DNA of 64,000 bases, taken from assembly GCA_019058295.1 (NCBI GenBank), contig JAHPZI010000023.1, forward strand, positions 1 through 64,000. Direction: 5' to 3'. Shown here one piece after another: positions 1-64,000 of this stretch. A model generated the notes under the pieces. It was given only the letters and a program-made list of their open reading frames with translations. It made no database searches and was not told the DNA's origin. Numbering within the stretch: the first letter of the stretch is position 1; each line of letters starts with the position of its first letter. The DNA comes from Promethearchaeota archaeon. GTDB taxonomy: Archaea > Asgardarchaeota > Lokiarchaeia > Sigyniarchaeales > SOKP01. The position numbers were made by a program, and so were the translations under genes.

Positions 1-477
1 ACCTCCGCCACCTGGGGGTTTTGGAGGAGCGCCAGGAGCTGGGGGTTTTGGAGGACCGCCACCACCTGGTGCTTTTGGAGGACCGCCGCCAGCCGGAACT
101 TTTGGAGGACCGCCGCCAGCCGGAACTTTTGGAGGACCACCACCCGAAGCTTTTGGAGGACCACCACCAGCTAATGATGCAGTGGCTGGAGCTCCTGGAG
201 TACCTCCTCCTGAAGCTCCGCTTAATAAATTAATTAACGTACTAGCAGCTGCTGTTTTAGCTGTCCCTGCAGGAGCAACAACCTGCTTAGAGGATGTACT
301 AACTGTTTGAACTTCGCTTTCTACGGGCATTTCTGTTATATCTTTTTGAGCTTTTGATAAGGAGGCTAAGAACTCGTTTATACCTTTAACTGTTCCTTCT
401 AATTCATCGGCTAATCCTGATAATCCTTTTTTGAGAAAAGTGATAACTCGGGATATTTTCTTCTTATCTGAAACCAC
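1..477 (-). CDS. Gly/Pro-rich repeat protein with N-terminal helical segment (partial, runs off the left edge)
   Basis: Manual translation of the - strand from GTG at 477: MVSDKKKISRVITFLKKGLSGLADELEGTVKGINEFLASLSKAQKDITEM...GGGPPKASGGGPPKVPAGGGPPKVPAGGGPPKAPGGGGPPKPPAPGAPPKPPGGGG. Open to position 1 and absent from the ORF track. GAGG lies upstream. Confidence 0.85.
   Translation of the reverse strand, partial: MVSDKKKISRVITFLKKGLSGLADELEGTVKGINEFLASLSKAQKDITEMPVESEVQTVSTSSKQVVAPAGTAKTAAASTLINLLSGASGGGTPGAPATASLAGGGPPKASGGGPPKVPAGGGPPKVPAGGGPPKAPGGGGPPKPPAPGAPPKPPGGGG
72..170. repeat. Coding tandem repeat (27-nt unit CTTTTGGAGGACCGCCGCCAGCCGGAA x2 exact, plus degenerate copies)
   Basis: Directly visible; encodes GGGPPK-xx(x) units on the - strand. 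Confidence 0.9.
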
Positions 478-754
478 GGTCTAATCAATTCCTCTAATGT
501 TATTAAAATTTTATTTTTAAAAAATAGTTTAATTCAAATATTATTATATTTTATTATATTAACAAAAATATTTATATATATTTTTAATTCAAAAAATTTC
601 AATTTAAACTTTCTTAAATCGGAAAAAAAAAGATTAAAAAGATTAAAAAGAATATATATTTATATTTCATATAAATTCTTATAAAATCAATTATTAAAAA
701 TTTATCAAAATTGTATAACCGTTAAAATTTGTATTTAATTGGTGTTTAAAACTT

Positions 755-1021
755 ATGGCAAAGAAAGAGCTGTTTATAAAACGCGTCTATGAAATAGTTA
801 ACGAGTTAAAGATTCCTTTAATTGACGAGAGAGTATACGATAAAGTTGCATTTAATCCGGGGGCATCAATCGCTAATGTTTCCTTCCAATTTGAAGAAGA
901 TGAGAGTGTAATCCGTGGATTCCTCGGTTTGGCTGAATATTTCCACACTGTTGTAATCAAGCGAAAAGATGAGTTCTATATACCCCATTCATCACTATTG
1001 TTTAAATTGGTAAGCTCGTAA
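755..1021 (+). CDS. Small hypothetical protein (88 aa)
   Basis: ATG ORF with GGTG upstream and a T-rich tract downstream; globular composition. Confidence 0.75.
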   Translation: MAKKELFIKRVYEIVNELKIPLIDERVYDKVAFNPGASIANVSFQFEEDESVIRGFLGLAEYFHTVVIKRKDEFYIPHSSLLFKLVSS

Positions 1022-1024
1022 ATA

Positions 1025-1050
1025 TTTTTTTTTTTACTTTTCTTTATTTT
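1025..1050 (+). terminator. Oligo-T archaeal-type terminator
   Basis: Long T run immediately after the stop codon of 755..1021. Confidence 0.45.
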
Positions 1051-1106
1051 AAACAAATTTTAGAGTAGTTTAAGTAAGGTCTAAGATTTTTTTTACTTGA
1101 TTAATT

Positions 1107-2285
1107 TTGGAAGTTGAAAGTGAAGCTTCAGAACAAATTTCTATAGAAAAGTATAAGAAGTTTTCTATAAGAGAATTTGGAGGGGCTTTTGGAGATTGGG
1201 GCACTTTAGTCCCGTTTATAATTGGATATATAGCAATTGTAGGTTTAAATCCAGCAGGTATTTTTTTCTGTTTAGGAATTACTAATATTATATTGGGGAT
1301 AAAATATAATCTTCCATTACCGGTTCAACCGCAAAAAACAATAGGTACTATTGCCATATCTCAAAAATGGAGTCCAAATTTAGTGATATCAACAGGTTTC
1401 GGTACTGGTATGGTTTGGTTTATCTTAGGATTATCAAAAAAGCTAAATAATATCGTAAAAAGAGTGCCTACAGTTGCAGTTCGGGGCGTCCAACTCGGAT
1501 TAGCATTAATATTAGGATGGGCAGCTATTATATTGCTAAATGATAATTTAATATTAGGAATCATCTCGATCTCAATTATAATCCTTTTAATAAAAGTAAA
1601 AAAAGTCCCTTCTGCAATCATTCTTATGTTTATAGGTATATTCATATTATTTTTCACAGGCGTATTAACTTTTTCTGAAATTAAATTTGGATTACCTCGT
1701 TTTGACTTTCAAGTACCTACTTTAGAAAATTTATTGATAGGGATGTTTATTGCCGGAATTGCCCAATTATTTTTAACGCTAACAAATGTAATGATCGCTA
1801 CAATTAGTTTGGTTAAAGATTTATTTCCTGAAAAAGAAGATGTTATTGATGCTAATTCTTTAGCTTTAAATATGGGTATTATGAACTTGATAAATCCTTT
1901 TTTAGGTGGAATGCCTTTATGTCATGGTTCAGGGGGTTTAGCGGCTCAATATGCTTTTGGTGCGAGAACAGGAGGGTCAATGATTTTTGAAGGAATTTTA
2001 GAGGTTATTCTTGGATTATTTTTTTCTGAGATGCTTTTCTTGTTTTTTAACCAATTTCCTAAGGCAATTTTAGGGGCAATGCTAATTTATATCGCTTTTT
2101 TATTGGGTAGGGTAGCATTCAAAGATTTTAATGCAAGAGCATTACCTATAATTTTAATTTCAGCAATTATTTGTTTTGCATTTAATATTGTTTTAGGTTT
2201 TCTTACAAGCTTGATTTTATTCTTTATTTTTAGAAAAAAAATTGAAGAACCTCAAAAGGAAGAAGATAATTCGGAAAACAATTAA
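1107..2285 (+). CDS. MOT1-family molybdate/sulfate transporter
   Basis: GAFGDWGT, PLPVQPQK and GGMPLCHGSGGLAAQYAFGARTG signatures; polytopic. Confidence 0.85.
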   Translation: MEVESEASEQISIEKYKKFSIREFGGAFGDWGTLVPFIIGYIAIVGLNPAGIFFCLGITNIILGIKYNLPLPVQPQKTIGTIAISQKWSPNLVISTGFGTGMVWFILGLSKKLNNIVKRVPTVAVRGVQLGLALILGWAAIILLNDNLILGIISISIIILLIKVKKVPSAIILMFIGIFILFFTGVLTFSEIKFGLPRFDFQVPTLENLLIGMFIAGIAQLFLTLTNVMIATISLVKDLFPEKEDVIDANSLALNMGIMNLINPFLGGMPLCHGSGGLAAQYAFGARTGGSMIFEGILEVILGLFFSEMLFLFFNQFPKAILGAMLIYIAFLLGRVAFKDFNARALPIILISAIICFAFNIVLGFLTSLILFFIFRKKIEEPQKEEDNSENN

Positions 2286-2378
2286 TCCACATGGGCAAGG
2301 AGTTGAAGTCTTTTTTGTTCTCTTTTTTAAATGATTTTTATTGAAAACTTTATAAGAGTTTAAGAACGTGTTAAATTT

Positions 2379-3158
2379 ATGTATGATTGGAATTTAAGAC
2401 TTTCAAAAAGAAAAGATATATGGATTATAGGATTCTGCTGGGTAATGACGATATTTTATACTATTGCTAATTATTATATCTATGCTACTGCATCTTCATA
2501 TGATTTATACCAAAAAGACACAACAGCATCAACCGAAGCGTTACAAGGATTCTTATATTTAAGTTACATAGCTATACCTATAACTATTGTATTGCTTGGA
2601 GATCGTTTGTTAGCACGTAAACAAGCTAAATCACAAGAATTACCCTTTGATTTTATTCCGCCTAGTTTGTATTTTAAAAGAAGAAATCTAATTAGAATTA
2701 TCCTAATAGGCATAGTTACCTTTTTTTCATTACCATGGATACTAGCTTTAATTGGAATTTATATTTCTGATGTCCTTGGTTTAAATTTAATTTTTCTTGG
2801 GGCACAACCATATCATGGTCTTCCATCCGTGCATTTAGGACGTCATCATGGAACTAACGCATATATTTTTGCAGTTTATGCCATTTTCTTTTCAACGACT
2901 CTTGATAGCGAATATTACTTGAAAAATATCTATGCTCGATCACTAATGGCAGGCGGTATCGTATTTTTAAGTTTATATGCATTTATCGCGGGTGTCGAAG
3001 ATGGGATGAATGAACAATTAGTGAAACGAGGAATAGATACAATTATATATCCCTACATACAATATGCTTATGGTTATCCGTTAGTATGGGTAATAGTAGC
3101 TATATTATCATTGATGTTCATGATAATATGGTATAAGATGGCACTACGGAAACAATAA
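2379..3158 (+). CDS. Hypothetical polytopic membrane protein
   Basis: About 6 hydrophobic segments; HLGRHHG motif. Confidence 0.7.
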   Translation: MYDWNLRLSKRKDIWIIGFCWVMTIFYTIANYYIYATASSYDLYQKDTTASTEALQGFLYLSYIAIPITIVLLGDRLLARKQAKSQELPFDFIPPSLYFKRRNLIRIILIGIVTFFSLPWILALIGIYISDVLGLNLIFLGAQPYHGLPSVHLGRHHGTNAYIFAVYAIFFSTTLDSEYYLKNIYARSLMAGGIVFLSLYAFIAGVEDGMNEQLVKRGIDTIIYPYIQYAYGYPLVWVIVAILSLMFMIIWYKMALRKQ

Positions 3159-3168
3159 TTCTCTATTT

Positions 3169-3876
3169 TTATTTTTTATAATAATTAGAATTTTTTAATA
3201 TTTCCAACACTTCTGATTCTGGTACATCGTACCAATTTTTATATGCGTCTGCAACTGCAAATCTCCACACATTTCTAATATTAGGACAAAAAATCTTATC
3301 GATATTAACTGCTTCTTGAATTCGTTGTATACTATGCAAAGGTGCGGTTGGTACAACTAAGGAAATTTTTACAGGATCATATTTTTTTACCATTTTTATA
3401 GCCGCTAACATAGTAAATCCAGATGCTAATCCATCGTCTAGCATGAATATACTATTATTGTGAATAATTTTCTCATATATTTTCTCAAAATCAAGTTCTT
3501 TATTATAGAATTGTAATCGTTCATTAATTTCAGTTTTAGTCAGATTTATTGCCTTATTAAGCTCCTCTTCTGAAAGTGATAGCTGGTTTAATAAAGGCTT
3601 ATTAATCAATACGGATCCATCTGTTGTTAGACTCCCAAATCCCGCTTCAGTATTCCAAGGGATTTTAATTTTTCTAACTATTAACATATCATAGTTTATT
3701 TTTAATTTGGAACAAAATCCTTCAGCAACGGGAACTCCTCCATTAGGAATAGCGAAGCAAAAGAAATTATTAGATTTTTTTACTATACTATCATATAGTT
3801 CTATGTCTTTTTCTTTTATTAATTCAGCTAAAATCTCCCCTGCTTTAAATCTTGAATCAAATCTTTCAAATTTCAT
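3169..3876 (-). CDS. Phosphoribosyltransferase family protein
   Basis: IPNGGVPV, VRKI and the PRPP-binding LDDGLASGFTM motif. Confidence 0.9.
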   Translation of the reverse strand: MKFERFDSRFKAGEILAELIKEKDIELYDSIVKKSNNFFCFAIPNGGVPVAEGFCSKLKINYDMLIVRKIKIPWNTEAGFGSLTTDGSVLINKPLLNQLSLSEEELNKAINLTKTEINERLQFYNKELDFEKIYEKIIHNNSIFMLDDGLASGFTMLAAIKMVKKYDPVKISLVVPTAPLHSIQRIQEAVNIDKIFCPNIRNVWRFAVADAYKNWYDVPESEVLEILKNSNYYKK

Positions 3877-4035
3877 GATTATTAATAAAAAAGATAGGTG
3901 ATAATAATAACATTATATTTATTATTGACAAAGTTTACCATTAAAAATAAATAAGTGAAAAATATATGTATTTTAAGGAATTTCAGCATTCTTATCTATT
4001 ATTTTATCTCAATTAATTGATTAAAGGAAAAAAAA

Positions 4036-5709
4036 TTGAGTTTTGACGAAGATATTATTTTTGATAAAATAAAAAAAATGGAGCCGGAAAAGGCTTCTGA
4101 AATCCTTATCTCAATTCTTCTAACTTCAGATGAATGGGAAAGAAGGGCAAAAGCTATTGATAATTTGATATCTTGTGAGGATAAAAATCATTTCAATGAA
4201 ATAAAAAGCACATATTTAAACGAATCATATTCAGAAGCAAAGATTAAATTAATTGAGTTATTATCAAAAAGTTATCAAGAAGACGGCATCTCATTTTTAA
4301 TACCTCAATATAAAAGCGAAACAGATTGGAAAGTAAGAAAAAAAATTATTGAGGCAGTAGTTGGAACAAGAAAGGCGGATATTATCCCATTTCTCATTGA
4401 AGCGTTAGGAGATCCTAATTCTGAATCGAAAAAATCAGCAATTATTGCTTTAGGAAAGATAAAGTCGACAGATGCTTTAAAACCGCTAATAGACTTATTA
4501 AAATTTAGGAATGAAGAAATTCTCGATTCTTTAATTAATACAATTGTAAAAATTGGAAAAAAGGCAGATATTCAAGATGTTGTTAAACATTTACAAAAAG
4601 CAGATTTAAATATTAAAAAGTCTCTTCCTATAATAATAGGGAAAATTGGGGATACGAATGCTGTAGACGCTCTTATTAATTTATTAAAAGACGAAAATTC
4701 CATAGTCAGAAAAAATACAGTTAATGCCTTAGAAAAATTGATTAAACCTAGTGATAAAAATTTTAGATTCATTATAGAAATGTTAAATGATATTGATCTT
4801 GAGGTAAAAAATGCAGCAATCAGCGTTATGGGGTCAATAGGAAGTAAAAAGGCAATAAATCCATTAATAGAATTATTAAAAGATGAAAATGATAAAATTA
4901 GAAAAAATACAGGGAAAGCACTTGAAAAAATACTTGTTAAATCACAATCGTTTAATGTAGCTTATGATTTATTGAAAAAAAGAAATGCTCTTGCCAGAAG
5001 AGAAGCAGTTAGGTTATTATCAGCAGCGTCTGGAGATCCTGATGCTCTAAAGATTTTAATTAGATTATTTAATAGTAAAGATTCGAGAATAAGAAGGTTA
5101 GCTTATAATGCGGTTTTAAAAATCTCCGAGAATAAAGTCGATAATTTAATTCTCGAGGGATTAAAAGCACGGGAATGGCAAATACGAAAATTCAGTGCGA
5201 AAATTCTTGGAGAGATTAAAGATGAAAACACGATTGACCTACTCTTAAATTTACTCAATGATTCAAAAAGCGGTGTAAGAAGGGCAGCAGCGGATTCCTT
5301 AGCTAAAATTAGCACTTCGAAAGTTGTAAATAAAACTATTTCGTTTTTGGACGACGTTGACTGGAGAGTGAGAAGATCGGCTGTTCTTATTTTAACTAGA
5401 ATTGGAACAAATCAAGCTCTTGAGCCATTAATAACTTGTCTAAACGACGAAGATGTTTATATTAAGAATTGGGCTGCCAAATCTCTAGGGAAACTTAAAG
5501 GCATTAAAGATATTCAACCTCTAGTTGATTTATTAAAAAGCAAAGATCCCAAAACTCGTATCTCAGCTGCTAAAGCTTTAGCTGAAATTGGAGATAAAAA
5601 AGCTTTAAAACCTCTTATATCTGCGTTAGGAGATGATGACTGGGACGTGAGAAAAGAAATTGAGAAGGCTTTAAAACTAATCGACCCGAATTGGATGAAA
5701 AATCTTTAA
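4036..5709 (+). CDS. HEAT/PBS-lyase repeat protein
   Basis: Many ~31-aa repeats LIxLLxD.dwxVRxxAxxALGxIG; TTG start. Confidence 0.9.
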   Translation: MSFDEDIIFDKIKKMEPEKASEILISILLTSDEWERRAKAIDNLISCEDKNHFNEIKSTYLNESYSEAKIKLIELLSKSYQEDGISFLIPQYKSETDWKVRKKIIEAVVGTRKADIIPFLIEALGDPNSESKKSAIIALGKIKSTDALKPLIDLLKFRNEEILDSLINTIVKIGKKADIQDVVKHLQKADLNIKKSLPIIIGKIGDTNAVDALINLLKDENSIVRKNTVNALEKLIKPSDKNFRFIIEMLNDIDLEVKNAAISVMGSIGSKKAINPLIELLKDENDKIRKNTGKALEKILVKSQSFNVAYDLLKKRNALARREAVRLLSAASGDPDALKILIRLFNSKDSRIRRLAYNAVLKISENKVDNLILEGLKAREWQIRKFSAKILGEIKDENTIDLLLNLLNDSKSGVRRAAADSLAKISTSKVVNKTISFLDDVDWRVRRSAVLILTRIGTNQALEPLITCLNDEDVYIKNWAAKSLGKLKGIKDIQPLVDLLKSKDPKTRISAAKALAEIGDKKALKPLISALGDDDWDVRKEIEKALKLIDPNWMKNL

Positions 5710-5841
5710 GATAAATTTAATTAGAGAATTTTTTTTTATGTCTAGTTATTATTACTAGGAAATTTTTAATAATCCAGACTATTAGAACTATTATAAAATT
5801 ATGTCTGAAACCTGTTTTATTTTCACGATTGGCGTTAAAAA

Positions 5842-6402
5842 ATGGAACAGCAAGAATCTAAAAGTAAAAGCAAAATTTTCAAAGAAACATTCCCATCTGA
5901 AATTATCTCAATCATCGGAGATATTTTCGCTGGGATTATTCTTTTATTATTAGTTCTACCTTTTAAGAGTTTTCCTATTTTAATAATTATTGTTCCTGCC
6001 TTGCTTTCTCTTAGAGGAAATTTAAGTGGCCCTTTTATTGCAAGAACCTCAAGAGACTTTATTATAGGAGAATTCAATAAAAGTTCTTGGGTTCAAAACA
6101 CTCTAGCCACCTTTTCTTTAGCAATTATTACGGGTTTTTTTATTGGTATATGTTCATTTATGATGGATCTTTTTCTTATAAGGACGTTTATCCTACCAAT
6201 TGAGGTTGTTATTTTAATATCAATAATCTCGATTATTTTAACCCTATTGATATCCATTCCCAGTTCTACTTTATTAAATTATTTTAGTTTTAAATATGGA
6301 TTAGACCCAAATAATACGGTAAATCCTTTAATGACAGCTATAGATGATTTTTTCACTGTTATTTGTTTTTATATAACATTAATTATGTTAGGGGTGCCTT
6401 AG
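5842..6402 (+). CDS. MgtE-like divalent cation transporter, membrane domain only (subunit 1)
   Basis: PALLSLRGN and GLDPNNTVNPLMTAIDD motifs of the MgtE TM domain. Confidence 0.85.
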   Translation: MEQQESKSKSKIFKETFPSEIISIIGDIFAGIILLLLVLPFKSFPILIIIVPALLSLRGNLSGPFIARTSRDFIIGEFNKSSWVQNTLATFSLAIITGFFIGICSFMMDLFLIRTFILPIEVVILISIISIILTLLISIPSSTLLNYFSFKYGLDPNNTVNPLMTAIDDFFTVICFYITLIMLGVP

Positions 6403-6405
6403 AAA

Positions 6406-6957
6406 ATGAATTATTTTTGGAAAATAATCAAGGAATCATTAATAATAGTATTAATCTCGTCGTTAATGGGTCTATTTTCTGGAACATTATTATCTGCAAA
6501 TCAAGAAATCTTTTATGCGATTCCAATTATTTTATTAATACTTCCCTCATTAAATTCGTTAACTGGAGATATCTCAACAGTTTTAGTATCTCGAATTACC
6601 TCTGCCCTATATATCGGTACAATTCCACCAAAAGTTCAGAAATCAGAAAGATTAAAAGAAAATTTTTTTGGTTTACTCATTACAATTCTTTTGAGTTTAA
6701 TAGTTTTAATCGCGTTAGGTTATATATTAGCGATAACAACAAGAATTAAAATATTTAATCCTTTCCTAATTATTTTCATTCTGCTTCTTACGGTTTTATT
6801 ATTATTTGTCATTATGTTCATTTCATTATTCATTAGTTCAATATTATTATTTAAGAGAGGAAAAGATCCTAATAATTTCTTAATTCCGTTCATAACATCA
6901 TTGGCAGATTTTCTTACGCCTTTTTTCTTGATTGTTTTTATCATAATATTTATATAA
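6406..6957 (+). CDS. MgtE-like divalent cation transporter, membrane domain only (subunit 2)
   Basis: PSLNSLTGD and GKDPNNFLIPFITSLAD motifs. Confidence 0.85.
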   Translation: MNYFWKIIKESLIIVLISSLMGLFSGTLLSANQEIFYAIPIILLILPSLNSLTGDISTVLVSRITSALYIGTIPPKVQKSERLKENFFGLLITILLSLIVLIALGYILAITTRIKIFNPFLIIFILLLTVLLLFVIMFISLFISSILLFKRGKDPNNFLIPFITSLADFLTPFFLIVFIIIFI

Positions 6958-6994
6958 AATTAAAAAATAGAACTATATGAGTGATTAAAACACA

Positions 6995-8236
6995 ATGCCG
7001 GCAAAAAAAAAGAAATTTAAATATCGCCCTTTATCCTTAAAAGATATTTTAAGGGAAATGAAGCAAAAGATCGATTTAATGATTGATTTAGCATATTCTG
7101 CGATTAAGTTTAGAAGCAAGGAGCTAGCTGATGAGGCATACAAAATTGAACAGCGAATCCATGAACTTACTTTCCTCTTGAATACACAGATAATTCAATC
7201 ACGACCCAGAGGATTTGAAGAAGCTAAGAAATTGGAACCTATTTTTGTTTTAGGAGCTTCAATTGATAAAATCTCCGATGCCCTTTCTGATATTGCTCGG
7301 GTAGTTTATGTTAACACAGATATATCTCAATTTACGCAATTATTTTGGGATTATGTCCCAGAGCCTATCGTCAAAATCATTGTGAATAAAAATTGTGAAT
7401 TTATTGGACAATATCGAAAAGATGTGCATTTTAGATCGAAACATGGTGTAGATTTAATTGCAATAAAAAGAGGAGATAAATGGCTTTTCAAGAAAGACGA
7501 AAAGCTTCTTGAGAATGATATGTTAATTATTAAAGGTGAAATTCAACCTATTAAGGATGTGAAAGATAGATGTCGCGATGAAGAACCTTTTTCATTTGAA
7601 ATTGGAGATAAAGAAATTAAATCATTTGAGGAACTTGAAAATCCTGAGATTATGGAAAAACTCGAAGAGCTCAAAAGGGATTATGTTTTAATAACAGATA
7701 TTTCTGAAACAATGATTGAATTAGCATTTGCAGCATTATTTTTTAATAATTATGAAGTTGCTGAAGATATTTTAGAAATAGAAGAATTTATGGACGGGTT
7801 AAATGTTGCTTTTGAAAAAGACTTATTAGAACTCGCTCAAATGTTCAAATATCCTAGGGATCTTACTGGAATAATGAGAATTGTTTTTTCATGTGAACTA
7901 ATTGCTGATGCAGCTGCAAATATTGCGGAAACTATAGTTAAAGGATTTGAACCACATCAGATATTTCAATTGGCAATTGATGAAACCCCAGAAATTGTTG
8001 TAAGAGAATCGTTATCGGAAGATTCATTTTTTAGAAGTAAAACTTATGAAGAACTTCAAGATAGTCGTTATAAACGTGGATTTCATATTATTGCATTGAA
8101 ACGAGAAAATAAATGGATATATAGTTTTAAGCCAGATTTTGTATTTGAAAAAGGTGATTTGCTCATTGGGTTGGGGCCAAAAGAAACTGTTAATCAGTGG
8201 CGAAAATGTGTTAATCCAGAGAAATTTAGAGATTAA
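6995..8236 (+). CDS. Tandem (PhoU-like + TrkA_C/RCK_C) x2 regulatory protein
   Basis: MIDLAYSA..IDKISDA and MIELAFAA..ELIADAA helical units, each followed by an IAIKRG/IALKRE RCK_C unit. Confidence 0.8.
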   Translation: MPAKKKKFKYRPLSLKDILREMKQKIDLMIDLAYSAIKFRSKELADEAYKIEQRIHELTFLLNTQIIQSRPRGFEEAKKLEPIFVLGASIDKISDALSDIARVVYVNTDISQFTQLFWDYVPEPIVKIIVNKNCEFIGQYRKDVHFRSKHGVDLIAIKRGDKWLFKKDEKLLENDMLIIKGEIQPIKDVKDRCRDEEPFSFEIGDKEIKSFEELENPEIMEKLEELKRDYVLITDISETMIELAFAALFFNNYEVAEDILEIEEFMDGLNVAFEKDLLELAQMFKYPRDLTGIMRIVFSCELIADAAANIAETIVKGFEPHQIFQLAIDETPEIVVRESLSEDSFFRSKTYEELQDSRYKRGFHIIALKRENKWIYSFKPDFVFEKGDLLIGLGPKETVNQWRKCVNPEKFRD

Positions 8237-8245
8237 TAAAATTGA

Positions 8246-8848
8246 ATGGGGGAAAATATTATGAATATTGAAAAAATGAAAGAGATTTTTGACGAAACTA
8301 TGAATGAAATAGCTAATCAAATAAAAAAAAATATTAATAATCTTAATAAAAACGATGTTATGCAGTTAATTGATTTAATCCTTCAAGTTAGAAACTTAAA
8401 AAATAAAGTATTTATATATGGCGCAGGTCGATCCGGATTTGTGGGGCGATGTTTTGCACAAAGATTAATGCATTTAGGAATTGACTCCTGTTTCATTTCT
8501 GATGCTATTACTTACCAATATACTAAGAACGATTTACTCATTATAATCAGTGGAAGTGGAGAAACAACTTCATCTGTAGCAATTACCCAAAAAGCGAAAG
8601 AAATCGGCGGAAAAATTGCTTTCTTTACAACAAACATAACCAGCACTATAGGTAAATTATCAGATTGTATTATCAGAATTGAAGGAAAAAGCAAGGATAA
8701 AGCTATATCGGAAAAAACATTAGCTCCCTACACGAGTTTATTTGACATCTCAACTTTATCGGTTTTAGATTCAATTGGAGCAATATTAATGAATATTTTA
8801 GGTGTAAGTGAAGAAGATATTGATAAAAGACATGCATCACTCGAATAA
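8246..8848 (+). CDS. hxlB: 6-phospho-3-hexuloisomerase (SIS domain)
   Basis: GAGRSG..FAQRLMHLG, ISGSGET and C-terminal RHASLE; the start may be a few codons downstream. Confidence 0.85.
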   Translation: MGENIMNIEKMKEIFDETMNEIANQIKKNINNLNKNDVMQLIDLILQVRNLKNKVFIYGAGRSGFVGRCFAQRLMHLGIDSCFISDAITYQYTKNDLLIIISGSGETTSSVAITQKAKEIGGKIAFFTTNITSTIGKLSDCIIRIEGKSKDKAISEKTLAPYTSLFDISTLSVLDSIGAILMNILGVSEEDIDKRHASLE

Positions 8849-8859
8849 CTTTTTTTAAT

Positions 8860-11520
8860 ATGATTGGAAATGGTAGCTTTGGCAGATGGATAACTGATAA
8901 GTACGGACTACCAGCATACCAATATACATGCAATCAATTTGAAGATCCAAATGCTAACACACGAACTACATATGGTTTTTCTAATAATCATTTCCACCAA
9001 ATAGGGAATGATAGAATTACAGCAACAGTCCATAATGGTGGTCATGTCCAAGTTTTAGAATCGAGCCGCGGATTTCAATGGTTAACATACAGAAATCGGA
9101 AAAGAAATAAATTTGGAGGAGGAATAGCTTTATTTAAAACAAATGAAGACAATCAATTTTTATCCGATCTCTATGATCCTAATATATTCAAGAAATATCA
9201 GCGGATTTTTGGAATGGGATATTTTCAAAAGGAAATCCAAGTCAATGACCTGAAATTAATCCATGTAATATGCACTCCCTTTTCAAACGATTCAATTTTT
9301 ATTTCTGAAATAATAGTTACAAATGATTCGGAAACTAAATCCATCACTAATTTGAAATTAATAGATTTCTGGGATATAAATCTTCATCATATCCTTAAGT
9401 CCTTAATAGTAACATCCAATAAGAGAAAATTATTTGGAAGATCAAAATTCATTAATATTGCGGGGAAATTAGTTAAATTTTGTCAAAGGATTACAAAAAC
9501 AGATACAGATGGTTCGAGATATAGATTTGATAAGAAATTCCATTTCAAATTAAATGATTACAACCAAAGAGACACAATCATTTTAACTCCAAAATACAAA
9601 AGAAAACCTCCTGTGGAGAGTATAGAACCAGCAAAGCATAATTTTTACCCAAAATCAATTTTCCTTTCAATGATTCAAGGAAAGCCTCAGAAAATCTTTT
9701 TTAGTCAAAATCAAATAATAAAAAAGAATCGATTTGTGGTTAATTGGGATTCTTTAGATAATAATTCCAAATCAGTAATTAAAAATCCATGTGTTGGAAT
9801 AGGTACGGAATTATCTTTAGATCCAAAAGAGACTAGTAAAGTAGTATGTATTTTTGGTTATGAAGAAATTCAAAATATTGAAAAATTAAAACTAAAATAT
9901 AAAAAAATTATCTCTGAAAATTCAATTCTAGCTTTAAATGCTGAAAAATGGAAGGATTCCTTAATTGAACTTAATTGTGAAAAAGATCCTTGGTTATCTC
10001 GAGAAACAAAATGGCATACCTATTATACTCGAAGTGCTTGTTATTTTGATGAATATTTTGGTCTACATAAGTTCCCACAGAGTTCCATATATCAATTTGG
10101 ACATGGATTGGATGGAGCAATTAGAGATTTTGTACTTTATCTCAAATCAATAATATTTATCGATTCAAGATTGGCTAAGGAATTCTTAATCTATATGATT
10201 TCTTTGATGGAACCAAATGGCAGATTGCCATATAGTATATATGGTTTTTCTAAATTATCTTCTGTGGTTGTTCATGCTAATCCATCAGATTTACAAATTT
10301 TTTTAATATGGGGTATTTTGCAATATATCTATACTACTAGAGACTTCAATTTCTTAGAAGAAAGAATATTATTTTACCCAAAATCTAAAAATAAAAGCTC
10401 TACTGTTCTAGAGAAGATAAATCTTGCATTTCAATATCTCTTTTCTGATAATATTGGATTTGGAGAGCATGGATTAATAAAATCTAATGACGGAGACTGG
10501 AATGATGGTATCTCTTCAATGGCAAAAAGCCGTAAAAAATTTATAAAGTATGGTGAATCAAATTTTAATTCTACTTTTCTCCTCTATATAATTCCTAAAG
10601 TACTTCCGTTATTAGAAGAGCTTAATCCACGGCTAGCAGAATTATGTAGTGGAAAATATGAGGAATTAAAAAATAATATTCAAAAAACATGGAATGGTAA
10701 ATGGTTCTATCGATGCTGGGACGGACAAGGCAATCCAATTGGGGATAAAAATATTTTTTTAGAACATCATACTTGGCTTCTCATATCTGGTATTTTATCT
10801 AATGAAAAATCTTCGATAATAGTTAATGAAATTTATAAGAATTTGGATAAGCCATCACCCATAGGACAATATATCTCATATCCTCCTCAGAAAACACAAT
10901 TTAACATATTGCCAAAAGGATGGGATACAAACGGGGGAGTTTGGCATGCTATTAATGCACTTTTAACATGGGGTTATTCAAAATACGATGCAAATAAAGC
11001 TTATGAATCATTAATAAAGAATTCAATGGCAAATAGAGCGCAGATTTATCCAAACATTTGGTACGGTATTTGGAGTGGTCCCGATGCGTATATTGCTGAT
11101 TATGCTGAAAACGCTGGAGAAGCATTTTATCACATCTCAACGCCAATGCGTGATTGGCCACTTATGAATTTAAATATACATGCTTGTTATCTTCTCTCTG
11201 TAATTAAGATTGTTGGATTTGAAGCCGAATATGATTCAATAACAATATCACCTAAAATACAGGATCAAAATTTTAAATTCAAATCCCCATTATTAACAGT
11301 TGAAGCAGAGGATAATCGATTTTCGGTTGAATTTAAACCTTTATATAGCAAAGATTTGACTCTAAAGATCAAAAAACCAAATTGGTGGAATTCTAAATCA
11401 AAAATTTTGTTGAATGAGAATGAAATCTCAGACATAAAAGAAATGGTGGATATACAAGATGTTAATATTATTATAACGCTAAAAAAAACTTATGAAAAAA
11501 TAAAACTTTTGTTTGAATAG
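8860..11520 (+). CDS. GH94-like glycoside phosphorylase/hydrolase
   Basis: GEHGL..DGDWNDG catalytic region, WNGKWFYR and NGGVWH; N-terminal beta domain plus (alpha/alpha)6 barrel. Confidence 0.75.
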   Translation: MIGNGSFGRWITDKYGLPAYQYTCNQFEDPNANTRTTYGFSNNHFHQIGNDRITATVHNGGHVQVLESSRGFQWLTYRNRKRNKFGGGIALFKTNEDNQFLSDLYDPNIFKKYQRIFGMGYFQKEIQVNDLKLIHVICTPFSNDSIFISEIIVTNDSETKSITNLKLIDFWDINLHHILKSLIVTSNKRKLFGRSKFINIAGKLVKFCQRITKTDTDGSRYRFDKKFHFKLNDYNQRDTIILTPKYKRKPPVESIEPAKHNFYPKSIFLSMIQGKPQKIFFSQNQIIKKNRFVVNWDSLDNNSKSVIKNPCVGIGTELSLDPKETSKVVCIFGYEEIQNIEKLKLKYKKIISENSILALNAEKWKDSLIELNCEKDPWLSRETKWHTYYTRSACYFDEYFGLHKFPQSSIYQFGHGLDGAIRDFVLYLKSIIFIDSRLAKEFLIYMISLMEPNGRLPYSIYGFSKLSSVVVHANPSDLQIFLIWGILQYIYTTRDFNFLEERILFYPKSKNKSSTVLEKINLAFQYLFSDNIGFGEHGLIKSNDGDWNDGISSMAKSRKKFIKYGESNFNSTFLLYIIPKVLPLLEELNPRLAELCSGKYEELKNNIQKTWNGKWFYRCWDGQGNPIGDKNIFLEHHTWLLISGILSNEKSSIIVNEIYKNLDKPSPIGQYISYPPQKTQFNILPKGWDTNGGVWHAINALLTWGYSKYDANKAYESLIKNSMANRAQIYPNIWYGIWSGPDAYIADYAENAGEAFYHISTPMRDWPLMNLNIHACYLLSVIKIVGFEAEYDSITISPKIQDQNFKFKSPLLTVEAEDNRFSVEFKPLYSKDLTLKIKKPNWWNSKSKILLNENEISDIKEMVDIQDVNIIITLKKTYEKIKLLFE

Positions 11521-11592
11521 ATAATTAATAGAGAGTAGATAATATTAATAAAATTTATATCGTATTTATTATCATTTTCTTGTGATATTTAT

Positions 11593-11997
11593 ATGAATGA
11601 ATATTTTGAAATCAAAGAAATTCCCCCACCATCTAAGAAGGGAAGAGGAGCATTTGCAAAAAAAAGTATTAAAAAGGGGACACTTGTCGAGGTGGCTCAT
11701 ATATTATTGATTTCAAATGAGGACTATGAAAAATTAACCGATACCATATTTTGGTCATATTGCTTCGAATGGGATGACCCAAAATATAATGGAGAGAATC
11801 CAGCAGCAGTGCCATTAAGTTTATGCCAATTCATCAATCATTCATATTCTCCGAATTTAAGATATGAATACGATTACGAAAATTTAACTATTAACTATTA
11901 TACCGAACAGGATATTGCTAACGGCGAAGAGTTAACAGTAAATTATAATGGAGTCGTTAACGATAAGAGTCCCATGTGGTTCGAAGTTGAGAATTAA
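11593..11997 (+). CDS. SET-domain protein lysine methyltransferase
   Basis: KGRGAFA, FINHSYSPN and GEELTVNY signatures. Confidence 0.92.
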   Translation: MNEYFEIKEIPPPSKKGRGAFAKKSIKKGTLVEVAHILLISNEDYEKLTDTIFWSYCFEWDDPKYNGENPAAVPLSLCQFINHSYSPNLRYEYDYENLTINYYTEQDIANGEELTVNYNGVVNDKSPMWFEVEN

Positions 11998-12002
11998 AAT
12001 TT

Positions 12003-12872
12003 TTATTTACTTTTTCTTAAAGATTTTAAAATTTTTAAATTCATAATATCTTCTTTCATATCTTTACCTTTTGGGGTTTCTAAAATACCAGGGTGATCTT
12101 TAAATCTATGATCGTTAAGTAAGAAACCAAATGGTTCTTTCCCTATTTTTCCTTGTCCTATATGAGTATGTCTATCTACTCTAGAACCCATGGCTTTTTC
12201 TGAATCATTTAAATGGAAGGCGAATAAATAATTTAATCCAATTACATCATCAAATTCATTCCACATATTATTATATTTTGTTTTGGTTGAAAAATCGTAA
12301 CCTGCTGCAAAGGAATGGCTAGTATCAAAGCATACCCCTATTCTATCTTTATTTTTAATCTTATCGATTATTTCTTTTATATGGTAAAATTTATGACCCA
12401 AACCTGTTCCTTGACCAGCTGTCGTTTCTAATAAAATTCGAACTTTAGATGTCTTAGTTGCCTCAATCAATTTATTTAATTGTTCAGCAATTTGGTTTAA
12501 TGCTTCTTTTTTTGTAAGGTCCTCTTCATCTTTAGGAATAACTCCTGGATGCATATTTTCATATTCTAATTTTAATTGATCTGCTTTTATAAGTTCGTCT
12601 AACATAGCGTTATATGATTTTTCCAACTTTTCTTTATCAGTACTAGCGAGATTAATAAGATAGCTATTGTGACTTATAACTGGCCAAATATCATTTTCTA
12701 ATTCATCTCTTTTTTTCAAAAATTCGGCAATTTCTTCTTGTGTTAATGGCCCCGATGACCATCCACGTACATTTCTAATAAAAACTTGTATCGCTTCACA
12801 TCCAAGTTCTTTCCCTCTGACTAAAGCCATATATTTTCCCCCAGTTACGCTCATATGGGCACCCAATCTCAT
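12003..12872 (-). CDS. nfo: Endonuclease IV (AP endonuclease)
   Basis: LGAHMS, HNSYLINL, HPG, LETTAGQG, FDTSH, HLNDS, DRHTHIG and ILETP; AGGTGA RBS precedes the ATG at 12872. Confidence 0.95.
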   Translation of the reverse strand: MRLGAHMSVTGGKYMALVRGKELGCEAIQVFIRNVRGWSSGPLTQEEIAEFLKKRDELENDIWPVISHNSYLINLASTDKEKLEKSYNAMLDELIKADQLKLEYENMHPGVIPKDEEDLTKKEALNQIAEQLNKLIEATKTSKVRILLETTAGQGTGLGHKFYHIKEIIDKIKNKDRIGVCFDTSHSFAAGYDFSTKTKYNNMWNEFDDVIGLNYLFAFHLNDSEKAMGSRVDRHTHIGQGKIGKEPFGFLLNDHRFKDHPGILETPKGKDMKEDIMNLKILKSLRKSK

Positions 12873-12977
12873 CAATATCTCACCTAAAAAAATTACTTTT
12901 ATAATTATATTAGGTTTTTAATCTAAATATTATTTTTATATTTAAATTAAATAAATATCTAAACAAGGTTATTCTTC

Positions 12978-13718
12978 ATGACAATGGGAGGACTACATTT
13001 ATTATCTGGACTTGTAATTGCCAGTTTTATTAGAAATGAGAAATATAAAAAAGCCAAATGGGGTATAGTATGGGGGAGTATCTTTCCCGACATAGATATA
13101 CTTGCAAGTATTATTATATTTCTATTTACAGGGAATCTTAATAACGCAATGTTCATTCATCGAACAGTAACTCATGGTTTTTTCGCAATGGGACTAGTTG
13201 TGCCAATTGGATTTTTAATTTCTCGAACGCGTACGGACTTTAAATGGGTATTTTTATTTTCTCTTGCGTTTGCATTTGGAATGCTAACTCACATCTTTTA
13301 TGATTTATTGGACGGGTATGTTGCGATTTTTGCCCCATTTTCGTACTCGAAATACTCAATTACAAACATTACTGATCCAGACCTCTTGACCCTAGGTACT
13401 TTTTTCAAAGTTTATAATTCAATAGATGGAATGAGTGATGTTATTTTTTATCTCCCATTATGGTACTGGGCAACTCGTAAAGCGAATATCACGAATGAAC
13501 TAAAATTTGCGAAAAAATTGTTAATTGTGTCTTTTATTTCAATTGTATATTTTAGCTGTCTATTAGTGCTTGCCTTCACTGATATCAGCGTTGAAATGCA
13601 TATTATACTTGTTTATGCTTACTGGGGAATAATCCATCTCCCTCTATCGACTGTAATTGTCCAAATAAAGATGAAAGAAACAATCCAAGATTTTAGTTTC
13701 TTAAAGTTGAGAGAATAA
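12978..13718 (+). CDS. Membrane-bound metal-dependent hydrolase (YdjM-like)
   Basis: H..SG, GSIFPDID, HRTVTH and HIFYD motifs. Confidence 0.85.
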   Translation: MTMGGLHLLSGLVIASFIRNEKYKKAKWGIVWGSIFPDIDILASIIIFLFTGNLNNAMFIHRTVTHGFFAMGLVVPIGFLISRTRTDFKWVFLFSLAFAFGMLTHIFYDLLDGYVAIFAPFSYSKYSITNITDPDLLTLGTFFKVYNSIDGMSDVIFYLPLWYWATRKANITNELKFAKKLLIVSFISIVYFSCLLVLAFTDISVEMHIILVYAYWGIIHLPLSTVIVQIKMKETIQDFSFLKLRE

Positions 13719-13776
13719 CAAAAGAGAATATATAGAAAAAGAATAATTATTTTAAATTTAAAAGATATAATAAAAT

Positions 13777-14331
13777 ATGCAAAACATTAAAGCCAAAAAA
13801 GAAAGCCTAATGCGTTTATTAGGTATGGTTTTAATCCTTTGTGGTCTATTAATTACGCTATTTGTTGATATCATTTTCGTTATATCAAACGTTGCCTTAT
13901 TTCTTCTAATTATAATTCCATGGTTTTTGTTGATTATTTTATTGAAGCTGGAGATTGATTTTGTTGTTGATCATGCCATAATATTTTCTATAATTTTCTG
14001 CATATACACAATAATAATGAGCTTAGTAGCATTGCTATTTATTTCTAATGAAGTAGCTTCATTATTATTTATCATGTTGGTGATATCTGATATTTTATTA
14101 TTGATATGCTGGCATTTTGCGATTTCTATTTTTAAAAAGAAAAAAATTTTATCTATCCTATGCGGATTTGGTTATTTGATAATTACTTCTATCTTTCGCC
14201 TTTTACCTATCGTGATTATTTGGCCTTGGTTCCTTAACCTTGGATCAGCAGCAATTGTTCTTCTTGGAATTGTTTTGATCCTTTTTGCAGAAATGAGAAT
14301 GAGGAAAAAAGGATTGCTCAATTATATATAA
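13777..14331 (+). CDS. Hypothetical membrane protein
   Basis: About 6 TM segments. Confidence 0.7.
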   Translation: MQNIKAKKESLMRLLGMVLILCGLLITLFVDIIFVISNVALFLLIIIPWFLLIILLKLEIDFVVDHAIIFSIIFCIYTIIMSLVALLFISNEVASLLFIMLVISDILLLICWHFAISIFKKKKILSILCGFGYLIITSIFRLLPIVIIWPWFLNLGSAAIVLLGIVLILFAEMRMRKKGLLNYI

Positions 14332-14375
14332 TCAGGAATTTTTTTTCTTTTTATTTAATTATTTTATCTATTATC

Positions 14376-16094
14376 CTATTCATCTAATTTTTTCCAAAAA
14401 TCTTTAAATTCTTCTTTAGAAATCGAAACCGTTAAATTCGTGGGATCTGAGGACTCTTTTCTTAAAAATTCAGGAAGATCATTTATATTTTGAGAAATTC
14501 CAGCTTTATCGTTAAATTCAATCTCATTTCTTATAATTTGTTTTCCGATACTAATTACATTTTCCCTCGTTAAATTTGTATTATACATCGCATTAACTAC
14601 ACCCGCAATTAATTCCATATTTTCGTAGCTTGGACCTATAAAATAACAACAACCCATTGCGTCTAAAACAGCTGTATATATTTGTAATTCATAAGACAAA
14701 TCCAATTTATTTTGATTATCAGTAATTTCTCCATATTCTCTATCAGTTCTTGCTGATCTTCCAGCAATAGCTGCTCCCGCCGTATGGTCCGCTCCCATTG
14801 GAGATGTCGCATAAGTTACGCTCATAGCTTTAAAAACTCGAGGATCATAAGCGGATATTCCTTGTCCCTTCACATGAGGTATTCTCTCAAAATTTAATTC
14901 TCGGCCTAAATGACAAACTCCATTTCCATAAAGCTGACCTATTTCTGAACCTTTCCTAATTTCTTCCAAGATTTCGAAAACTTTTTCAGAATCACCCCAG
15001 TTTACTTTACCACTATCCATTGCAACACCCATAGTAACACCAAACTCAATTGTATCAATACCAATATCGTCGCATAAGTGATCAATTTTCGCTAAACTAT
15101 CAATATCATTAATCATACAATTAGAACCGTTCATAGCCATTGTTTCATATTCAAGACTAGATGTAACATGATTACCATTCTCATCAACAAAAAGATTTGA
15201 ACACTTAATAACACAGGTTGGACTACATGCTAAACTCTTTTTTCCACCCCGAGCCATGACGATCTCGTGAAGTTCTTCTCCAGATATTTTTTCAATTTCT
15301 TCATATGAACCTTTTCTAAAACTTTTAGTAGGTATACCACCATATTCACTCATAGCTTTCATCATCAATGGAGTTCCATAAGTTGAAAATGTCTGTCTTG
15401 TTTCGAATAAATACTTAGCAAAAGGTTTGGATAATTCCCTGAATTTGTTAATATCGTGGATTTTCGCTTTTGATCTTTTTGGTGGAATAATAACTATAGC
15501 TTTTATTCTTTTAGAGCCCATAACAGCACCTAGACCACCTCTCCCAGCGTGTCGGCTCGGGTATCCTTCTAAATCATTAGCCGCAACACTAGAATTTTTT
15601 AACGTCATTTCTCCAGCTGGACCAATTGAATAGATCCCAATTCGCTCGCCATATTTTTTTCTTAACCTCTCGTGCAATTCATAATTACCTAATCTCTTGT
15701 ATTCTTTAGCAGATTCAAATTTAATCCCATCTTGATTTATTAAAATGAGTTTTAAATCATTAGAAATATTCTCTAAAACTAAAGCCCTAAATCCATAAGT
15801 AGCTAACATCATTGAAGGTCTGCCACCTATATTCGATTCTTTTATGCCATTAGTTAAAGGACTCTTGGCACCTACAGATGTGCGTGCTGAATTTGGAAAT
15901 GGACTTCCTGTTAATAATCCACTAGCGATAACAAGTTTATTTTTATCTCCTAAAGGATCGCAAGAAGGATTGACTTCATCATGAACTATTTGGGAACTTA
16001 AACCCCGTCCTCCCAGAAGAAAATATTTTGAATCGCTTGTAATATCTTCAAATTTAATTGATTCTGTTTTTACATTAATTCTTGCTAATCTCAT
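14376..16094 (-). CDS. aor: Aldehyde:ferredoxin oxidoreductase family (W-pterin)
   Basis: LGGRGL, KSPLT, GRGGLGAVMGSK, CxxxCxxxC, EYET, DDIGIDT and GADH. Confidence 0.9.
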   Translation of the reverse strand: MRLARINVKTESIKFEDITSDSKYFLLGGRGLSSQIVHDEVNPSCDPLGDKNKLVIASGLLTGSPFPNSARTSVGAKSPLTNGIKESNIGGRPSMMLATYGFRALVLENISNDLKLILINQDGIKFESAKEYKRLGNYELHERLRKKYGERIGIYSIGPAGEMTLKNSSVAANDLEGYPSRHAGRGGLGAVMGSKRIKAIVIIPPKRSKAKIHDINKFRELSKPFAKYLFETRQTFSTYGTPLMMKAMSEYGGIPTKSFRKGSYEEIEKISGEELHEIVMARGGKKSLACSPTCVIKCSNLFVDENGNHVTSSLEYETMAMNGSNCMINDIDSLAKIDHLCDDIGIDTIEFGVTMGVAMDSGKVNWGDSEKVFEILEEIRKGSEIGQLYGNGVCHLGRELNFERIPHVKGQGISAYDPRVFKAMSVTYATSPMGADHTAGAAIAGRSARTDREYGEITDNQNKLDLSYELQIYTAVLDAMGCCYFIGPSYENMELIAGVVNAMYNTNLTRENVISIGKQIIRNEIEFNDKAGISQNINDLPEFLRKESSDPTNLTVSISKEEFKDFWKKLDE

Positions 16095-16147
16095 AAGAAG
16101 AGATATTAATTATTTTTATTTTAATTTTTCATTTCTTTTTGAAATGT

Positions 16148-16678
16148 TCAGAATTTTTCGTAATGAACTATTTTTTCAAGGGGTTTCCGGGCTTCCACTT
16201 CACTTTTCTGCTTGACAGGAAACCCTAAGGGAGTTAATCCCATAACGTGATATTCTTCGGGAATCTCTAAAATTTTCTTTACTTTTTCTTCATTAAACCA
16301 CCCTATCCAACACGTTGCTAAGCCCTCAGCTGTGGCTGCTAAAATTAAATGCTCAAAACAAATACCAAAATCAACAGGGTAATATTTTTCGCCATTAGAA
16401 TTTGTACCTGAACGTTTTTCAGGGATAATACCTACAATAAACATAGGAGCTTCGGCAAACTTCTTTCTCTGCCCTATTGCTCTCCATATCTCTTTCACTT
16501 TCTCTGAATCTTGAACAATTATATAATGAACTCCCTGCATATTTGCCCATGTGGGCGCAAGTCTTGCGGCTTCCAAGATTCTTTCTATTTTTTCCATTTC
16601 GGGCATTTCTGGCTTATATATTCGATAACTCCTTCTCTTTTTAACTACATCGTAAAAATCCATCTTAAATTGCCTCAT
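16148..16678 (-). CDS. Nitroreductase family protein
   Basis: RRSYR, APTWANMQ and GLATCWIG; the true start is probably MDFY, 5 codons downstream. Confidence 0.9.
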   Translation of the reverse strand: MRQFKMDFYDVVKKRRSYRIYKPEMPEMEKIERILEAARLAPTWANMQGVHYIIVQDSEKVKEIWRAIGQRKKFAEAPMFIVGIIPEKRSGTNSNGEKYYPVDFGICFEHLILAATAEGLATCWIGWFNEEKVKKILEIPEEYHVMGLTPLGFPVKQKSEVEARKPLEKIVHYEKF

Positions 16679-16862
16679 AATTATTTTGATTCTATATATC
16701 TTTTAATTAACTTTTATTTATTATTTCTATTTATATTTCAAAAATTTTGAAAAACATCAAAAGAATTAAGAAATTATATACTATTTTTACTACTTTTTCC
16801 TTATTATATTTATATATTAGATTTTTTATGTATTCTCATATTAAAACACGAAAGCGATAAAA

Positions 16863-17672
16863 ATGGCTAAAAAGAAAACTGGAAGATTTAAAAACATAAC
16901 AATTGAAGAAAAAACAGCGTTAGAAGATATTGAAAAGTTAGTTGGAGAATCATTAAAAGAATATAAAGAATTTTTGGGAATCTATCCATGTGGATTCATA
17001 ATTAAAGATGGGCATGTTACTAAATTAGGAATTGAATATAAGGGATTGCCAAAAGTTCCAAAGACGCTAAAAGATTTAAAGTGGCTAAAAGAATTAGGTT
17101 TATCTTGGAATAAATTACCCTCTATCCCCGACATATTTAATAGTCTAATAAATCTCGAAAAAATTGATTTGGCATACAATAGATTGAAAACTCTCCCCGA
17201 CTCATTTGGTAATCTCATCAATCTCAAGAGATTAAATTTAGCAGGTAATGACTTTAAAACACTCCCCAACTCATTTGGTAATCTTATCAATCTCAAGAGA
17301 TTAGATTTGGCCCAGAATGGCTTGAAAGCACTTCCCGACTCATTTGGAAACCTAAGGATGCTTGAGGAATTGGACTTATGGGGCAATTGGTTGAAAACAC
17401 TTCCGGAATCATTCGGAGATTTATCCAATCTCAAATCTTTGGAATTATGTTCAAATACTTCACCCAAGATTCCAAAATCGTTTGAAAATCTAACTAATCT
17501 TAAAAAATTATTATTGTCGGTTAAAGAAGTTGGGCTTTTTCCAAGGAAAATAGCTGAGCAACTTAAAAAACAGGGCTGTCAAGTTCATTATGAAGCACGT
17601 GAATGGATCGGTGATTGGGGGGGAGACTGGGAAACGGTAAAATACGATTATTTCAAAAAAAAGGAAATATAA
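16863..17672 (+). CDS. Leucine-rich repeat protein
   Basis: 23-aa repeats LKTLPDSFGNLINLKRLNLAGN. Confidence 0.92.
   Translation: MAKKKTGRFKNITIEEKTALEDIEKLVGESLKEYKEFLGIYPCGFIIKDGHVTKLGIEYKGLPKVPKTLKDLKWLKELGLSWNKLPSIPDIFNSLINLEKIDLAYNRLKTLPDSFGNLINLKRLNLAGNDFKTLPNSFGNLINLKRLDLAQNGLKALPDSFGNLRMLEELDLWGNWLKTLPESFGDLSNLKSLELCSNTSPKIPKSFENLTNLKKLLLSVKEVGLFPRKIAEQLKKQGCQVHYEAREWIGDWGGDWETVKYDYFKKKEI
17181..17318 (+). repeat. 69-nt tandem repeat (two closely similar LRR units, with more diverged copies flanking)
   Basis: CTCCCC(G/A)ACTCATTTGGTAATCT(C/T)ATCAATCTCAAGAGATTA recurs at a 69-nt offset. Confidence 0.85.
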
Positions 17673-17982
17673 ATTGAATGACTTATGTCTGTTTAATAGT
17701 TTATTTTTACTTGAAAGATTTTATGTGTTATTTTTATAGTTTACTGAACAACGAATTTAAATTAATCAAAAAAATTGAAAAATTTAAAATCCTCAAATAA
17801 GTATTTAATTAAATAGATAAACAAATTACAATTATATCAAATTTTTACCATAAGTATTAAATATGAGACGTGTGTAACATATTCTTATTATAAGAAGATC
17901 AAAAAATTGGTATCTTATATAGAACATTTATTTCGCATTGAATTTAGCATTTTTTTTGAATAATATTTCTAGTGGTTAAAAT

Positions 17983-18915
17983 ATGAATCAGCAACAGCGA
18001 GAATTTTTAAGATTTAATAGAAATGAAGAAAATTTAGATATACTAAAAACAAACGAATGCTGTGAAAAGCCGTTAATTCAAATTAGAGATGGAAACCGCT
18101 TATGTTTAAATTGTGGGATGATTTATCAAAAAGAATTTGTGGGAAATGAGAGACGGGCTTACACAGTGGAAGAAATCCAGAGTCGTAAACGAACAGAACC
18201 CCGCTGGCGTGATTTTGGACCTCGTACAATGCTCCCAAACACCAAAACTGATAGCAAGGGTAAATCAATAGGTGCAAAAGAGCAAGCTCTTTTTTCACGT
18301 TTATCAAAAATTCAAAATTCATTAATATCAAGCATTGAAAGAAATTTTTGGGAAGCAAAACCAAAATTAAAAATGTTATGTTCCAAATTAAATATCCCTG
18401 AATATATATCAGATAGTGCATGGAAGATTTATTCAATTGTGGCTAAAAAGAAGTTAACTATGGGGAGATCGATTAATGGATTCATCTCCGGTGCCTTATA
18501 TGCGGCGATTCGAGTTCATGATTTCCCGCGTTTGCTCGACGAGGTTTGCGAAGCATCGTTAACACCTAGAAGAACAGTTCACAGAAGTCTCGCTATGATT
18601 ATTCGGGAGATATTACCGGAATTAAATTTAAAATACCAACCAATTACAGCTGAATGTTTGGTTTTTCGTTTTGGCAATGAATTAGAATTACCGATGCAAA
18701 TTCAAAAATGCGCTATTAATATGTTAATACAAGCATCACAAAACGGTTTAAAGAGAACAGGAAAGGATCCGAAAGGTCTTGCAGCAGCATGTATTTATAT
18801 TGCTGCTAAAGATGGGGCTATGCGTAAAACCCAATCACGAGTTGCGGAAATTGCAAAAATCACTGAAGTTACTCTTCGAAGTCGAGCTAAACAAATCAGA
18901 AATAAATTATATTAA
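17983..18915 (+). CDS. tfb: Transcription initiation factor IIB (TFB) paralog
   Basis: Zn ribbon CC..CLNCG, two cyclin folds (GRSI..ALYAA; GKDPKGLAAACIY) and KTQ..AKITEVTLRSR. Confidence 0.93.
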   Translation: MNQQQREFLRFNRNEENLDILKTNECCEKPLIQIRDGNRLCLNCGMIYQKEFVGNERRAYTVEEIQSRKRTEPRWRDFGPRTMLPNTKTDSKGKSIGAKEQALFSRLSKIQNSLISSIERNFWEAKPKLKMLCSKLNIPEYISDSAWKIYSIVAKKKLTMGRSINGFISGALYAAIRVHDFPRLLDEVCEASLTPRRTVHRSLAMIIREILPELNLKYQPITAECLVFRFGNELELPMQIQKCAINMLIQASQNGLKRTGKDPKGLAAACIYIAAKDGAMRKTQSRVAEIAKITEVTLRSRAKQIRNKLY

Positions 18916-18965
18916 AAAAATTTTATAAATTTTTAATTATCAAATAATTAGGGTTAAGGGTAGAT

Positions 18966-19529
18966 TTAATCTCCTTTTTCTTTTTTTTCAAGTTCTAAAT
19001 TCCAATGTAGACCTAGAGCACCAAATACTAATCCAACCATTAAATAATAACAAACAACCCCCGTAAAAAATAGCCAAATAACTATGACATAAAAAGGAGC
19101 TAAATTTGCGCTAAAAATAATGTGTTGGAATGTTTTTAATCTCCCACCAATTGTAATTTCAGTTCTACCTAAAAACGTTATATATGCTAATTTAATGAAG
19201 GAAAAAATTAAAATTAACATACCAAACATAAGCATGCTTTTAGCTCTACTTTTATTATCAATTTTACTTGAAGAAAGTTTTAGAAGAAGTAATCCAATTA
19301 TAAAAAAGATACAAATTGAGCTAACTAGAAAGATAAATATTAAAGTAGCCGAGAGTGGAACGTAAGTTGAGTTAAATATAAATTCTTGAAAAAGCATTTT
19401 CTTGCCATATAAATTAATTTGTGTAGATAATAGTAGAAATATATTAAATAGCTCGATAGATGAGAGAACGATAAAAAGCAAGCCAAATACTATAAGAACT
19501 TTTTTGTAATGTTTTTCTTCATATACCAA
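18966..19529 (-). CDS. Hypothetical 4-TM membrane protein
   Basis: Four hydrophobic segments; TTG start. Confidence 0.7.
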   Translation of the reverse strand: MVYEEKHYKKVLIVFGLLFIVLSSIELFNIFLLLSTQINLYGKKMLFQEFIFNSTYVPLSATLIFIFLVSSICIFFIIGLLLLKLSSSKIDNKSRAKSMLMFGMLILIFSFIKLAYITFLGRTEITIGGRLKTFQHIIFSANLAPFYVIVIWLFFTGVVCYYLMVGLVFGALGLHWNLELEKKEKGD

Positions 19530-19685
19530 TTGGGGCCACTATTTTTATTTTCTAAAATTAAAAATATAATTAATAATTATAATTTGATTGATTTCTTATA
19601 AAAATTCTTATACAACTTTTACTTCTAATGCATTTGAAATTAGAATAATTTATGATCAAAAAATTTTTATAAATGAGCTATTTCA

Positions 19686-20645
19686 TTGAAAAAACTGAGA
19701 CAAGATAATTCAGATAACGAATGCCCTCATAACGATATTAAGAGGGAGGGTGGATTTCTTGTTTGCAAAGATTGTGGCTTAATCTTAGAAGCTGATATTA
19801 CATTTGAAACGTCCATTAACGGCAAATCCGCAGAATCTCAACAGGTTTACGAAAGAAACATTAGGATAAGAGACTCGAAAGCATTACAAGATCCAAACAT
19901 TAAACAGAAATACGATAAAATTCAAACGCTCGAAAAATGGTACAGAGACTACGAAACAAGTTTTACAGAACAACGAAAAACGATTGAATTATTGAAAAAT
20001 TATGGTTTTAATATAAATCAAGTAAAACTTCAAGCAATAAAGAAAAGATATCTCAAATATAATAGAAACCATAGAGCCACATATCAAAACATGGTCATTA
20101 TCTTCCTTGCAATCATATGGCTAGAAATTAAAGAAACTACTAATGTTCGTATTGAAAGATATATAGAAGTATGTAATGAGTTAGGACACAAAATTAATAA
20201 AAAAATGCTTACTAATGCAATGCTGAAAGTAAAGAAAACTGAGAAGATGTGGAAAGAATTAAAGTCTCAAACCGATATTGAAAAAGAAATAAAGGAAAAG
20301 ATCAAAATCTTATTTCAAAAGGATTTAAATAGTATTCCTTACGATAAAGTTGAGGATTTCATTTCTCACGAATCAGAGTTCGAGAAATTGAAGATTGAAA
20401 TGCAAATATTAGCGGATGACTTACTTAAGAAAATACCGTATAAAGATTTAAAAAACTTAAATTATAAAGCATTCACAGCAGGATTGATTTATTATATAGG
20501 ACAAACTTTAGAAAAAGGGAATAGGAAAATTTTTACTCAAAGTCTTATTGAAGAATCAACGAGTTTTTCAAGTACAACAATAAGAAAAAAATATAACATT
20601 TTAAAGGATATTTTAGGAATTCCACATAGTTTAGCAGTAAATTAA
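19686..20645 (+). CDS. Divergent TFB-like protein (Zn ribbon plus cyclin-like repeats)
   Basis: CPH..LVCKDCGLI ribbon; C-terminal FTAGLIY..FTQSLIEESTSFSSTTIRKKY resembles the TFB C-terminal HTH. Confidence 0.7.
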   Translation: MKKLRQDNSDNECPHNDIKREGGFLVCKDCGLILEADITFETSINGKSAESQQVYERNIRIRDSKALQDPNIKQKYDKIQTLEKWYRDYETSFTEQRKTIELLKNYGFNINQVKLQAIKKRYLKYNRNHRATYQNMVIIFLAIIWLEIKETTNVRIERYIEVCNELGHKINKKMLTNAMLKVKKTEKMWKELKSQTDIEKEIKEKIKILFQKDLNSIPYDKVEDFISHESEFEKLKIEMQILADDLLKKIPYKDLKNLNYKAFTAGLIYYIGQTLEKGNRKIFTQSLIEESTSFSSTTIRKKYNILKDILGIPHSLAVN

Positions 20646-20755
20646 CTCTAATTTTTTATAAATTAAATTGATTAAATCTGAAAATAAATCATTATAAAGG
20701 CTTAAAACCTTTAATAATTATCATTAGGTTTTTTCAAATTTTTTAAAAAAATAAA

Positions 20756-23644
20756 ATGTCTATAGCAGAAATTACTGATAGAAATTATTATAATAAAACC
20801 ATAGATGAGTTAATAAAAGAATTTAATTCTGATCCCGAGAATGGACTGAAAACTTTAGAATTAGAGAGTCGTTTTAATGAATTTGGATATAATGAACTTC
20901 CTAAAATTAAAAAATCGATTTGGAAAATATATTTAGCACCGATTTTTAACTTCTTAATTGTTATTTTGCTTATTACAGGGATTGTTGTTATTATTCTAGG
21001 GAGTCCAGAGGACACAATTATTACGTTTACAGTGGTGGGCATGAATTCATGTACAGCAATTATTCAATCCTATCGGGGACAAAAAGCTCTCGAGTCCCTA
21101 AGGCAAATCTCCGCATTAAAGGCAATTGTAATACGTGATGGAAATAAATTTGGACAAGAAATACAAACAAGAGAACTAGTACCTGGAGATATTGTACTAT
21201 TAAATCAAGGAACAAAAATTCCTGCTGATGGTCGAATATTAGAATCTATGAATTTAACCATAGACGAAGCTGCTTTAACAGGTGAAAGTGAACCTGAAGA
21301 GAAAAATAACTTGATAATTGAAAAAGAAAATATTCCTATTCAAGATCAATCCAATATGGTTTTCATGGGTACATATGTCCATACAGGAAGAGCTAAAATT
21401 TTAATTACTGGAACAGGGATCAATACTGAAATTGGAAAAATCTCTATCCAATTAAATGAGATGGGTTCCATTGAAGAAATACCTTTAACTCATAAATTAA
21501 ATAAATTAGGTTATATCTTAGGAACAGTGGTAATAATTAATCTTATAGTACTTATCGTTTATAAATTTACAACATTAAATCTTTGGACCGAAATATTTAA
21601 AGGAAATTTTAAAAATGAAAATATTGGTGAAGCGCTTGTGAGCTCAATATTAAGGGCAATGAATATTATGCCTATTAATTTACCTCTATTAACAACTTTA
21701 GTTCTCGTTACAGGAGTACTTAATATGGCACAAAATGGAGTAATAATTAAAAATTTATCAGCAATAGAATCTCTCGGGCGTGTTTCTGTCGTTTGCTCGG
21801 ATAAAACTGGAACAATAACTAAAAATGAAATGACGGTTGAAAAATTTTGGATAAATGAAGAAGAATACGAAGTATCTGGTTCTGGTTATGATGCTAAAGG
21901 TGAAATTCAAAAAGATGGAAAAGAAATTAATTTAAAGGATAATTCAACATTTCAAAGATTTATTAATTCAATAGTCATAAATAACAACTCAAAACTTATA
22001 TTTGAAAACGTTAAAGTTAAGGTTGGAGAAACTATGGAAAAGGCAGTACGAAGAGCTTTAGGTTCTCCTACAGAAGCTGCATTATTAGTATTGGCTGAAA
22101 AAGCTGGTTATAATCTTACTGAAACTAAGAATAAATTTGAGATTTTGCAAGAATATTCGTTTAGTTCAGAATTTAAACGAATGACTACAGTTTGCACCAT
22201 ATTTGAAGAGAAATTCGAAATTTATGCTTTTTCAAAAGGTGCACCTGAAAGGATTTTAGATATATCTAATAAAATTGAAATAAATGGCAAGGAGAAATCT
22301 TTTAAAAATAAACAAGAGATATTAAATAAAATTAATAATCGAGCCAATCAAGGCTTTAGAACTTTAGCTATTGCTTATAGAAAATTAAAAGAATTTAATA
22401 ATTCTAAAAGAGAAGATATTGAGAGGAATCTAATATTTTTGGGTTTTGTGTCAATAATGGATCCCCCTCGGATTGGAGTTAAAAAATCTGTTGAAGATTA
22501 CCAATCTGCCGACATTAAAGTTATAATGATTACTGGCGATCACCCAGCAACTGCCCAAACTATTGCATCTGAGATGGGAATATATAAAGAAGGAGATTTT
22601 GTGGTTGAAGGTAGTGAAATTAAAAATCTTAGCAACGATAAGTTTAATAAAGTTTCTGTATTTGCTCGGGTAGCTCCTGCTGATAAAGAGATTATTATTG
22701 AAAAATACCAAGCCCAAGATAGAGTTGTAGCAATGACGGGTGATGGAATCAATGATTCTCTTGCCTTGAAAATGGCAAATGCGGGTATAGCAATGGGAAT
22801 CACTGGAACTGATGTTGCTAAAGAAACGGCAGACATGGTAATTTCAGATGATGATTTCACTTCAATAGAGCAAGGTGTAAAAATCGGAAGAGGACTTTTT
22901 TCTAAAATCAGAACGATAATCTATTTCTTTATATGCTTAAATATAATGGAAGCCGTAATATTCTTTGGGTATGAATTCATACCGACTTTCGTATTATTTA
23001 AGTCAGAATGGCAACATATTTATATCTTTGGTGTAGTTCATTCACTTCCATCCTTAGCTTTAGTCATTGATAAGCATCCGAAAAACATAATGAAAGAACC
23101 TCCAAAAGACGAAGAAGAATTGTTAAATAAAAATATGTGGGCAATGTTATTACTGCAAGCGTTCTTAATGGGATTGGGGTTAATATTGGCTATTCAATTA
23201 ACATTAGGGGGTTTTCTGGGGGGCTTAAATGAGTGGAATATCAATCCAAATTTAAGCTATATTCCCAAGAATACTTCAAATGATGAATTAGTTGATATGA
23301 AAGCCCGAACGATGTTTATGACTACATTATATATAGTAGAAACATTTTTTATCTGGACCTTTCGCCGGCCTAATCAATCCGTTATTGAAAGCATTAAAGA
23401 TGAAGATATGGGAAAGCCTTTACTTGTTATTTGTTTGATTACATTATCTCTACATGTTTTAATAATATGTTTTTCTTATCAGTTTAATAATGCTGTAAAT
23501 AACACACTAGGATTGAATTTGCAACTAAATTTTATGTTTCTGAGTGCACTGGATTGGTTAATTTGCATTTTATTTGCTCTACCTGGCTTAATTGGAATAG
23601 AAATTATCAAATATTTTGCAAGAAAAAAGAAAATAGTTTTCTAA
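20756..23644 (+). CDS. P-type ATPase, P2-like, atypical ion-binding residues
   Basis: TGES, DKTGT, KGAPE, DPPR, MITGD and TGDGIND; TM4 reads MPINLP. Confidence 0.93.
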   Translation: MSIAEITDRNYYNKTIDELIKEFNSDPENGLKTLELESRFNEFGYNELPKIKKSIWKIYLAPIFNFLIVILLITGIVVIILGSPEDTIITFTVVGMNSCTAIIQSYRGQKALESLRQISALKAIVIRDGNKFGQEIQTRELVPGDIVLLNQGTKIPADGRILESMNLTIDEAALTGESEPEEKNNLIIEKENIPIQDQSNMVFMGTYVHTGRAKILITGTGINTEIGKISIQLNEMGSIEEIPLTHKLNKLGYILGTVVIINLIVLIVYKFTTLNLWTEIFKGNFKNENIGEALVSSILRAMNIMPINLPLLTTLVLVTGVLNMAQNGVIIKNLSAIESLGRVSVVCSDKTGTITKNEMTVEKFWINEEEYEVSGSGYDAKGEIQKDGKEINLKDNSTFQRFINSIVINNNSKLIFENVKVKVGETMEKAVRRALGSPTEAALLVLAEKAGYNLTETKNKFEILQEYSFSSEFKRMTTVCTIFEEKFEIYAFSKGAPERILDISNKIEINGKEKSFKNKQEILNKINNRANQGFRTLAIAYRKLKEFNNSKREDIERNLIFLGFVSIMDPPRIGVKKSVEDYQSADIKVIMITGDHPATAQTIASEMGIYKEGDFVVEGSEIKNLSNDKFNKVSVFARVAPADKEIIIEKYQAQDRVVAMTGDGINDSLALKMANAGIAMGITGTDVAKETADMVISDDDFTSIEQGVKIGRGLFSKIRTIIYFFICLNIMEAVIFFGYEFIPTFVLFKSEWQHIYIFGVVHSLPSLALVIDKHPKNIMKEPPKDEEELLNKNMWAMLLLQAFLMGLGLILAIQLTLGGFLGGLNEWNINPNLSYIPKNTSNDELVDMKARTMFMTTLYIVETFFIWTFRRPNQSVIESIKDEDMGKPLLVICLITLSLHVLIICFSYQFNNAVNNTLGLNLQLNFMFLSALDWLICILFALPGLIGIEIIKYFARKKKIVF

Positions 23645-23769
23645 AATTTTATTTCTGCAATCTTTTTGTTGAAAAATAATAATTAAAAATAATAAATATT
23701 ATAGTCTTATTATAAAAAATTATTATTTACTAAAATTTAAACAATAATCAAAATTACTTTTATTTATTA

Positions 23770-26673
23770 ATGACAGTTGCGGAAGATACACAAGTAGAAA
23801 TAAATTATTATAATTTAAAACTAGAGGAAATCTACAAAAATCTTCAAACTGATCCAGATAAGGGATTAAGTGAAGAAGAAGCTGTAAGAAGATTAGAGCA
23901 GTATGGCCCTAATGAAATCCCAAGAGTTTCTAAAGGTTTTATTAAGATTTATCTAGCCCCTCTCTTCAATTGGCTCATTGTTATTTATCTTATAGGCGCA
24001 TTGATATTATTCTTAGCTTGGTTCTTTGGAGAAGGGGGCAATATGACTTTTATCGCTCTTACACTTGGCATCGTTTTTCTTAATTGTTTAATAGCTATTT
24101 TTCAACAATATCGTGCCACTAAAAAATTGAAAGCTCTACGAGAACTTACTGCACCTACATCAACGGTTATTAGAAATGGACAGAAAAAAGATATCCCAAC
24201 GAAAGAAATTGTAAGAGGAGATTTAATAGCTCTAAATCAAGGTGATAAAATTCCTGCTGATGGAAGAATAATTAATTCAACCATTCTTGAAGTTAACGAG
24301 GCGGCTCTAACTGGTGAAAGTGAATCTGTACTAAAGCTTCAAGAGGGTGAAGCATTGGACGGGGCAAAAATACCCATAGGCGACCGAAAAAATATGGTTT
24401 ATTATGGTACATACGTAGCAATGGGGAATGGAACCGCAATAGTAGTAGAAACGGGTGGAAATACAGAAATTGGTAAAATTTCTCAAGGATTAGAAGAAGC
24501 TGGAACTAGTGAGATACCAATACGTAAAAAAATGAATAATTTTGGAAAATGGTTAGGATTATTAGTTATGTTATTTTGGTTTATAATTTTAATGATTATA
24601 TGGATTGGAAGTGGTTTTAAAAAGCTAGAAATAGTCAAGAGTCTTAATTCGGCAATGGATATAATGCCCATTAATATTCCGTTATTGACAACCATTGTTC
24701 TATTGACTGGTGTTTTAGCAATGGCTCACCATGGAGTCATTGTTCGAAATCTTGCATCAGTTGACAGTTTAGGACGAGTAAGCGTAGTTTGCAGCGATAA
24801 AACAGGGACCTTAACCAAGAATCAAATGGCAATTGAATATGTATGGACAAATAATTCTATATTTAAAGTAACTGGAAGTGGTTATGATCCTGAAGGTGAT
24901 ATTTTTTTTATGGATGATCCTAAAAATCTCGTAATAGTAACCCGCATTGATGATTTTCCGGAATTGAAACAATTATTAACTTCAGGCTTTTTAAATAATA
25001 ATTCTGCTCTTGTAAAAAATGAAATTGAAGTTTCTGGTAAAATTATTCCAAAATATAGTGTAATCGGTTCTCCTACAGAAGGAGCATTAATGGTCTTATT
25101 CCAAAAGGGGATGGGTGATTATATTTTGGAAAGTTACCAACAATTAAAAGAATTCCCTTTTGATTCCTCCATTAAAAGAATGAGTAAAGTTTTTCAGAAA
25201 GATTCAGAATATTATACATTTACTAAAGGAGCAAGTGAAATATTAATTGAACTCTGCCCAAAAATCTTGATTAATAATCGTGAAGAAGATTTTACTCCTG
25301 AATTGAAAGAGAAAGTATCTCTTAAAATAGATAGATTTGCCAATCAAGGATATAGAATATTAAGTTTATGCTATAAAAAAATGAATGAAATTCCTCTAGA
25401 CACAGACGAAAGCAGACAACTATGCGAATCAAATCTGGTATATCTTGGTTTTGTAACTATCTTGGATCCACCTCGAAGAGGCGTAAAAGAATCAGTAGAG
25501 CAGTGTCAAAACGCTGGAGTTGATGTGGTGATGATCACTGGCGATTCTCCTACAACGGCAAAAGCTATTGCTTCACAAATATCAATTGTAAAGGATGAAA
25601 ACGATTATACTATTGAAGGTTATCAAATAAAAGATATTGACTCTAATGAAGATTTTAATAATATTAAAGTTTTTGCTCGAGTAGCTCCTGCGGACAAACA
25701 AATTATAGTAGAGAAATATCAAAGAGATAAAAGAGTTGTTGCGATGACTGGCGATGGTGTCAATGATGCTTTAGCATTAAATATGGCTGATGCGGGAGTT
25801 GCAATGGGTATACAAGGTACAGATGTTGCTAAAGAAGCCTCGGACATGGTTATATCTGATGATTCTTTCAATTCGATAGTTAAAGGGATACATCAAGGGA
25901 GAGGGATTTTTGCTAAAATTAGAGCTGTTGTTTTCTTCTATATATGTATTAATTTATTTGAAGGAATAGTACAATTTATTTTAGCTGTAATTTTAGATTT
26001 ACCATATTTTTTGAATCAGGAATTCTATTGGCAATGGATCTTTTTATCAATAACGCTTCATACATTTCCAGGTTTACTTTTAACTTTTGATACTATATCT
26101 AATGATGTAATGAATGAAAAACCAAAAGATACTGAAGAAATATTGTCAAAGAACACAATTTATTTAATGCTTACGTACGGAGCTTTATTATCAATCTGTA
26201 TGCTTATAATCTATTTTTCAGTTATGATTGGATTATTTCCAGTAACTTATAGTAATACTCATTTTGGATTCCTTAACGAAGGATATCTTTATAGTTCAGA
26301 GACTATGGATGAATTAACGCCAGATATAAATTTACGTATAGCAAAAGCTCTCACTATGCTTATGGTTACATTATTTCTCTGTGAATCTTTTCTAATTCTA
26401 CAAATTAGGCGCCCAAATAAATCATTAATAAAAAGTCTTAGGGAAGATTGGAGTAATAGAATTTTATACTTGTTAGGGTTATTATTCGGCATATTTTTAA
26501 TTATAATGTATGTCCCAGGAGTTCAAATTGGGCTAGCAACGATTGGTATCAACTTTATGTTTATGTATCTTACACTTTTAGACTGGATCGTATGTTTTGG
26601 AGTGTCATTGATATGCATACTTGGTTTTGAACTTATTAAAGCTAATGCCCGAAAGAGAGGAATTAATTTCTAA
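23770..26673 (+). CDS. P-type ATPase, P2-like, atypical ion-binding residues (paralog)
   Basis: TGES, DKTGT, KGASE, DPPR and TGDGVND; TM4 reads MPINIP. Confidence 0.93.
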   Translation: MTVAEDTQVEINYYNLKLEEIYKNLQTDPDKGLSEEEAVRRLEQYGPNEIPRVSKGFIKIYLAPLFNWLIVIYLIGALILFLAWFFGEGGNMTFIALTLGIVFLNCLIAIFQQYRATKKLKALRELTAPTSTVIRNGQKKDIPTKEIVRGDLIALNQGDKIPADGRIINSTILEVNEAALTGESESVLKLQEGEALDGAKIPIGDRKNMVYYGTYVAMGNGTAIVVETGGNTEIGKISQGLEEAGTSEIPIRKKMNNFGKWLGLLVMLFWFIILMIIWIGSGFKKLEIVKSLNSAMDIMPINIPLLTTIVLLTGVLAMAHHGVIVRNLASVDSLGRVSVVCSDKTGTLTKNQMAIEYVWTNNSIFKVTGSGYDPEGDIFFMDDPKNLVIVTRIDDFPELKQLLTSGFLNNNSALVKNEIEVSGKIIPKYSVIGSPTEGALMVLFQKGMGDYILESYQQLKEFPFDSSIKRMSKVFQKDSEYYTFTKGASEILIELCPKILINNREEDFTPELKEKVSLKIDRFANQGYRILSLCYKKMNEIPLDTDESRQLCESNLVYLGFVTILDPPRRGVKESVEQCQNAGVDVVMITGDSPTTAKAIASQISIVKDENDYTIEGYQIKDIDSNEDFNNIKVFARVAPADKQIIVEKYQRDKRVVAMTGDGVNDALALNMADAGVAMGIQGTDVAKEASDMVISDDSFNSIVKGIHQGRGIFAKIRAVVFFYICINLFEGIVQFILAVILDLPYFLNQEFYWQWIFLSITLHTFPGLLLTFDTISNDVMNEKPKDTEEILSKNTIYLMLTYGALLSICMLIIYFSVMIGLFPVTYSNTHFGFLNEGYLYSSETMDELTPDINLRIAKALTMLMVTLFLCESFLILQIRRPNKSLIKSLREDWSNRILYLLGLLFGIFLIIMYVPGVQIGLATIGINFMFMYLTLLDWIVCFGVSLICILGFELIKANARKRGINF

Positions 26674-26707
26674 GGAATACTGAATTATTTATTTTAAAAC
26701 TTAAGGC

Positions 26708-28003
26708 CTATTTTCGCATTTTTCGATAGTCCACTATTGGAAGCTTATTAATATTATAAGGGAGAGTTGCATTATCAGGGATCGGATCGATATAACAATG
26801 TCGGAATTTCGAATGCTGCATCCTGCAGAATGGAGTTCGATGATTGAAGGCAGGATGACGTACCATTCTCATCCAGATCTTCTTTAAAGGTTCAGTACGA
26901 ATGTTTCCAAAAGAAAGAGGTGTAAAATCGCAGGGAGCAACATCTCCATATGCAGAAACATAATACTGAATATTTGCTGCTAGACATCCCATCCCTCCGA
27001 GATATGATTGCATAGAGGTCTCAATCCACGATTGATAAGAAAAAGGAGGTATTTTCTTCTCTTTGAATATTTCAGCACAATAATTACGGATTTCTTCACG
27101 CTGCTCTTGGGTAAGTATCTCACTTGTATCTTTCAAATTATATGCTGGAGGAACACCATCAAAAAGCATCAAATTCTTAGTACCAAGTTTTTTTGCTAGT
27201 TTATACATTTTTTTATACATTCCATTTATAGTGGCAGAACGTGTCGCGTAAGAAGAGAGCCCAACAAATACTCCTTTTGATTTCATTTTCTGAAGACCAT
27301 TCACTGCAGTCTCAAAAATACCCGGCATACCTCTTAATCTATTATGCTCCTCAGGAGATGGACTATCAATACTTACAAATATAGAATAGAGACCTGCATC
27401 TACTAATTTTTCTACATTTTCATCTGTGAGTAATAATCCATTTGTAAACATAATGGGTAAAGCCTTACGTTTATTCACATAAGATATAAGTTCAAAAATA
27501 TCCTCCCGTAATAAGGGTTCTCCCCCTGTAAAAGCGAGAATAGTTACACCGAGTTTTTGGCTTTCATCAATAACTCTTTTTGCCTCTTCTGTAGTAAGTT
27601 CTGGTATATCCTTTCTCAAATGACTTGATGCACTACAATGAACACATTTACACTGACATCTATAAGTTACCGCAAAAGTCATCGCAACAGGAAAAGGATG
27701 ACCTATTAAATTGGATTTTACCAAATTTTTGAGAGCTCGCAGCATAGGAAAACTTCCAATTGGAGGGGCATATGTGTTTGTAACTATCTTTCCTTTCCAT
27801 CGCCCAAGAGTAGAATAATTTTTATAAAATTTACTCTGAAAATAAATCATTGTGAATAACCGGAATAAGCGAAATTTATCAAGAAGTGGGTTAAGAAGGC
27901 CTGTACCTATTAATTCATCATCTTCTAATCTCTTAAAGCTTATGAGCTTTCTGCCGAAAAGTTTCCAAAAAATTTGCTCTCGTTCCATTGATAGATATCC
28001 CAT
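26708..28003 (-). CDS. Radical SAM protein with SPASM/twitch domain
   Basis: CQCKCVHC, FTGGEPLL and C-terminal GCLA..PCDF..FGNI. Confidence 0.9.
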   Translation of the reverse strand: MGYLSMEREQIFWKLFGRKLISFKRLEDDELIGTGLLNPLLDKFRLFRLFTMIYFQSKFYKNYSTLGRWKGKIVTNTYAPPIGSFPMLRALKNLVKSNLIGHPFPVAMTFAVTYRCQCKCVHCSASSHLRKDIPELTTEEAKRVIDESQKLGVTILAFTGGEPLLREDIFELISYVNKRKALPIMFTNGLLLTDENVEKLVDAGLYSIFVSIDSPSPEEHNRLRGMPGIFETAVNGLQKMKSKGVFVGLSSYATRSATINGMYKKMYKLAKKLGTKNLMLFDGVPPAYNLKDTSEILTQEQREEIRNYCAEIFKEKKIPPFSYQSWIETSMQSYLGGMGCLAANIQYYVSAYGDVAPCDFTPLSFGNIRTEPLKKIWMRMVRHPAFNHRTPFCRMQHSKFRHCYIDPIPDNATLPYNINKLPIVDYRKMRK

Positions 28004-28164
28004 TATAATATATAATTTGTATAATTCAAATTATAAATATTTACCTCAACTATAATATTAGCTATTATTTATAATTAGCTGCAAAATTAACACAAATTCT
28101 TTAATATATTTGCGATAATAACAATTATATATCTTAAGTTAAATATTATTAAAATGATTAAAGG

Positions 28165-29592
28165 TTGATAAATAGTAAGATAATTAGTGAATTAGAATCC
28201 ATCGTATCAAAAAAATTTGTTTCAGACAAACCCGAAGTAACCTATTTATACCATTATGATTTCGTTACGGCAGAACCAGAAGGGAAATGTGATATAGTCA
28301 TAATGCCAGATTCAGCTGAGCAAATTCAAGAAATTGTTAAGATTGCTAATAAATATAAAATTCCACTAGTTCCATGGGTTTCTGGAATAAATTTTGGTTC
28401 TATAGCAACTCCAAGAAAAGGAGGTATTTTAGTTGATTTAAGACGATTAAACCGAGTACTTGAAGTAAATGAGGATGATATGTATGCTGTTGTAGAAGGA
28501 GGTATAACTTGGGCTGATCTTCAAGGTTATCTTGAAAAGAATCATCCTAATTTGAGAGCAGGGATAACTTGGTCACCTCCAGGGACAGGTGTGGTACCTG
28601 CATGTTTGTGTTATGGGATGTTTGATTTAGGGATGATTGGTGGAACAGGTGCAGAGTTTATTAACGGTTTAGAAGTTGTCCTTGGATCTGGAGAATTAAT
28701 ACGGGCAGGATCATGTAGTCTTTCAAATTATTGGTATGGTCGCCAACCTTTACCAGATTTATCAGGATTGTTTATAGGATGGGAAGGTACAACTGGCATT
28801 GTAACTAAAGCAGCTATTAAATTATGGCCAAAATTACCCTACAGAGAAGATTTTACCGGTATAACTCTGAAAATGGATGATGGATTCCCTGTATTACTCA
28901 AACTTTCAAAAGTGGGACTTGGAATAAGTGATATATTAAGTGTAAATCTTGGATGGGTTCAATCTTGGCAAGGGTTAAACGAAAAAAATGCGGTACAAGA
29001 TGCTATAGCTGAAAATATGCCAGATTTTATTTCATATATAACAACTCAAGCATATTCTGAAAAACAACATGAAGCTCAATGTGATGCGATTAGAGATATT
29101 GGTACTAAAGGTGGTTTACGGATAATGTCATCGGAAGATGGTGTTGAAGCAGCACAAAGTCCTCCACTTTTAGCTTGGGGATGTTGGAATTTCTCCAGAG
29201 GAGGTGGAGGTCAATGGATTGGGAGTTATTGTTCAACTAGAGAGGTTGTAAAATTTTATAATTTAAGTAGAAAAATCTGTCTTAAATATGGTAAATCACC
29301 ACAATTTTATAGCAGAATAATGTTTGGAGGTCATTATGTTGTTGCTCGTTCAAATATTAACTTTAACAAAAACGATCCAAAAGAAATTGAGAATGCAAGG
29401 AAAATTTTAAGTGAAATTCATGACGAGGTTCATAATTTAGAGGGAGTAGTTATGTATAAACCCCCCTTATGGGCTTTAGAGTATAATAAGAATAAAACAT
29501 TTCCTGCAACAACTAAATTAATTAATAATATCAAAAAGCTTCTCGATCCAAACAATTTAATGAATCCTGGACAAGGGATTGGAGATAATTAA
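28165..29592 (+). CDS. FAD-binding oxidoreductase (VAO/PCMH, GlcD-like)
   Basis: GLEVVLGSGE, GWEGTTGIVT and LDPNNLMNPG. Confidence 0.9.
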   Translation: MINSKIISELESIVSKKFVSDKPEVTYLYHYDFVTAEPEGKCDIVIMPDSAEQIQEIVKIANKYKIPLVPWVSGINFGSIATPRKGGILVDLRRLNRVLEVNEDDMYAVVEGGITWADLQGYLEKNHPNLRAGITWSPPGTGVVPACLCYGMFDLGMIGGTGAEFINGLEVVLGSGELIRAGSCSLSNYWYGRQPLPDLSGLFIGWEGTTGIVTKAAIKLWPKLPYREDFTGITLKMDDGFPVLLKLSKVGLGISDILSVNLGWVQSWQGLNEKNAVQDAIAENMPDFISYITTQAYSEKQHEAQCDAIRDIGTKGGLRIMSSEDGVEAAQSPPLLAWGCWNFSRGGGGQWIGSYCSTREVVKFYNLSRKICLKYGKSPQFYSRIMFGGHYVVARSNINFNKNDPKEIENARKILSEIHDEVHNLEGVVMYKPPLWALEYNKNKTFPATTKLINNIKKLLDPNNLMNPGQGIGDN

Positions 29593-29594
29593 TA

Positions 29595-30650
29595 TTACTT
29601 ATCCATTTCTTTGAAATAAGGAATAATTCTATCTCTAAAAATCTCGTAGACAAGATTTGAATCTGGGCCGCGATTCATTAAAGACAAATGTGTTGCTCCA
29701 GCATTTTTAAATTTTTCAATACTGGCAATAACGTTATCTGTAGTTCCTATACAATTCGCATCTTCATGTATTGATCCCGGTAATCGATCTATACATTTCA
29801 GTAAATCTGCAGCACCCTCACTATCTAACAGGATATTATGTATGGTTAAATCTTCAGGTAAATTTAAATTTGGATAAGCTTGATTAAGTTTTGTAGGATT
29901 TAATATATAACCTGTTTTAAAAAATTCACATCTATCTATTGCTTTTTGAGGATCATCGTCATCAATAGCTACAAAACAATCATAAACATAATCAATCCCG
30001 GAAGAATCACGACCAGCTTTTTTAGCAGCATCTACGACTTCATTATAATTTGCCTTATAAGTCCAAGGAGTCTCAACGAAAGGATACCATCCATCACCTA
30101 ATTCACCAGCTATTTTTCGGGTCTTTGGGCTATTTGCGGCCACATAAATAGGAGGAGTCTTCTGAATGGGTTTAATTTGAATAAATCCATTTTTGATTGT
30201 ACCCCAAAAATCACTTTTTATGTTTATCCTTTTTTTCGTCCAGAATTTTCTTATAATTTCTATATACTCTCTTAACTTTGTTACAGACCTCTCTCTACTA
30301 AGACCATAAAAATCAATATTCATTGCCTCTCCAGCTCCTATGCCTATCATCGCTCTTCCTTTAGAAATTACATCTAAAGTAGCAACTTTATGCGCCATGA
30401 GAGCAGGATGAAATCTATGGCAATCGGATACTCCCGTGCATAATTTTAATTTATTTGTTTCCATCGCTAACGCTGTTAAAAAACAGAGAGCGTCATAACA
30501 TGTTCCAGGTGAATTTAGCATGGTTGTATGATCTGCATAGAAAATGGAATCAAATCCACAAGCTTCAGCCTTTTTTGAACCATCTATCATATATTCAAGT
30601 CTGGGAGTTGGTACAGGTATACTAAAACTAAACTTCAACTCACTCATCAC
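29595..30650 (-). CDS. LLM-class flavin/F420-dependent oxidoreductase
   Basis: GFDSIFYADH, HPALMAHKVATLDVISKGR and GIGAGE. Confidence 0.9.
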   Translation of the reverse strand: MMSELKFSFSIPVPTPRLEYMIDGSKKAEACGFDSIFYADHTTMLNSPGTCYDALCFLTALAMETNKLKLCTGVSDCHRFHPALMAHKVATLDVISKGRAMIGIGAGEAMNIDFYGLSRERSVTKLREYIEIIRKFWTKKRINIKSDFWGTIKNGFIQIKPIQKTPPIYVAANSPKTRKIAGELGDGWYPFVETPWTYKANYNEVVDAAKKAGRDSSGIDYVYDCFVAIDDDDPQKAIDRCEFFKTGYILNPTKLNQAYPNLNLPEDLTIHNILLDSEGAADLLKCIDRLPGSIHEDANCIGTTDNVIASIEKFKNAGATHLSLMNRGPDSNLVYEIFRDRIIPYFKEMDK

Positions 30651-30826
30651 TCTCCTTTTCTATTTGGTTTCATAATTGGTTATTTTAATTTAAAATAATC
30701 AACCTTTTTTTAATAAAAAAATGTTTTAGTTGGAATATTTTCCCCAATAAATTAATTTTTAAAATAATTCAAATTCATATCAATATAGAATAAAGTTATC
30801 ATAAATTATAATAAAAATGTGATTTT

Positions 30827-32152
30827 ATGAGTAAATCAATAGTTTCTATTGGTAAGTATGAAAAACCGTTTGAGTCTGTCAAGAAAGTTATTGAACTTGC
30901 GAACGGACTTGAAAATTTACCATCTAAAGCCAAAGTATTTATTAAACCTAATATCGTATATTGGAACCGACATTGCACTATTCCAAAATGGGGTGTTCTG
31001 ACAACTTCTCGAGTAATGGAAGATGTCGTAGCTTTGCTTAAAGAAAAAGGGATTGAGGACATAATCATTGGCGAAGGGATTGTCAAAGAAGACCCGAAAG
31101 ATAAAGAAACAGCCGCTGATGCTTGGGAAAAACTTGGATATAATAAACTTATTGATAAATATGGTGTTAAGGTATATGATTTATTTGAAAGACCTTATGA
31201 GAAGATTGATCTAAACACAGGATTTAAGACAAATTTTAGTTCTGATGCTCTTAATGCAGATTTTCTAATTGATATTCCTACTCTTAAGACGCATGCTCAA
31301 GCCATGGTTAGTTTGGGCCTCAAAAATTTGAAGGGTTTAATTAGTGTTGCATCTCGAAAGAAATTTCATAATGCTGACCCCGTAAAAAATCTTGATCATA
31401 ATGTTGCTCAACTCGCAAATAAAATACCTCCTTCTTTAACAATTATAGATGGGATTTATACTCTTGAAAGAGGTCCCGCCATTGATGGAAAAAGTCATAG
31501 AAAAAATATTCTTGTTGCATCATCAGATATATTAAGTGCTGATATGGTTGGAGCAAAATTGTTAGGTGTCGACCCTTCAACCGTCCCATCTTTAATCCAA
31601 GCAGCAAAAGATCGAAATAGACCTACAGATTTATCCGATGTTGAAGTAGTTGGAGAAAAGATAGAAAATCTGGCGTCTCATCATGAGTGGGATTTTAAAT
31701 ATAATGAAGCAGATGATTTACCCCTTCCTTTCCAGAGAGCGGGTATAGAAGGTATAAAATATCATAAATATGACTCAACCATGTGTACATACTGCAGTGG
31801 CATGAACGGACTGATTTTAATAGCTATTAAAATGGCTTATAGGAAGTCTAAACCTTTTGATAAAGTCGAAGTGTTATCTGGTAAAGTTATGACACCCACA
31901 CCTGGAAATAATAAAACTATTCTATTTGGGCAATGTCAATATAATTTGAATAAAGATCATCCAGAGATTAAAGAACTGATTTCAATTCCAGGATGCCCCC
32001 CTTCAAGGGAGGCTATACAAGAGGCTCTTCAAAAAATTGGATTAAAAGTTCCTAAATCTTTTTGGGAGAATTTAGATAAAGCCCCAGGATGGTTAATGCA
32101 GAAATTTAAAGGGAAGCCAGAATTCGAGGAATCTTTTTTTCAAATTCAATAA
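30827..32152 (+). CDS. DUF362 Fe-S protein
   Basis: IKPN, GEG, LKTH, LGLKNLKG and IIDG; C-terminal CTYC..GQC..GCPP. Confidence 0.88.
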   Translation: MSKSIVSIGKYEKPFESVKKVIELANGLENLPSKAKVFIKPNIVYWNRHCTIPKWGVLTTSRVMEDVVALLKEKGIEDIIIGEGIVKEDPKDKETAADAWEKLGYNKLIDKYGVKVYDLFERPYEKIDLNTGFKTNFSSDALNADFLIDIPTLKTHAQAMVSLGLKNLKGLISVASRKKFHNADPVKNLDHNVAQLANKIPPSLTIIDGIYTLERGPAIDGKSHRKNILVASSDILSADMVGAKLLGVDPSTVPSLIQAAKDRNRPTDLSDVEVVGEKIENLASHHEWDFKYNEADDLPLPFQRAGIEGIKYHKYDSTMCTYCSGMNGLILIAIKMAYRKSKPFDKVEVLSGKVMTPTPGNNKTILFGQCQYNLNKDHPEIKELISIPGCPPSREAIQEALQKIGLKVPKSFWENLDKAPGWLMQKFKGKPEFEESFFQIQ

Positions 32153-32201
32153 TTTTAAAATTCTGTATATAACATTTTATTTTTAATCTATTTACTTATT
32201 C

Positions 32202-33131
32202 TTAAATTTGCGATTTTTCGCTATCTTTCTTTAATATTAAAATTTCATTTAATCTGTCGGTATAAATTTTAACTCCCTCGTTATCATTAATATCATAGCA
32301 AACGTCTATAATTCTAGAGTACTTATTTATTGCTTTTTGAAAATTCTTTTTATCAAGTTCTTCTTGAGCTTCCTTTAGCAAATCTTGTATTAATTTTTTT
32401 GATTTTTGAATATGATCAACGCTTTTCTTCTCAATTGTTTTTACATCTGCATGAAATATCTCTATTAATATAGATTCTATCTCTATAATTAATTCATAAA
32501 TTCTTTTAGGATTATTAGAATCCCAATTTGAATAGGTAATAGCTTTTTCCCAAAATTTATCTATATCTCCATCAAATAATTTAATGATATCTAAAGGAAT
32601 GTTTAATTTAGGTTTCTCAGGATAATCAGTAAAATCTAACCCTATAATAAAATGTTCATCCAAGGTAATAGATAAGTAAACTAAAGCATTAGTAATTGAA
32701 TCTATAAATTCCGTTTGAAAATAATACATTAAATCCTTGGCTTCGCGAGCAATTAGAACTTCTTTATCAATAAGTTGCACAGTTTCCTCCTTTACTTCAA
32801 CTACCTCTTTCTCAACTGGAGGGGCTTCCTCAATGATTTCAATTTCAGGGGGTTCCTCTTTCTTAATTGGAGGTGCTTCCTTAACTGGGGCTGGTTCTTT
32901 GACAACTCTTTCTCTCGGTTTTATTATAGTTTTTTCTTTAACTTCAGCTATTTGTTGCAATATCTCTCTTAATTCGTTTTCCAAGGTTAATTTATTAGAT
33001 TTAAATTCATCAAGAGGTATCGCTCCTTGTTCCAATTGTTTTTTCAAATTTTGAATGGTGATGACAATTTCTTTAACTCTTGATTTTAATTGTTGTATAT
33101 TTTTTAATATTTCCTCTTCACTCAATCTCAC
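32202..33131 (-). CDS. Hypothetical protein: coiled coil, Pro/Glu linker, UBC/RWD-like domain and helical TPR/MIT-like tail
   Basis: Heptad-like N-terminus; FIIGLDFTDYPEKPKL..W..IYELIIEI resembles the E2/RWD YPxxP fold; 4-nt GTGA overlap with the upstream gene. Confidence 0.7.
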   Translation of the reverse strand: MRLSEEEILKNIQQLKSRVKEIVITIQNLKKQLEQGAIPLDEFKSNKLTLENELREILQQIAEVKEKTIIKPRERVVKEPAPVKEAPPIKKEEPPEIEIIEEAPPVEKEVVEVKEETVQLIDKEVLIAREAKDLMYYFQTEFIDSITNALVYLSITLDEHFIIGLDFTDYPEKPKLNIPLDIIKLFDGDIDKFWEKAITYSNWDSNNPKRIYELIIEIESILIEIFHADVKTIEKKSVDHIQKSKKLIQDLLKEAQEELDKKNFQKAINKYSRIIDVCYDINDNEGVKIYTDRLNEILILKKDSEKSQI

Positions 33132-34174
33132 TTTTCACCTGAATTAATTTTTTTTTTAACCATTTTTTCAAATCCTATTGCATTAGAAAAACTAGGATCT
33201 TCAACCTTAATAATTCTACTTAAATCTATATCACCAACTAAATTATTTTCTAATATTAAAATCTCAATTTCAGTCCAAAAAATATCCAAAGCTTCACCTG
33301 CTAAAATAAAATATTCGATTTCTGCATCTAATGGTAAATTTCTTATCAAATCAATTAAAATATTGACAATTTCAGTTGAAATTTGACGGATATAATATTT
33401 TTTTATTTCACTAATATCGTATGATTTTCCAGAGATTTGAACTTGTTCTTTATTGTCCCTTATGCTCTGTAAGATTGAATGAGGATTAACAATGTATCCT
33501 GTTTGTTCCTCTAGGGCAAGAGAGATTTTATTAGATAAAACAAATAATGAAGCATTTGTTAAATTTCGGGAGGCATTTCGAATCAATTTTCCATCAAAGA
33601 TAATTAAGATTTCTGTTAATAGATCTAAAGAAATTACCACAGCATCTAATGCGGTATCTAACTCAGCACTTGAAATCACGTCATAATAAGTACCATAAGA
33701 TTCAGGCATAACTAAAACCTGCTTAATATTAATTTTTTTAGTTATTATGTCCTTTGTTGCTTCATTTTTAATTTTAATCTCAAATTCGCCTTTTAGCTTA
33801 GCACTTAATTCCTTCATCTTTTCTATAGTTGTAGAAACTGGAACGCCTATTCCAAGAATAAATTCCTCCTCATCATTCTCGGAAATTAATGGCAAGACTG
33901 ATTTAATCAACAAGAAAATTTCATCAGTCTTTTTAAGATGTGCTTGATCTAAGAGATAATGTTTAATTTCGCTCTGAGTTCGCGCTAATTCACCTATATA
34001 ATATTCCTTATCGGTTTCTATGAGAATAAGATTATTTTCCCAACTTTTATCTACCGTTAAATCTCCCCATCCTGTAGGATCACTAGAACCAATTACATTA
34101 GGAATCGATAATTTGATAGATTCGCTAGAGAATTTAATATTCCCTCCTATATCAATTCCTATACCTAAAATAAT
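33128..34174 (-). CDS. ParM/StbA-family actin-like protein, degenerate ATPase motifs
   Basis: The frame stays open 87 codons upstream of the track ORF (IILGIGIDIGGNIKF..IPNVIG..GW..DKSWENNLI..YIGELARTQSEIK) to an ATT at 34174 that follows an in-frame TGA. Colinear with 34367..35404. Confidence 0.85.
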   Translation of the reverse strand: MILGIGIDIGGNIKFSSESIKLSIPNVIGSSDPTGWGDLTVDKSWENNLILIETDKEYYIGELARTQSEIKHYLLDQAHLKKTDEIFLLIKSVLPLISENDEEEFILGIGVPVSTTIEKMKELSAKLKGEFEIKIKNEATKDIITKKINIKQVLVMPESYGTYYDVISSAELDTALDAVVISLDLLTEILIIFDGKLIRNASRNLTNASLFVLSNKISLALEEQTGYIVNPHSILQSIRDNKEQVQISGKSYDISEIKKYYIRQISTEIVNILIDLIRNLPLDAEIEYFILAGEALDIFWTEIEILILENNLVGDIDLSRIIKVEDPSFSNAIGFEKMVKKKINSGEK

Positions 34175-34366
34175 TCAAGCACCAATTTTTTACGATATTT
34201 CAAGCGAATATTCAATAATTATAAATAGTAATATTTGTATAAATAACAAATGTATGATAAAAATAAAAAATATAATATTAAAAGTAATTAATGTAATTAT
34301 AAATATAAATTTGAAAAAAAATTCAAAAAAACTAACTATTATCTAAAATTTATAAGGTGAGAAATA
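34175..34366. promoter_or_regulatory. Divergent AT-rich promoter region shared by the two actin-like genes
   Basis: 192-bp intergenic region with TATA-like TTATAAAT elements; AGGTGA RBS before 34367 and GGTG before 34174 on the - strand. Confidence 0.5.
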
Positions 34367-35404
34367 ATGGAAGATTCTTCAGAAAGATTATATATCGGTT
34401 GCGACTTAGGTACGAGTACAATAAAGCTCTCGTGTGGAGACACAAAATTCTTAATCCCATCTTTAATTGGTGAACCAAATCCCGGCTGGTCTGGTGCGTC
34501 CTTTGATAAAAGTCTTGAGAATAACTTAGTCATAACTGAAGGGCGAGATTCTTATTATATTGGAGAATTAGCTCGAATGCAATCGGAAGTAAAACGTGCT
34601 CTTGCGTCTGATGGACAGATGAAATCTGCCGAAGAGACTTATATCGCATTAAAGGCAGCATTAGGGTTATTCATCGATAATGATGGTCAAGATGTTATAG
34701 TAGCAACGGGTGTACCAGTGGCTACTAGTATGGGAGTAATGAAAAATTTGAGTAAAATGTTAAAAGGAAATCTTGAGATAAATGTAAAAAACGACGCCAC
34801 TGGCAAAACTAAACGACTTAATGTAAACATCGAAAAATGTTTGGTATTGCCAGAGCCTTATGGTACTTACTATTCTACATTAAAAGAAAAAGGAGAAGAA
34901 ACAGCTGTCGACACGGTACTAGTTGATATAGGACATGGAAGTACCGATATTTTGACAATGTATCAAGGTCGCCCTATGCGAACTGCATCCGGCTCTATGC
35001 GTGAAGCGACAGATACACTCACAAACCGGATGGCAAGTGCTCTTCAGGAAAAAACAAATCAAATCGTTAAACCTTTTGATTTAATGACTATAATTAGACA
35101 GCAAAAAGAAAGTGTATTGATTGGAGGGCAAACTTATTCTATTAAGAGCATCAGAGATTTTTATGCAAAACAAATTGCAAAAGTGATGGTTGACGAAGTC
35201 ATGAGATTGATAACTACTTTACCTCCGGATGCTTTCGTAGAATATTATATAATTTGTGGTGGTGGAGCCTATACATTTGGAGAAGCCATTAAAGAGGCTA
35301 TTATTGAGGGTCATTTAGTTACTACTGACGAAGCTGTTATCATTCCAGAAGATCCTGTTATAAGCAATGCTAGAGGATTCGAGCTTATAGCCCAATCGCA
35401 ATAA
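34367..35404 (+). CDS. ParM/StbA-family actin-like ATPase
   Basis: Phosphate 1 CDLGTSTIK, TGVP, connect 1 LPEPYG, phosphate 2 VDIGHGSTD, adenosine CGGGA and connect 2 SNARGF. Confidence 0.92.
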   Translation: MEDSSERLYIGCDLGTSTIKLSCGDTKFLIPSLIGEPNPGWSGASFDKSLENNLVITEGRDSYYIGELARMQSEVKRALASDGQMKSAEETYIALKAALGLFIDNDGQDVIVATGVPVATSMGVMKNLSKMLKGNLEINVKNDATGKTKRLNVNIEKCLVLPEPYGTYYSTLKEKGEETAVDTVLVDIGHGSTDILTMYQGRPMRTASGSMREATDTLTNRMASALQEKTNQIVKPFDLMTIIRQQKESVLIGGQTYSIKSIRDFYAKQIAKVMVDEVMRLITTLPPDAFVEYYIICGGGAYTFGEAIKEAIIEGHLVTTDEAVIIPEDPVISNARGFELIAQSQ

Positions 35405-35573
35405 TAAAATATTCATAAATCCAAATTTTTTACTTTTCCTTTAAAATTTTCTTAATATAGACAAAAAATAAATAACTTAATTTATACATTTAATTTAAGA
35501 GAATTATAATAAACTTCAACAAATAACAATTTTTATATAGAAAATATTTATCATACTCTCTTGGAAGATTACT

Positions 35574-36824
35574 GTGGGAGAAAAATCACCTCAAGATAAT
35601 GTTAATAAGCTTGAAGACACCGTAAAAAAAGCATTGGATGGTTTTTCCGGAACAGACTCTGGGACGGATACCGACCTTTCGAGTTTAGAAGGTGTAGTAC
35701 AAAATGCATTAACTGAATTAACCGATTTAGAAAATAACTTATTAAATGTTATCTCCCCATCAGCAGGTAGTCAAGAAGACAAGGATAGCAATTACTTATT
35801 AGCAGTCAGACGATTACAAAACGCAATGAAAGTAGCGCTTTTAGATGGTGCGAGGAAAAAAGATTTAAAAACATTCGAAGAGGGTTTTAATTTCTATAAT
35901 AATGCCCTTGAAATAATAACTGCTACAGGGATTCAATCTGAAATAGATCAAGTAATGAGTGAATTTGCCCAAACACTTATAAAGATAATAACCAAACCTG
36001 AAAATATTAAAAATCCTGAGTTTAAACCTTTTGCGTTTAAAGCTTGTAAAAATTTAGCGGAAATTTATGATTATTTTAAAAACTTTGAAATTAGTGGCAA
36101 ATTTCATAATCGCGCCGGAGGTTTAATCTCTGATAATCCTCTCATCGCAGAATTAGAGTATTTTCAATCAGTTATTGACTATATTCTCCTGAACGATCTA
36201 AACAAAGCAAACGAACAGACTTCAAAGCTAAAATTTAAACATATTGTAATTTTCGCAAATGACCTAACAAACGCAATTAACGAATCTAAACCAGAACTTA
36301 TTGAGCAAATTAAAACTAAAATCGAAGTCTTAGCAGCTCAAAAGGGATTTAAACCTAAAAATATTCTTTTTTTGCTAAATTTGATTAAAGATCGAATTAA
36401 AGATTCCAGCGGAAAAGTAACTGCGCAAACAATAAAAGCACCATCCGATGTTGTACCGTTATCTAAAGAAAAAATAGAAGCTATCAAAGATTCCTTGACA
36501 CAAGGAATTCAATCACTTCAAGAAGCCTATCCTGAGCTCGAAAATCCAGCGGCTGCTCAGATTGATACCAGTGAAATAATTTCTGAATTAAAAGAAGTTA
36601 TCTCAACCGAAATTAGTAAAGAAGTAAAATCCCTTTCAAGCGACATCGTATCCAAAATCCTGAGCAATCTCCCCCGAGGTGGAATGGCATCTGGTCCCAG
36701 ATATGCTGGAACTATTTCCGACGCAGATAGGCCTGATATTGAAATTGTTGAAGGTGGCCCAAGAGAAAAACCTCAAAGACCTAAGTTAGATGATATGCTA
36801 GATTCTGTAATCGTTAGCGAATAA
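35574..36824 (+). CDS. Hypothetical alpha-helical protein (TPR-like core, disordered C-terminus)
   Basis: Long GTG ORF; helical-repeat composition; ends KPQRPKLDDMLDSVIVSE. Confidence 0.75.
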   Translation: MGEKSPQDNVNKLEDTVKKALDGFSGTDSGTDTDLSSLEGVVQNALTELTDLENNLLNVISPSAGSQEDKDSNYLLAVRRLQNAMKVALLDGARKKDLKTFEEGFNFYNNALEIITATGIQSEIDQVMSEFAQTLIKIITKPENIKNPEFKPFAFKACKNLAEIYDYFKNFEISGKFHNRAGGLISDNPLIAELEYFQSVIDYILLNDLNKANEQTSKLKFKHIVIFANDLTNAINESKPELIEQIKTKIEVLAAQKGFKPKNILFLLNLIKDRIKDSSGKVTAQTIKAPSDVVPLSKEKIEAIKDSLTQGIQSLQEAYPELENPAAAQIDTSEIISELKEVISTEISKEVKSLSSDIVSKILSNLPRGGMASGPRYAGTISDADRPDIEIVEGGPREKPQRPKLDDMLDSVIVSE

Positions 36825-36853
36825 TTGAATTTTTCTTTTAGAAATTTGTAGAT

Positions 36854-38959
36854 TTAACTCGTTTTGAAATGTTGTTGCGGTTGAAAGATAGATAAATTTA
36901 GATCTTCAAATCTATTAGAATCACAAATTTCAGTAAACCATGTATAATCAGTATTAGGTTTCATTTGGTTACGAGAATCATTTATCCACGCGGAATTCTT
37001 ATTTAATCCATAACTAGGCATAAGAAACGATAGGAAAAACATATTGTCGTAGAAATATAGATTGTGAAAATCAGTGTAATTAGAATTTCCTTCAGAAACC
37101 CAATTTAAATAGTATCCGTTTGCATTAGAAAGCTTATCTAGCGTAGACCATTTGGTATAGAAGGGCTTTTTTATATCTTCTGCTACTTCTCCAGTAGGAA
37201 AATATGAGATTTTATCCTTGTTTGCTAAATAGGCATTTAAGAGGTTATTATGAGATTTAAGGATTCTCGACTTTGATCGCTTCTCTCCATTTCGATAATT
37301 TACTGTAATGTTATATTCTCCATCTTCTAAGAATCCATTTCTATCAAATCCGACATATCTAATTTGATCCATATTCAACCTATCAACAACATATCCATTT
37401 CCATTCTTAAAATCGAAAGGCTCATTAAAGACCTTAAATTCATAACTATTTGGTCCTTGGACGATAATATTGTCAATAATATTTGTAAATTTTTCTCCAA
37501 ATAAGCCACGAAACATTGCTTCAAATCTAGTTTGCTTTTTTGGCATATCGCTGCTATTTTCACCATTATCAAAATATGTTTGGCTTACAATTATATTATC
37601 TAGTGTTGGTATTGTCTCAGTTTTAACATCTTCATTAAAAAATGACTCTTCAAATTCATTAAATCGGTGCCAATATCTCATTCCATGTAAAAGTGGAATT
37701 TTCTCAAGGTTAGCAAGATATTCAGGATTTACATTTATTCCAGCTTTATGAAGAGCTTTTGTTATGTTTTCAAGTTTTGGAGGGCAGCCTTTTATAGCTA
37801 TAAGTTCTTTAATGTCTGGATTATTTCTATGTTTATTAAACATACATTGACCTAACAAAATTGTCTTTTTTTTCCCCGTAGGATTCATTCTTTTTCCTGT
37901 AAGAACTTCTATATCATCCCAAGGGTTTCCAACCCATGCAAAATTAATTGCTTCGAGTACTCTGCTAGTAAGCATAGAGCAATATGTACATAAGGAATTA
38001 TCATAATTCCAATAATATATCCCCTTTACTCCTCGGTGTTTAAAAACTCTTGGCATTGAACCATCTTCAGTATAGGGGAATTTATATTCATGAAAATCTT
38101 GAACTTTCTCAATTTTTCTCCCTATAATCTCAACATCAGAAAAATCTATCGGTCTATTATTGGATTCCGCATAATATTTAAGGTATCTGACGTCTGAGGG
38201 ATCATAACCAAGAATTTTTGCTCCTACCTTATCAGCTGAAAATATATCAGAAGAAGCTATAATGAGATCTTTTCTTCTCATTTTTCCATCATAATTAGGG
38301 CCTCTTTCATTGGTATAAATTCCATCTATTACTGCGGCACTAGGAGGAAGTTTATTAGAAAGATGGGAAATAAAAAATTCAAGATCTTTTTCTGTGTCTG
38401 CGGTATGGCATTTTTTTCTTGAATTCACATCGATTAATCCCTTTAAATTTTTTAGAGCCAAACTTACTTTGGTTTGAGCATGGGTCTTAAGAACTGGTAT
38501 ACTAACGATAAAATCGCTATATAAGGCATCTGTATTAAAATTTAAATCAATCCCATCACCTAAATCGACATTCTCAAAAGACCTCTCAAAAACGTTGATT
38601 ACCCTTATGCCGTGCCTTCTTATAAATATATTATAACCCAAAGTTTCAAACGCATGACGAGGAGTTTCAAAGTCTTTAGGATTCATTACGATAATACCCT
38701 CACCAATCGTAATATCAGAAATTCCTCGTTCTTTTAACGCAATTATTGTATCCTCAACAACACGAGAAGTAGTCACTACACCATATTTTGGATAAAAAGG
38801 TTCACATGACCAATAAACAATATTAGGTTTTAAAAATACTTTCTCATTTCCAGATAAATTTTCAAATGCATTTGAAAGGTTGATAGCTTTACCTACAGAT
38901 TTAATTTTGTTTCTATAACGTACAATTGCAACACGATGCTTATCCATGGTAAACCACAC
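36854..38959 (-). CDS. DUF362 Fe-S protein with ~250-aa C-terminal extension
   Basis: LKPN, LKTH, LKNLKG and CTYC..GQC..GCPP; clear paralog of 30827..32152; the start may be the ATG 4 codons downstream. Confidence 0.85.
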   Translation of the reverse strand: MWFTMDKHRVAIVRYRNKIKSVGKAINLSNAFENLSGNEKVFLKPNIVYWSCEPFYPKYGVVTTSRVVEDTIIALKERGISDITIGEGIIVMNPKDFETPRHAFETLGYNIFIRRHGIRVINVFERSFENVDLGDGIDLNFNTDALYSDFIVSIPVLKTHAQTKVSLALKNLKGLIDVNSRKKCHTADTEKDLEFFISHLSNKLPPSAAVIDGIYTNERGPNYDGKMRRKDLIIASSDIFSADKVGAKILGYDPSDVRYLKYYAESNNRPIDFSDVEIIGRKIEKVQDFHEYKFPYTEDGSMPRVFKHRGVKGIYYWNYDNSLCTYCSMLTSRVLEAINFAWVGNPWDDIEVLTGKRMNPTGKKKTILLGQCMFNKHRNNPDIKELIAIKGCPPKLENITKALHKAGINVNPEYLANLEKIPLLHGMRYWHRFNEFEESFFNEDVKTETIPTLDNIIVSQTYFDNGENSSDMPKKQTRFEAMFRGLFGEKFTNIIDNIIVQGPNSYEFKVFNEPFDFKNGNGYVVDRLNMDQIRYVGFDRNGFLEDGEYNITVNYRNGEKRSKSRILKSHNNLLNAYLANKDKISYFPTGEVAEDIKKPFYTKWSTLDKLSNANGYYLNWVSEGNSNYTDFHNLYFYDNMFFLSFLMPSYGLNKNSAWINDSRNQMKPNTDYTWFTEICDSNRFEDLNLSIFQPQQHFKTS

Positions 38960-39010
38960 TACTTAAAAATTAATCGTTTAAATAGTTTTCAATTTAAAAT
39001 TAATAATAAA

Positions 39011-39790
39011 TTACTTAAAACCTTGACAAAAAGCATAAACATTATCCCCTATAACATCGTGATTGTAGCCTCCTTCTAAAATAGCATATCGACGACCATT
39101 ACAAAGCTTCTCAGAATATTCTTTCATTAAATTACCTAATTCTGTGTAATCTTCTGGATATAAAAGACTGCCCCAGTCCTGGATTCCTTGGTCGAAACCG
39201 GCGCTTGCTGCAAAAATATCAATATCCTCCAGATTTTCCATATATTCCCTTACTTCTTTTATATATTTTTTATTAGATCCTGAATCGGGATTAAGTATTT
39301 TTACCTTAAAATCGTCAGCTCTATGGGTAAGTATATTAATATTGCCATCTCCAGTATGGAGATCGAAATCTAAAATAAATGCGGATTTGATTTTCTTCTC
39401 AGAATATAGCTTTAATAAGCTAATACTCATATTATTAAAATAACAAAACCCCCAACAGGAATCTGCTGATGCATGATGACCCGGAGGCCGAATAACTGCA
39501 AATGAGGGGGTTCCCTTATAAGCCTCCTCAGCAGCTAAGATTGCACCTCCTGCTGCTAACGATGCTAATTCATATAACAAAGATATATCCTTTATATATT
39601 GATAGTGCCTTTCTCCATGGGCTCGTAAAATATCTTCCTCTGTAGCAGGCTTTGGAATGATAATTTCAAATTGGTCTTTATCTTTATTATCTAAAATTTT
39701 TTTCATTATGCCATCTAATCGTCCTACTGAGGCAGCAGGATCCATTGCGTATTCAGAATTATAATATTTCTCATGAAACACAATTTTCAT
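39011..39790 (-). CDS. Histone deacetylase (Rpd3/Hda1) family protein, compact
   Basis: RPPGHHA, GFCYFNN, DFDLHTGDG, SAGFD and LEGGY. Confidence 0.93.
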   Translation of the reverse strand: MKIVFHEKYYNSEYAMDPAASVGRLDGIMKKILDNKDKDQFEIIIPKPATEEDILRAHGERHYQYIKDISLLYELASLAAGGAILAAEEAYKGTPSFAVIRPPGHHASADSCWGFCYFNNMSISLLKLYSEKKIKSAFILDFDLHTGDGNINILTHRADDFKVKILNPDSGSNKKYIKEVREYMENLEDIDIFAASAGFDQGIQDWGSLLYPEDYTELGNLMKEYSEKLCNGRRYAILEGGYNHDVIGDNVYAFCQGFK

Positions 39791-39795
39791 TTGTT

Positions 39796-40152
39796 TTAAT
39801 CCTCATTAGGTTGAAAATTTTTGATGCTACTTACATTTTTATTCGAATCGATTGTTATAGCAAGTACATTGATTTTATCACTTTCATCTTGCTCTGGATC
39901 TTCCATAAGAAAATAGAATGTATTTTTAGAAATTTCATACCCTATTTCCATATCACCACATGTTTCAGGTAAAATTTTTCGAATCTCCTCGGGGGCTATT
40001 TTTAATAATTCAGAATAAACTGAATCCTCAATTTTTCTTTGTTCCTTCCTAATTTCTTTGATAGATTCGAATTCAAATTGCCCAAACGATTCGCCAACTT
40101 TAGAATTCAAATCATTCCATTTTTTAAATAATTCTGCTAAATTCTTTTCCAT
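39796..40152 (-). CDS. Hypothetical protein
   Basis: ATG ORF ending 5 nt before the HDAC-family gene. Confidence 0.7.
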   Translation of the reverse strand: MEKNLAELFKKWNDLNSKVGESFGQFEFESIKEIRKEQRKIEDSVYSELLKIAPEEIRKILPETCGDMEIGYEISKNTFYFLMEDPEQDESDKINVLAITIDSNKNVSSIKNFQPNED

Positions 40153-40514
40153 GTAATTTTTATTTTTTTATAGAACTTAATATTTTTTATTTGCATTTAA
40201 ATACATTAATTCTTAAATTTAGTTTTATATCCTAAATCTAATTTTGATTTCAATATAATAAATTTCTTTAGTTTTATTAGCCACCTCTAATAGCATTAAT
40301 TAGCTCAATTTAATTGCTGACAACAGTGAGGAGGATTCTGCGAAAAATGAAAATATCCCTAAATCACCAATATTATTTGCAAATGGAAACGAGCGTCAAG
40401 GAAAAGTTTTCACAAAGAAATTATTAATAGATTTATTTATTTTTATTTATTGATTAAAATTATTACATGTTGATTTAAACTCACATTTTTAAAAGAATAA
40501 CTTCATTTTATTTA

Positions 40515-41279
40515 ATGATGAAATTTATTAAATTTTATATACTTTCTAAAGCCTATTATAAAAGATTTCAAAATTTATTTAATAGACATTCAATAATAAA
40601 ATTAATCAAGAATCCTATTAAATGGATTTCGAAAAATAATTATGAATTAAAAATTTTATTAAGATATTCGGTTTTTTACTTATTTATTAATCCTAAATTG
40701 AAATTGATAGATAGAGAGATTGAAGGAATGTCTCTACCAATGAAACAAGGTCGAATACTTTATAATTATGCCAGAAAACTTCCAAAAAACAGTACAATCG
40801 TTGAGATTGGAGCATATTTAGGTCGTTCTACATGTTTTATTGCCGAAGGTATAAAAAATAGAAGAACTCATTTTTATTCAATTGATAATTTCGATTATCA
40901 ATTTTTTATTAAAAACCAATATAAACCTAATTATAAAAATGCTTATCAATATAGAAATGAATATTATAAAAATATTTATCGTTATAGAAATAAAATCAAA
41001 ATTATAAAAGGGTTTTCCTATAATATTGTAAAAGATTTCCAAAATGAAAAAATAGATATGTTTTGGCTTGATGCTTCTCATCGTTATGAAGCTTGTAAAA
41101 AAGATATTGAAGATTGGTTGCCTCTTGTCAATATTGATGGATATTTAATTTTTCATGATTATGGTGAAAAATCAGGAAATATTTCTGTAAAAAAGGCAGT
41201 TGATGAGAAAATAAGAGAAGGAAAATTGAAAAAAATAAAAAGAGTCCAAAATTTACTAATAACTAAAAAAATTGCTTAA
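40515..41279 (+). CDS. Class I SAM-dependent methyltransferase (Methyltransf_24-like)
   Basis: VEIGAYLGRST, LDASHRY and FHDY. Confidence 0.85.
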   Translation: MMKFIKFYILSKAYYKRFQNLFNRHSIIKLIKNPIKWISKNNYELKILLRYSVFYLFINPKLKLIDREIEGMSLPMKQGRILYNYARKLPKNSTIVEIGAYLGRSTCFIAEGIKNRRTHFYSIDNFDYQFFIKNQYKPNYKNAYQYRNEYYKNIYRYRNKIKIIKGFSYNIVKDFQNEKIDMFWLDASHRYEACKKDIEDWLPLVNIDGYLIFHDYGEKSGNISVKKAVDEKIREGKLKKIKRVQNLLITKKIA

Positions 41280-41304
41280 TGTAATTTTTGTTTTATTATA
41301 GAGC

Positions 41305-42867
41305 TTAACCTTTCTTATTTTCATTTAAATACATTAATGAATTAATTAAATCCGCAACACATTGAGCAGTAGGATTTAATTTATTGAAATCAATTTTATC
41401 GAGTGTATCTTCAGCTGTAAGCAGATAATATGGTGAGCGTATCCAATGAATAACTTTTAAATCAGGGCATTGAGCAACAAAATGTCCCGCTTCTCCAATT
41501 GGAGGAGTCGCAAAAAAATTATCTGGAATTAATATCATACGCTCTATTTTATTTTCTTTAAATGCTTTTAATGTATGAGCAATTAAAACTTCATCTTGAG
41601 AAAGAAATACAGCACCAATCGCAAGATTATCAGTTAATTTAAAATCCTGAGTTTTGGGATTTTCCTCAACTTCTTTAGCACACATATGTTCCAAATTCAC
41701 GTCCACCATTACATTTTTTAAAATATTATCTTTATATTTCCGTGTAAATGTTTCTGCTCCAATTCCTCCGTAAAGATGCCCCGCAGTTAATAAAAATAAT
41801 AATGATTTAGGTCTTTTTTCTATAGGGATTTTTGACCATGCTCTTAATTGAGCAAGAACCATTGCAACTCCAGTACCATCTTCTGATGCTCCTTTAAAAG
41901 CCGAATCATGATGAGAGGACACCATTATCATCTCTTCGGATTGCCCAGGTAATACACCCCAAATGTTATTTGCTTTACATGTCTCTTTATATCCTTCAAG
42001 AATTATATTTCCTTGAGAATTAGATGATTTAGCTAATTCTCGAACTTTCATTCCATCATATTTTCCAACATAAAGCGCTGGAACAGGTTTCATTGATCCA
42101 TCATATGGCCCCCAATGACTATTTATATTTGAAGGATAATCTCTTAGAATTAAGATTAGCCCCAATGCTCCTCTTTCAACAGCTCGCCAATACACTGAAT
42201 CACTTCTTGGCAATCCTCCTAATGCTTGTGGAGGGAAGTTAAGAAGAGCAAATGTTAAAGTCATCTCTGTAAATTCATCAATAGACTTAGTTGGATCTGA
42301 AATATAATATGGTTTTGCTGTACTTAATAATTTCCCGAGAGGTAAAGTTGGAAATTCAATATCAGCAACCACAATTTTATCCTTAACATCTTTTCTTTTA
42401 AAGTCCCTTTCTCTGCCTGTACCTACATAAACTAATGGAGCCGTTAATCCTTTTTTATCCGTGAATTCTGTGTTCAATACATAAAAGCATGGAATTTCTA
42501 TTGTTTCATCTTCTGTCATAATACTCAATTTCCAATTAGTAGCAACCCAATTAATGAGTTCAAAAGCTTCTTTTTTCACATTTTTAAGTCCTAATTCTTT
42601 AAATTGCTTTTCTATAAAATTTTCTATTTCATGAGCCTCTTTTGTTCCTATTCTTCTGTGTGGAAGGCTACAAATTTTTTCTAAATCACCTTGAATAACT
42701 TCTAAATTAGGTGCTAAAACCTTAGTATTTGGTTCTTGAATTTCTAATAAGATTTCTTCAGCTTTAGTCCTAACTCTCTCCATTTCAGGAATTATCTTAA
42801 ATAAATTAGAGATAAAAATCTCTTTAGATAATTTAAATTCAGTTAAAGGTTCTTTTCTTTGATTCAT
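41305..42867 (-). CDS. M28-family peptidase-like protein with PA domain
   Basis: HRRIGT, APLVYVG, NIWGVLPG, SSHHDS and GASEDGTG. Confidence 0.8.
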   Translation of the reverse strand: MNQRKEPLTEFKLSKEIFISNLFKIIPEMERVRTKAEEILLEIQEPNTKVLAPNLEVIQGDLEKICSLPHRRIGTKEAHEIENFIEKQFKELGLKNVKKEAFELINWVATNWKLSIMTEDETIEIPCFYVLNTEFTDKKGLTAPLVYVGTGRERDFKRKDVKDKIVVADIEFPTLPLGKLLSTAKPYYISDPTKSIDEFTEMTLTFALLNFPPQALGGLPRSDSVYWRAVERGALGLILILRDYPSNINSHWGPYDGSMKPVPALYVGKYDGMKVRELAKSSNSQGNIILEGYKETCKANNIWGVLPGQSEEMIMVSSHHDSAFKGASEDGTGVAMVLAQLRAWSKIPIEKRPKSLLFLLTAGHLYGGIGAETFTRKYKDNILKNVMVDVNLEHMCAKEVEENPKTQDFKLTDNLAIGAVFLSQDEVLIAHTLKAFKENKIERMILIPDNFFATPPIGEAGHFVAQCPDLKVIHWIRSPYYLLTAEDTLDKIDFNKLNPTAQCVADLINSLMYLNENKKG

Positions 42868-42896
42868 AAATCTCTCATTTGAAGTTTTTTAGTTAA

Positions 42897-43481
42897 TTAT
42901 AAGGGTTTGGCTAATATTGCTTTTACTCTTAAATCTTTAAATTCACTTGTAGGAGCAGGTTTTATTAAGCATACTGTATCAGCCCCCCTTCCTGTACCAG
43001 CAATACAAATAACATCTCTATCGAGATCTGGAATTAATCCGGCATCAACCGTAGTACATGCGATTTCAATACATACTTTTACACCTTGACAAAATTGAGA
43101 GCCTAATATCTTGGCCAGTAAGTCAACAAATTGCCATGCTTCTTTTTTTAGACGGATTCCTCTTTCTATCCCTGACATAGAATGAGTACCACAATGGAAT
43201 TTCAAGCCTTTCTTTTTTAATTCTTCCATTTTATCACCAGGGAATTCTTGTCTTAATTTACTGCCGGTAAAATAATATGCGTGCGTTATTACTACAACAT
43301 TAAAAGTATCTAAATTAAAGACATTTATAGCTTTTTCGGCAGTAGTCCCCGTTGTACTAGCAAGAATAATATCTTTAATACCAAATTGATCTGCATACTT
43401 TTTTGCGATTTCTAATGCTTTATCAGTATTTTCTGGTCCAGTTTTTTCAAAATAAGTAACTTCTATATTTAAATCTGCCAT
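42897..43481 (-). CDS. Pyruvate kinase C-terminal-like (PK_C) standalone archaeal protein
   Basis: YFEKTGPENT, ASTTGTTA, QGVKVCIEI..DAG and AGTGRGADT. Confidence 0.85.
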   Translation of the reverse strand: MADLNIEVTYFEKTGPENTDKALEIAKKYADQFGIKDIILASTTGTTAEKAINVFNLDTFNVVVITHAYYFTGSKLRQEFPGDKMEELKKKGLKFHCGTHSMSGIERGIRLKKEAWQFVDLLAKILGSQFCQGVKVCIEIACTTVDAGLIPDLDRDVICIAGTGRGADTVCLIKPAPTSEFKDLRVKAILAKPL

Positions 43482-43715
43482 TTATTATCAAAACTCTTGA
43501 TTTTTTTTGTTTAGTTTTTAATTTTATATTATACTTTTCTAATAAATTAATTTAATCATTAGATGGATTAATTTAATTTTATAAAAATTGGACTAAAAAT
43601 CTTTTAAATATAGAAAAAAAAAATTATATAATAACAGGGTTAACGGGGTTTAATTTTTTTTTTTTAATAATAGGCTAGAAATCCTTTTAATGCAAAAAAA
43701 CTGTATTAAAAATGT

Positions 43716-46670
43716 ATGTCTAAATTAAAAAAAGGAAATTATCCTTTCTTTCTTTTAACATTTTTAATTAGCGCTATGATATTTGGCTCATTAATGTTTA
43801 ATAATATAACAGAGTTAAATTTCAATCATAATTCCGATGATGTAAATTTATCTATTAATGATAAATTCGAGCTAAAATTAGCAAATAAAGCTCCCAATAT
43901 ACCTCAACTACTTACTCCTGCAAATGAATCATTTGATACTTCAAATATAGTAAAATTCGATTGGACTGATATTGGAAATCCATCCGATGACATTTTTTAC
44001 GAGTTTGTAATGGATAATGATACGGATTTTAGTTCTCCTGAAGCTGCGCGTTTTGCAATTAATGATTGGTCTAATTCTACGATGACAGAAGAACCTTATA
44101 CTACTTTTTTAGCTCATTTTAATGACACGTTAAAGTCAGAGGAAGCGGAGGATCCATTAATGGCAAGTGGATTATCTTACGTTCCTGGAAAATATGGGAA
44201 AGGTATTTTCGTAAATGCGAGTTCAAACGCAGCTTTAGGATATAATATTACTGATAATTTTGACCTATCAATGGGAACAATTGAATTTTGGGTTAAATTA
44301 GAAAACGATTTAGCTGACGTTGCAGATTATTTATTCTTTTTCGATTATGTTATGACCGCCCCCCCTTTTAATGATAATATTACTCGATTCAGTATAGCAG
44401 TTGAACCAGTTACACACAGAGTCTTTGCAATTTCTGCTATTAACGATACATATTATATTCTTATCCCAAATGAAGAAACAGAATGGAAAGCCGGAGAATG
44501 GCACCATATATGTATGACATGGGGTAATAATATGTCGAGGTTATATTTAGATGGAATTGAAGAGGCAGTTTCAACTTATTTTCCGATAGGAACCGGTAAT
44601 TATGATAATAAATTTCATTTAGGATCACAATTGGGATGGGGAAATTGGATTAATGCTACATTTGATGAGGTAAGAATTTCTTCTATTGAAAGGCTTCCTT
44701 TATGGAAACAAGATAGCATTAAAGTTAATGTTACTTATTTTGGACTTCCTTTCCACAGGTATCCTATTTGGAATCTGAATAAAAGTGAATATACTCACAT
44801 GTTTGAACAAGATGATACGTACTATTGGAAAGTCAGAGCTCATAATTCAAGTGGTCCAGGAGAGTGGTCTCAAAAAAGAGTCTTAACAGTTAATAGAGAA
44901 CTAGATATAAAATATCAAGTAGAAATAGAAGTAATTGATAAATACGGGGTTCCAATTCCTAATGTGAATTTAAGCTATTACCAAAAAACATTGAATAAGC
45001 TTATGGGAATTGATGCCAATTATGTTGCTGAAAAAATTGAAAATGGGGACGAATGGTTTCATGAAGGAAGCAAGATAGATATATATAATTTTTTTGGCAA
45101 AAGAAAATCAAATAGTTTTAGGACACGTCTTTGGACTAATGAAGGCGGTAAAAATTGTTTGGAGAACGCTACGCAAATGGCAAAATGGGCACAAGGTAAT
45201 GGCTCAATTCCATATCTTGTAATCTTTTTAAGTGATGATTGGGCGGCAATCGATAACCAACCAATACCAAAAATATTTGAAGGGCTAAGTTTTGAGGAAA
45301 GACTTGCCGAAGTCGAAGAATATTCTAAAAATGTAACTCAACATTTTATCGATGAGGGAGTTAATATGGAATTTTATGAGATTGGAAATGAAATCGATTT
45401 TGGGTTATGTGGGGTTTATGCTACAGATAAAGACCCTCGATATAATCTTACGTGGTTAAGAGAAAACATATGGTATAATGAATCCAGAATAATAAATGCC
45501 AGTATCAAGGGTATTCGGCAAGTTGATCCAACAGCAAAGATTATGCTTCATATTGCAATCTCAGATCCTGCATTTGCTACGGCCTTTTATACGGCAATGA
45601 GAGATTATGGTGTTCCTTATAATATTATTGGACTTTCTCACCACCCAGTAGCGGGGGGAGATGGATCAAATAATGGTTTTAAAGAAACGGTTAAAATCTT
45701 ATCTAGCAGTGGATTACCAGGATCTAATCAAATCGTAATTCCTGAGACCTCTTATTCAAGTCAAAATAACGGTTCAATATATTTTATATATTGGAATAGA
45801 AGTATTACTGGATTCCCATTAACACCCGAAGGACAGAAATCATGGGTATTATATCAACTTGAGTGGAATTATCAACATCCTAATGTTGTAGGAATGAATT
45901 ATTGGAGTCCTGAGTTTTATGATACAATCTGGGAAGGATTCTCTTGGTTTAATATGACTGGGCAAAATAAAGGTATTTCAAAGCCTGTTGTTGACGCCTA
46001 TCCCGAATTTTTTAATTTAAGAAATGTTAGTATATCTGGATGGAACTATTCAAATAACAATGGTTTATTTTTCGTTGATGCTTATAGAGGAATTCTCGAA
46101 TTAAATATCAAATATGGTAATTATAATGAATTATTTAATATTACTATAAGTCCCTTCAGAGATAATGATTTTATAATTAATCTTTCAATAAATATATCTC
46201 CAATAATTAACATTAAATCACCGAATATAAATAGTACATTCGGAAAAAAGGCTCCAGATTTCGATATCGAGATTATAGATCCTTATGTAGACACAAAATG
46301 GTATACATTAAATGGAGGAATAACAAACTATACATTTACAACATTAACCGAAACGATAAACCAAACAGCCTGGGATGAGTTGAGCGAGGGTTTAATTATA
46401 ATTAGATTTTATGCAAATGATTCCGATGGAAAAGTTGGATATCGAGAAATTACAGTTATAAAAAGAATTCCAAAAATAGTTATAGTTGGAGATGATGATG
46501 ACGATGATGATAAAGATGAACCAAATGCGATTCCTATCTTTTATTTAATACTTGTTATTGGTTTAATTAGTATTATATCTGTAATCTTAATTAAAAAGCT
46601 ACTATTGCCTTCAAGGGACAAAAAAATTAAATCTAATAACTCAGACTTGTCTAAAATTTACATAAATTGA
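43716..46670 (+). CDS. Membrane-anchored surface glycoside hydrolase: LamG-like + GH53 (endo-beta-1,4-galactanase-like) + Ig-like
   Basis: N-terminal hydrophobic signal; LamG motifs TIEFWVK, WHHICMTW, LYLDG and FDEVRIS; GH53 motifs RLW, SDDWA, IGNEI and PETSY; poly-Asp followed by a C-terminal TM. Confidence 0.8.
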   Translation: MSKLKKGNYPFFLLTFLISAMIFGSLMFNNITELNFNHNSDDVNLSINDKFELKLANKAPNIPQLLTPANESFDTSNIVKFDWTDIGNPSDDIFYEFVMDNDTDFSSPEAARFAINDWSNSTMTEEPYTTFLAHFNDTLKSEEAEDPLMASGLSYVPGKYGKGIFVNASSNAALGYNITDNFDLSMGTIEFWVKLENDLADVADYLFFFDYVMTAPPFNDNITRFSIAVEPVTHRVFAISAINDTYYILIPNEETEWKAGEWHHICMTWGNNMSRLYLDGIEEAVSTYFPIGTGNYDNKFHLGSQLGWGNWINATFDEVRISSIERLPLWKQDSIKVNVTYFGLPFHRYPIWNLNKSEYTHMFEQDDTYYWKVRAHNSSGPGEWSQKRVLTVNRELDIKYQVEIEVIDKYGVPIPNVNLSYYQKTLNKLMGIDANYVAEKIENGDEWFHEGSKIDIYNFFGKRKSNSFRTRLWTNEGGKNCLENATQMAKWAQGNGSIPYLVIFLSDDWAAIDNQPIPKIFEGLSFEERLAEVEEYSKNVTQHFIDEGVNMEFYEIGNEIDFGLCGVYATDKDPRYNLTWLRENIWYNESRIINASIKGIRQVDPTAKIMLHIAISDPAFATAFYTAMRDYGVPYNIIGLSHHPVAGGDGSNNGFKETVKILSSSGLPGSNQIVIPETSYSSQNNGSIYFIYWNRSITGFPLTPEGQKSWVLYQLEWNYQHPNVVGMNYWSPEFYDTIWEGFSWFNMTGQNKGISKPVVDAYPEFFNLRNVSISGWNYSNNNGLFFVDAYRGILELNIKYGNYNELFNITISPFRDNDFIINLSINISPIINIKSPNINSTFGKKAPDFDIEIIDPYVDTKWYTLNGGITNYTFTTLTETINQTAWDELSEGLIIIRFYANDSDGKVGYREITVIKRIPKIVIVGDDDDDDDKDEPNAIPIFYLILVIGLISIISVILIKKLLLPSRDKKIKSNNSDLSKIYIN

Positions 46671-46875
46671 ATTTAAAATCCGAATTCATCTTTCTTTCAT
46701 TCTAATATATGCAATACTTACAAATAATATTTATATGTTTTAATACAAATGTTAATTTCTTTTTTTGAATAATGGTCTACAAATTCTTTAAATGTAAATC
46801 TTTTTTTTAAAACTCACTATAAATAAAATTAATACATTATTTCAAAAACTTAAGCTTTATTTAAGACGATTTTAA

Positions 46876-48000
46876 ATGGTTAATTTAACAATAAAAGATC
46901 TTTTTAAGGAACCCACAAGATTAGTCTTAGTCGTAATGGGACTTACAGTTTCGCTTCTTATGGTTCTCATTGGTATTGGAATGCTTACAGGTTCAGTAGA
47001 GGAGTCCCAACGTATTATTGATGAATCAGATTACGACGCATACATAATACAATATAATCGAGATAATATAATGGAAGGAGGGAGAGTTTCTGACGCTGTT
47101 TATGATAGAGTTTTAGGACTTAGCGGGGTAAAAGATGTGGATAAGATAATTGATGATTGGATTGGTTTGAAGTTTGGAGATGACGATACTGGTGTTTCAA
47201 TGATAGGATACGATATTGAAAGTGATAATATAGAACCATGGGACATCATAAAAGGTAATAAGGATGATTTAAAAGAGGATAATAATATAATTATTGATCA
47301 ATTAATAACAAAATTTTTTCCGAATGTTGAGATTAAAGACAAATTAAAAGCCGGTGATCTTGATACAAGCTTAAGAATCACGGGAATGAGTCGAAACAAT
47401 CAAAGATTCGGAAGCCCAATGATGTGGACAAATCTAGAAACCGCAAAAAACTTACTTCACATTGTAAATGAAAGTACTTACTTATGTGTTAAACTAAAAA
47501 GCGATTTTTCAGTACGAGATTTAGAAAAGGCCTTGGAAATTTTCGAAAATGAGATTAAAGTAATCTCATCGGAAGAAATGAAAGAAAAAATTTCTGATTA
47601 TATACTTGTCGAAATGGGAATGGCCCAAAGTGTAGGAATATTAGCTGTCATGGGATTTATTGTTTCAATGATTGTTATTTCAATTACACTTTATCAATCG
47701 GTCTCAGATAAACTTCGTGAACTTGTTTCATTGAAAGCTCTAGGAGCAAAAAAGAGCTTTATTAATAAAATTTTAATTGGTCAGACTTTCTTAATTGTAT
47801 CTATTAGTTTTGTCTTGGCCACAATACTAGCATTTTTCTTAGCACCGTATTTATCATCAGTTTCTACATTGGCGGTTAGTGTAAACCCATTATGGGCACT
47901 ATTTACATATGTTCTTTCTTTAATCCTTGGAATAATCTGTTCATTACTTCCTATAAGAAAGGTTCATAAGACAGATCCGGCAATTATTTTTCGAGCGTGA
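46876..48000 (+). CDS. ABC transporter permease, MacB/FtsX (DevC-like)
   Basis: TM1, extracellular domain and 3 TMs; LKALGA and DPAIIF. Confidence 0.88.
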   Translation: MVNLTIKDLFKEPTRLVLVVMGLTVSLLMVLIGIGMLTGSVEESQRIIDESDYDAYIIQYNRDNIMEGGRVSDAVYDRVLGLSGVKDVDKIIDDWIGLKFGDDDTGVSMIGYDIESDNIEPWDIIKGNKDDLKEDNNIIIDQLITKFFPNVEIKDKLKAGDLDTSLRITGMSRNNQRFGSPMMWTNLETAKNLLHIVNESTYLCVKLKSDFSVRDLEKALEIFENEIKVISSEEMKEKISDYILVEMGMAQSVGILAVMGFIVSMIVISITLYQSVSDKLRELVSLKALGAKKSFINKILIGQTFLIVSISFVLATILAFFLAPYLSSVSTLAVSVNPLWALFTYVLSLILGIICSLLPIRKVHKTDPAIIFRA

Positions 48001-48009
48001 GGAAAAAAA

Positions 48010-49125
48010 GTGGTGAATTTAGCGTTTAAAGATTTATTTCATAAGAAAGGCAAATTTGCTTTAATAATTTTGGGTCTTTCATTTAGCATATTTTTTGTTC
48101 AATACAGTGCAGGGATGTTTAATGGTGTTTTAACTACTTCTACTGATATACTTGATAAGTTTAAATTTGATGTTTGGATAAGGGAGGAAGATAGTGATAA
48201 TTTCTTAGACGGAGGATTTGTAAATGAGACTGTATATGATGATGTTAAAATGATGAAAAATGTTAATCATGCAGAGCGATTAATCCTTATAGGAGCTGAA
48301 GCTGAGGATGAGGAGAGAACAACCTTTTGTTATTTTATTGGTTGTGACATCAATAATCCAGATCATGAGATTGGTCCTTGGGATGTAACAAAAGGAAATG
48401 AGGGACTTCTTTTTGAGAATAATACTGTCATGGTTGATGAATCCATTAAGGATTACTTTGATTTAAAGATCAATGATCTTTTAAAAATAGGAAATGTTTG
48501 GATGAAAATTGTAGGTTTTTGCAAAAATGCGAAATTTATGTTCAATGGGTATATTTTTGCCTCTATTGAAACTGTAAGAAGTTTAACTCCTTGGGCAAGA
48601 GACTGGATTACTACTGTAGCAATAAATCTTGACGAAGATTATACAATTGAGGAATTTGAAGATGATGTAGGAGATGATATTTCCCATCATTTAGAAGTCT
48701 TATCTACTAAAGAACTCAAAGAGAACACACATGACATGATTATTAACGAGGGGGGATTAGGTGGTTCCATTTATATAATGGTTGGCATGGGCTTTTTTGT
48801 AGCGTTAATTATTTTATCGGTAACGATGTATCAATCAATACAGGAAAAAATACCGGTATTTGGAACACTTAAGGCTATAGGCGCAAGCAAAGGATATATA
48901 AATAAGATGCTTTTAGGGCAAGTTTTTATATATATTACATTGAGTTTTATTTTGGGCACGATATTAGCTATGCTATTAAGTTTTTTAGCAGGAGCTATAC
49001 CTATAATAGTAGAGCTCCAAACATCTATTATTCTATATATTGCATTCTTGCTAATGGGATTAGTTTGTTCTTCAGTTACAATAATAAAAGTCCATAGAAT
49101 AGACCCTGCGATTGTATTTAAATAA
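48010..49125 (+). CDS. ABC transporter permease, MacB/FtsX (DevC-like), paralog
   Basis: Same topology; GTLKAIGA and DPAIVF. Confidence 0.88.
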   Translation: MVNLAFKDLFHKKGKFALIILGLSFSIFFVQYSAGMFNGVLTTSTDILDKFKFDVWIREEDSDNFLDGGFVNETVYDDVKMMKNVNHAERLILIGAEAEDEERTTFCYFIGCDINNPDHEIGPWDVTKGNEGLLFENNTVMVDESIKDYFDLKINDLLKIGNVWMKIVGFCKNAKFMFNGYIFASIETVRSLTPWARDWITTVAINLDEDYTIEEFEDDVGDDISHHLEVLSTKELKENTHDMIINEGGLGGSIYIMVGMGFFVALIILSVTMYQSIQEKIPVFGTLKAIGASKGYINKMLLGQVFIYITLSFILGTILAMLLSFLAGAIPIIVELQTSIILYIAFLLMGLVCSSVTIIKVHRIDPAIVFK

Positions 49126-49178
49126 ATATTGAATTAATTATATGAAAAAAAATAAAAATAAATAGAGTATGAGAAAAA

Positions 49179-49862
49179 ATGAGTGATAGTGAAATAATTA
49201 GACTTAATGATATTTCTAAACATTATGGCACTGGTGATATATTAGTAAAGGCGTTAAAAAATGCAGAACTTATGATGAAGAAAGGAGAAGTTGCTCTTTT
49301 AATGGGACCAAGTGGAGCAGGAAAAACCACCCTTTTATCAGTAATGGGTCTTCTTCTTCATCCAACATCGGGCGAAATTATTTTTAATGATAAAATTTAT
49401 AATCGTAAAACAAGACAGAAGATAATGACAGAAACACGCCGTAATTCAATAGGATTTATTTTTCAAGCTTTCAATTTAGTCGAATCATTAAATGTTATAC
49501 AAAATGTTGAAATTATGTATAAAATTGGTAAACTCGAGAAGAAAGGATATAAAAAGAAATGTAAAGAAATCTTAGAGATGCTACAAATGGGGCATAGATT
49601 AAAACATGCTTCTAAAGATTTAAGTGGCGGTGAGAGACAACGTGTTGCGATTGCGCGAGCGTTAATAAATGAGCCTATGTTAATTATGGCCGATGAACCC
49701 ACTGGTAACTTAGATTCCGAAAATGGAAGAATTATTGGGGAATACTTCCGAAAAATAGCAAATGAAAGAGGGACAACAATCTTAATTGCTACCCATGATG
49801 AAAGACTTAAATTCTGCGCTGACCGAATTATTCATATGGAAGATGGTGAAATTTTAAAATAA
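49179..49862 (+). CDS. ABC transporter ATP-binding protein (LolD/MacB type)
   Basis: GPSGAGKT, LSGGERQR, ADEPTGNLD and ATHD. Confidence 0.95.
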   Translation: MSDSEIIRLNDISKHYGTGDILVKALKNAELMMKKGEVALLMGPSGAGKTTLLSVMGLLLHPTSGEIIFNDKIYNRKTRQKIMTETRRNSIGFIFQAFNLVESLNVIQNVEIMYKIGKLEKKGYKKKCKEILEMLQMGHRLKHASKDLSGGERQRVAIARALINEPMLIMADEPTGNLDSENGRIIGEYFRKIANERGTTILIATHDERLKFCADRIIHMEDGEILK

Positions 49863-49866
49863 TTAC

Positions 49867-51789
49867 ATGGCTGATTTGAGGTTTAAAAATATGGATAAAA
49901 ATATTAATGTTTATTGGCAAAAATTTGATGAAAAAAGAGAAAAAGAAGAAATCCAAGGGGAACATAGAAATTGGTTTGTAAAATTACTGACTAACAGACC
50001 TTTTTTTGTCATACATGCTTTTCTCTACCTCTGTGTTAATGGTTTCCTTATTATGATTTGGCTTCTAAGTTTACGATTTACGGGATTAACATATTTTTGG
50101 CCATTTCATTCAATGTTCGGTTGGGGTTTCGGACTTGGTTTTCATATGGTCTCATATGTTATGTACAATGACAAGTCCGAATATCTCATATATGTCAGGC
50201 AACAATCAAATTACATAATGACGTTCGTTTATCATGCGTTTTTCTATATTTCTATTAATCTCTACCTATTTTTATTAAATCTAATTGATTTAACTTTTAT
50301 TTGGTTTACATGGACCTTGGGAATGTGGGGGATTGTTTTTATTTATCATGCTATTGGATTTTTTACATGGAATAAAATTTTTGATAACCAATGGAAAAAA
50401 CTACGTCCCAAATATCAAGAATATCCAAAAAATAAATTAAAAAGTAAGATAAAATATAAAATTGGTCACTTCTGGCTGGTATTGGTTCATTTAACATATT
50501 TTATAGTAACTTTCATAATAGTAAATATATTTGTATTTGTAGGTACCGGTCTGGGACAAGTGGAGCGATTGCTAATTGCCGAAATATTTGTTAATTGGGG
50601 GATTTATTTAGCCTTACATGCATTTGGATACCTCCTTTTCTATCATATAGAATTTATAAAATCAGTGTTTAAAGGATTAATTTTACATGTATCAATTTAT
50701 GCTATATTTAACGGACAGCAAATTTATGAAAATAGTGAATCTAAACTCTATATGAATTGGTTAATTTATTTAATGACTTTATGGGCAATAGTAATTATCG
50801 TTCATCTAATTATTTGTATAAAATGGGAGAAATTAGTAGATAAAGAACAAGTAAGGGTTAAAACAAATTACGATGGAACGGAAAGGAAAAAAATAGATTT
50901 ATTTTGGTCTGGATTTTCTCATGAAGCGATTTCACGTAAAGAAATTAATCGTGAAGAAATTTCTCAGGAATTGACTCTCTTCCTTGAAGATGATGTACGT
51001 TCTATAGCAAAAGGGATAATAATCTGGAAATGGTCTTTTATATCTCATGTATTTATCTATATCGTCAGTCTGATTATCATTGGTATAAATCTTGCCGCTC
51101 TAGGGATCAACCTTGTGCTATTAATCCATCCAGCAATGGGATGGTTGATTGGAGTAGCCGCTCACGGAGCTATTTTCTATATTATCCAAAAACCAATAAA
51201 AGGATTTTTTTCTTATACTGCTTTCCTTCATTTGACTGTTTACATAGTTACAAGTATATATTTAGTGATTCTCAATGTGTTGTTTGCACCTGGAACCCTT
51301 TGGAGTCTAATTGCGATTTTAGGATGGGGGATCGGGATAGGAATCCATCTTATATTGATGTTTATAACAATAGAAAGCAGAGAAATTAAAAAGGAAGAAA
51401 CCCCTTATTTATCAAAAGGTGTATTATTCTGGAAATGGTCCTTTATAATTCACTTTTTTATCTATATAACCTGCTTGGTTATCATTGGCATAAGCCTAGC
51501 AGTTGGAGGTGAGAATCTATTATTATTGATTCATCCAGCAATGGGATGGTTAATAGGAGTGGCTGCTCACGGTGCTATTTACTTTTCAGTTCAGAAACCT
51601 ATTAAAGGCTTTTTAAGCTATACAGCCTTCCTTCATCTAATAATTTATATAGTAACATGCATATATTTGGTCATTCTAAATGCGATTTTCGCTCCTGAAT
51701 TCCCATGGAGTGCAATCGCAATTGGAGGATGGGGCATAGGTATGGGATTTCATTTATTATTAGCGCATTTGATAAAAAAAGAGGATTAA
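49867..51789 (+). CDS. Membrane protein with ~8 tandem 2TM-domain hairpins
   Basis: Repeated H..Y..(N)....WG.G...H units. Confidence 0.8.
   Translation: MADLRFKNMDKNINVYWQKFDEKREKEEIQGEHRNWFVKLLTNRPFFVIHAFLYLCVNGFLIMIWLLSLRFTGLTYFWPFHSMFGWGFGLGFHMVSYVMYNDKSEYLIYVRQQSNYIMTFVYHAFFYISINLYLFLLNLIDLTFIWFTWTLGMWGIVFIYHAIGFFTWNKIFDNQWKKLRPKYQEYPKNKLKSKIKYKIGHFWLVLVHLTYFIVTFIIVNIFVFVGTGLGQVERLLIAEIFVNWGIYLALHAFGYLLFYHIEFIKSVFKGLILHVSIYAIFNGQQIYENSESKLYMNWLIYLMTLWAIVIIVHLIICIKWEKLVDKEQVRVKTNYDGTERKKIDLFWSGFSHEAISRKEINREEISQELTLFLEDDVRSIAKGIIIWKWSFISHVFIYIVSLIIIGINLAALGINLVLLIHPAMGWLIGVAAHGAIFYIIQKPIKGFFSYTAFLHLTVYIVTSIYLVILNVLFAPGTLWSLIAILGWGIGIGIHLILMFITIESREIKKEETPYLSKGVLFWKWSFIIHFFIYITCLVIIGISLAVGGENLLLLIHPAMGWLIGVAAHGAIYFSVQKPIKGFLSYTAFLHLIIYIVTCIYLVILNAIFAPEFPWSAIAIGGWGIGMGFHLLLAHLIKKED
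51025..51756 (+). repeat. Internal duplication (~110 aa, 405-nt offset) in the 2TM protein
   Basis: WKWSF..LIHPAMGWLIGVAAHGAI..QKPIKGF.SYTAFLHL occurs twice (51025 and 51430). Confidence 0.9.
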
Positions 51790-51796
51790 ATCTGCA

Positions 51797-52969
51797 ATGG
51801 AAATAAAACCTGAGGTAAAGAGTCCTACTAGATTACTTTTTATTGATAATCTAAGGATTTTATTAACAATCTTGGTAATAATGCAGCATACAATGATTAC
51901 CTATGGAGCTTTAGGAAGTTGGTATTTTAAGGATCCCAATACTGATGAATTTACCAGCATCATTTTGACGATTTTTGCAATATTTGATCAAGGTTTCTTT
52001 ATGGCGTTATTTTTTTTTATCAGTGCATATTTTGTCCCTGGAAGTTATGACCGCAAGGGAGCGCGAAAATTCCTAAAAGATAGATTTATACGCTTAGGAA
52101 TCCCTCTAATACTGTACGTAATTATTGTGAATCCTTTAATATTATATCTTTTATATATATTACCAAGTCAAGGAATATCTTTTTTTGAATATTATTTAAC
52201 TAATTTTCAATCAATAGAAGCATTTTTAGATTATATCGGTGGAAATGGACCATTATGGTTTGTTTTAATGCTTTTAATATTAGCGGTTTTTTATTGTATT
52301 GTATACCTCATAGTTCCTAAAAATTCTGAAGAGTTTGTTGAGAAAAAACCACCACGCAACGCATTGCTCGTAATAATTTGTATCATTATGGGTGTTTTAA
52401 CCTTCCTAGTTCGATTAGTATTCCCTGCAGGTGGCGGTGATACATTTTTTAATATTCAACTCTGTTACATTATTCAATATATTATTATGTTTACTTTAGG
52501 TGTAGAAGCATATAAAAGAGATTGGTTTCGAAATATTTCTGATTCCCAGGGAAATTTTTGGTTTTTAATTGTACTAGTTTCCCTCGTATTTTTCTTTGTT
52601 ATTGGTTCTCTTGGAGGTGCTTTTGAAGGAAATAATGAACCGTTTACGGGTGGATTTCGTTGGCAAGCGTTTGCTTATGCTATGTGGGAATCATTTTATT
52701 GTATGGGAATGTGTATTGGATTGATAACGTTATTTAGAAGGAAATTTAATCAACAAGGAAAAGTTACAAAAAACCTATCCGCAAACGCATATGCTATTTA
52801 TATCATACACGCTCCAGTTTTAATTTTTATATCAATTTTATTCCTATTTATTCTTATTCCCGCGTTTTTAAAATTCATAATTGTACTTCCAATCGTCCTA
52901 TTAATTTGTCTCTTTATAAGTCACTTTATCCTTAGAAAGATCCCTGGAGCGAAAAGAGTACTTGGATGA
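51797..52969 (+). CDS. Acyltransferase family 3 (OpgC/MdoC-like) membrane protein
   Basis: IDNLR..H, FFMALFFFISAYF, DRFIRLGIP, GPLWF and YAIYIIH. Confidence 0.9.
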   Translation: MEIKPEVKSPTRLLFIDNLRILLTILVIMQHTMITYGALGSWYFKDPNTDEFTSIILTIFAIFDQGFFMALFFFISAYFVPGSYDRKGARKFLKDRFIRLGIPLILYVIIVNPLILYLLYILPSQGISFFEYYLTNFQSIEAFLDYIGGNGPLWFVLMLLILAVFYCIVYLIVPKNSEEFVEKKPPRNALLVIICIIMGVLTFLVRLVFPAGGGDTFFNIQLCYIIQYIIMFTLGVEAYKRDWFRNISDSQGNFWFLIVLVSLVFFFVIGSLGGAFEGNNEPFTGGFRWQAFAYAMWESFYCMGMCIGLITLFRRKFNQQGKVTKNLSANAYAIYIIHAPVLIFISILFLFILIPAFLKFIIVLPIVLLICLFISHFILRKIPGAKRVLG

Positions 52970-52999
52970 TATTCAACAAGCTTTCTAAATCTATTTTTA

Positions 53000-53983
53000 T
53001 TATATCTCAACTAGAATTTTAACAAATTTTCTCTCACCGGGCTCAAGAAATTTCTCAAAAGCTTTCTGAATATCCTTCAATGGTACAACTTCAGAAATAA
53101 ATTCATTCGCATCTACCTTACCTTTAGCAAATAAATCAATGGCCTCCAAAATATCTTGTGTGTCATGTCCTAAGCAACCTTTTAAATTAATTTCCTTAGA
53201 ATTAATCATAAACATAGGGAATAAAATATTTCCTTTCTGAATACCCTCCAACAATATTGTTCCGCCCTTTTTTATGAGTTCTACCGCCATTATTAAGGTC
53301 TTTTCAATTCCAACGCAATCAAAAATAAAAGTTGGTGCTCCATTTTTTTTAATGAATTTCTTAATTTTCACCTTACTTGGCGGAAATGCATCAGTTGCAC
53401 CAATATTTTTTGCTTTTTCTCTTAAAAATTCATGAGGTTCAACTACAACAATATAATTAGGATTTTTTTCGATTAATAGTGCTTTAAGAAACGTCAATCC
53501 AATATTTCCGCCTCCCATTATCACAATATTTTGATTTTCTTCTATGTTCGACAATTTCATAGCCCTAGTTGCATTCGCAAAAGACTCAATCATAGCAGCA
53601 TCCCTAAATGACACATTTTTAGGGATGTGAAATAAATATTTTTTTGGTACTCTAACATATTCAGCGAATCCACCATCATTAAAGATCCCTAGACCATCTA
53701 ATTTTCCCCCCTCACTAATATCAAGAGATACATTTATCCCACAAACTCTTTCCCCAATTTTTACATCTTTTATATTTGCGCCAACTTCTACAACCTCTCC
53801 TGCGAGTTCATGTCCCATTATTAAAGGAACTTGATACATTTTATATTTAAAGTTAGTTATATCGCTTCCACAAATGCCACAATAATGAGATTTCACTAAG
53901 ATTTCATCAGTTCCAATTTTTGGTTTAGGATAATCTTCCCTATAAACAATTTTTCTTATATCTTCAAAAATAGCTGCCTTAAT
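53000..53983 (-). CDS. Zinc-binding (MDR) dehydrogenase
   Basis: CGICGSD, GHE and GGGNIG; the frame extends to ATT-AAG-GCA-GCT ([M]KAAIF) at 53983, two codons after an in-frame TAA. Confidence 0.88.
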   Translation of the reverse strand: MKAAIFEDIRKIVYREDYPKPKIGTDEILVKSHYCGICGSDITNFKYKMYQVPLIMGHELAGEVVEVGANIKDVKIGERVCGINVSLDISEGGKLDGLGIFNDGGFAEYVRVPKKYLFHIPKNVSFRDAAMIESFANATRAMKLSNIEENQNIVIMGGGNIGLTFLKALLIEKNPNYIVVVEPHEFLREKAKNIGATDAFPPSKVKIKKFIKKNGAPTFIFDCVGIEKTLIMAVELIKKGGTILLEGIQKGNILFPMFMINSKEINLKGCLGHDTQDILEAIDLFAKGKVDANEFISEVVPLKDIQKAFEKFLEPGERKFVKILVEI

Positions 53984-54062
53984 AGTTTAATCATCTTTAA
54001 GCAATGATATATAATAAAGAAAAAAAGATATGAATAATTAGTTATAAGATTCTATTATGTAA

Positions 54063-55235
54063 TTATTTCATTTCAACCCATTTTTCAGATTTCAATAGCT
54101 CACATGGAGTGAAATATTTTTTGCCTGTCATCTCTACGAGTTCATTTAAAGTTTCGACTTGTTTGGCGGAATTATTTACATTTGGACCCATTATGCCGGG
54201 CATATTCATTCCTGCCATTAATACTTGATCTATCACTTCCCAACTCGTGGTTACTCCTTCTTCTAAAACTCGGCAACCCTCATTTAACATAATTGCTATG
54301 GGATACCCAAGTTTCATCAATCTAGCTTTTCCAGCAGATCTATCTGGTTTAGGTTGTCCTTGAGACCAATCGTGAAATCCTTGTCCTGTTTTTTTTCCCA
54401 GTTTACCTTCATTAAATAATTGAGTTATAACTTTCCCTGGGGCAAAATCAGGTGAGAGCGTTTTTGAATAATAATTTAGCCCATGATATAATGTATCAAT
54501 ACCTACATAATCTGCTAACACACATGTTGGCATAGGTCCGCGTGTGTCATTATCTAGCGCTTTCCATGAGATTCCTTTCTCCGCACATAAGTCAAATACA
54601 TAATTTTGATAAATTTGAGCAGGAGCAGTCACTCTGTTACAAATAAATCCGGGTCTATCCTTTAATACCTTCGCAATATATCTTTTGCCTTTAAGACAAG
54701 GTAATTTTTCTGCGAACGCAATGGCATTTTCAATACTCTCATCAGAACTCTTATCACCATAGATTACTTCTATTAATCTCATTAAAGGTACAGGATTAAA
54801 AAAATGCATTCCTATACATTTATCTGGTCTATTGGTTGCAGTCGCCATTTCTGTTATGGACATCGTAGAAGTATTTGAGGCAATAATACAATGGGCAGGA
54901 GCATTCTCATCACATGTTTTAAAAACTTGTTTTTTAACGTCCATGTTCTCGACAACAGCCTCAATAATTATATCTGCATCTTTAACTGCGGATGCTATGT
55001 CTGTGGATTTCTTACACTTTGCCATTATATCAGCGGCTGATTCACTTAAGGCACCTTTAGCTTCAAGTTTTTTCATACCTGCTTCTATATTGGCATAACC
55101 AGCATCAACAAATTCGTCTTTAATATCGACTAATGTAACATTTAAGCCAACCATTAAAGAGACTTGTCCAATACCATTGCCCATTTGGCCCGCACCAACT
55201 ACAACAACATTTTTAATATCAACCATCTTTTTCAA
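54063..55235 (-). CDS. 3-hydroxyacyl-CoA dehydrogenase (duplicated C-terminal domain)
   Basis: GAGQMG, EAVVE, SNTST, HFFNP and PGFICNR; probable start is the ATG at 55226. Confidence 0.92.
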   Translation of the reverse strand: MKKMVDIKNVVVVGAGQMGNGIGQVSLMVGLNVTLVDIKDEFVDAGYANIEAGMKKLEAKGALSESAADIMAKCKKSTDIASAVKDADIIIEAVVENMDVKKQVFKTCDENAPAHCIIASNTSTMSITEMATATNRPDKCIGMHFFNPVPLMRLIEVIYGDKSSDESIENAIAFAEKLPCLKGKRYIAKVLKDRPGFICNRVTAPAQIYQNYVFDLCAEKGISWKALDNDTRGPMPTCVLADYVGIDTLYHGLNYYSKTLSPDFAPGKVITQLFNEGKLGKKTGQGFHDWSQGQPKPDRSAGKARLMKLGYPIAIMLNEGCRVLEEGVTTSWEVIDQVLMAGMNMPGIMGPNVNNSAKQVETLNELVEMTGKKYFTPCELLKSEKWVEMK

Positions 55236-55449
55236 TCTCTTTAACTTATTTTAAATCTAAATTGTAAGATAGGATCAATAATTTATTGCTAATTATAATG
55301 TTTAACAATTTGATCGATTTAAAAAAAAGCATTCTTTTATTATCTTTCTCAATAGAATTTCAATGAAAAGTTTTTATGATCTAATAATTTTACTCAATTA
55401 CTTAATCATAAACTAATATGGAAATAAAAAAAAAAGGAAAAGATAAATT

Positions 55450-56484
55450 ATGGTAATTAAAACAAAAATAACTGAAATGTTTGGGATTAAGCACCCCATC
55501 ATTTTAGCGCCGATGGGTCCATTTTACATTACAAAGCTTTGCATCGCGGTAGCTGAAGCCGGGGGTCTTGGCGTTTTAAGCCATACAAACCTCTTTGGGA
55601 AAAGTTCAATTGATGAAATGAAGGAAAATATGTTAGAAGTAATTGAACATACTGATAAACCCTTTGGATTCAATATACGCACAGCTCGTATGCAGCCTGA
55701 CGCAAAAACCCTATGTCGTCAAATTCCAAGGTTTATAGCGAGGAATCCTAAACTCCGGGAACAATGTATCTATGCAATTACGAGTGCTGGAAGCTCAAGA
55801 ATGTTACCTGAAACGAAATCCTTTATAGAGTTAAGAGCCCAAACGAATATCAAACATGTTCATGTATCTCCTGTTGCATGGTTAGCTGAGAAGAGTGTTC
55901 AATCTGGCGTGGACGCAATAGTAGTTACGGGAACTGAAGGTGGAGGTCATCAATCCTATGAAAAAGTATCAACTCTCGTATTGATTCAGGAATTAACAAA
56001 GAAATTCCCTGATTTGCCGATAATAGCGTGCGGAGGTTTCGCAACGGGTGCTGGACTTGCTGCTGCTCTTTCAATGGGCGCTAGTGCAATCGCAATGGGT
56101 TCGAGATTTATCGCAAGTAAGGAAAGTGAATTCAATGATGCATATAAGAACATAGTGCCTCCTGCTAAAAGCGACGATACTGACTTAGTTACAGGATTCC
56201 TTGGCCCTATTAGGTTGTGGAAGAATAATTATTGCAAGAGTCATGGATTAGTCGCAAGTAAAGAAGAAAAATTAGCAGAAGAATCTTCTTTTTCATTAGA
56301 AGATATCATAGAAGATGGTAAACACTACGAAATGATTTACGATGGCAATATTGATGACGGAGCTGTATTGTTAGGGCAATCTATTGGGCTTATAGATAGT
56401 ATCGATAGTGTCAAGGATATTATTGATAGTATTATCGCAGGTGCTGAGAAAAACCTAAAAAGAGCAACATCATTAATCCAGTAA
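55450..56484 (+). CDS. Nitronate monooxygenase / FabK-like FMN oxidoreductase
   Basis: PIILAPM, AGGLG, GTEGGGH, ACGG and MGSRF. Confidence 0.9.
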   Translation: MVIKTKITEMFGIKHPIILAPMGPFYITKLCIAVAEAGGLGVLSHTNLFGKSSIDEMKENMLEVIEHTDKPFGFNIRTARMQPDAKTLCRQIPRFIARNPKLREQCIYAITSAGSSRMLPETKSFIELRAQTNIKHVHVSPVAWLAEKSVQSGVDAIVVTGTEGGGHQSYEKVSTLVLIQELTKKFPDLPIIACGGFATGAGLAAALSMGASAIAMGSRFIASKESEFNDAYKNIVPPAKSDDTDLVTGFLGPIRLWKNNYCKSHGLVASKEEKLAEESSFSLEDIIEDGKHYEMIYDGNIDDGAVLLGQSIGLIDSIDSVKDIIDSIIAGAEKNLKRATSLIQ

Positions 56485-56622
56485 ATCAATCATTATTCGT
56501 AAATTAAATATAACACCCATATTTTTTTTATTTTTTTAAGGTTTTTTATAGCAATTATAATGATATAAATATAAGGTAAATACTAAATTAAAATAATATA
56601 ATAACACATATTTTGAAAAAAA

Positions 56623-57741
56623 ATGTCCGAAAATATAGATAGAGAATATAAAAAAGCCGCTCAGATAATTAATAGCGCTGGAGGAACACCATTTCCTCTG
56701 ACTGATACTTTAATTGAGATACTTAAACGTCTTGTAAAAGCAGAACACTTAAGTTTTATAAGGGCGTTTAGAAAAAAAAAATCTCAGACTATGGAACAGT
56801 TAAAGGAGTCTAGCGGGTTATCTGAAGAAGAAATTGAGGAAAAAGTAAAAGTTTTAGCAAAAATAGGATTAATTTTTAATCAGCCTAGTAGTCAAGGAGT
56901 TATGGTTTACAGACTTATGCCGTTTGTTAACGTTGGAATCTTTGAATATACGTTTATGAAAGAATTAGAAGATACTCCAGAAAATAGGGAAATAGCTCAA
57001 TTGTTTGGCAAACTAAGAAGGGAAATGAAAGAACGTTTAACTGGAAATTATGATGCACTAGTTTCTTTTCTCAAGAAAATGCCACCTATAGATCGTACAA
57101 TCTCAGTTAGAGAAAACAAAGCTACCGGAAAAGACATTATTATTGATCAAGAAATAGAGGTTGGAGAACAAAAAGTTTTACTTACCCAAACGGTAGAAGA
57201 ATTAATCGAAAAATTCGATGATATTGCAGTAGGACATTGCTTTTGCCGACACCATAAAGATTTATTAGATGATCCATGTAAACAAACTGATTTAAGAGAG
57301 AATTGTTTTACTTTTGGAAAATCAGCACGATTTACTACAGAGCAAGGATTTGCACGAATGGTAAGTAAAAAAGAAGCTTTAGAAATCCTCAAAAAATCAG
57401 AGGAAGATGGATTGGTACATAAAGCATATCATGCAAATTTTGATTTAAAAAGAGATGAAACCAGCATATGTAACTGCTGTAACTGCTGTTGTGGACAAGT
57501 AGGGGGGCCTACAGTGAATTATACAAATTATATTTCTCAAGTGAATCAAGAAATTTGCGTAGGCTGTGGAACTTGTGTCGAACATTGTCATACAAAAGCA
57601 ATGAAATTGAATGATGATGGAAAAGCAGAAAGTACAGAGGATCTTTGTATAGGATGCGGAGTATGTGCTTACTTCTGCCCTGAAAATGCAATATCTCTTA
57701 TTGAAAATCCAAGAAAAGTAGTAATAGCTCCACAAACTTAA
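56623..57741 (+). CDS. wHTH-like plus Cys-rich 4Fe-4S dicluster protein
   Basis: CFCR, ICNCCNCCC, CVGCGTCVEHC and CIGCGVCAYFCP. Confidence 0.88.
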   Translation: MSENIDREYKKAAQIINSAGGTPFPLTDTLIEILKRLVKAEHLSFIRAFRKKKSQTMEQLKESSGLSEEEIEEKVKVLAKIGLIFNQPSSQGVMVYRLMPFVNVGIFEYTFMKELEDTPENREIAQLFGKLRREMKERLTGNYDALVSFLKKMPPIDRTISVRENKATGKDIIIDQEIEVGEQKVLLTQTVEELIEKFDDIAVGHCFCRHHKDLLDDPCKQTDLRENCFTFGKSARFTTEQGFARMVSKKEALEILKKSEEDGLVHKAYHANFDLKRDETSICNCCNCCCGQVGGPTVNYTNYISQVNQEICVGCGTCVEHCHTKAMKLNDDGKAESTEDLCIGCGVCAYFCPENAISLIENPRKVVIAPQT

Positions 57742-57874
57742 AATTTTATTTCTTTTTATATTAATTTTTTAATAGAAAAAAGAAAAATAATAACAAAGGA
57801 TATTTTTATTAAAACTATATAGTTCATTATTAAAAAAAATAAAGAAGTAATTATTAATATGAGTAGTGTTTTAA

Positions 57875-58804
57875 GTGAAACCTAATATCCTTACTGATGA
57901 AAAAGTAATTATAACCGTCGCAATTACAGGTGGGGCACATGGGAAATGGGCAAATCCCAATTTACCTATAACTGCAGAAGAACAAGCGAGAGATGCTTTA
58001 GAGTGCTATGAAGCAGGTGCATCGGTATGCCATATCCATGTAAGAGACGATGCGGAATGGGCTACTCCTGATCTAAAATATTATAATAAAACAGTGAATT
58101 TAATTAAAGAAAAGTGTCCAATTATTACTCAAATAGGTAATGGAATTGGCGTTCGTCTAGAATATGGAGTTAAGGTAAGTAAGAAAGGTAAAAGATATGG
58201 TCAAGCTTTTAAATTTGCCACATTAGACGAAAGACTTAATTTATTAAATATGAATCCACAGCCTGATATGTTTACTATAAATGCTGGCACGTTTGAATTT
58301 AGAACAGTTACAAGAGGTATGGGAACCGCATTTATTTTTGATAATCCTTTGGAGTTTAATATAAAGTATATTAAAAGATGTAAAGAACTTGGAGCTGGTA
58401 TAGAAATTGAAGCCTATGATATAAGTCACATAGAGAATATTATGGAGTTAGTTGATTTGGGTGTATTTGAGCAAGATGAAAAGCTTCATTTTAGTCTCGT
58501 ATTAGGAATTCAAGGTGGTGCTCCAGCAACAGTCAATAATTTAATTCATATGGTTGACAGAATACCTGAAGGCTCTACTTGGCAAGTAGTGACAATAAGC
58601 AAATATCACCTTAGAACAACGGTAATTGCTATGTGTATGGGTGGTAATATCAGAACAGGTCTTGAAGATACAATTTATTATCAAAAAGGTGAGCCAGTTA
58701 AAAGCAATGCTCAGCTAGTCAAACGGATGGTTAGAATTGCCCGTGAGCTTGGTAGAGAACCTGCTACTGTTGATGAAGCCAAAGAAATTTTAAATTTAAA
58801 ATAA
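57875..58804 (+). CDS. Beta-keto acid cleavage enzyme (3-keto-5-aminohexanoate cleavage/DUF849 family)
   Basis: ITVAITG, HIHVRD, EAYD, RTGLED and SNAQLV. Confidence 0.93.
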   Translation: MKPNILTDEKVIITVAITGGAHGKWANPNLPITAEEQARDALECYEAGASVCHIHVRDDAEWATPDLKYYNKTVNLIKEKCPIITQIGNGIGVRLEYGVKVSKKGKRYGQAFKFATLDERLNLLNMNPQPDMFTINAGTFEFRTVTRGMGTAFIFDNPLEFNIKYIKRCKELGAGIEIEAYDISHIENIMELVDLGVFEQDEKLHFSLVLGIQGGAPATVNNLIHMVDRIPEGSTWQVVTISKYHLRTTVIAMCMGGNIRTGLEDTIYYQKGEPVKSNAQLVKRMVRIARELGREPATVDEAKEILNLK

Positions 58805-58875
58805 TATATTTTTCTTATTAATTTTATTATTATCTTGAATATAATGAATTTAGTTTAAATTAATTTATTTAAAAA

Positions 58876-59826
58876 GTGGTAAATTTGAATTTAAGTGAAA
58901 TAAAACGAGTTTTGGTTGTTGGAGCAGGTACGATGGGTCATTCTATCGCACAGGTTTATGCTCAATCTGGAATTGAAGTTGATTTAGTTGACTTAAAGCA
59001 AGAAATACTTGATTCTGCAATTAAAAAAATCAAATTAAATTTAAATCTATTAGCTGAATATGAGCGTGTTCCTCGAGATGAAATTCCTGCTATTATAAAT
59101 CGTATTAATCCCTTAACTAATCTTGAGACAGCAGCGAAAAGAGCAAACCTAATCGTAGAGGCTGTGAGTGAAAATCGTGAAATTAAAAGGAAAGTTTATT
59201 CTCAATTAGATGAATTTTGTTCTGAAGATACGATTTTAGCAAGCAACACATCAGAATTGAATATATTTAACGTTGCTAATATTAAAAATCCTGAAAGATT
59301 AATAATTCAACACTGGTTTAGGCCACCGCACATAATACCTTTAGTTGAAATAGTTGCTGGGCGTAAAACATCTCCAGAAATAATCGATTTATCTTTCAAT
59401 TTGTTGAAGAAACTTGGTAAAACCCCAATCATTTTAAAAAAATTCACAAATGCCTTCATTGTAAATAAAATCCAACAAGCTATCAATTCTGCGGTGTTTG
59501 GTCTTTTAGTGAGAGGAATTGCCACTCCTGAACAGATTGATCTAGCAGTAAAAACTAGTTTCAGTTTACGATTACCTATTGTTGGTGTAGTTCAAAATCT
59601 AGATTTTGTTGGACTCGATGTACTATCAGATGTACTTAAAAATATGGGGTTAGAACTGTCCCTCATTAAAAATAATGTAGAGCAGGGAAATTTTGGAGTA
59701 AAAACATCTAAGGGAATATACGACTATAGTGGGCGTAGTGAGGAAGAAATACTTAGAAAGAAAGACGAAAAGTATCTTAAAATTCTCGATTTTCTTGAAA
59801 AAATAAATGCCTTTGAACCGGTTTAA
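58876..59826 (+). CDS. 3-hydroxyacyl-CoA dehydrogenase family protein
   Basis: GAGTMG, EAVSE, SNTS and HWFRPPHIIPLVE. Confidence 0.9.
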   Translation: MVNLNLSEIKRVLVVGAGTMGHSIAQVYAQSGIEVDLVDLKQEILDSAIKKIKLNLNLLAEYERVPRDEIPAIINRINPLTNLETAAKRANLIVEAVSENREIKRKVYSQLDEFCSEDTILASNTSELNIFNVANIKNPERLIIQHWFRPPHIIPLVEIVAGRKTSPEIIDLSFNLLKKLGKTPIILKKFTNAFIVNKIQQAINSAVFGLLVRGIATPEQIDLAVKTSFSLRLPIVGVVQNLDFVGLDVLSDVLKNMGLELSLIKNNVEQGNFGVKTSKGIYDYSGRSEEEILRKKDEKYLKILDFLEKINAFEPV

Positions 59827-59868
59827 ATATCAATTAAAGTATTTTAAAAAAAAGGATAATGTTAAGAA

Positions 59869-60795
59869 ATGGTTGATGTTAATTATGTCTTTCTTTTATC
59901 TTTGGTTATAATAATCATAGGGTTCATCCTTAAGAAACTGAAAATTATAACAGAAGAGAATGCTAAAGTCATTGCTAAAATAATTTTTAATGTGACATTG
60001 CCAGCGATAATACTAAGTGTAATGAGTACTTTAGAAATCAATATTGCACTTATTTTAATACCAATTATTATGATAGTCTTTAGTCTTGGTGTATTAGTTT
60101 TTGCTCTAATCCTATTTAGAAATATTCCAAGAGAAAGGAAAGGATTAATTTTGATGACCGTCATAGGATTCAATGTCGTTCACCTAGCATTTCCGTTAGT
60201 TCAAGGAATTTGGGGAGAAGAGGGATTTCAATATATTGCTCTTGTTGATATGGGCAATGCTATAACAGTCTTCTTAATCTGTTATTTAATAGCGTCCATA
60301 TTTTCACCAAAAATAGAATCAGAAGGGCTTGAGGTTAATTTTAAATATATAGGTAAAAAATTACTCAAATCTACACCACTCATTGCTTACATTGTCGGGC
60401 TTAGTATAAATTTTTCTGGAGCAACATTACCAGATTTCGTAATGGATCTATTATCAATTCTCGGAAGAGCTAATACTGCGCTAACATTACTTTTATTGGG
60501 GATTTATTTGAATTTTAAGTTTGAAAAGGCAGAATGGGGATTAATTCTTAAGGTTTTAGTTATCCGGTATTCAATTGGATTAGTAGTTGGTTTTATTTTA
60601 TTTTTATATTTACCTTTTAATCTCGTGTATCGAATGATCATATTAATCGCTTTAATTCTGCCAGTCGGATTAGCTACAATTCCTTTTTCCGTTGAGTTCG
60701 ATTATGATGAACGGATAATTAATATGATGGTTACGCTGACAATTATTATTAGTTTTAGCCTTATGTGGATTTTAGTTTTAGTATTAGGCGTTTGA
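59869..60795 (+). CDS. AEC (auxin efflux carrier) family transporter
   Basis: FNVTLPA, GFNV..LAFPL and TPLIAY; about 10 TMs. Confidence 0.85.
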   Translation: MVDVNYVFLLSLVIIIIGFILKKLKIITEENAKVIAKIIFNVTLPAIILSVMSTLEINIALILIPIIMIVFSLGVLVFALILFRNIPRERKGLILMTVIGFNVVHLAFPLVQGIWGEEGFQYIALVDMGNAITVFLICYLIASIFSPKIESEGLEVNFKYIGKKLLKSTPLIAYIVGLSINFSGATLPDFVMDLLSILGRANTALTLLLLGIYLNFKFEKAEWGLILKVLVIRYSIGLVVGFILFLYLPFNLVYRMIILIALILPVGLATIPFSVEFDYDERIINMMVTLTIIISFSLMWILVLVLGV

Positions 60796-60804
60796 TAATC
60801 AATA

Positions 60805-61626
60805 TTAATATTTATAAAAGCCTTTCCTTGTTTTCAACCCCAATTCTCCCCTCTCTACCATTTCCTTAAGAGTTTGAGGTGGTTCATCATCAGGATTGCC
60901 ACTTTCTTTGTAATAGGACATTTCAACATCATAAACTACATCAAGACCTATCGCATCCATAAGCTGAAACGGTCCTAAACCCATACCTGTGAATATTTTC
61001 CAAGCAATATCAACAGTTTCAATATCTGCATAACCTCCCTCCCATATCTTTAAACAATCTTTTTTTACAACGTGCCATATTCTATTAAATACAAAACCAA
61101 AGCATTCTTTATTTACCACTAGCGGAGTAGTTTCGATGTCTTCAAGAAATTTCTTACCTTTCTCAAATATAGTATCACTAGTCTTAGTCCCTTTCTGAAT
61201 ATCTACCATCGGTGTGTTCATTGGATGATAAAAATGAAGGTTTAACACTTTATCCTTTCTCTCAACTGCACTTTCTATCTTAGAGACAGGGATCGAGGAG
61301 CTATTCGTGGCTATAATAGCATGGGGGGGAGCTTCTTTATCAATTTGCGAGAATATTTCCTTTTTTAAGTCTAACTTCTCTGGTACTGCCTCAATGATTA
61401 GATCTGCATCTTTAACCGCCTCAGAGAGTGATTCATGAAATGTAACTTCTCCAGATATACCTAGTCTCTTCTTTTTTCTCTCTAGCCTCCTTACGAATTT
61501 ATTTAATCCTTCAGGATTAACATCAAAAAAGCGTATTGTATAGTTTTTTAATGTTATTTTCTCACCAATTAATTTTCCCAGGAATCCAGCTCCAATAATA
61601 GAAACAGTCTTTATTTCATTAACCAT
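60805..61626 (-). CDS. 3-hydroxyacyl-CoA dehydrogenase family protein
   Basis: GAGFLG, EAVPE, TNSSS, GFVFNR and GPFQLMDAIGLD. Confidence 0.9.
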   Translation of the reverse strand: MVNEIKTVSIIGAGFLGKLIGEKITLKNYTIRFFDVNPEGLNKFVRRLERKKKRLGISGEVTFHESLSEAVKDADLIIEAVPEKLDLKKEIFSQIDKEAPPHAIIATNSSSIPVSKIESAVERKDKVLNLHFYHPMNTPMVDIQKGTKTSDTIFEKGKKFLEDIETTPLVVNKECFGFVFNRIWHVVKKDCLKIWEGGYADIETVDIAWKIFTGMGLGPFQLMDAIGLDVVYDVEMSYYKESGNPDDEPPQTLKEMVERGELGLKTRKGFYKY

Positions 61627-61738
61627 AATATATTCTCCTTATCTATTATAAAATATCCTAAAAAATATTTTTTTAATAATAGTTTTTTTAATAATAAATA
61701 CAATATATCTATTATTTTATAAGAATTAATAATAGAAA

Positions 61739-62896
61739 ATGAATAGTATAGAAAGAATATGGGCTGCCTTAAACTTAGAGGAACCAGATAGAATTCCCAC
61801 CCATACCATTAATATTGATGGAAATGTTGCCGATCAATTAATAGGAAAAAAAACTGGAAGATCAATTTTTGAAGTATTTGATGATTTAGAAGAAAAATAC
61901 CCAGATTCTTGGCTTGATGAAGTCAACAACGTCTTGAATGATATTGAAATCGGAGTTTTTGCAAAATCGGTAAGAGCAGGCTATGAATTAGGTTTTGATG
62001 GTGTTGGAATTCAATATATACCATTCATCCTCGAAAGTCAAGAAGAAATGACGGATATTTTTGGCAAACGACATAAAATAAGAAATATAGATGGAAATCC
62101 TTACCCTGACTACTATGGAGGATATATTAAAAACCGAGAAGATTGGGAAGCATATCCTAAACCAGATTTAAAAGAAGAATATAAAAAAGCTAAGAAGTTT
62201 TATAAAGGAGTTCTAAGAAAATGTCGTGATATTAAAAATGATATTTGTATTATAGCGCAAAATGCTTTAACTTCAGTTTTTCCCCCTGTTTGGCAAGGTA
62301 TGGGGATGACAAATTTTGTAATTGCATTAAAAAGAGACCCTAAGCTCATTGAGGAACGTTTTAGATATACAACAGACTTTGTATTGACGGTTTTTAAAGC
62401 ATATGCAGATTGTGGGGCTAAAATTTTTCTAGAAGGTGGTGATATAGCTTATAATAACGGACCATTGATTAATCCTAAATATTTCGACCAATATGTTAAA
62501 CCTTGCCTTCAAGAAGTTGCTGATGCTATACATGATTGGGGCGGAAAATACATATTACATACTGATGGAGATATTACAACTCTTTTGGATTTTATCGTGG
62601 ATTGTAGATTTGATGGCTTACAATGTTTGGAACCTCCACTTGTTGATCTCGATTTAGTTAAGAAAAAAGTGGGTGATAAATTATGTCTCTCAGGAAATAT
62701 TGATACAAGACACGTCTTAGTAAAAGGTACTAAAGAAGAAGTTTATAATGCAGTGAAATATGCTATTAAAAAATTGGCTCCTGGAGGTGGTTTCATGGTA
62801 TCTCCTGCTAATTTTCATCCTGAGATATCAATTGAATGTTTAAAATGGATGATTGAAGCAACTATAAAGTATGGAAAATATCCACTTCAATTATAA
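61739..62896 (+). CDS. Uroporphyrinogen decarboxylase / MtaA-CmuA family protein
   Basis: EEPDRIP, GDIAY, LHTDG, LSGNID and PGGGF. Confidence 0.88.
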   Translation: MNSIERIWAALNLEEPDRIPTHTINIDGNVADQLIGKKTGRSIFEVFDDLEEKYPDSWLDEVNNVLNDIEIGVFAKSVRAGYELGFDGVGIQYIPFILESQEEMTDIFGKRHKIRNIDGNPYPDYYGGYIKNREDWEAYPKPDLKEEYKKAKKFYKGVLRKCRDIKNDICIIAQNALTSVFPPVWQGMGMTNFVIALKRDPKLIEERFRYTTDFVLTVFKAYADCGAKIFLEGGDIAYNNGPLINPKYFDQYVKPCLQEVADAIHDWGGKYILHTDGDITTLLDFIVDCRFDGLQCLEPPLVDLDLVKKKVGDKLCLSGNIDTRHVLVKGTKEEVYNAVKYAIKKLAPGGGFMVSPANFHPEISIECLKWMIEATIKYGKYPLQL

Positions 62897-62940
62897 TTTT
62901 CTATAATTTATTTTAAATAATTGTTATTCTTTATGAAATT

Positions 62941-63684
62941 ATGTCTAAACTAATATATTTAGGCTGTTTATCAAGTTCTCAATATTTAGAGACATGCAGA
63001 AATGCTGAGAAATTAATCAAATTCTTAGATAACGAATATCAAGTTCTCGACAATGTTCCTTGCTGTGGAGCTTTAGCTTATCACATTTCATCTGATGAAG
63101 AAATGCAGAATCATACACAATTTCTTAATGAATGGTTCAAAGAAAACGATGTGAGAGAACTTATTACTATATGTGCTGGGTGCTACAATTATCTTACTCA
63201 TTATTATCCCAAATATTTGGGGTCAGATTTTAATGTAAGGGTGGAGCATTTATTGCAGTTTATAAGTCGACCCGAAAATTTAAAAAAATTAAATTTAAAA
63301 TATACTGGAAAAAAACTTAACATATATTATCATGATGCGTGTCATCTAAGGAATGCTGACGTTCCAATTATCGAGGAGGCACGAGAGATTTTAAATTCAA
63401 TTGAAGGTCCCATTGAGCTTAGAGAATTGGAAAATAATAGAATAAATTCATTATGCTGTGGAGCAGGAGGAGGTGTTTATTCAATTTTTAAAGAAAATAG
63501 CGATTATAATTCTTTATTGATTTTTAAGCAGGCGAGAATGGCTAAAGCTCTATTAACTGCTTGCCCATTTTGTTATACTTCATTAAAAAGAATTCGAGAA
63601 GAAAATAAGATAAAGACACCTGTAATTAAAATCGAAGATTTTATCATCAGATTAATGGAAGGGGGGGATCCTATAAGTGTCTGA
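62941..63684 (+). CDS. CCG-domain Fe-S protein (LutA/HdrB/GlpC-like)
   Basis: GC..CCG..CAGC and HDACH..CCGAGGG..ACPFC. Confidence 0.88.
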   Translation: MSKLIYLGCLSSSQYLETCRNAEKLIKFLDNEYQVLDNVPCCGALAYHISSDEEMQNHTQFLNEWFKENDVRELITICAGCYNYLTHYYPKYLGSDFNVRVEHLLQFISRPENLKKLNLKYTGKKLNIYYHDACHLRNADVPIIEEAREILNSIEGPIELRELENNRINSLCCGAGGGVYSIFKENSDYNSLLIFKQARMAKALLTACPFCYTSLKRIREENKIKTPVIKIEDFIIRLMEGGDPISV

Positions 63685-64000
63685 GAAAGGAAAGGAATTA
63701 TTTGAAAAAGTCAAGCAAAATATAGGCAGAACTCAAGAAAAAGGTACATTAGAAGAACAATTTGCGGAGATATGGAAGTTAGCTTGCATTATGAAATCAA
63801 AAAATTATGATTTAAGACATAAATATGATGATTCAGTTAAAGAATTCGTAGAGAAATATAAAGACCAACTTATAGAAATGAGAGATGATTTCCTCGAAAA
63901 CATTGATTATTATGTTGAAAAATGTATAGAAATGCTTAAAAAAAATGGATTTAAAGTCTATTATGCTAAAACTAATGAAGAAGCCCATGAAATTTTCATG
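63677..64000 (+). CDS. LUD-domain / LutB-like lactate utilisation protein (partial, runs off the right edge)
   Basis: Manual translation from GTG 63677: MSEKGKELFEK...ENIDYYVEKCIEMLKKNGFKVYYAKTNEEAHEIF; overlaps the stop of the CCG gene. Confidence 0.65.
   Translation, partial: MSEKGKELFEKVKQNIGRTQEKGTLEEQFAEIWKLACIMKSKNYDLRHKYDDSVKEFVEKYKDQLIEMRDDFLENIDYYVEKCIEMLKKNGFKVYYAKTNEEAHEIFM

Follow-up and report, generated by a model that had tools for sequence, protein, structure and literature searches.

Tandem P2-Type ATPases With an Asparagine in TM4 and a Histidine in TM6 Belong to a Distinct, Mostly Asgard Clade With a Putatively Rebuilt Cation Site

Introduction

Two adjacent genes in the genome of a Promethearchaeota archaeon raise the question of what a P2-type ATPase transports once several of the residues that bind calcium in SERCA have been replaced. 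The genes, termed here ATPase A and ATPase B, are located on contig JAHPZI010000023.1 (assembly GCA_019058295.1), within a window of 64,000 nucleotides, which is the whole stretch of DNA that was analyzed. The original prediction correctly assigned this DNA to an Asgard genome, and proposed that the two pumps represent a distinct subfamily of P2A-like layout, that they probably do not pump Ca2+, and that they might be relevant to how lipid flippases arose.

Gene Organization and Catalytic Motifs

ATPase A (20,756..23,644, + strand, 962 aa) and ATPase B (23,770..26,673, + strand, 967 aa) are both open at these coordinates in the translation of the window. The two proteins are paralogs with 43% identity over their full length, and are the A-type and B-type members, respectively, of a clade of P2-type ATPases recognized by a P-x-N motif in TM4 and a His in TM6. 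ATPase A contains the Pfam domains Cation_ATPase_N, E1-E2_ATPase, Cation_ATPase, Hydrolase, and Cation_ATPase_C, and the domains of ATPase B likewise include Cation_ATPase_N and Cation_ATPase_C. Both proteins are P-type (HAD-IC) ATPases, scoring 266 and 282 bits with TIGR01494 (cut-off 62.3), and their P2-type (type II) topology is evidenced by the Pfam domains, the ten-helix layout of the structural model, the Foldseek matches, and the position of the clade in the tree. Both intergenic spacers are AT-rich and carry TATA-like boxes, and oligo-T runs occur 3' of A.

The catalytic motifs are intact in both pumps, as had been predicted. These include TGES in the A domain (21,278-21,289 in A; 24,310-24,321 in B), the DKTGT phosphorylation motif (21,800-21,814, D349, in A; 24,796-24,810, D343, in B), TGD, and GDGxND (GDGIND at 22,739-22,756 in A; GDGVND at 25,750-25,767 in B), all on the + strand, and the set is also intact in approximately 240 homologs. 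The TM4 Pro of ATPase B lies 43 residues upstream of the phosphorylated Asp, the same spacing as from P308 to D351 in SERCA. An ordinary phospho-aspartate (E1/E2) cycle would be expected of both A and B.

Residues of the Membrane Ion Site

Equivalences to SERCA residues were obtained from the family profile aligned to SERCA1a; the features below are all on the + strand. The TM4 sequence of ATPase A, MNIMPINLP (21,659-21,685; P306, I307, N308), aligns to AVAAIPEGLP of SERCA, and the corresponding sequence of ATPase B is MDIMPINIP (24,655-24,681; D297, P300, I301, N302), in which the model places an unwound helix at residues 299-301. Relative to SERCA1a, P308 is kept, E309 is replaced by Ile, and G310 is replaced by Asn. 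In TM6 (VVHSLP at 23,033-23,050 in A; TLHTFP at 26,053-26,070 in B), N796 is lost (to Gly or Ser), T799 is lost, and a His (His762 in A, His764 in B) occupies the position of D800, which corresponds to D808 of the Na,K-ATPase. The TM5 residues N768 and E771 are retained (NIME at 22,940-22,951 in A; NLFE at 25,951-25,962 in B, N728 and E731), as is E908 of TM8 (IVETF at 23,333-23,347 in A; LCESF at 26,377-26,391 in B, E872). The original description of PINL and PINI sequences in TM4, of His in place of the TM6 Asp, and of a persisting TM5 NxxE and TM8 Glu is accurate on each of these points. The TM4 residue Asp297 is typical of the B type, and A has Asn there; this extra Asp makes it probable that ion, affinity, or stoichiometry is not the same for both paralogs.

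Conservation Across the Clade

In an alignment of 48 sequences, conservation reaches at least 90% for each of the TM4 Asn (N302), TM5 Asn (N728), TM6 His (H764), and TM8 Glu (E872), and P300 and the TM5 Glu (E731) are invariant (numbering of ATPase B). A column comparison between 30 representatives of the clade, each from a different 50%-identity cluster, and 58 canonical relatives found Asn in 90% of the former and Gly in 88% of the latter at the G310 position, and His in 97% versus Asp in 95% at the D800 position. All 240 inspected close homologs of A and B have a TM4 of the type P-[ILVF]-N-[IL]-P, and the TM6 His is present in nearly all loci with a readable TM6. Across the whole clade, TM4 conforms to P-[ILVFW]-N-[ILF]: the residue that follows the Pro varies (I, L, V, F, or W), and it is the next residue, Asn, that is fixed. 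The TM4 Ile, from which the original suggestion of a flippase or H+ pump affinity started, is thus not the residue that the clade conserves. Because the TM4 and TM6 changes are conserved clade-wide, they are not due to chance, and the conservation of the replacement residues themselves indicates selection for a working site.

Phylogeny and Structural Neighbors

Sequences with the P-x-N motif and the TM6 His are monophyletic in an LG+C20 tree (support 100, stem length 0.59). The clade is found inside the prokaryotic P2 radiation, among PE-G-L pumps, and the P3A-like, P3B-like, and PEEL-type pumps fall outside of it. As eukaryotic P2A-D, P4, and P5 reference sequences are not part of this tree, P4 and P5 are excluded on the basis of model scores, matches of fold, and motifs. 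Deep nodes near the clade are weakly supported, such that "derived from P2A" may turn out to be "sister to P2A". The nearest solved sequences are those of LMCA1, SERCA, and SPCA1 (703-733 bits with the family profile).

The AlphaFold2 model of ATPase B (mean pLDDT 82.5, pTM 0.75) has a TM4 that is unwound at the Pro, and its top 50 Foldseek matches are all P2A or P2C structures, namely SERCA, SPCA, H,K-, and Na,K-ATPases, with a best TM-score of 0.75. The predicted structure is in agreement with a P2-like fold with a break in TM4; neither P4 nor P5 structures occur among these 50 matches. The suggested affinity to P4 or P3A pumps was not upheld, given the placement of the clade among PE-G-L pumps and its scores with P2A models (420-482 bits) as compared to P4 (104-124 bits) and P3A (317-337 bits) models.

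Taken at their best reading, these sequence comparisons suggest that A and B belong to a distinct, mostly Asgard subfamily with an origin among the prokaryotic P2A calcium pumps of the LMCA1/SERCA-like kind. A description of this clade was not found in the literature on Asgard P-type pumps, P2E, the FUPA families, and TM6 histidine, in a search that lay mostly outside of subscription journals; together with the monophyly, this agrees with the subfamily status that was originally proposed.

Distribution and Genomic Context

Of the 151 Asgard species genomes sampled, 86 carry the P-x-N motif. A pattern scan of contigs that required a Met before the TM4 Pro under-samples the family, and gives a lower bound rather than a census. 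An ordinary PE-x-L pump is also encoded in 83 of the 86 genomes that carry P-x-N, and this coexistence implies an added function, not a calcium pump that has drifted. The family includes members from the cultured Lokiarchaeum ossiferum and from Promethearchaeum-labelled MAGs. Orthologs of ATPase A (67-82% identity) are found in many Asgard MAGs, those of ATPase B share 67-92% identity, and the A-B tandem is conserved in Lokiarchaeia-type genomes.

Directly upstream of the pumps is a gene for a 319-aa soluble protein (19,686..20,645, + strand) with a weak TFIIB-type zinc ribbon (Pfam Zn_Ribbon_TF, 19.7 bits, below cut-off). Four other MAGs have a gene of 313-323 aa at this place, and we regard this conserved neighbor as genomic context rather than as part of the pump system. 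The gene order AFOR, TFB, 187-aa membrane protein, TFB-like protein, A, B, GNAT is restricted to close relatives. In other subclades the neighbors are unrelated, no metal regulator, chaperone, or conserved partner gene was present among the neighbors examined, and the genomic context hints at no particular ion. Two P1B metal pumps of the CPC type are also encoded in the host genome, which is 79% complete, along with a separate P3A-like pump (TM4 SIPVALP, with the TM6 Asp kept in LND) that falls outside of the clade in the tree.

Predicted Mechanism and Substrate

A and B are intact, paralogous P2-type pumps, and we consider it probable that, by way of a rebuilt site, they move a small non-Ca2+ cation outward. 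Calcium site II would be erased, with a hydrophobic residue for E309, loss of N796 and T799, and His for D800. A single site may have been rebuilt from the TM5 Asn and Glu, the TM8 Glu, the TM6 His, and the Asn that TM4 has acquired next to its helix break, in an arrangement of the Glu/Glu/His/Asn cluster that is predicted by alignment to SERCA. The fold, the motifs, and the clade with its conservation and distribution are shown by the analysis, and we infer from them what is moved and in which direction: a cation other than Ca2+ would leave the cytoplasm, with protons probably returning via the Glu/His cluster.

The retention of two buried Glu residues argues for a cation. Within this reading, one of the divalent transition metals Mn, Fe, Co, Ni, or Zn is a tentative first choice, H+ or another monovalent cation comes a close second, and the remaining weight is left unassigned. 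Elsewhere among P-type ATPases, a His in the transport site is characteristic of transition-metal pumps (CPH in P1B-3, HEGxT in P1B-4). The two CPC pumps and the P3A-like pump of the same genome leave no clear vacancy for either a metal pump or a proton pump. It is possible, if less likely than the general reading above, that this new P2 subfamily has a substrate that, to our knowledge, is new to the P2 scaffold, for which a transition metal bound at the Glu-Glu-His-Asn site is the leading candidate, and that A and B of the tandem work as a pair, either with two specificities or as a heteromer.

That A and B are still Ca2+ (or Ca2+/Mn2+) pumps is unlikely. Such pumps would use a site-I-like pocket only (TM5 Asn and Glu, TM8 Glu), with the His tolerated or serving as a pH-dependent gate. 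The equivalents of N768, E771, and E908 are available for this, the best matches of A and B are P2A models and P2A structures, and databases label the Asgard orthologs as putative Ca2+-ATPases, as does a transporter survey (PMC7997004).

However, every NCBIfam P2A equivalog cut-off is missed (TIGR01116, 420-422 bits, cut-off 703.4; TIGR01522, 432-482 bits, cut-off 798.3), and of the P2A Ca2+ ligands, E309 (TM4 P-E-G/A-L), N796, and D800 (TM6) have become Ile, Gly or Ser, and His, with T799 gone as well. In SERCA, D800 bridges both Ca2+ sites, and its replacement is nearly universal in the clade. LMCA1 and other single-site prokaryotic Ca2+ pumps work through site II, the one that, by the LMCA1 alignment, appears erased here. 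The canonical pump kept alongside the P-x-N pump in nearly all genomes also weighs against a calcium role. The transport site thus likely cannot bind Ca2+ as SERCA does, in line with the original expectation.

A more remote alternative is that a lipid or bulky organic cation is moved along a TM2/4/6 groove, as in P4 flippases or P5B polyamine pumps, which would be relevant to flippase origins. The hydrophobic residue after the TM4 Pro (P4 pumps have P-I-S-L), the absence of the canonical acidic TM4 and TM6 ligands, and the Asgard host lineage are consistent with this, but we find it quite improbable. The A-domain motif is TGES and not DGET in A, B, and their homologs; the P4 model TIGR01652 yields 124.5 and 103.8 bits (cut-off 431.25) and the P5 model 236-263 bits (cut-off 618). 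The fold matches and the nesting of the clade in P2 also point elsewhere, the residue after the Pro is not a fixed Ile, and, like ion pumps, the clade conserves two buried Glu and an Asn. The pumps also have no conserved partner gene alongside; a search for CDC50/TMEM30 (PF03381) gave no match at E<=1 in the 79%-complete host genome and none in 14 all-prokaryote controls, and so lacked a positive control. On present evidence, the clade has no bearing on the origin of lipid flippases, contrary to what had been suggested.

Least plausible is that A and B are non-transporting relics or regulators, cycling or not without moving a substrate: canonical ligands are gone at three positions, but each paralog is maintained at 67-92% identity across many genomes, the full catalytic motif set is retained, and the replacement residues are conserved.

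Significance

The TM6 Asp is regarded as invariant across P2 and P3 pumps. The P-x-N pumps form a large, old clade in which this Asp has become His and the classic TM4 Glu is erased, yet everything needed for cycling is retained, and more than half of the sampled Asgard genomes encode the family, among them that of a cultured species. Database annotation of these proteins is as generic cation or Ca2+ ATPases, and such annotation has contributed to statements on eukaryote-like Ca2+ handling common to Asgards (PMC7997004). Knowledge of the ion would correct this annotation, extend a textbook family of pumps by a new way of achieving selectivity, and shed light on ion homeostasis in the archaea most closely related to eukaryotes.

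Comparison With Known P-Type ATPases

The P2A pumps (LMCA1, PDB 6zhf/9euq; SERCA1a/2b; SPCA1/PMR1) are the closest known systems, and share with A and B the ten helices, the Cation_ATPase_N and Cation_ATPase_C domains, the catalytic motifs, the TM5 N..E, and the 43-residue spacing from Pro to phospho-Asp, in addition to being the best sequence and fold matches. Unlike P2A pumps, members of the clade have I, L, V, F, or W for E309, Asn for G310, and His for D800, and have lost N796 and T799; unlike LMCA1, they keep the TM8 Glu. The P4 flippases (ATP8A1/Drs2 with CDC50) are similar in having a hydrophobic residue after the TM4 Pro and no acidic TM4 ligand, but differ in P-I-S-L where the clade has P-x-N, in DGET where it has TGES, in the TM5 and TM8 Glu that the clade retains, in a model score that is a quarter of the cut-off, and in phylogenetic position.

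With regard to P3A pumps (AHA2, Pma1, and the archaeal MJ1226-type), the TM4 P-I resembles the plant P-I-A-M, and the protonatable cluster could carry H+; however, the essential TM6 Asp (AHA2 D684) is His here, and the P3A model TIGR01647 scores 317-337 bits (cut-off 615.5). The His or His-Glu pair in the membrane site of P1B-3 (CPH) and P1B-4 (SPC and HEGxT) pumps is comparable by analogy only: those pumps have eight helices, lack Cation_ATPase_N and Cation_ATPase_C, and are unrelated in topology and lineage, whereas A and B are without SPC and HEGxT and score below cut-off with P1B models (164-229 bits).

Gene Content and Transport Site Motifs

Two co-oriented ORFs on the forward strand encode the tandem P-type ATPases A (20756-23644, 962 aa) and B (23770-26673, 967 aa), which share 43% identity end to end. 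Both contain the five Pfam domains of type II P-type ATPases and the TGES, DKTGT, TGD, and GDGxND motifs. In translation, TM4 reads MNIMPINLP in A (21659-21685, forward strand) and MDIMPINIP in B (24655-24681, forward strand), TM6 reads VVHSLP and TLHTFP, respectively, and both proteins retain N..E in TM5 and a Glu in TM8; the original prediction was accurate to the base. Because the spacers (110 and 125 nt) are rich in AT and contain TATA-like boxes, and A is followed by runs of oligo-T, the two genes may be transcribed separately.

The pair is preceded, here and in several related MAGs, by a trio of genes (17983-20645): a canonical TFB (310 aa, two TFIIB repeats), a divergently oriented, multi-pass membrane protein of 187 aa without a family assignment, and a TFB-like protein of 319 aa with only a weak TFIIB zinc ribbon. 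Convergent with B is a gene for a SPASM-domain radical SAM protein (26708-28003, reverse strand), replaced at the same position in related MAGs by a GNAT acetyltransferase. The order TFB, membrane protein, TFB-like Zn-ribbon protein, A, B, GNAT is retained among close relatives and is absent in other subclades; no conserved accessory subunit was evident among the neighbors in either set.

Residue equivalences were fixed by aligning a profile of 48 family sequences to SERCA1a. In this alignment, P308 is kept, E309 becomes Ile, G310 becomes Asn, and D800 becomes His; the equivalents of N768, E771, and E908 are retained, and those of N796 and T799 are lost. All side-chain ligands of SERCA site II are lost, and a conserved cluster of TM5 Asn/Glu, TM8 Glu, TM6 His, and TM4 Asn occupies positions that in SERCA line site I and the helix break of TM4. 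In the clade alignment (B numbering), no variation is seen at P300 or E731, and conservation reaches at least 90% at N302, N728, H764, and E872. Column 302 (SERCA G310) is Asn in 90% of 30 clade representatives and Gly in 88% of 58 canonical relatives, while column 764 (SERCA D800) is His in 97% of the former and Asp in 95% of the latter. Since the residue after the TM4 Pro varies within the clade (I, L, V, F, or W), the fixed novelty is the TM4 Asn, and not the Ile that had suggested a flippase.

A and B each have a separate series of orthologs (67-92% identity) from sources labeled Promethearchaeota (Loki), Thor-, Hod-, Hermod-, Heimdall-, and Odinarchaeota; in all of them, TM4 follows the pattern P-[ILVF]-N-[IL]-P and the catalytic motifs are intact. 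Searching 1.84 billion cluster representatives yielded ∼45 with such a site (30 full-length), after which came canonical PE-G-L pumps. The P-x-N/His site is a family trait, not a chance occurrence.

Placement Within the P-type Superfamily

Among NCBIfam models, P2A ranks first (PMR1-type, 432/482 bits for A/B; SERCA-type, 420/422), followed by P2D, P2C, P2B, P3A (317/337), P3B, P5 (263/236), and P4 (124/104), with the cut-off passed by the generic P-type model only. The best solved relatives of the family profile are LMCA1 (733 bits), SERCA (711), and SPCA1 (703). The structure predicted for B with AlphaFold2 (pLDDT 82.5, pTM 0.75) shows a P2A/P2C-like fold with TM4 unwound at residues 299-301, and SERCA, SPCA, H,K-, and Na,K-ATPases account for all 50 of its best Foldseek matches.

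The clade forms a single branch (support 100, stem length 0.33-0.59) in both an 89-row tree (LG+G4) and a 61-row tree (LG+C20) that adds Asgard P3B-like, PEEL-type, P2C-like, and P3A-like pumps. It lies inside the prokaryotic PE-G-L pump radiation, with the P3A-, P3B-, and PEEL-types outside, counter to a P3A-like affinity. The deep nodes around it are weak, and the data go no further than an origin within prokaryotic P2A or a sister relationship to it. The original interpretation is supported in part: a new non-Ca2+ subfamily is upheld, whereas kinship with flippases is not supported, given the P2 nesting, the low P4 scores, and the TGES motif. No description of the clade was found in the searchable literature; Asgard orthologs are listed only as putative Ca2+-ATPase (TC 3.A.3.2.21) in a transporter survey (PMC7997004).

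Distribution Across Asgard Archaea and Beyond

The source genome (3.2 Mb, 79% complete) encodes A, B, two CPC-type P1B ATPases, and one P3A-like pump retaining the TM6 Asp; a search of this 79% complete assembly yielded no PE-G-L pump. The CPC-type ATPases (L003, C28:139727-143470; L001, C28:26587-31101) have Cys-rich C-terminal extensions, one with two CGM...YYFC repeats (TRASH/YHS-like by eye), and share a C-terminal H-x-G-[KR]-[PD]-M...LVCW segment.

In a pattern search of 151 species genomes of the phylum, PE-x-L...DKTGT occurs in 140 and P-x-N...DKTGT in 86 (spanning 11 of 27 family codes and including 51 of the 72 high-quality genomes), and both kinds occur together in 83 of those 86. 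This coexistence argues for a role distinct from that of the canonical pumps. Within the window's family, the pumps occur in 22 of 25 genomes, in nearly all cases as the A-B tandem, and both are absent in three (G099, G104, and G132; 94-99% complete, P-x-N pump not found); the pair is therefore dispensable and appears to have been lost as a unit. Canonical PEGL[IV]VV-type pumps are also found in tandem in this family, ∼3.2 kb apart (L160, G147:C10:895400-904900, 946 and 945 aa; G040:C25; G129:C239; G104:C135). A tandem occurs in one further family, and a sister family has 4-5 clade copies (G089 and G094), including a distant P-F-N-F-P type, which is a local expansion. In the trees, A-type pumps branch as sister to a group that unites B with the single-copy Thor, Odin, and Heimdall types, and the A/B duplication is thus old.

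When 185,579 species genomes were scanned for the motif, with Met required before the Pro, the matches listed came almost only from Asgards, including the cultured Lokiarchaeum ossiferum, with a few contigs from Bathyarchaeia, Nitrososphaeria, and Methanomethylicus. These non-Asgard archaeal loci with P-I-N/His pumps are L023 and L040 (Nitrososphaeria), L082 and L101 (Bathyarchaeota), and L037 (Methanomethylicus, ORF too short for placement). The full-length L023, L040, and L082 nest within an Asgard (Atabey/Asgardarchaeum/Heimdall) subclade in a tree that left out L101 and L037, and this nesting suggests transfer out of the Asgards, or binning errors. A Loki B-type pump on a contig assigned to 'Candidatus Aerophobetes bacterium Ae_b3b' (L032, NJBP01000013.1) falls among the Loki B-types in the tree, beside a Promethearchaeia sequence, and this is probably a mis-binned Asgard contig.

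Proposed Function and Comparison With Known Pumps

A and B have a complete catalytic engine and a predicted P2A fold. We propose that TM5 Asn/Glu, TM8 Glu, TM6 His, and TM4 Asn would form one rebuilt cation site, from which a cation would be exported from the cytoplasm through an ordinary E1/E2 cycle, with protons returning on the Glu/His cluster. Conservation of two buried carboxylates favors a cation over a lipid as cargo. The His ligand speaks against Ca2+ or Mg2+ and points to one of two options, a borderline-soft divalent metal or a proton relay; a His in the transport site is the signature of P1B-3 and P1B-4 pumps, which counts toward the metal. The TM4 Asp297 found only in B (Asn303 in A) suggests that the paralogs are not redundant. 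The significance of the clade would grow if its ion proves to be one not known to be carried by P2 pumps.

CDC50 had no match in the 79% complete source genome, in a search run without a positive control; this search apart, the tested hallmarks of P4 and P3A pumps are missed by A and B. They resemble P2A pumps in their working and in a descent from or beside them, and differ in the tested P2A ligands and in the model cut-offs.
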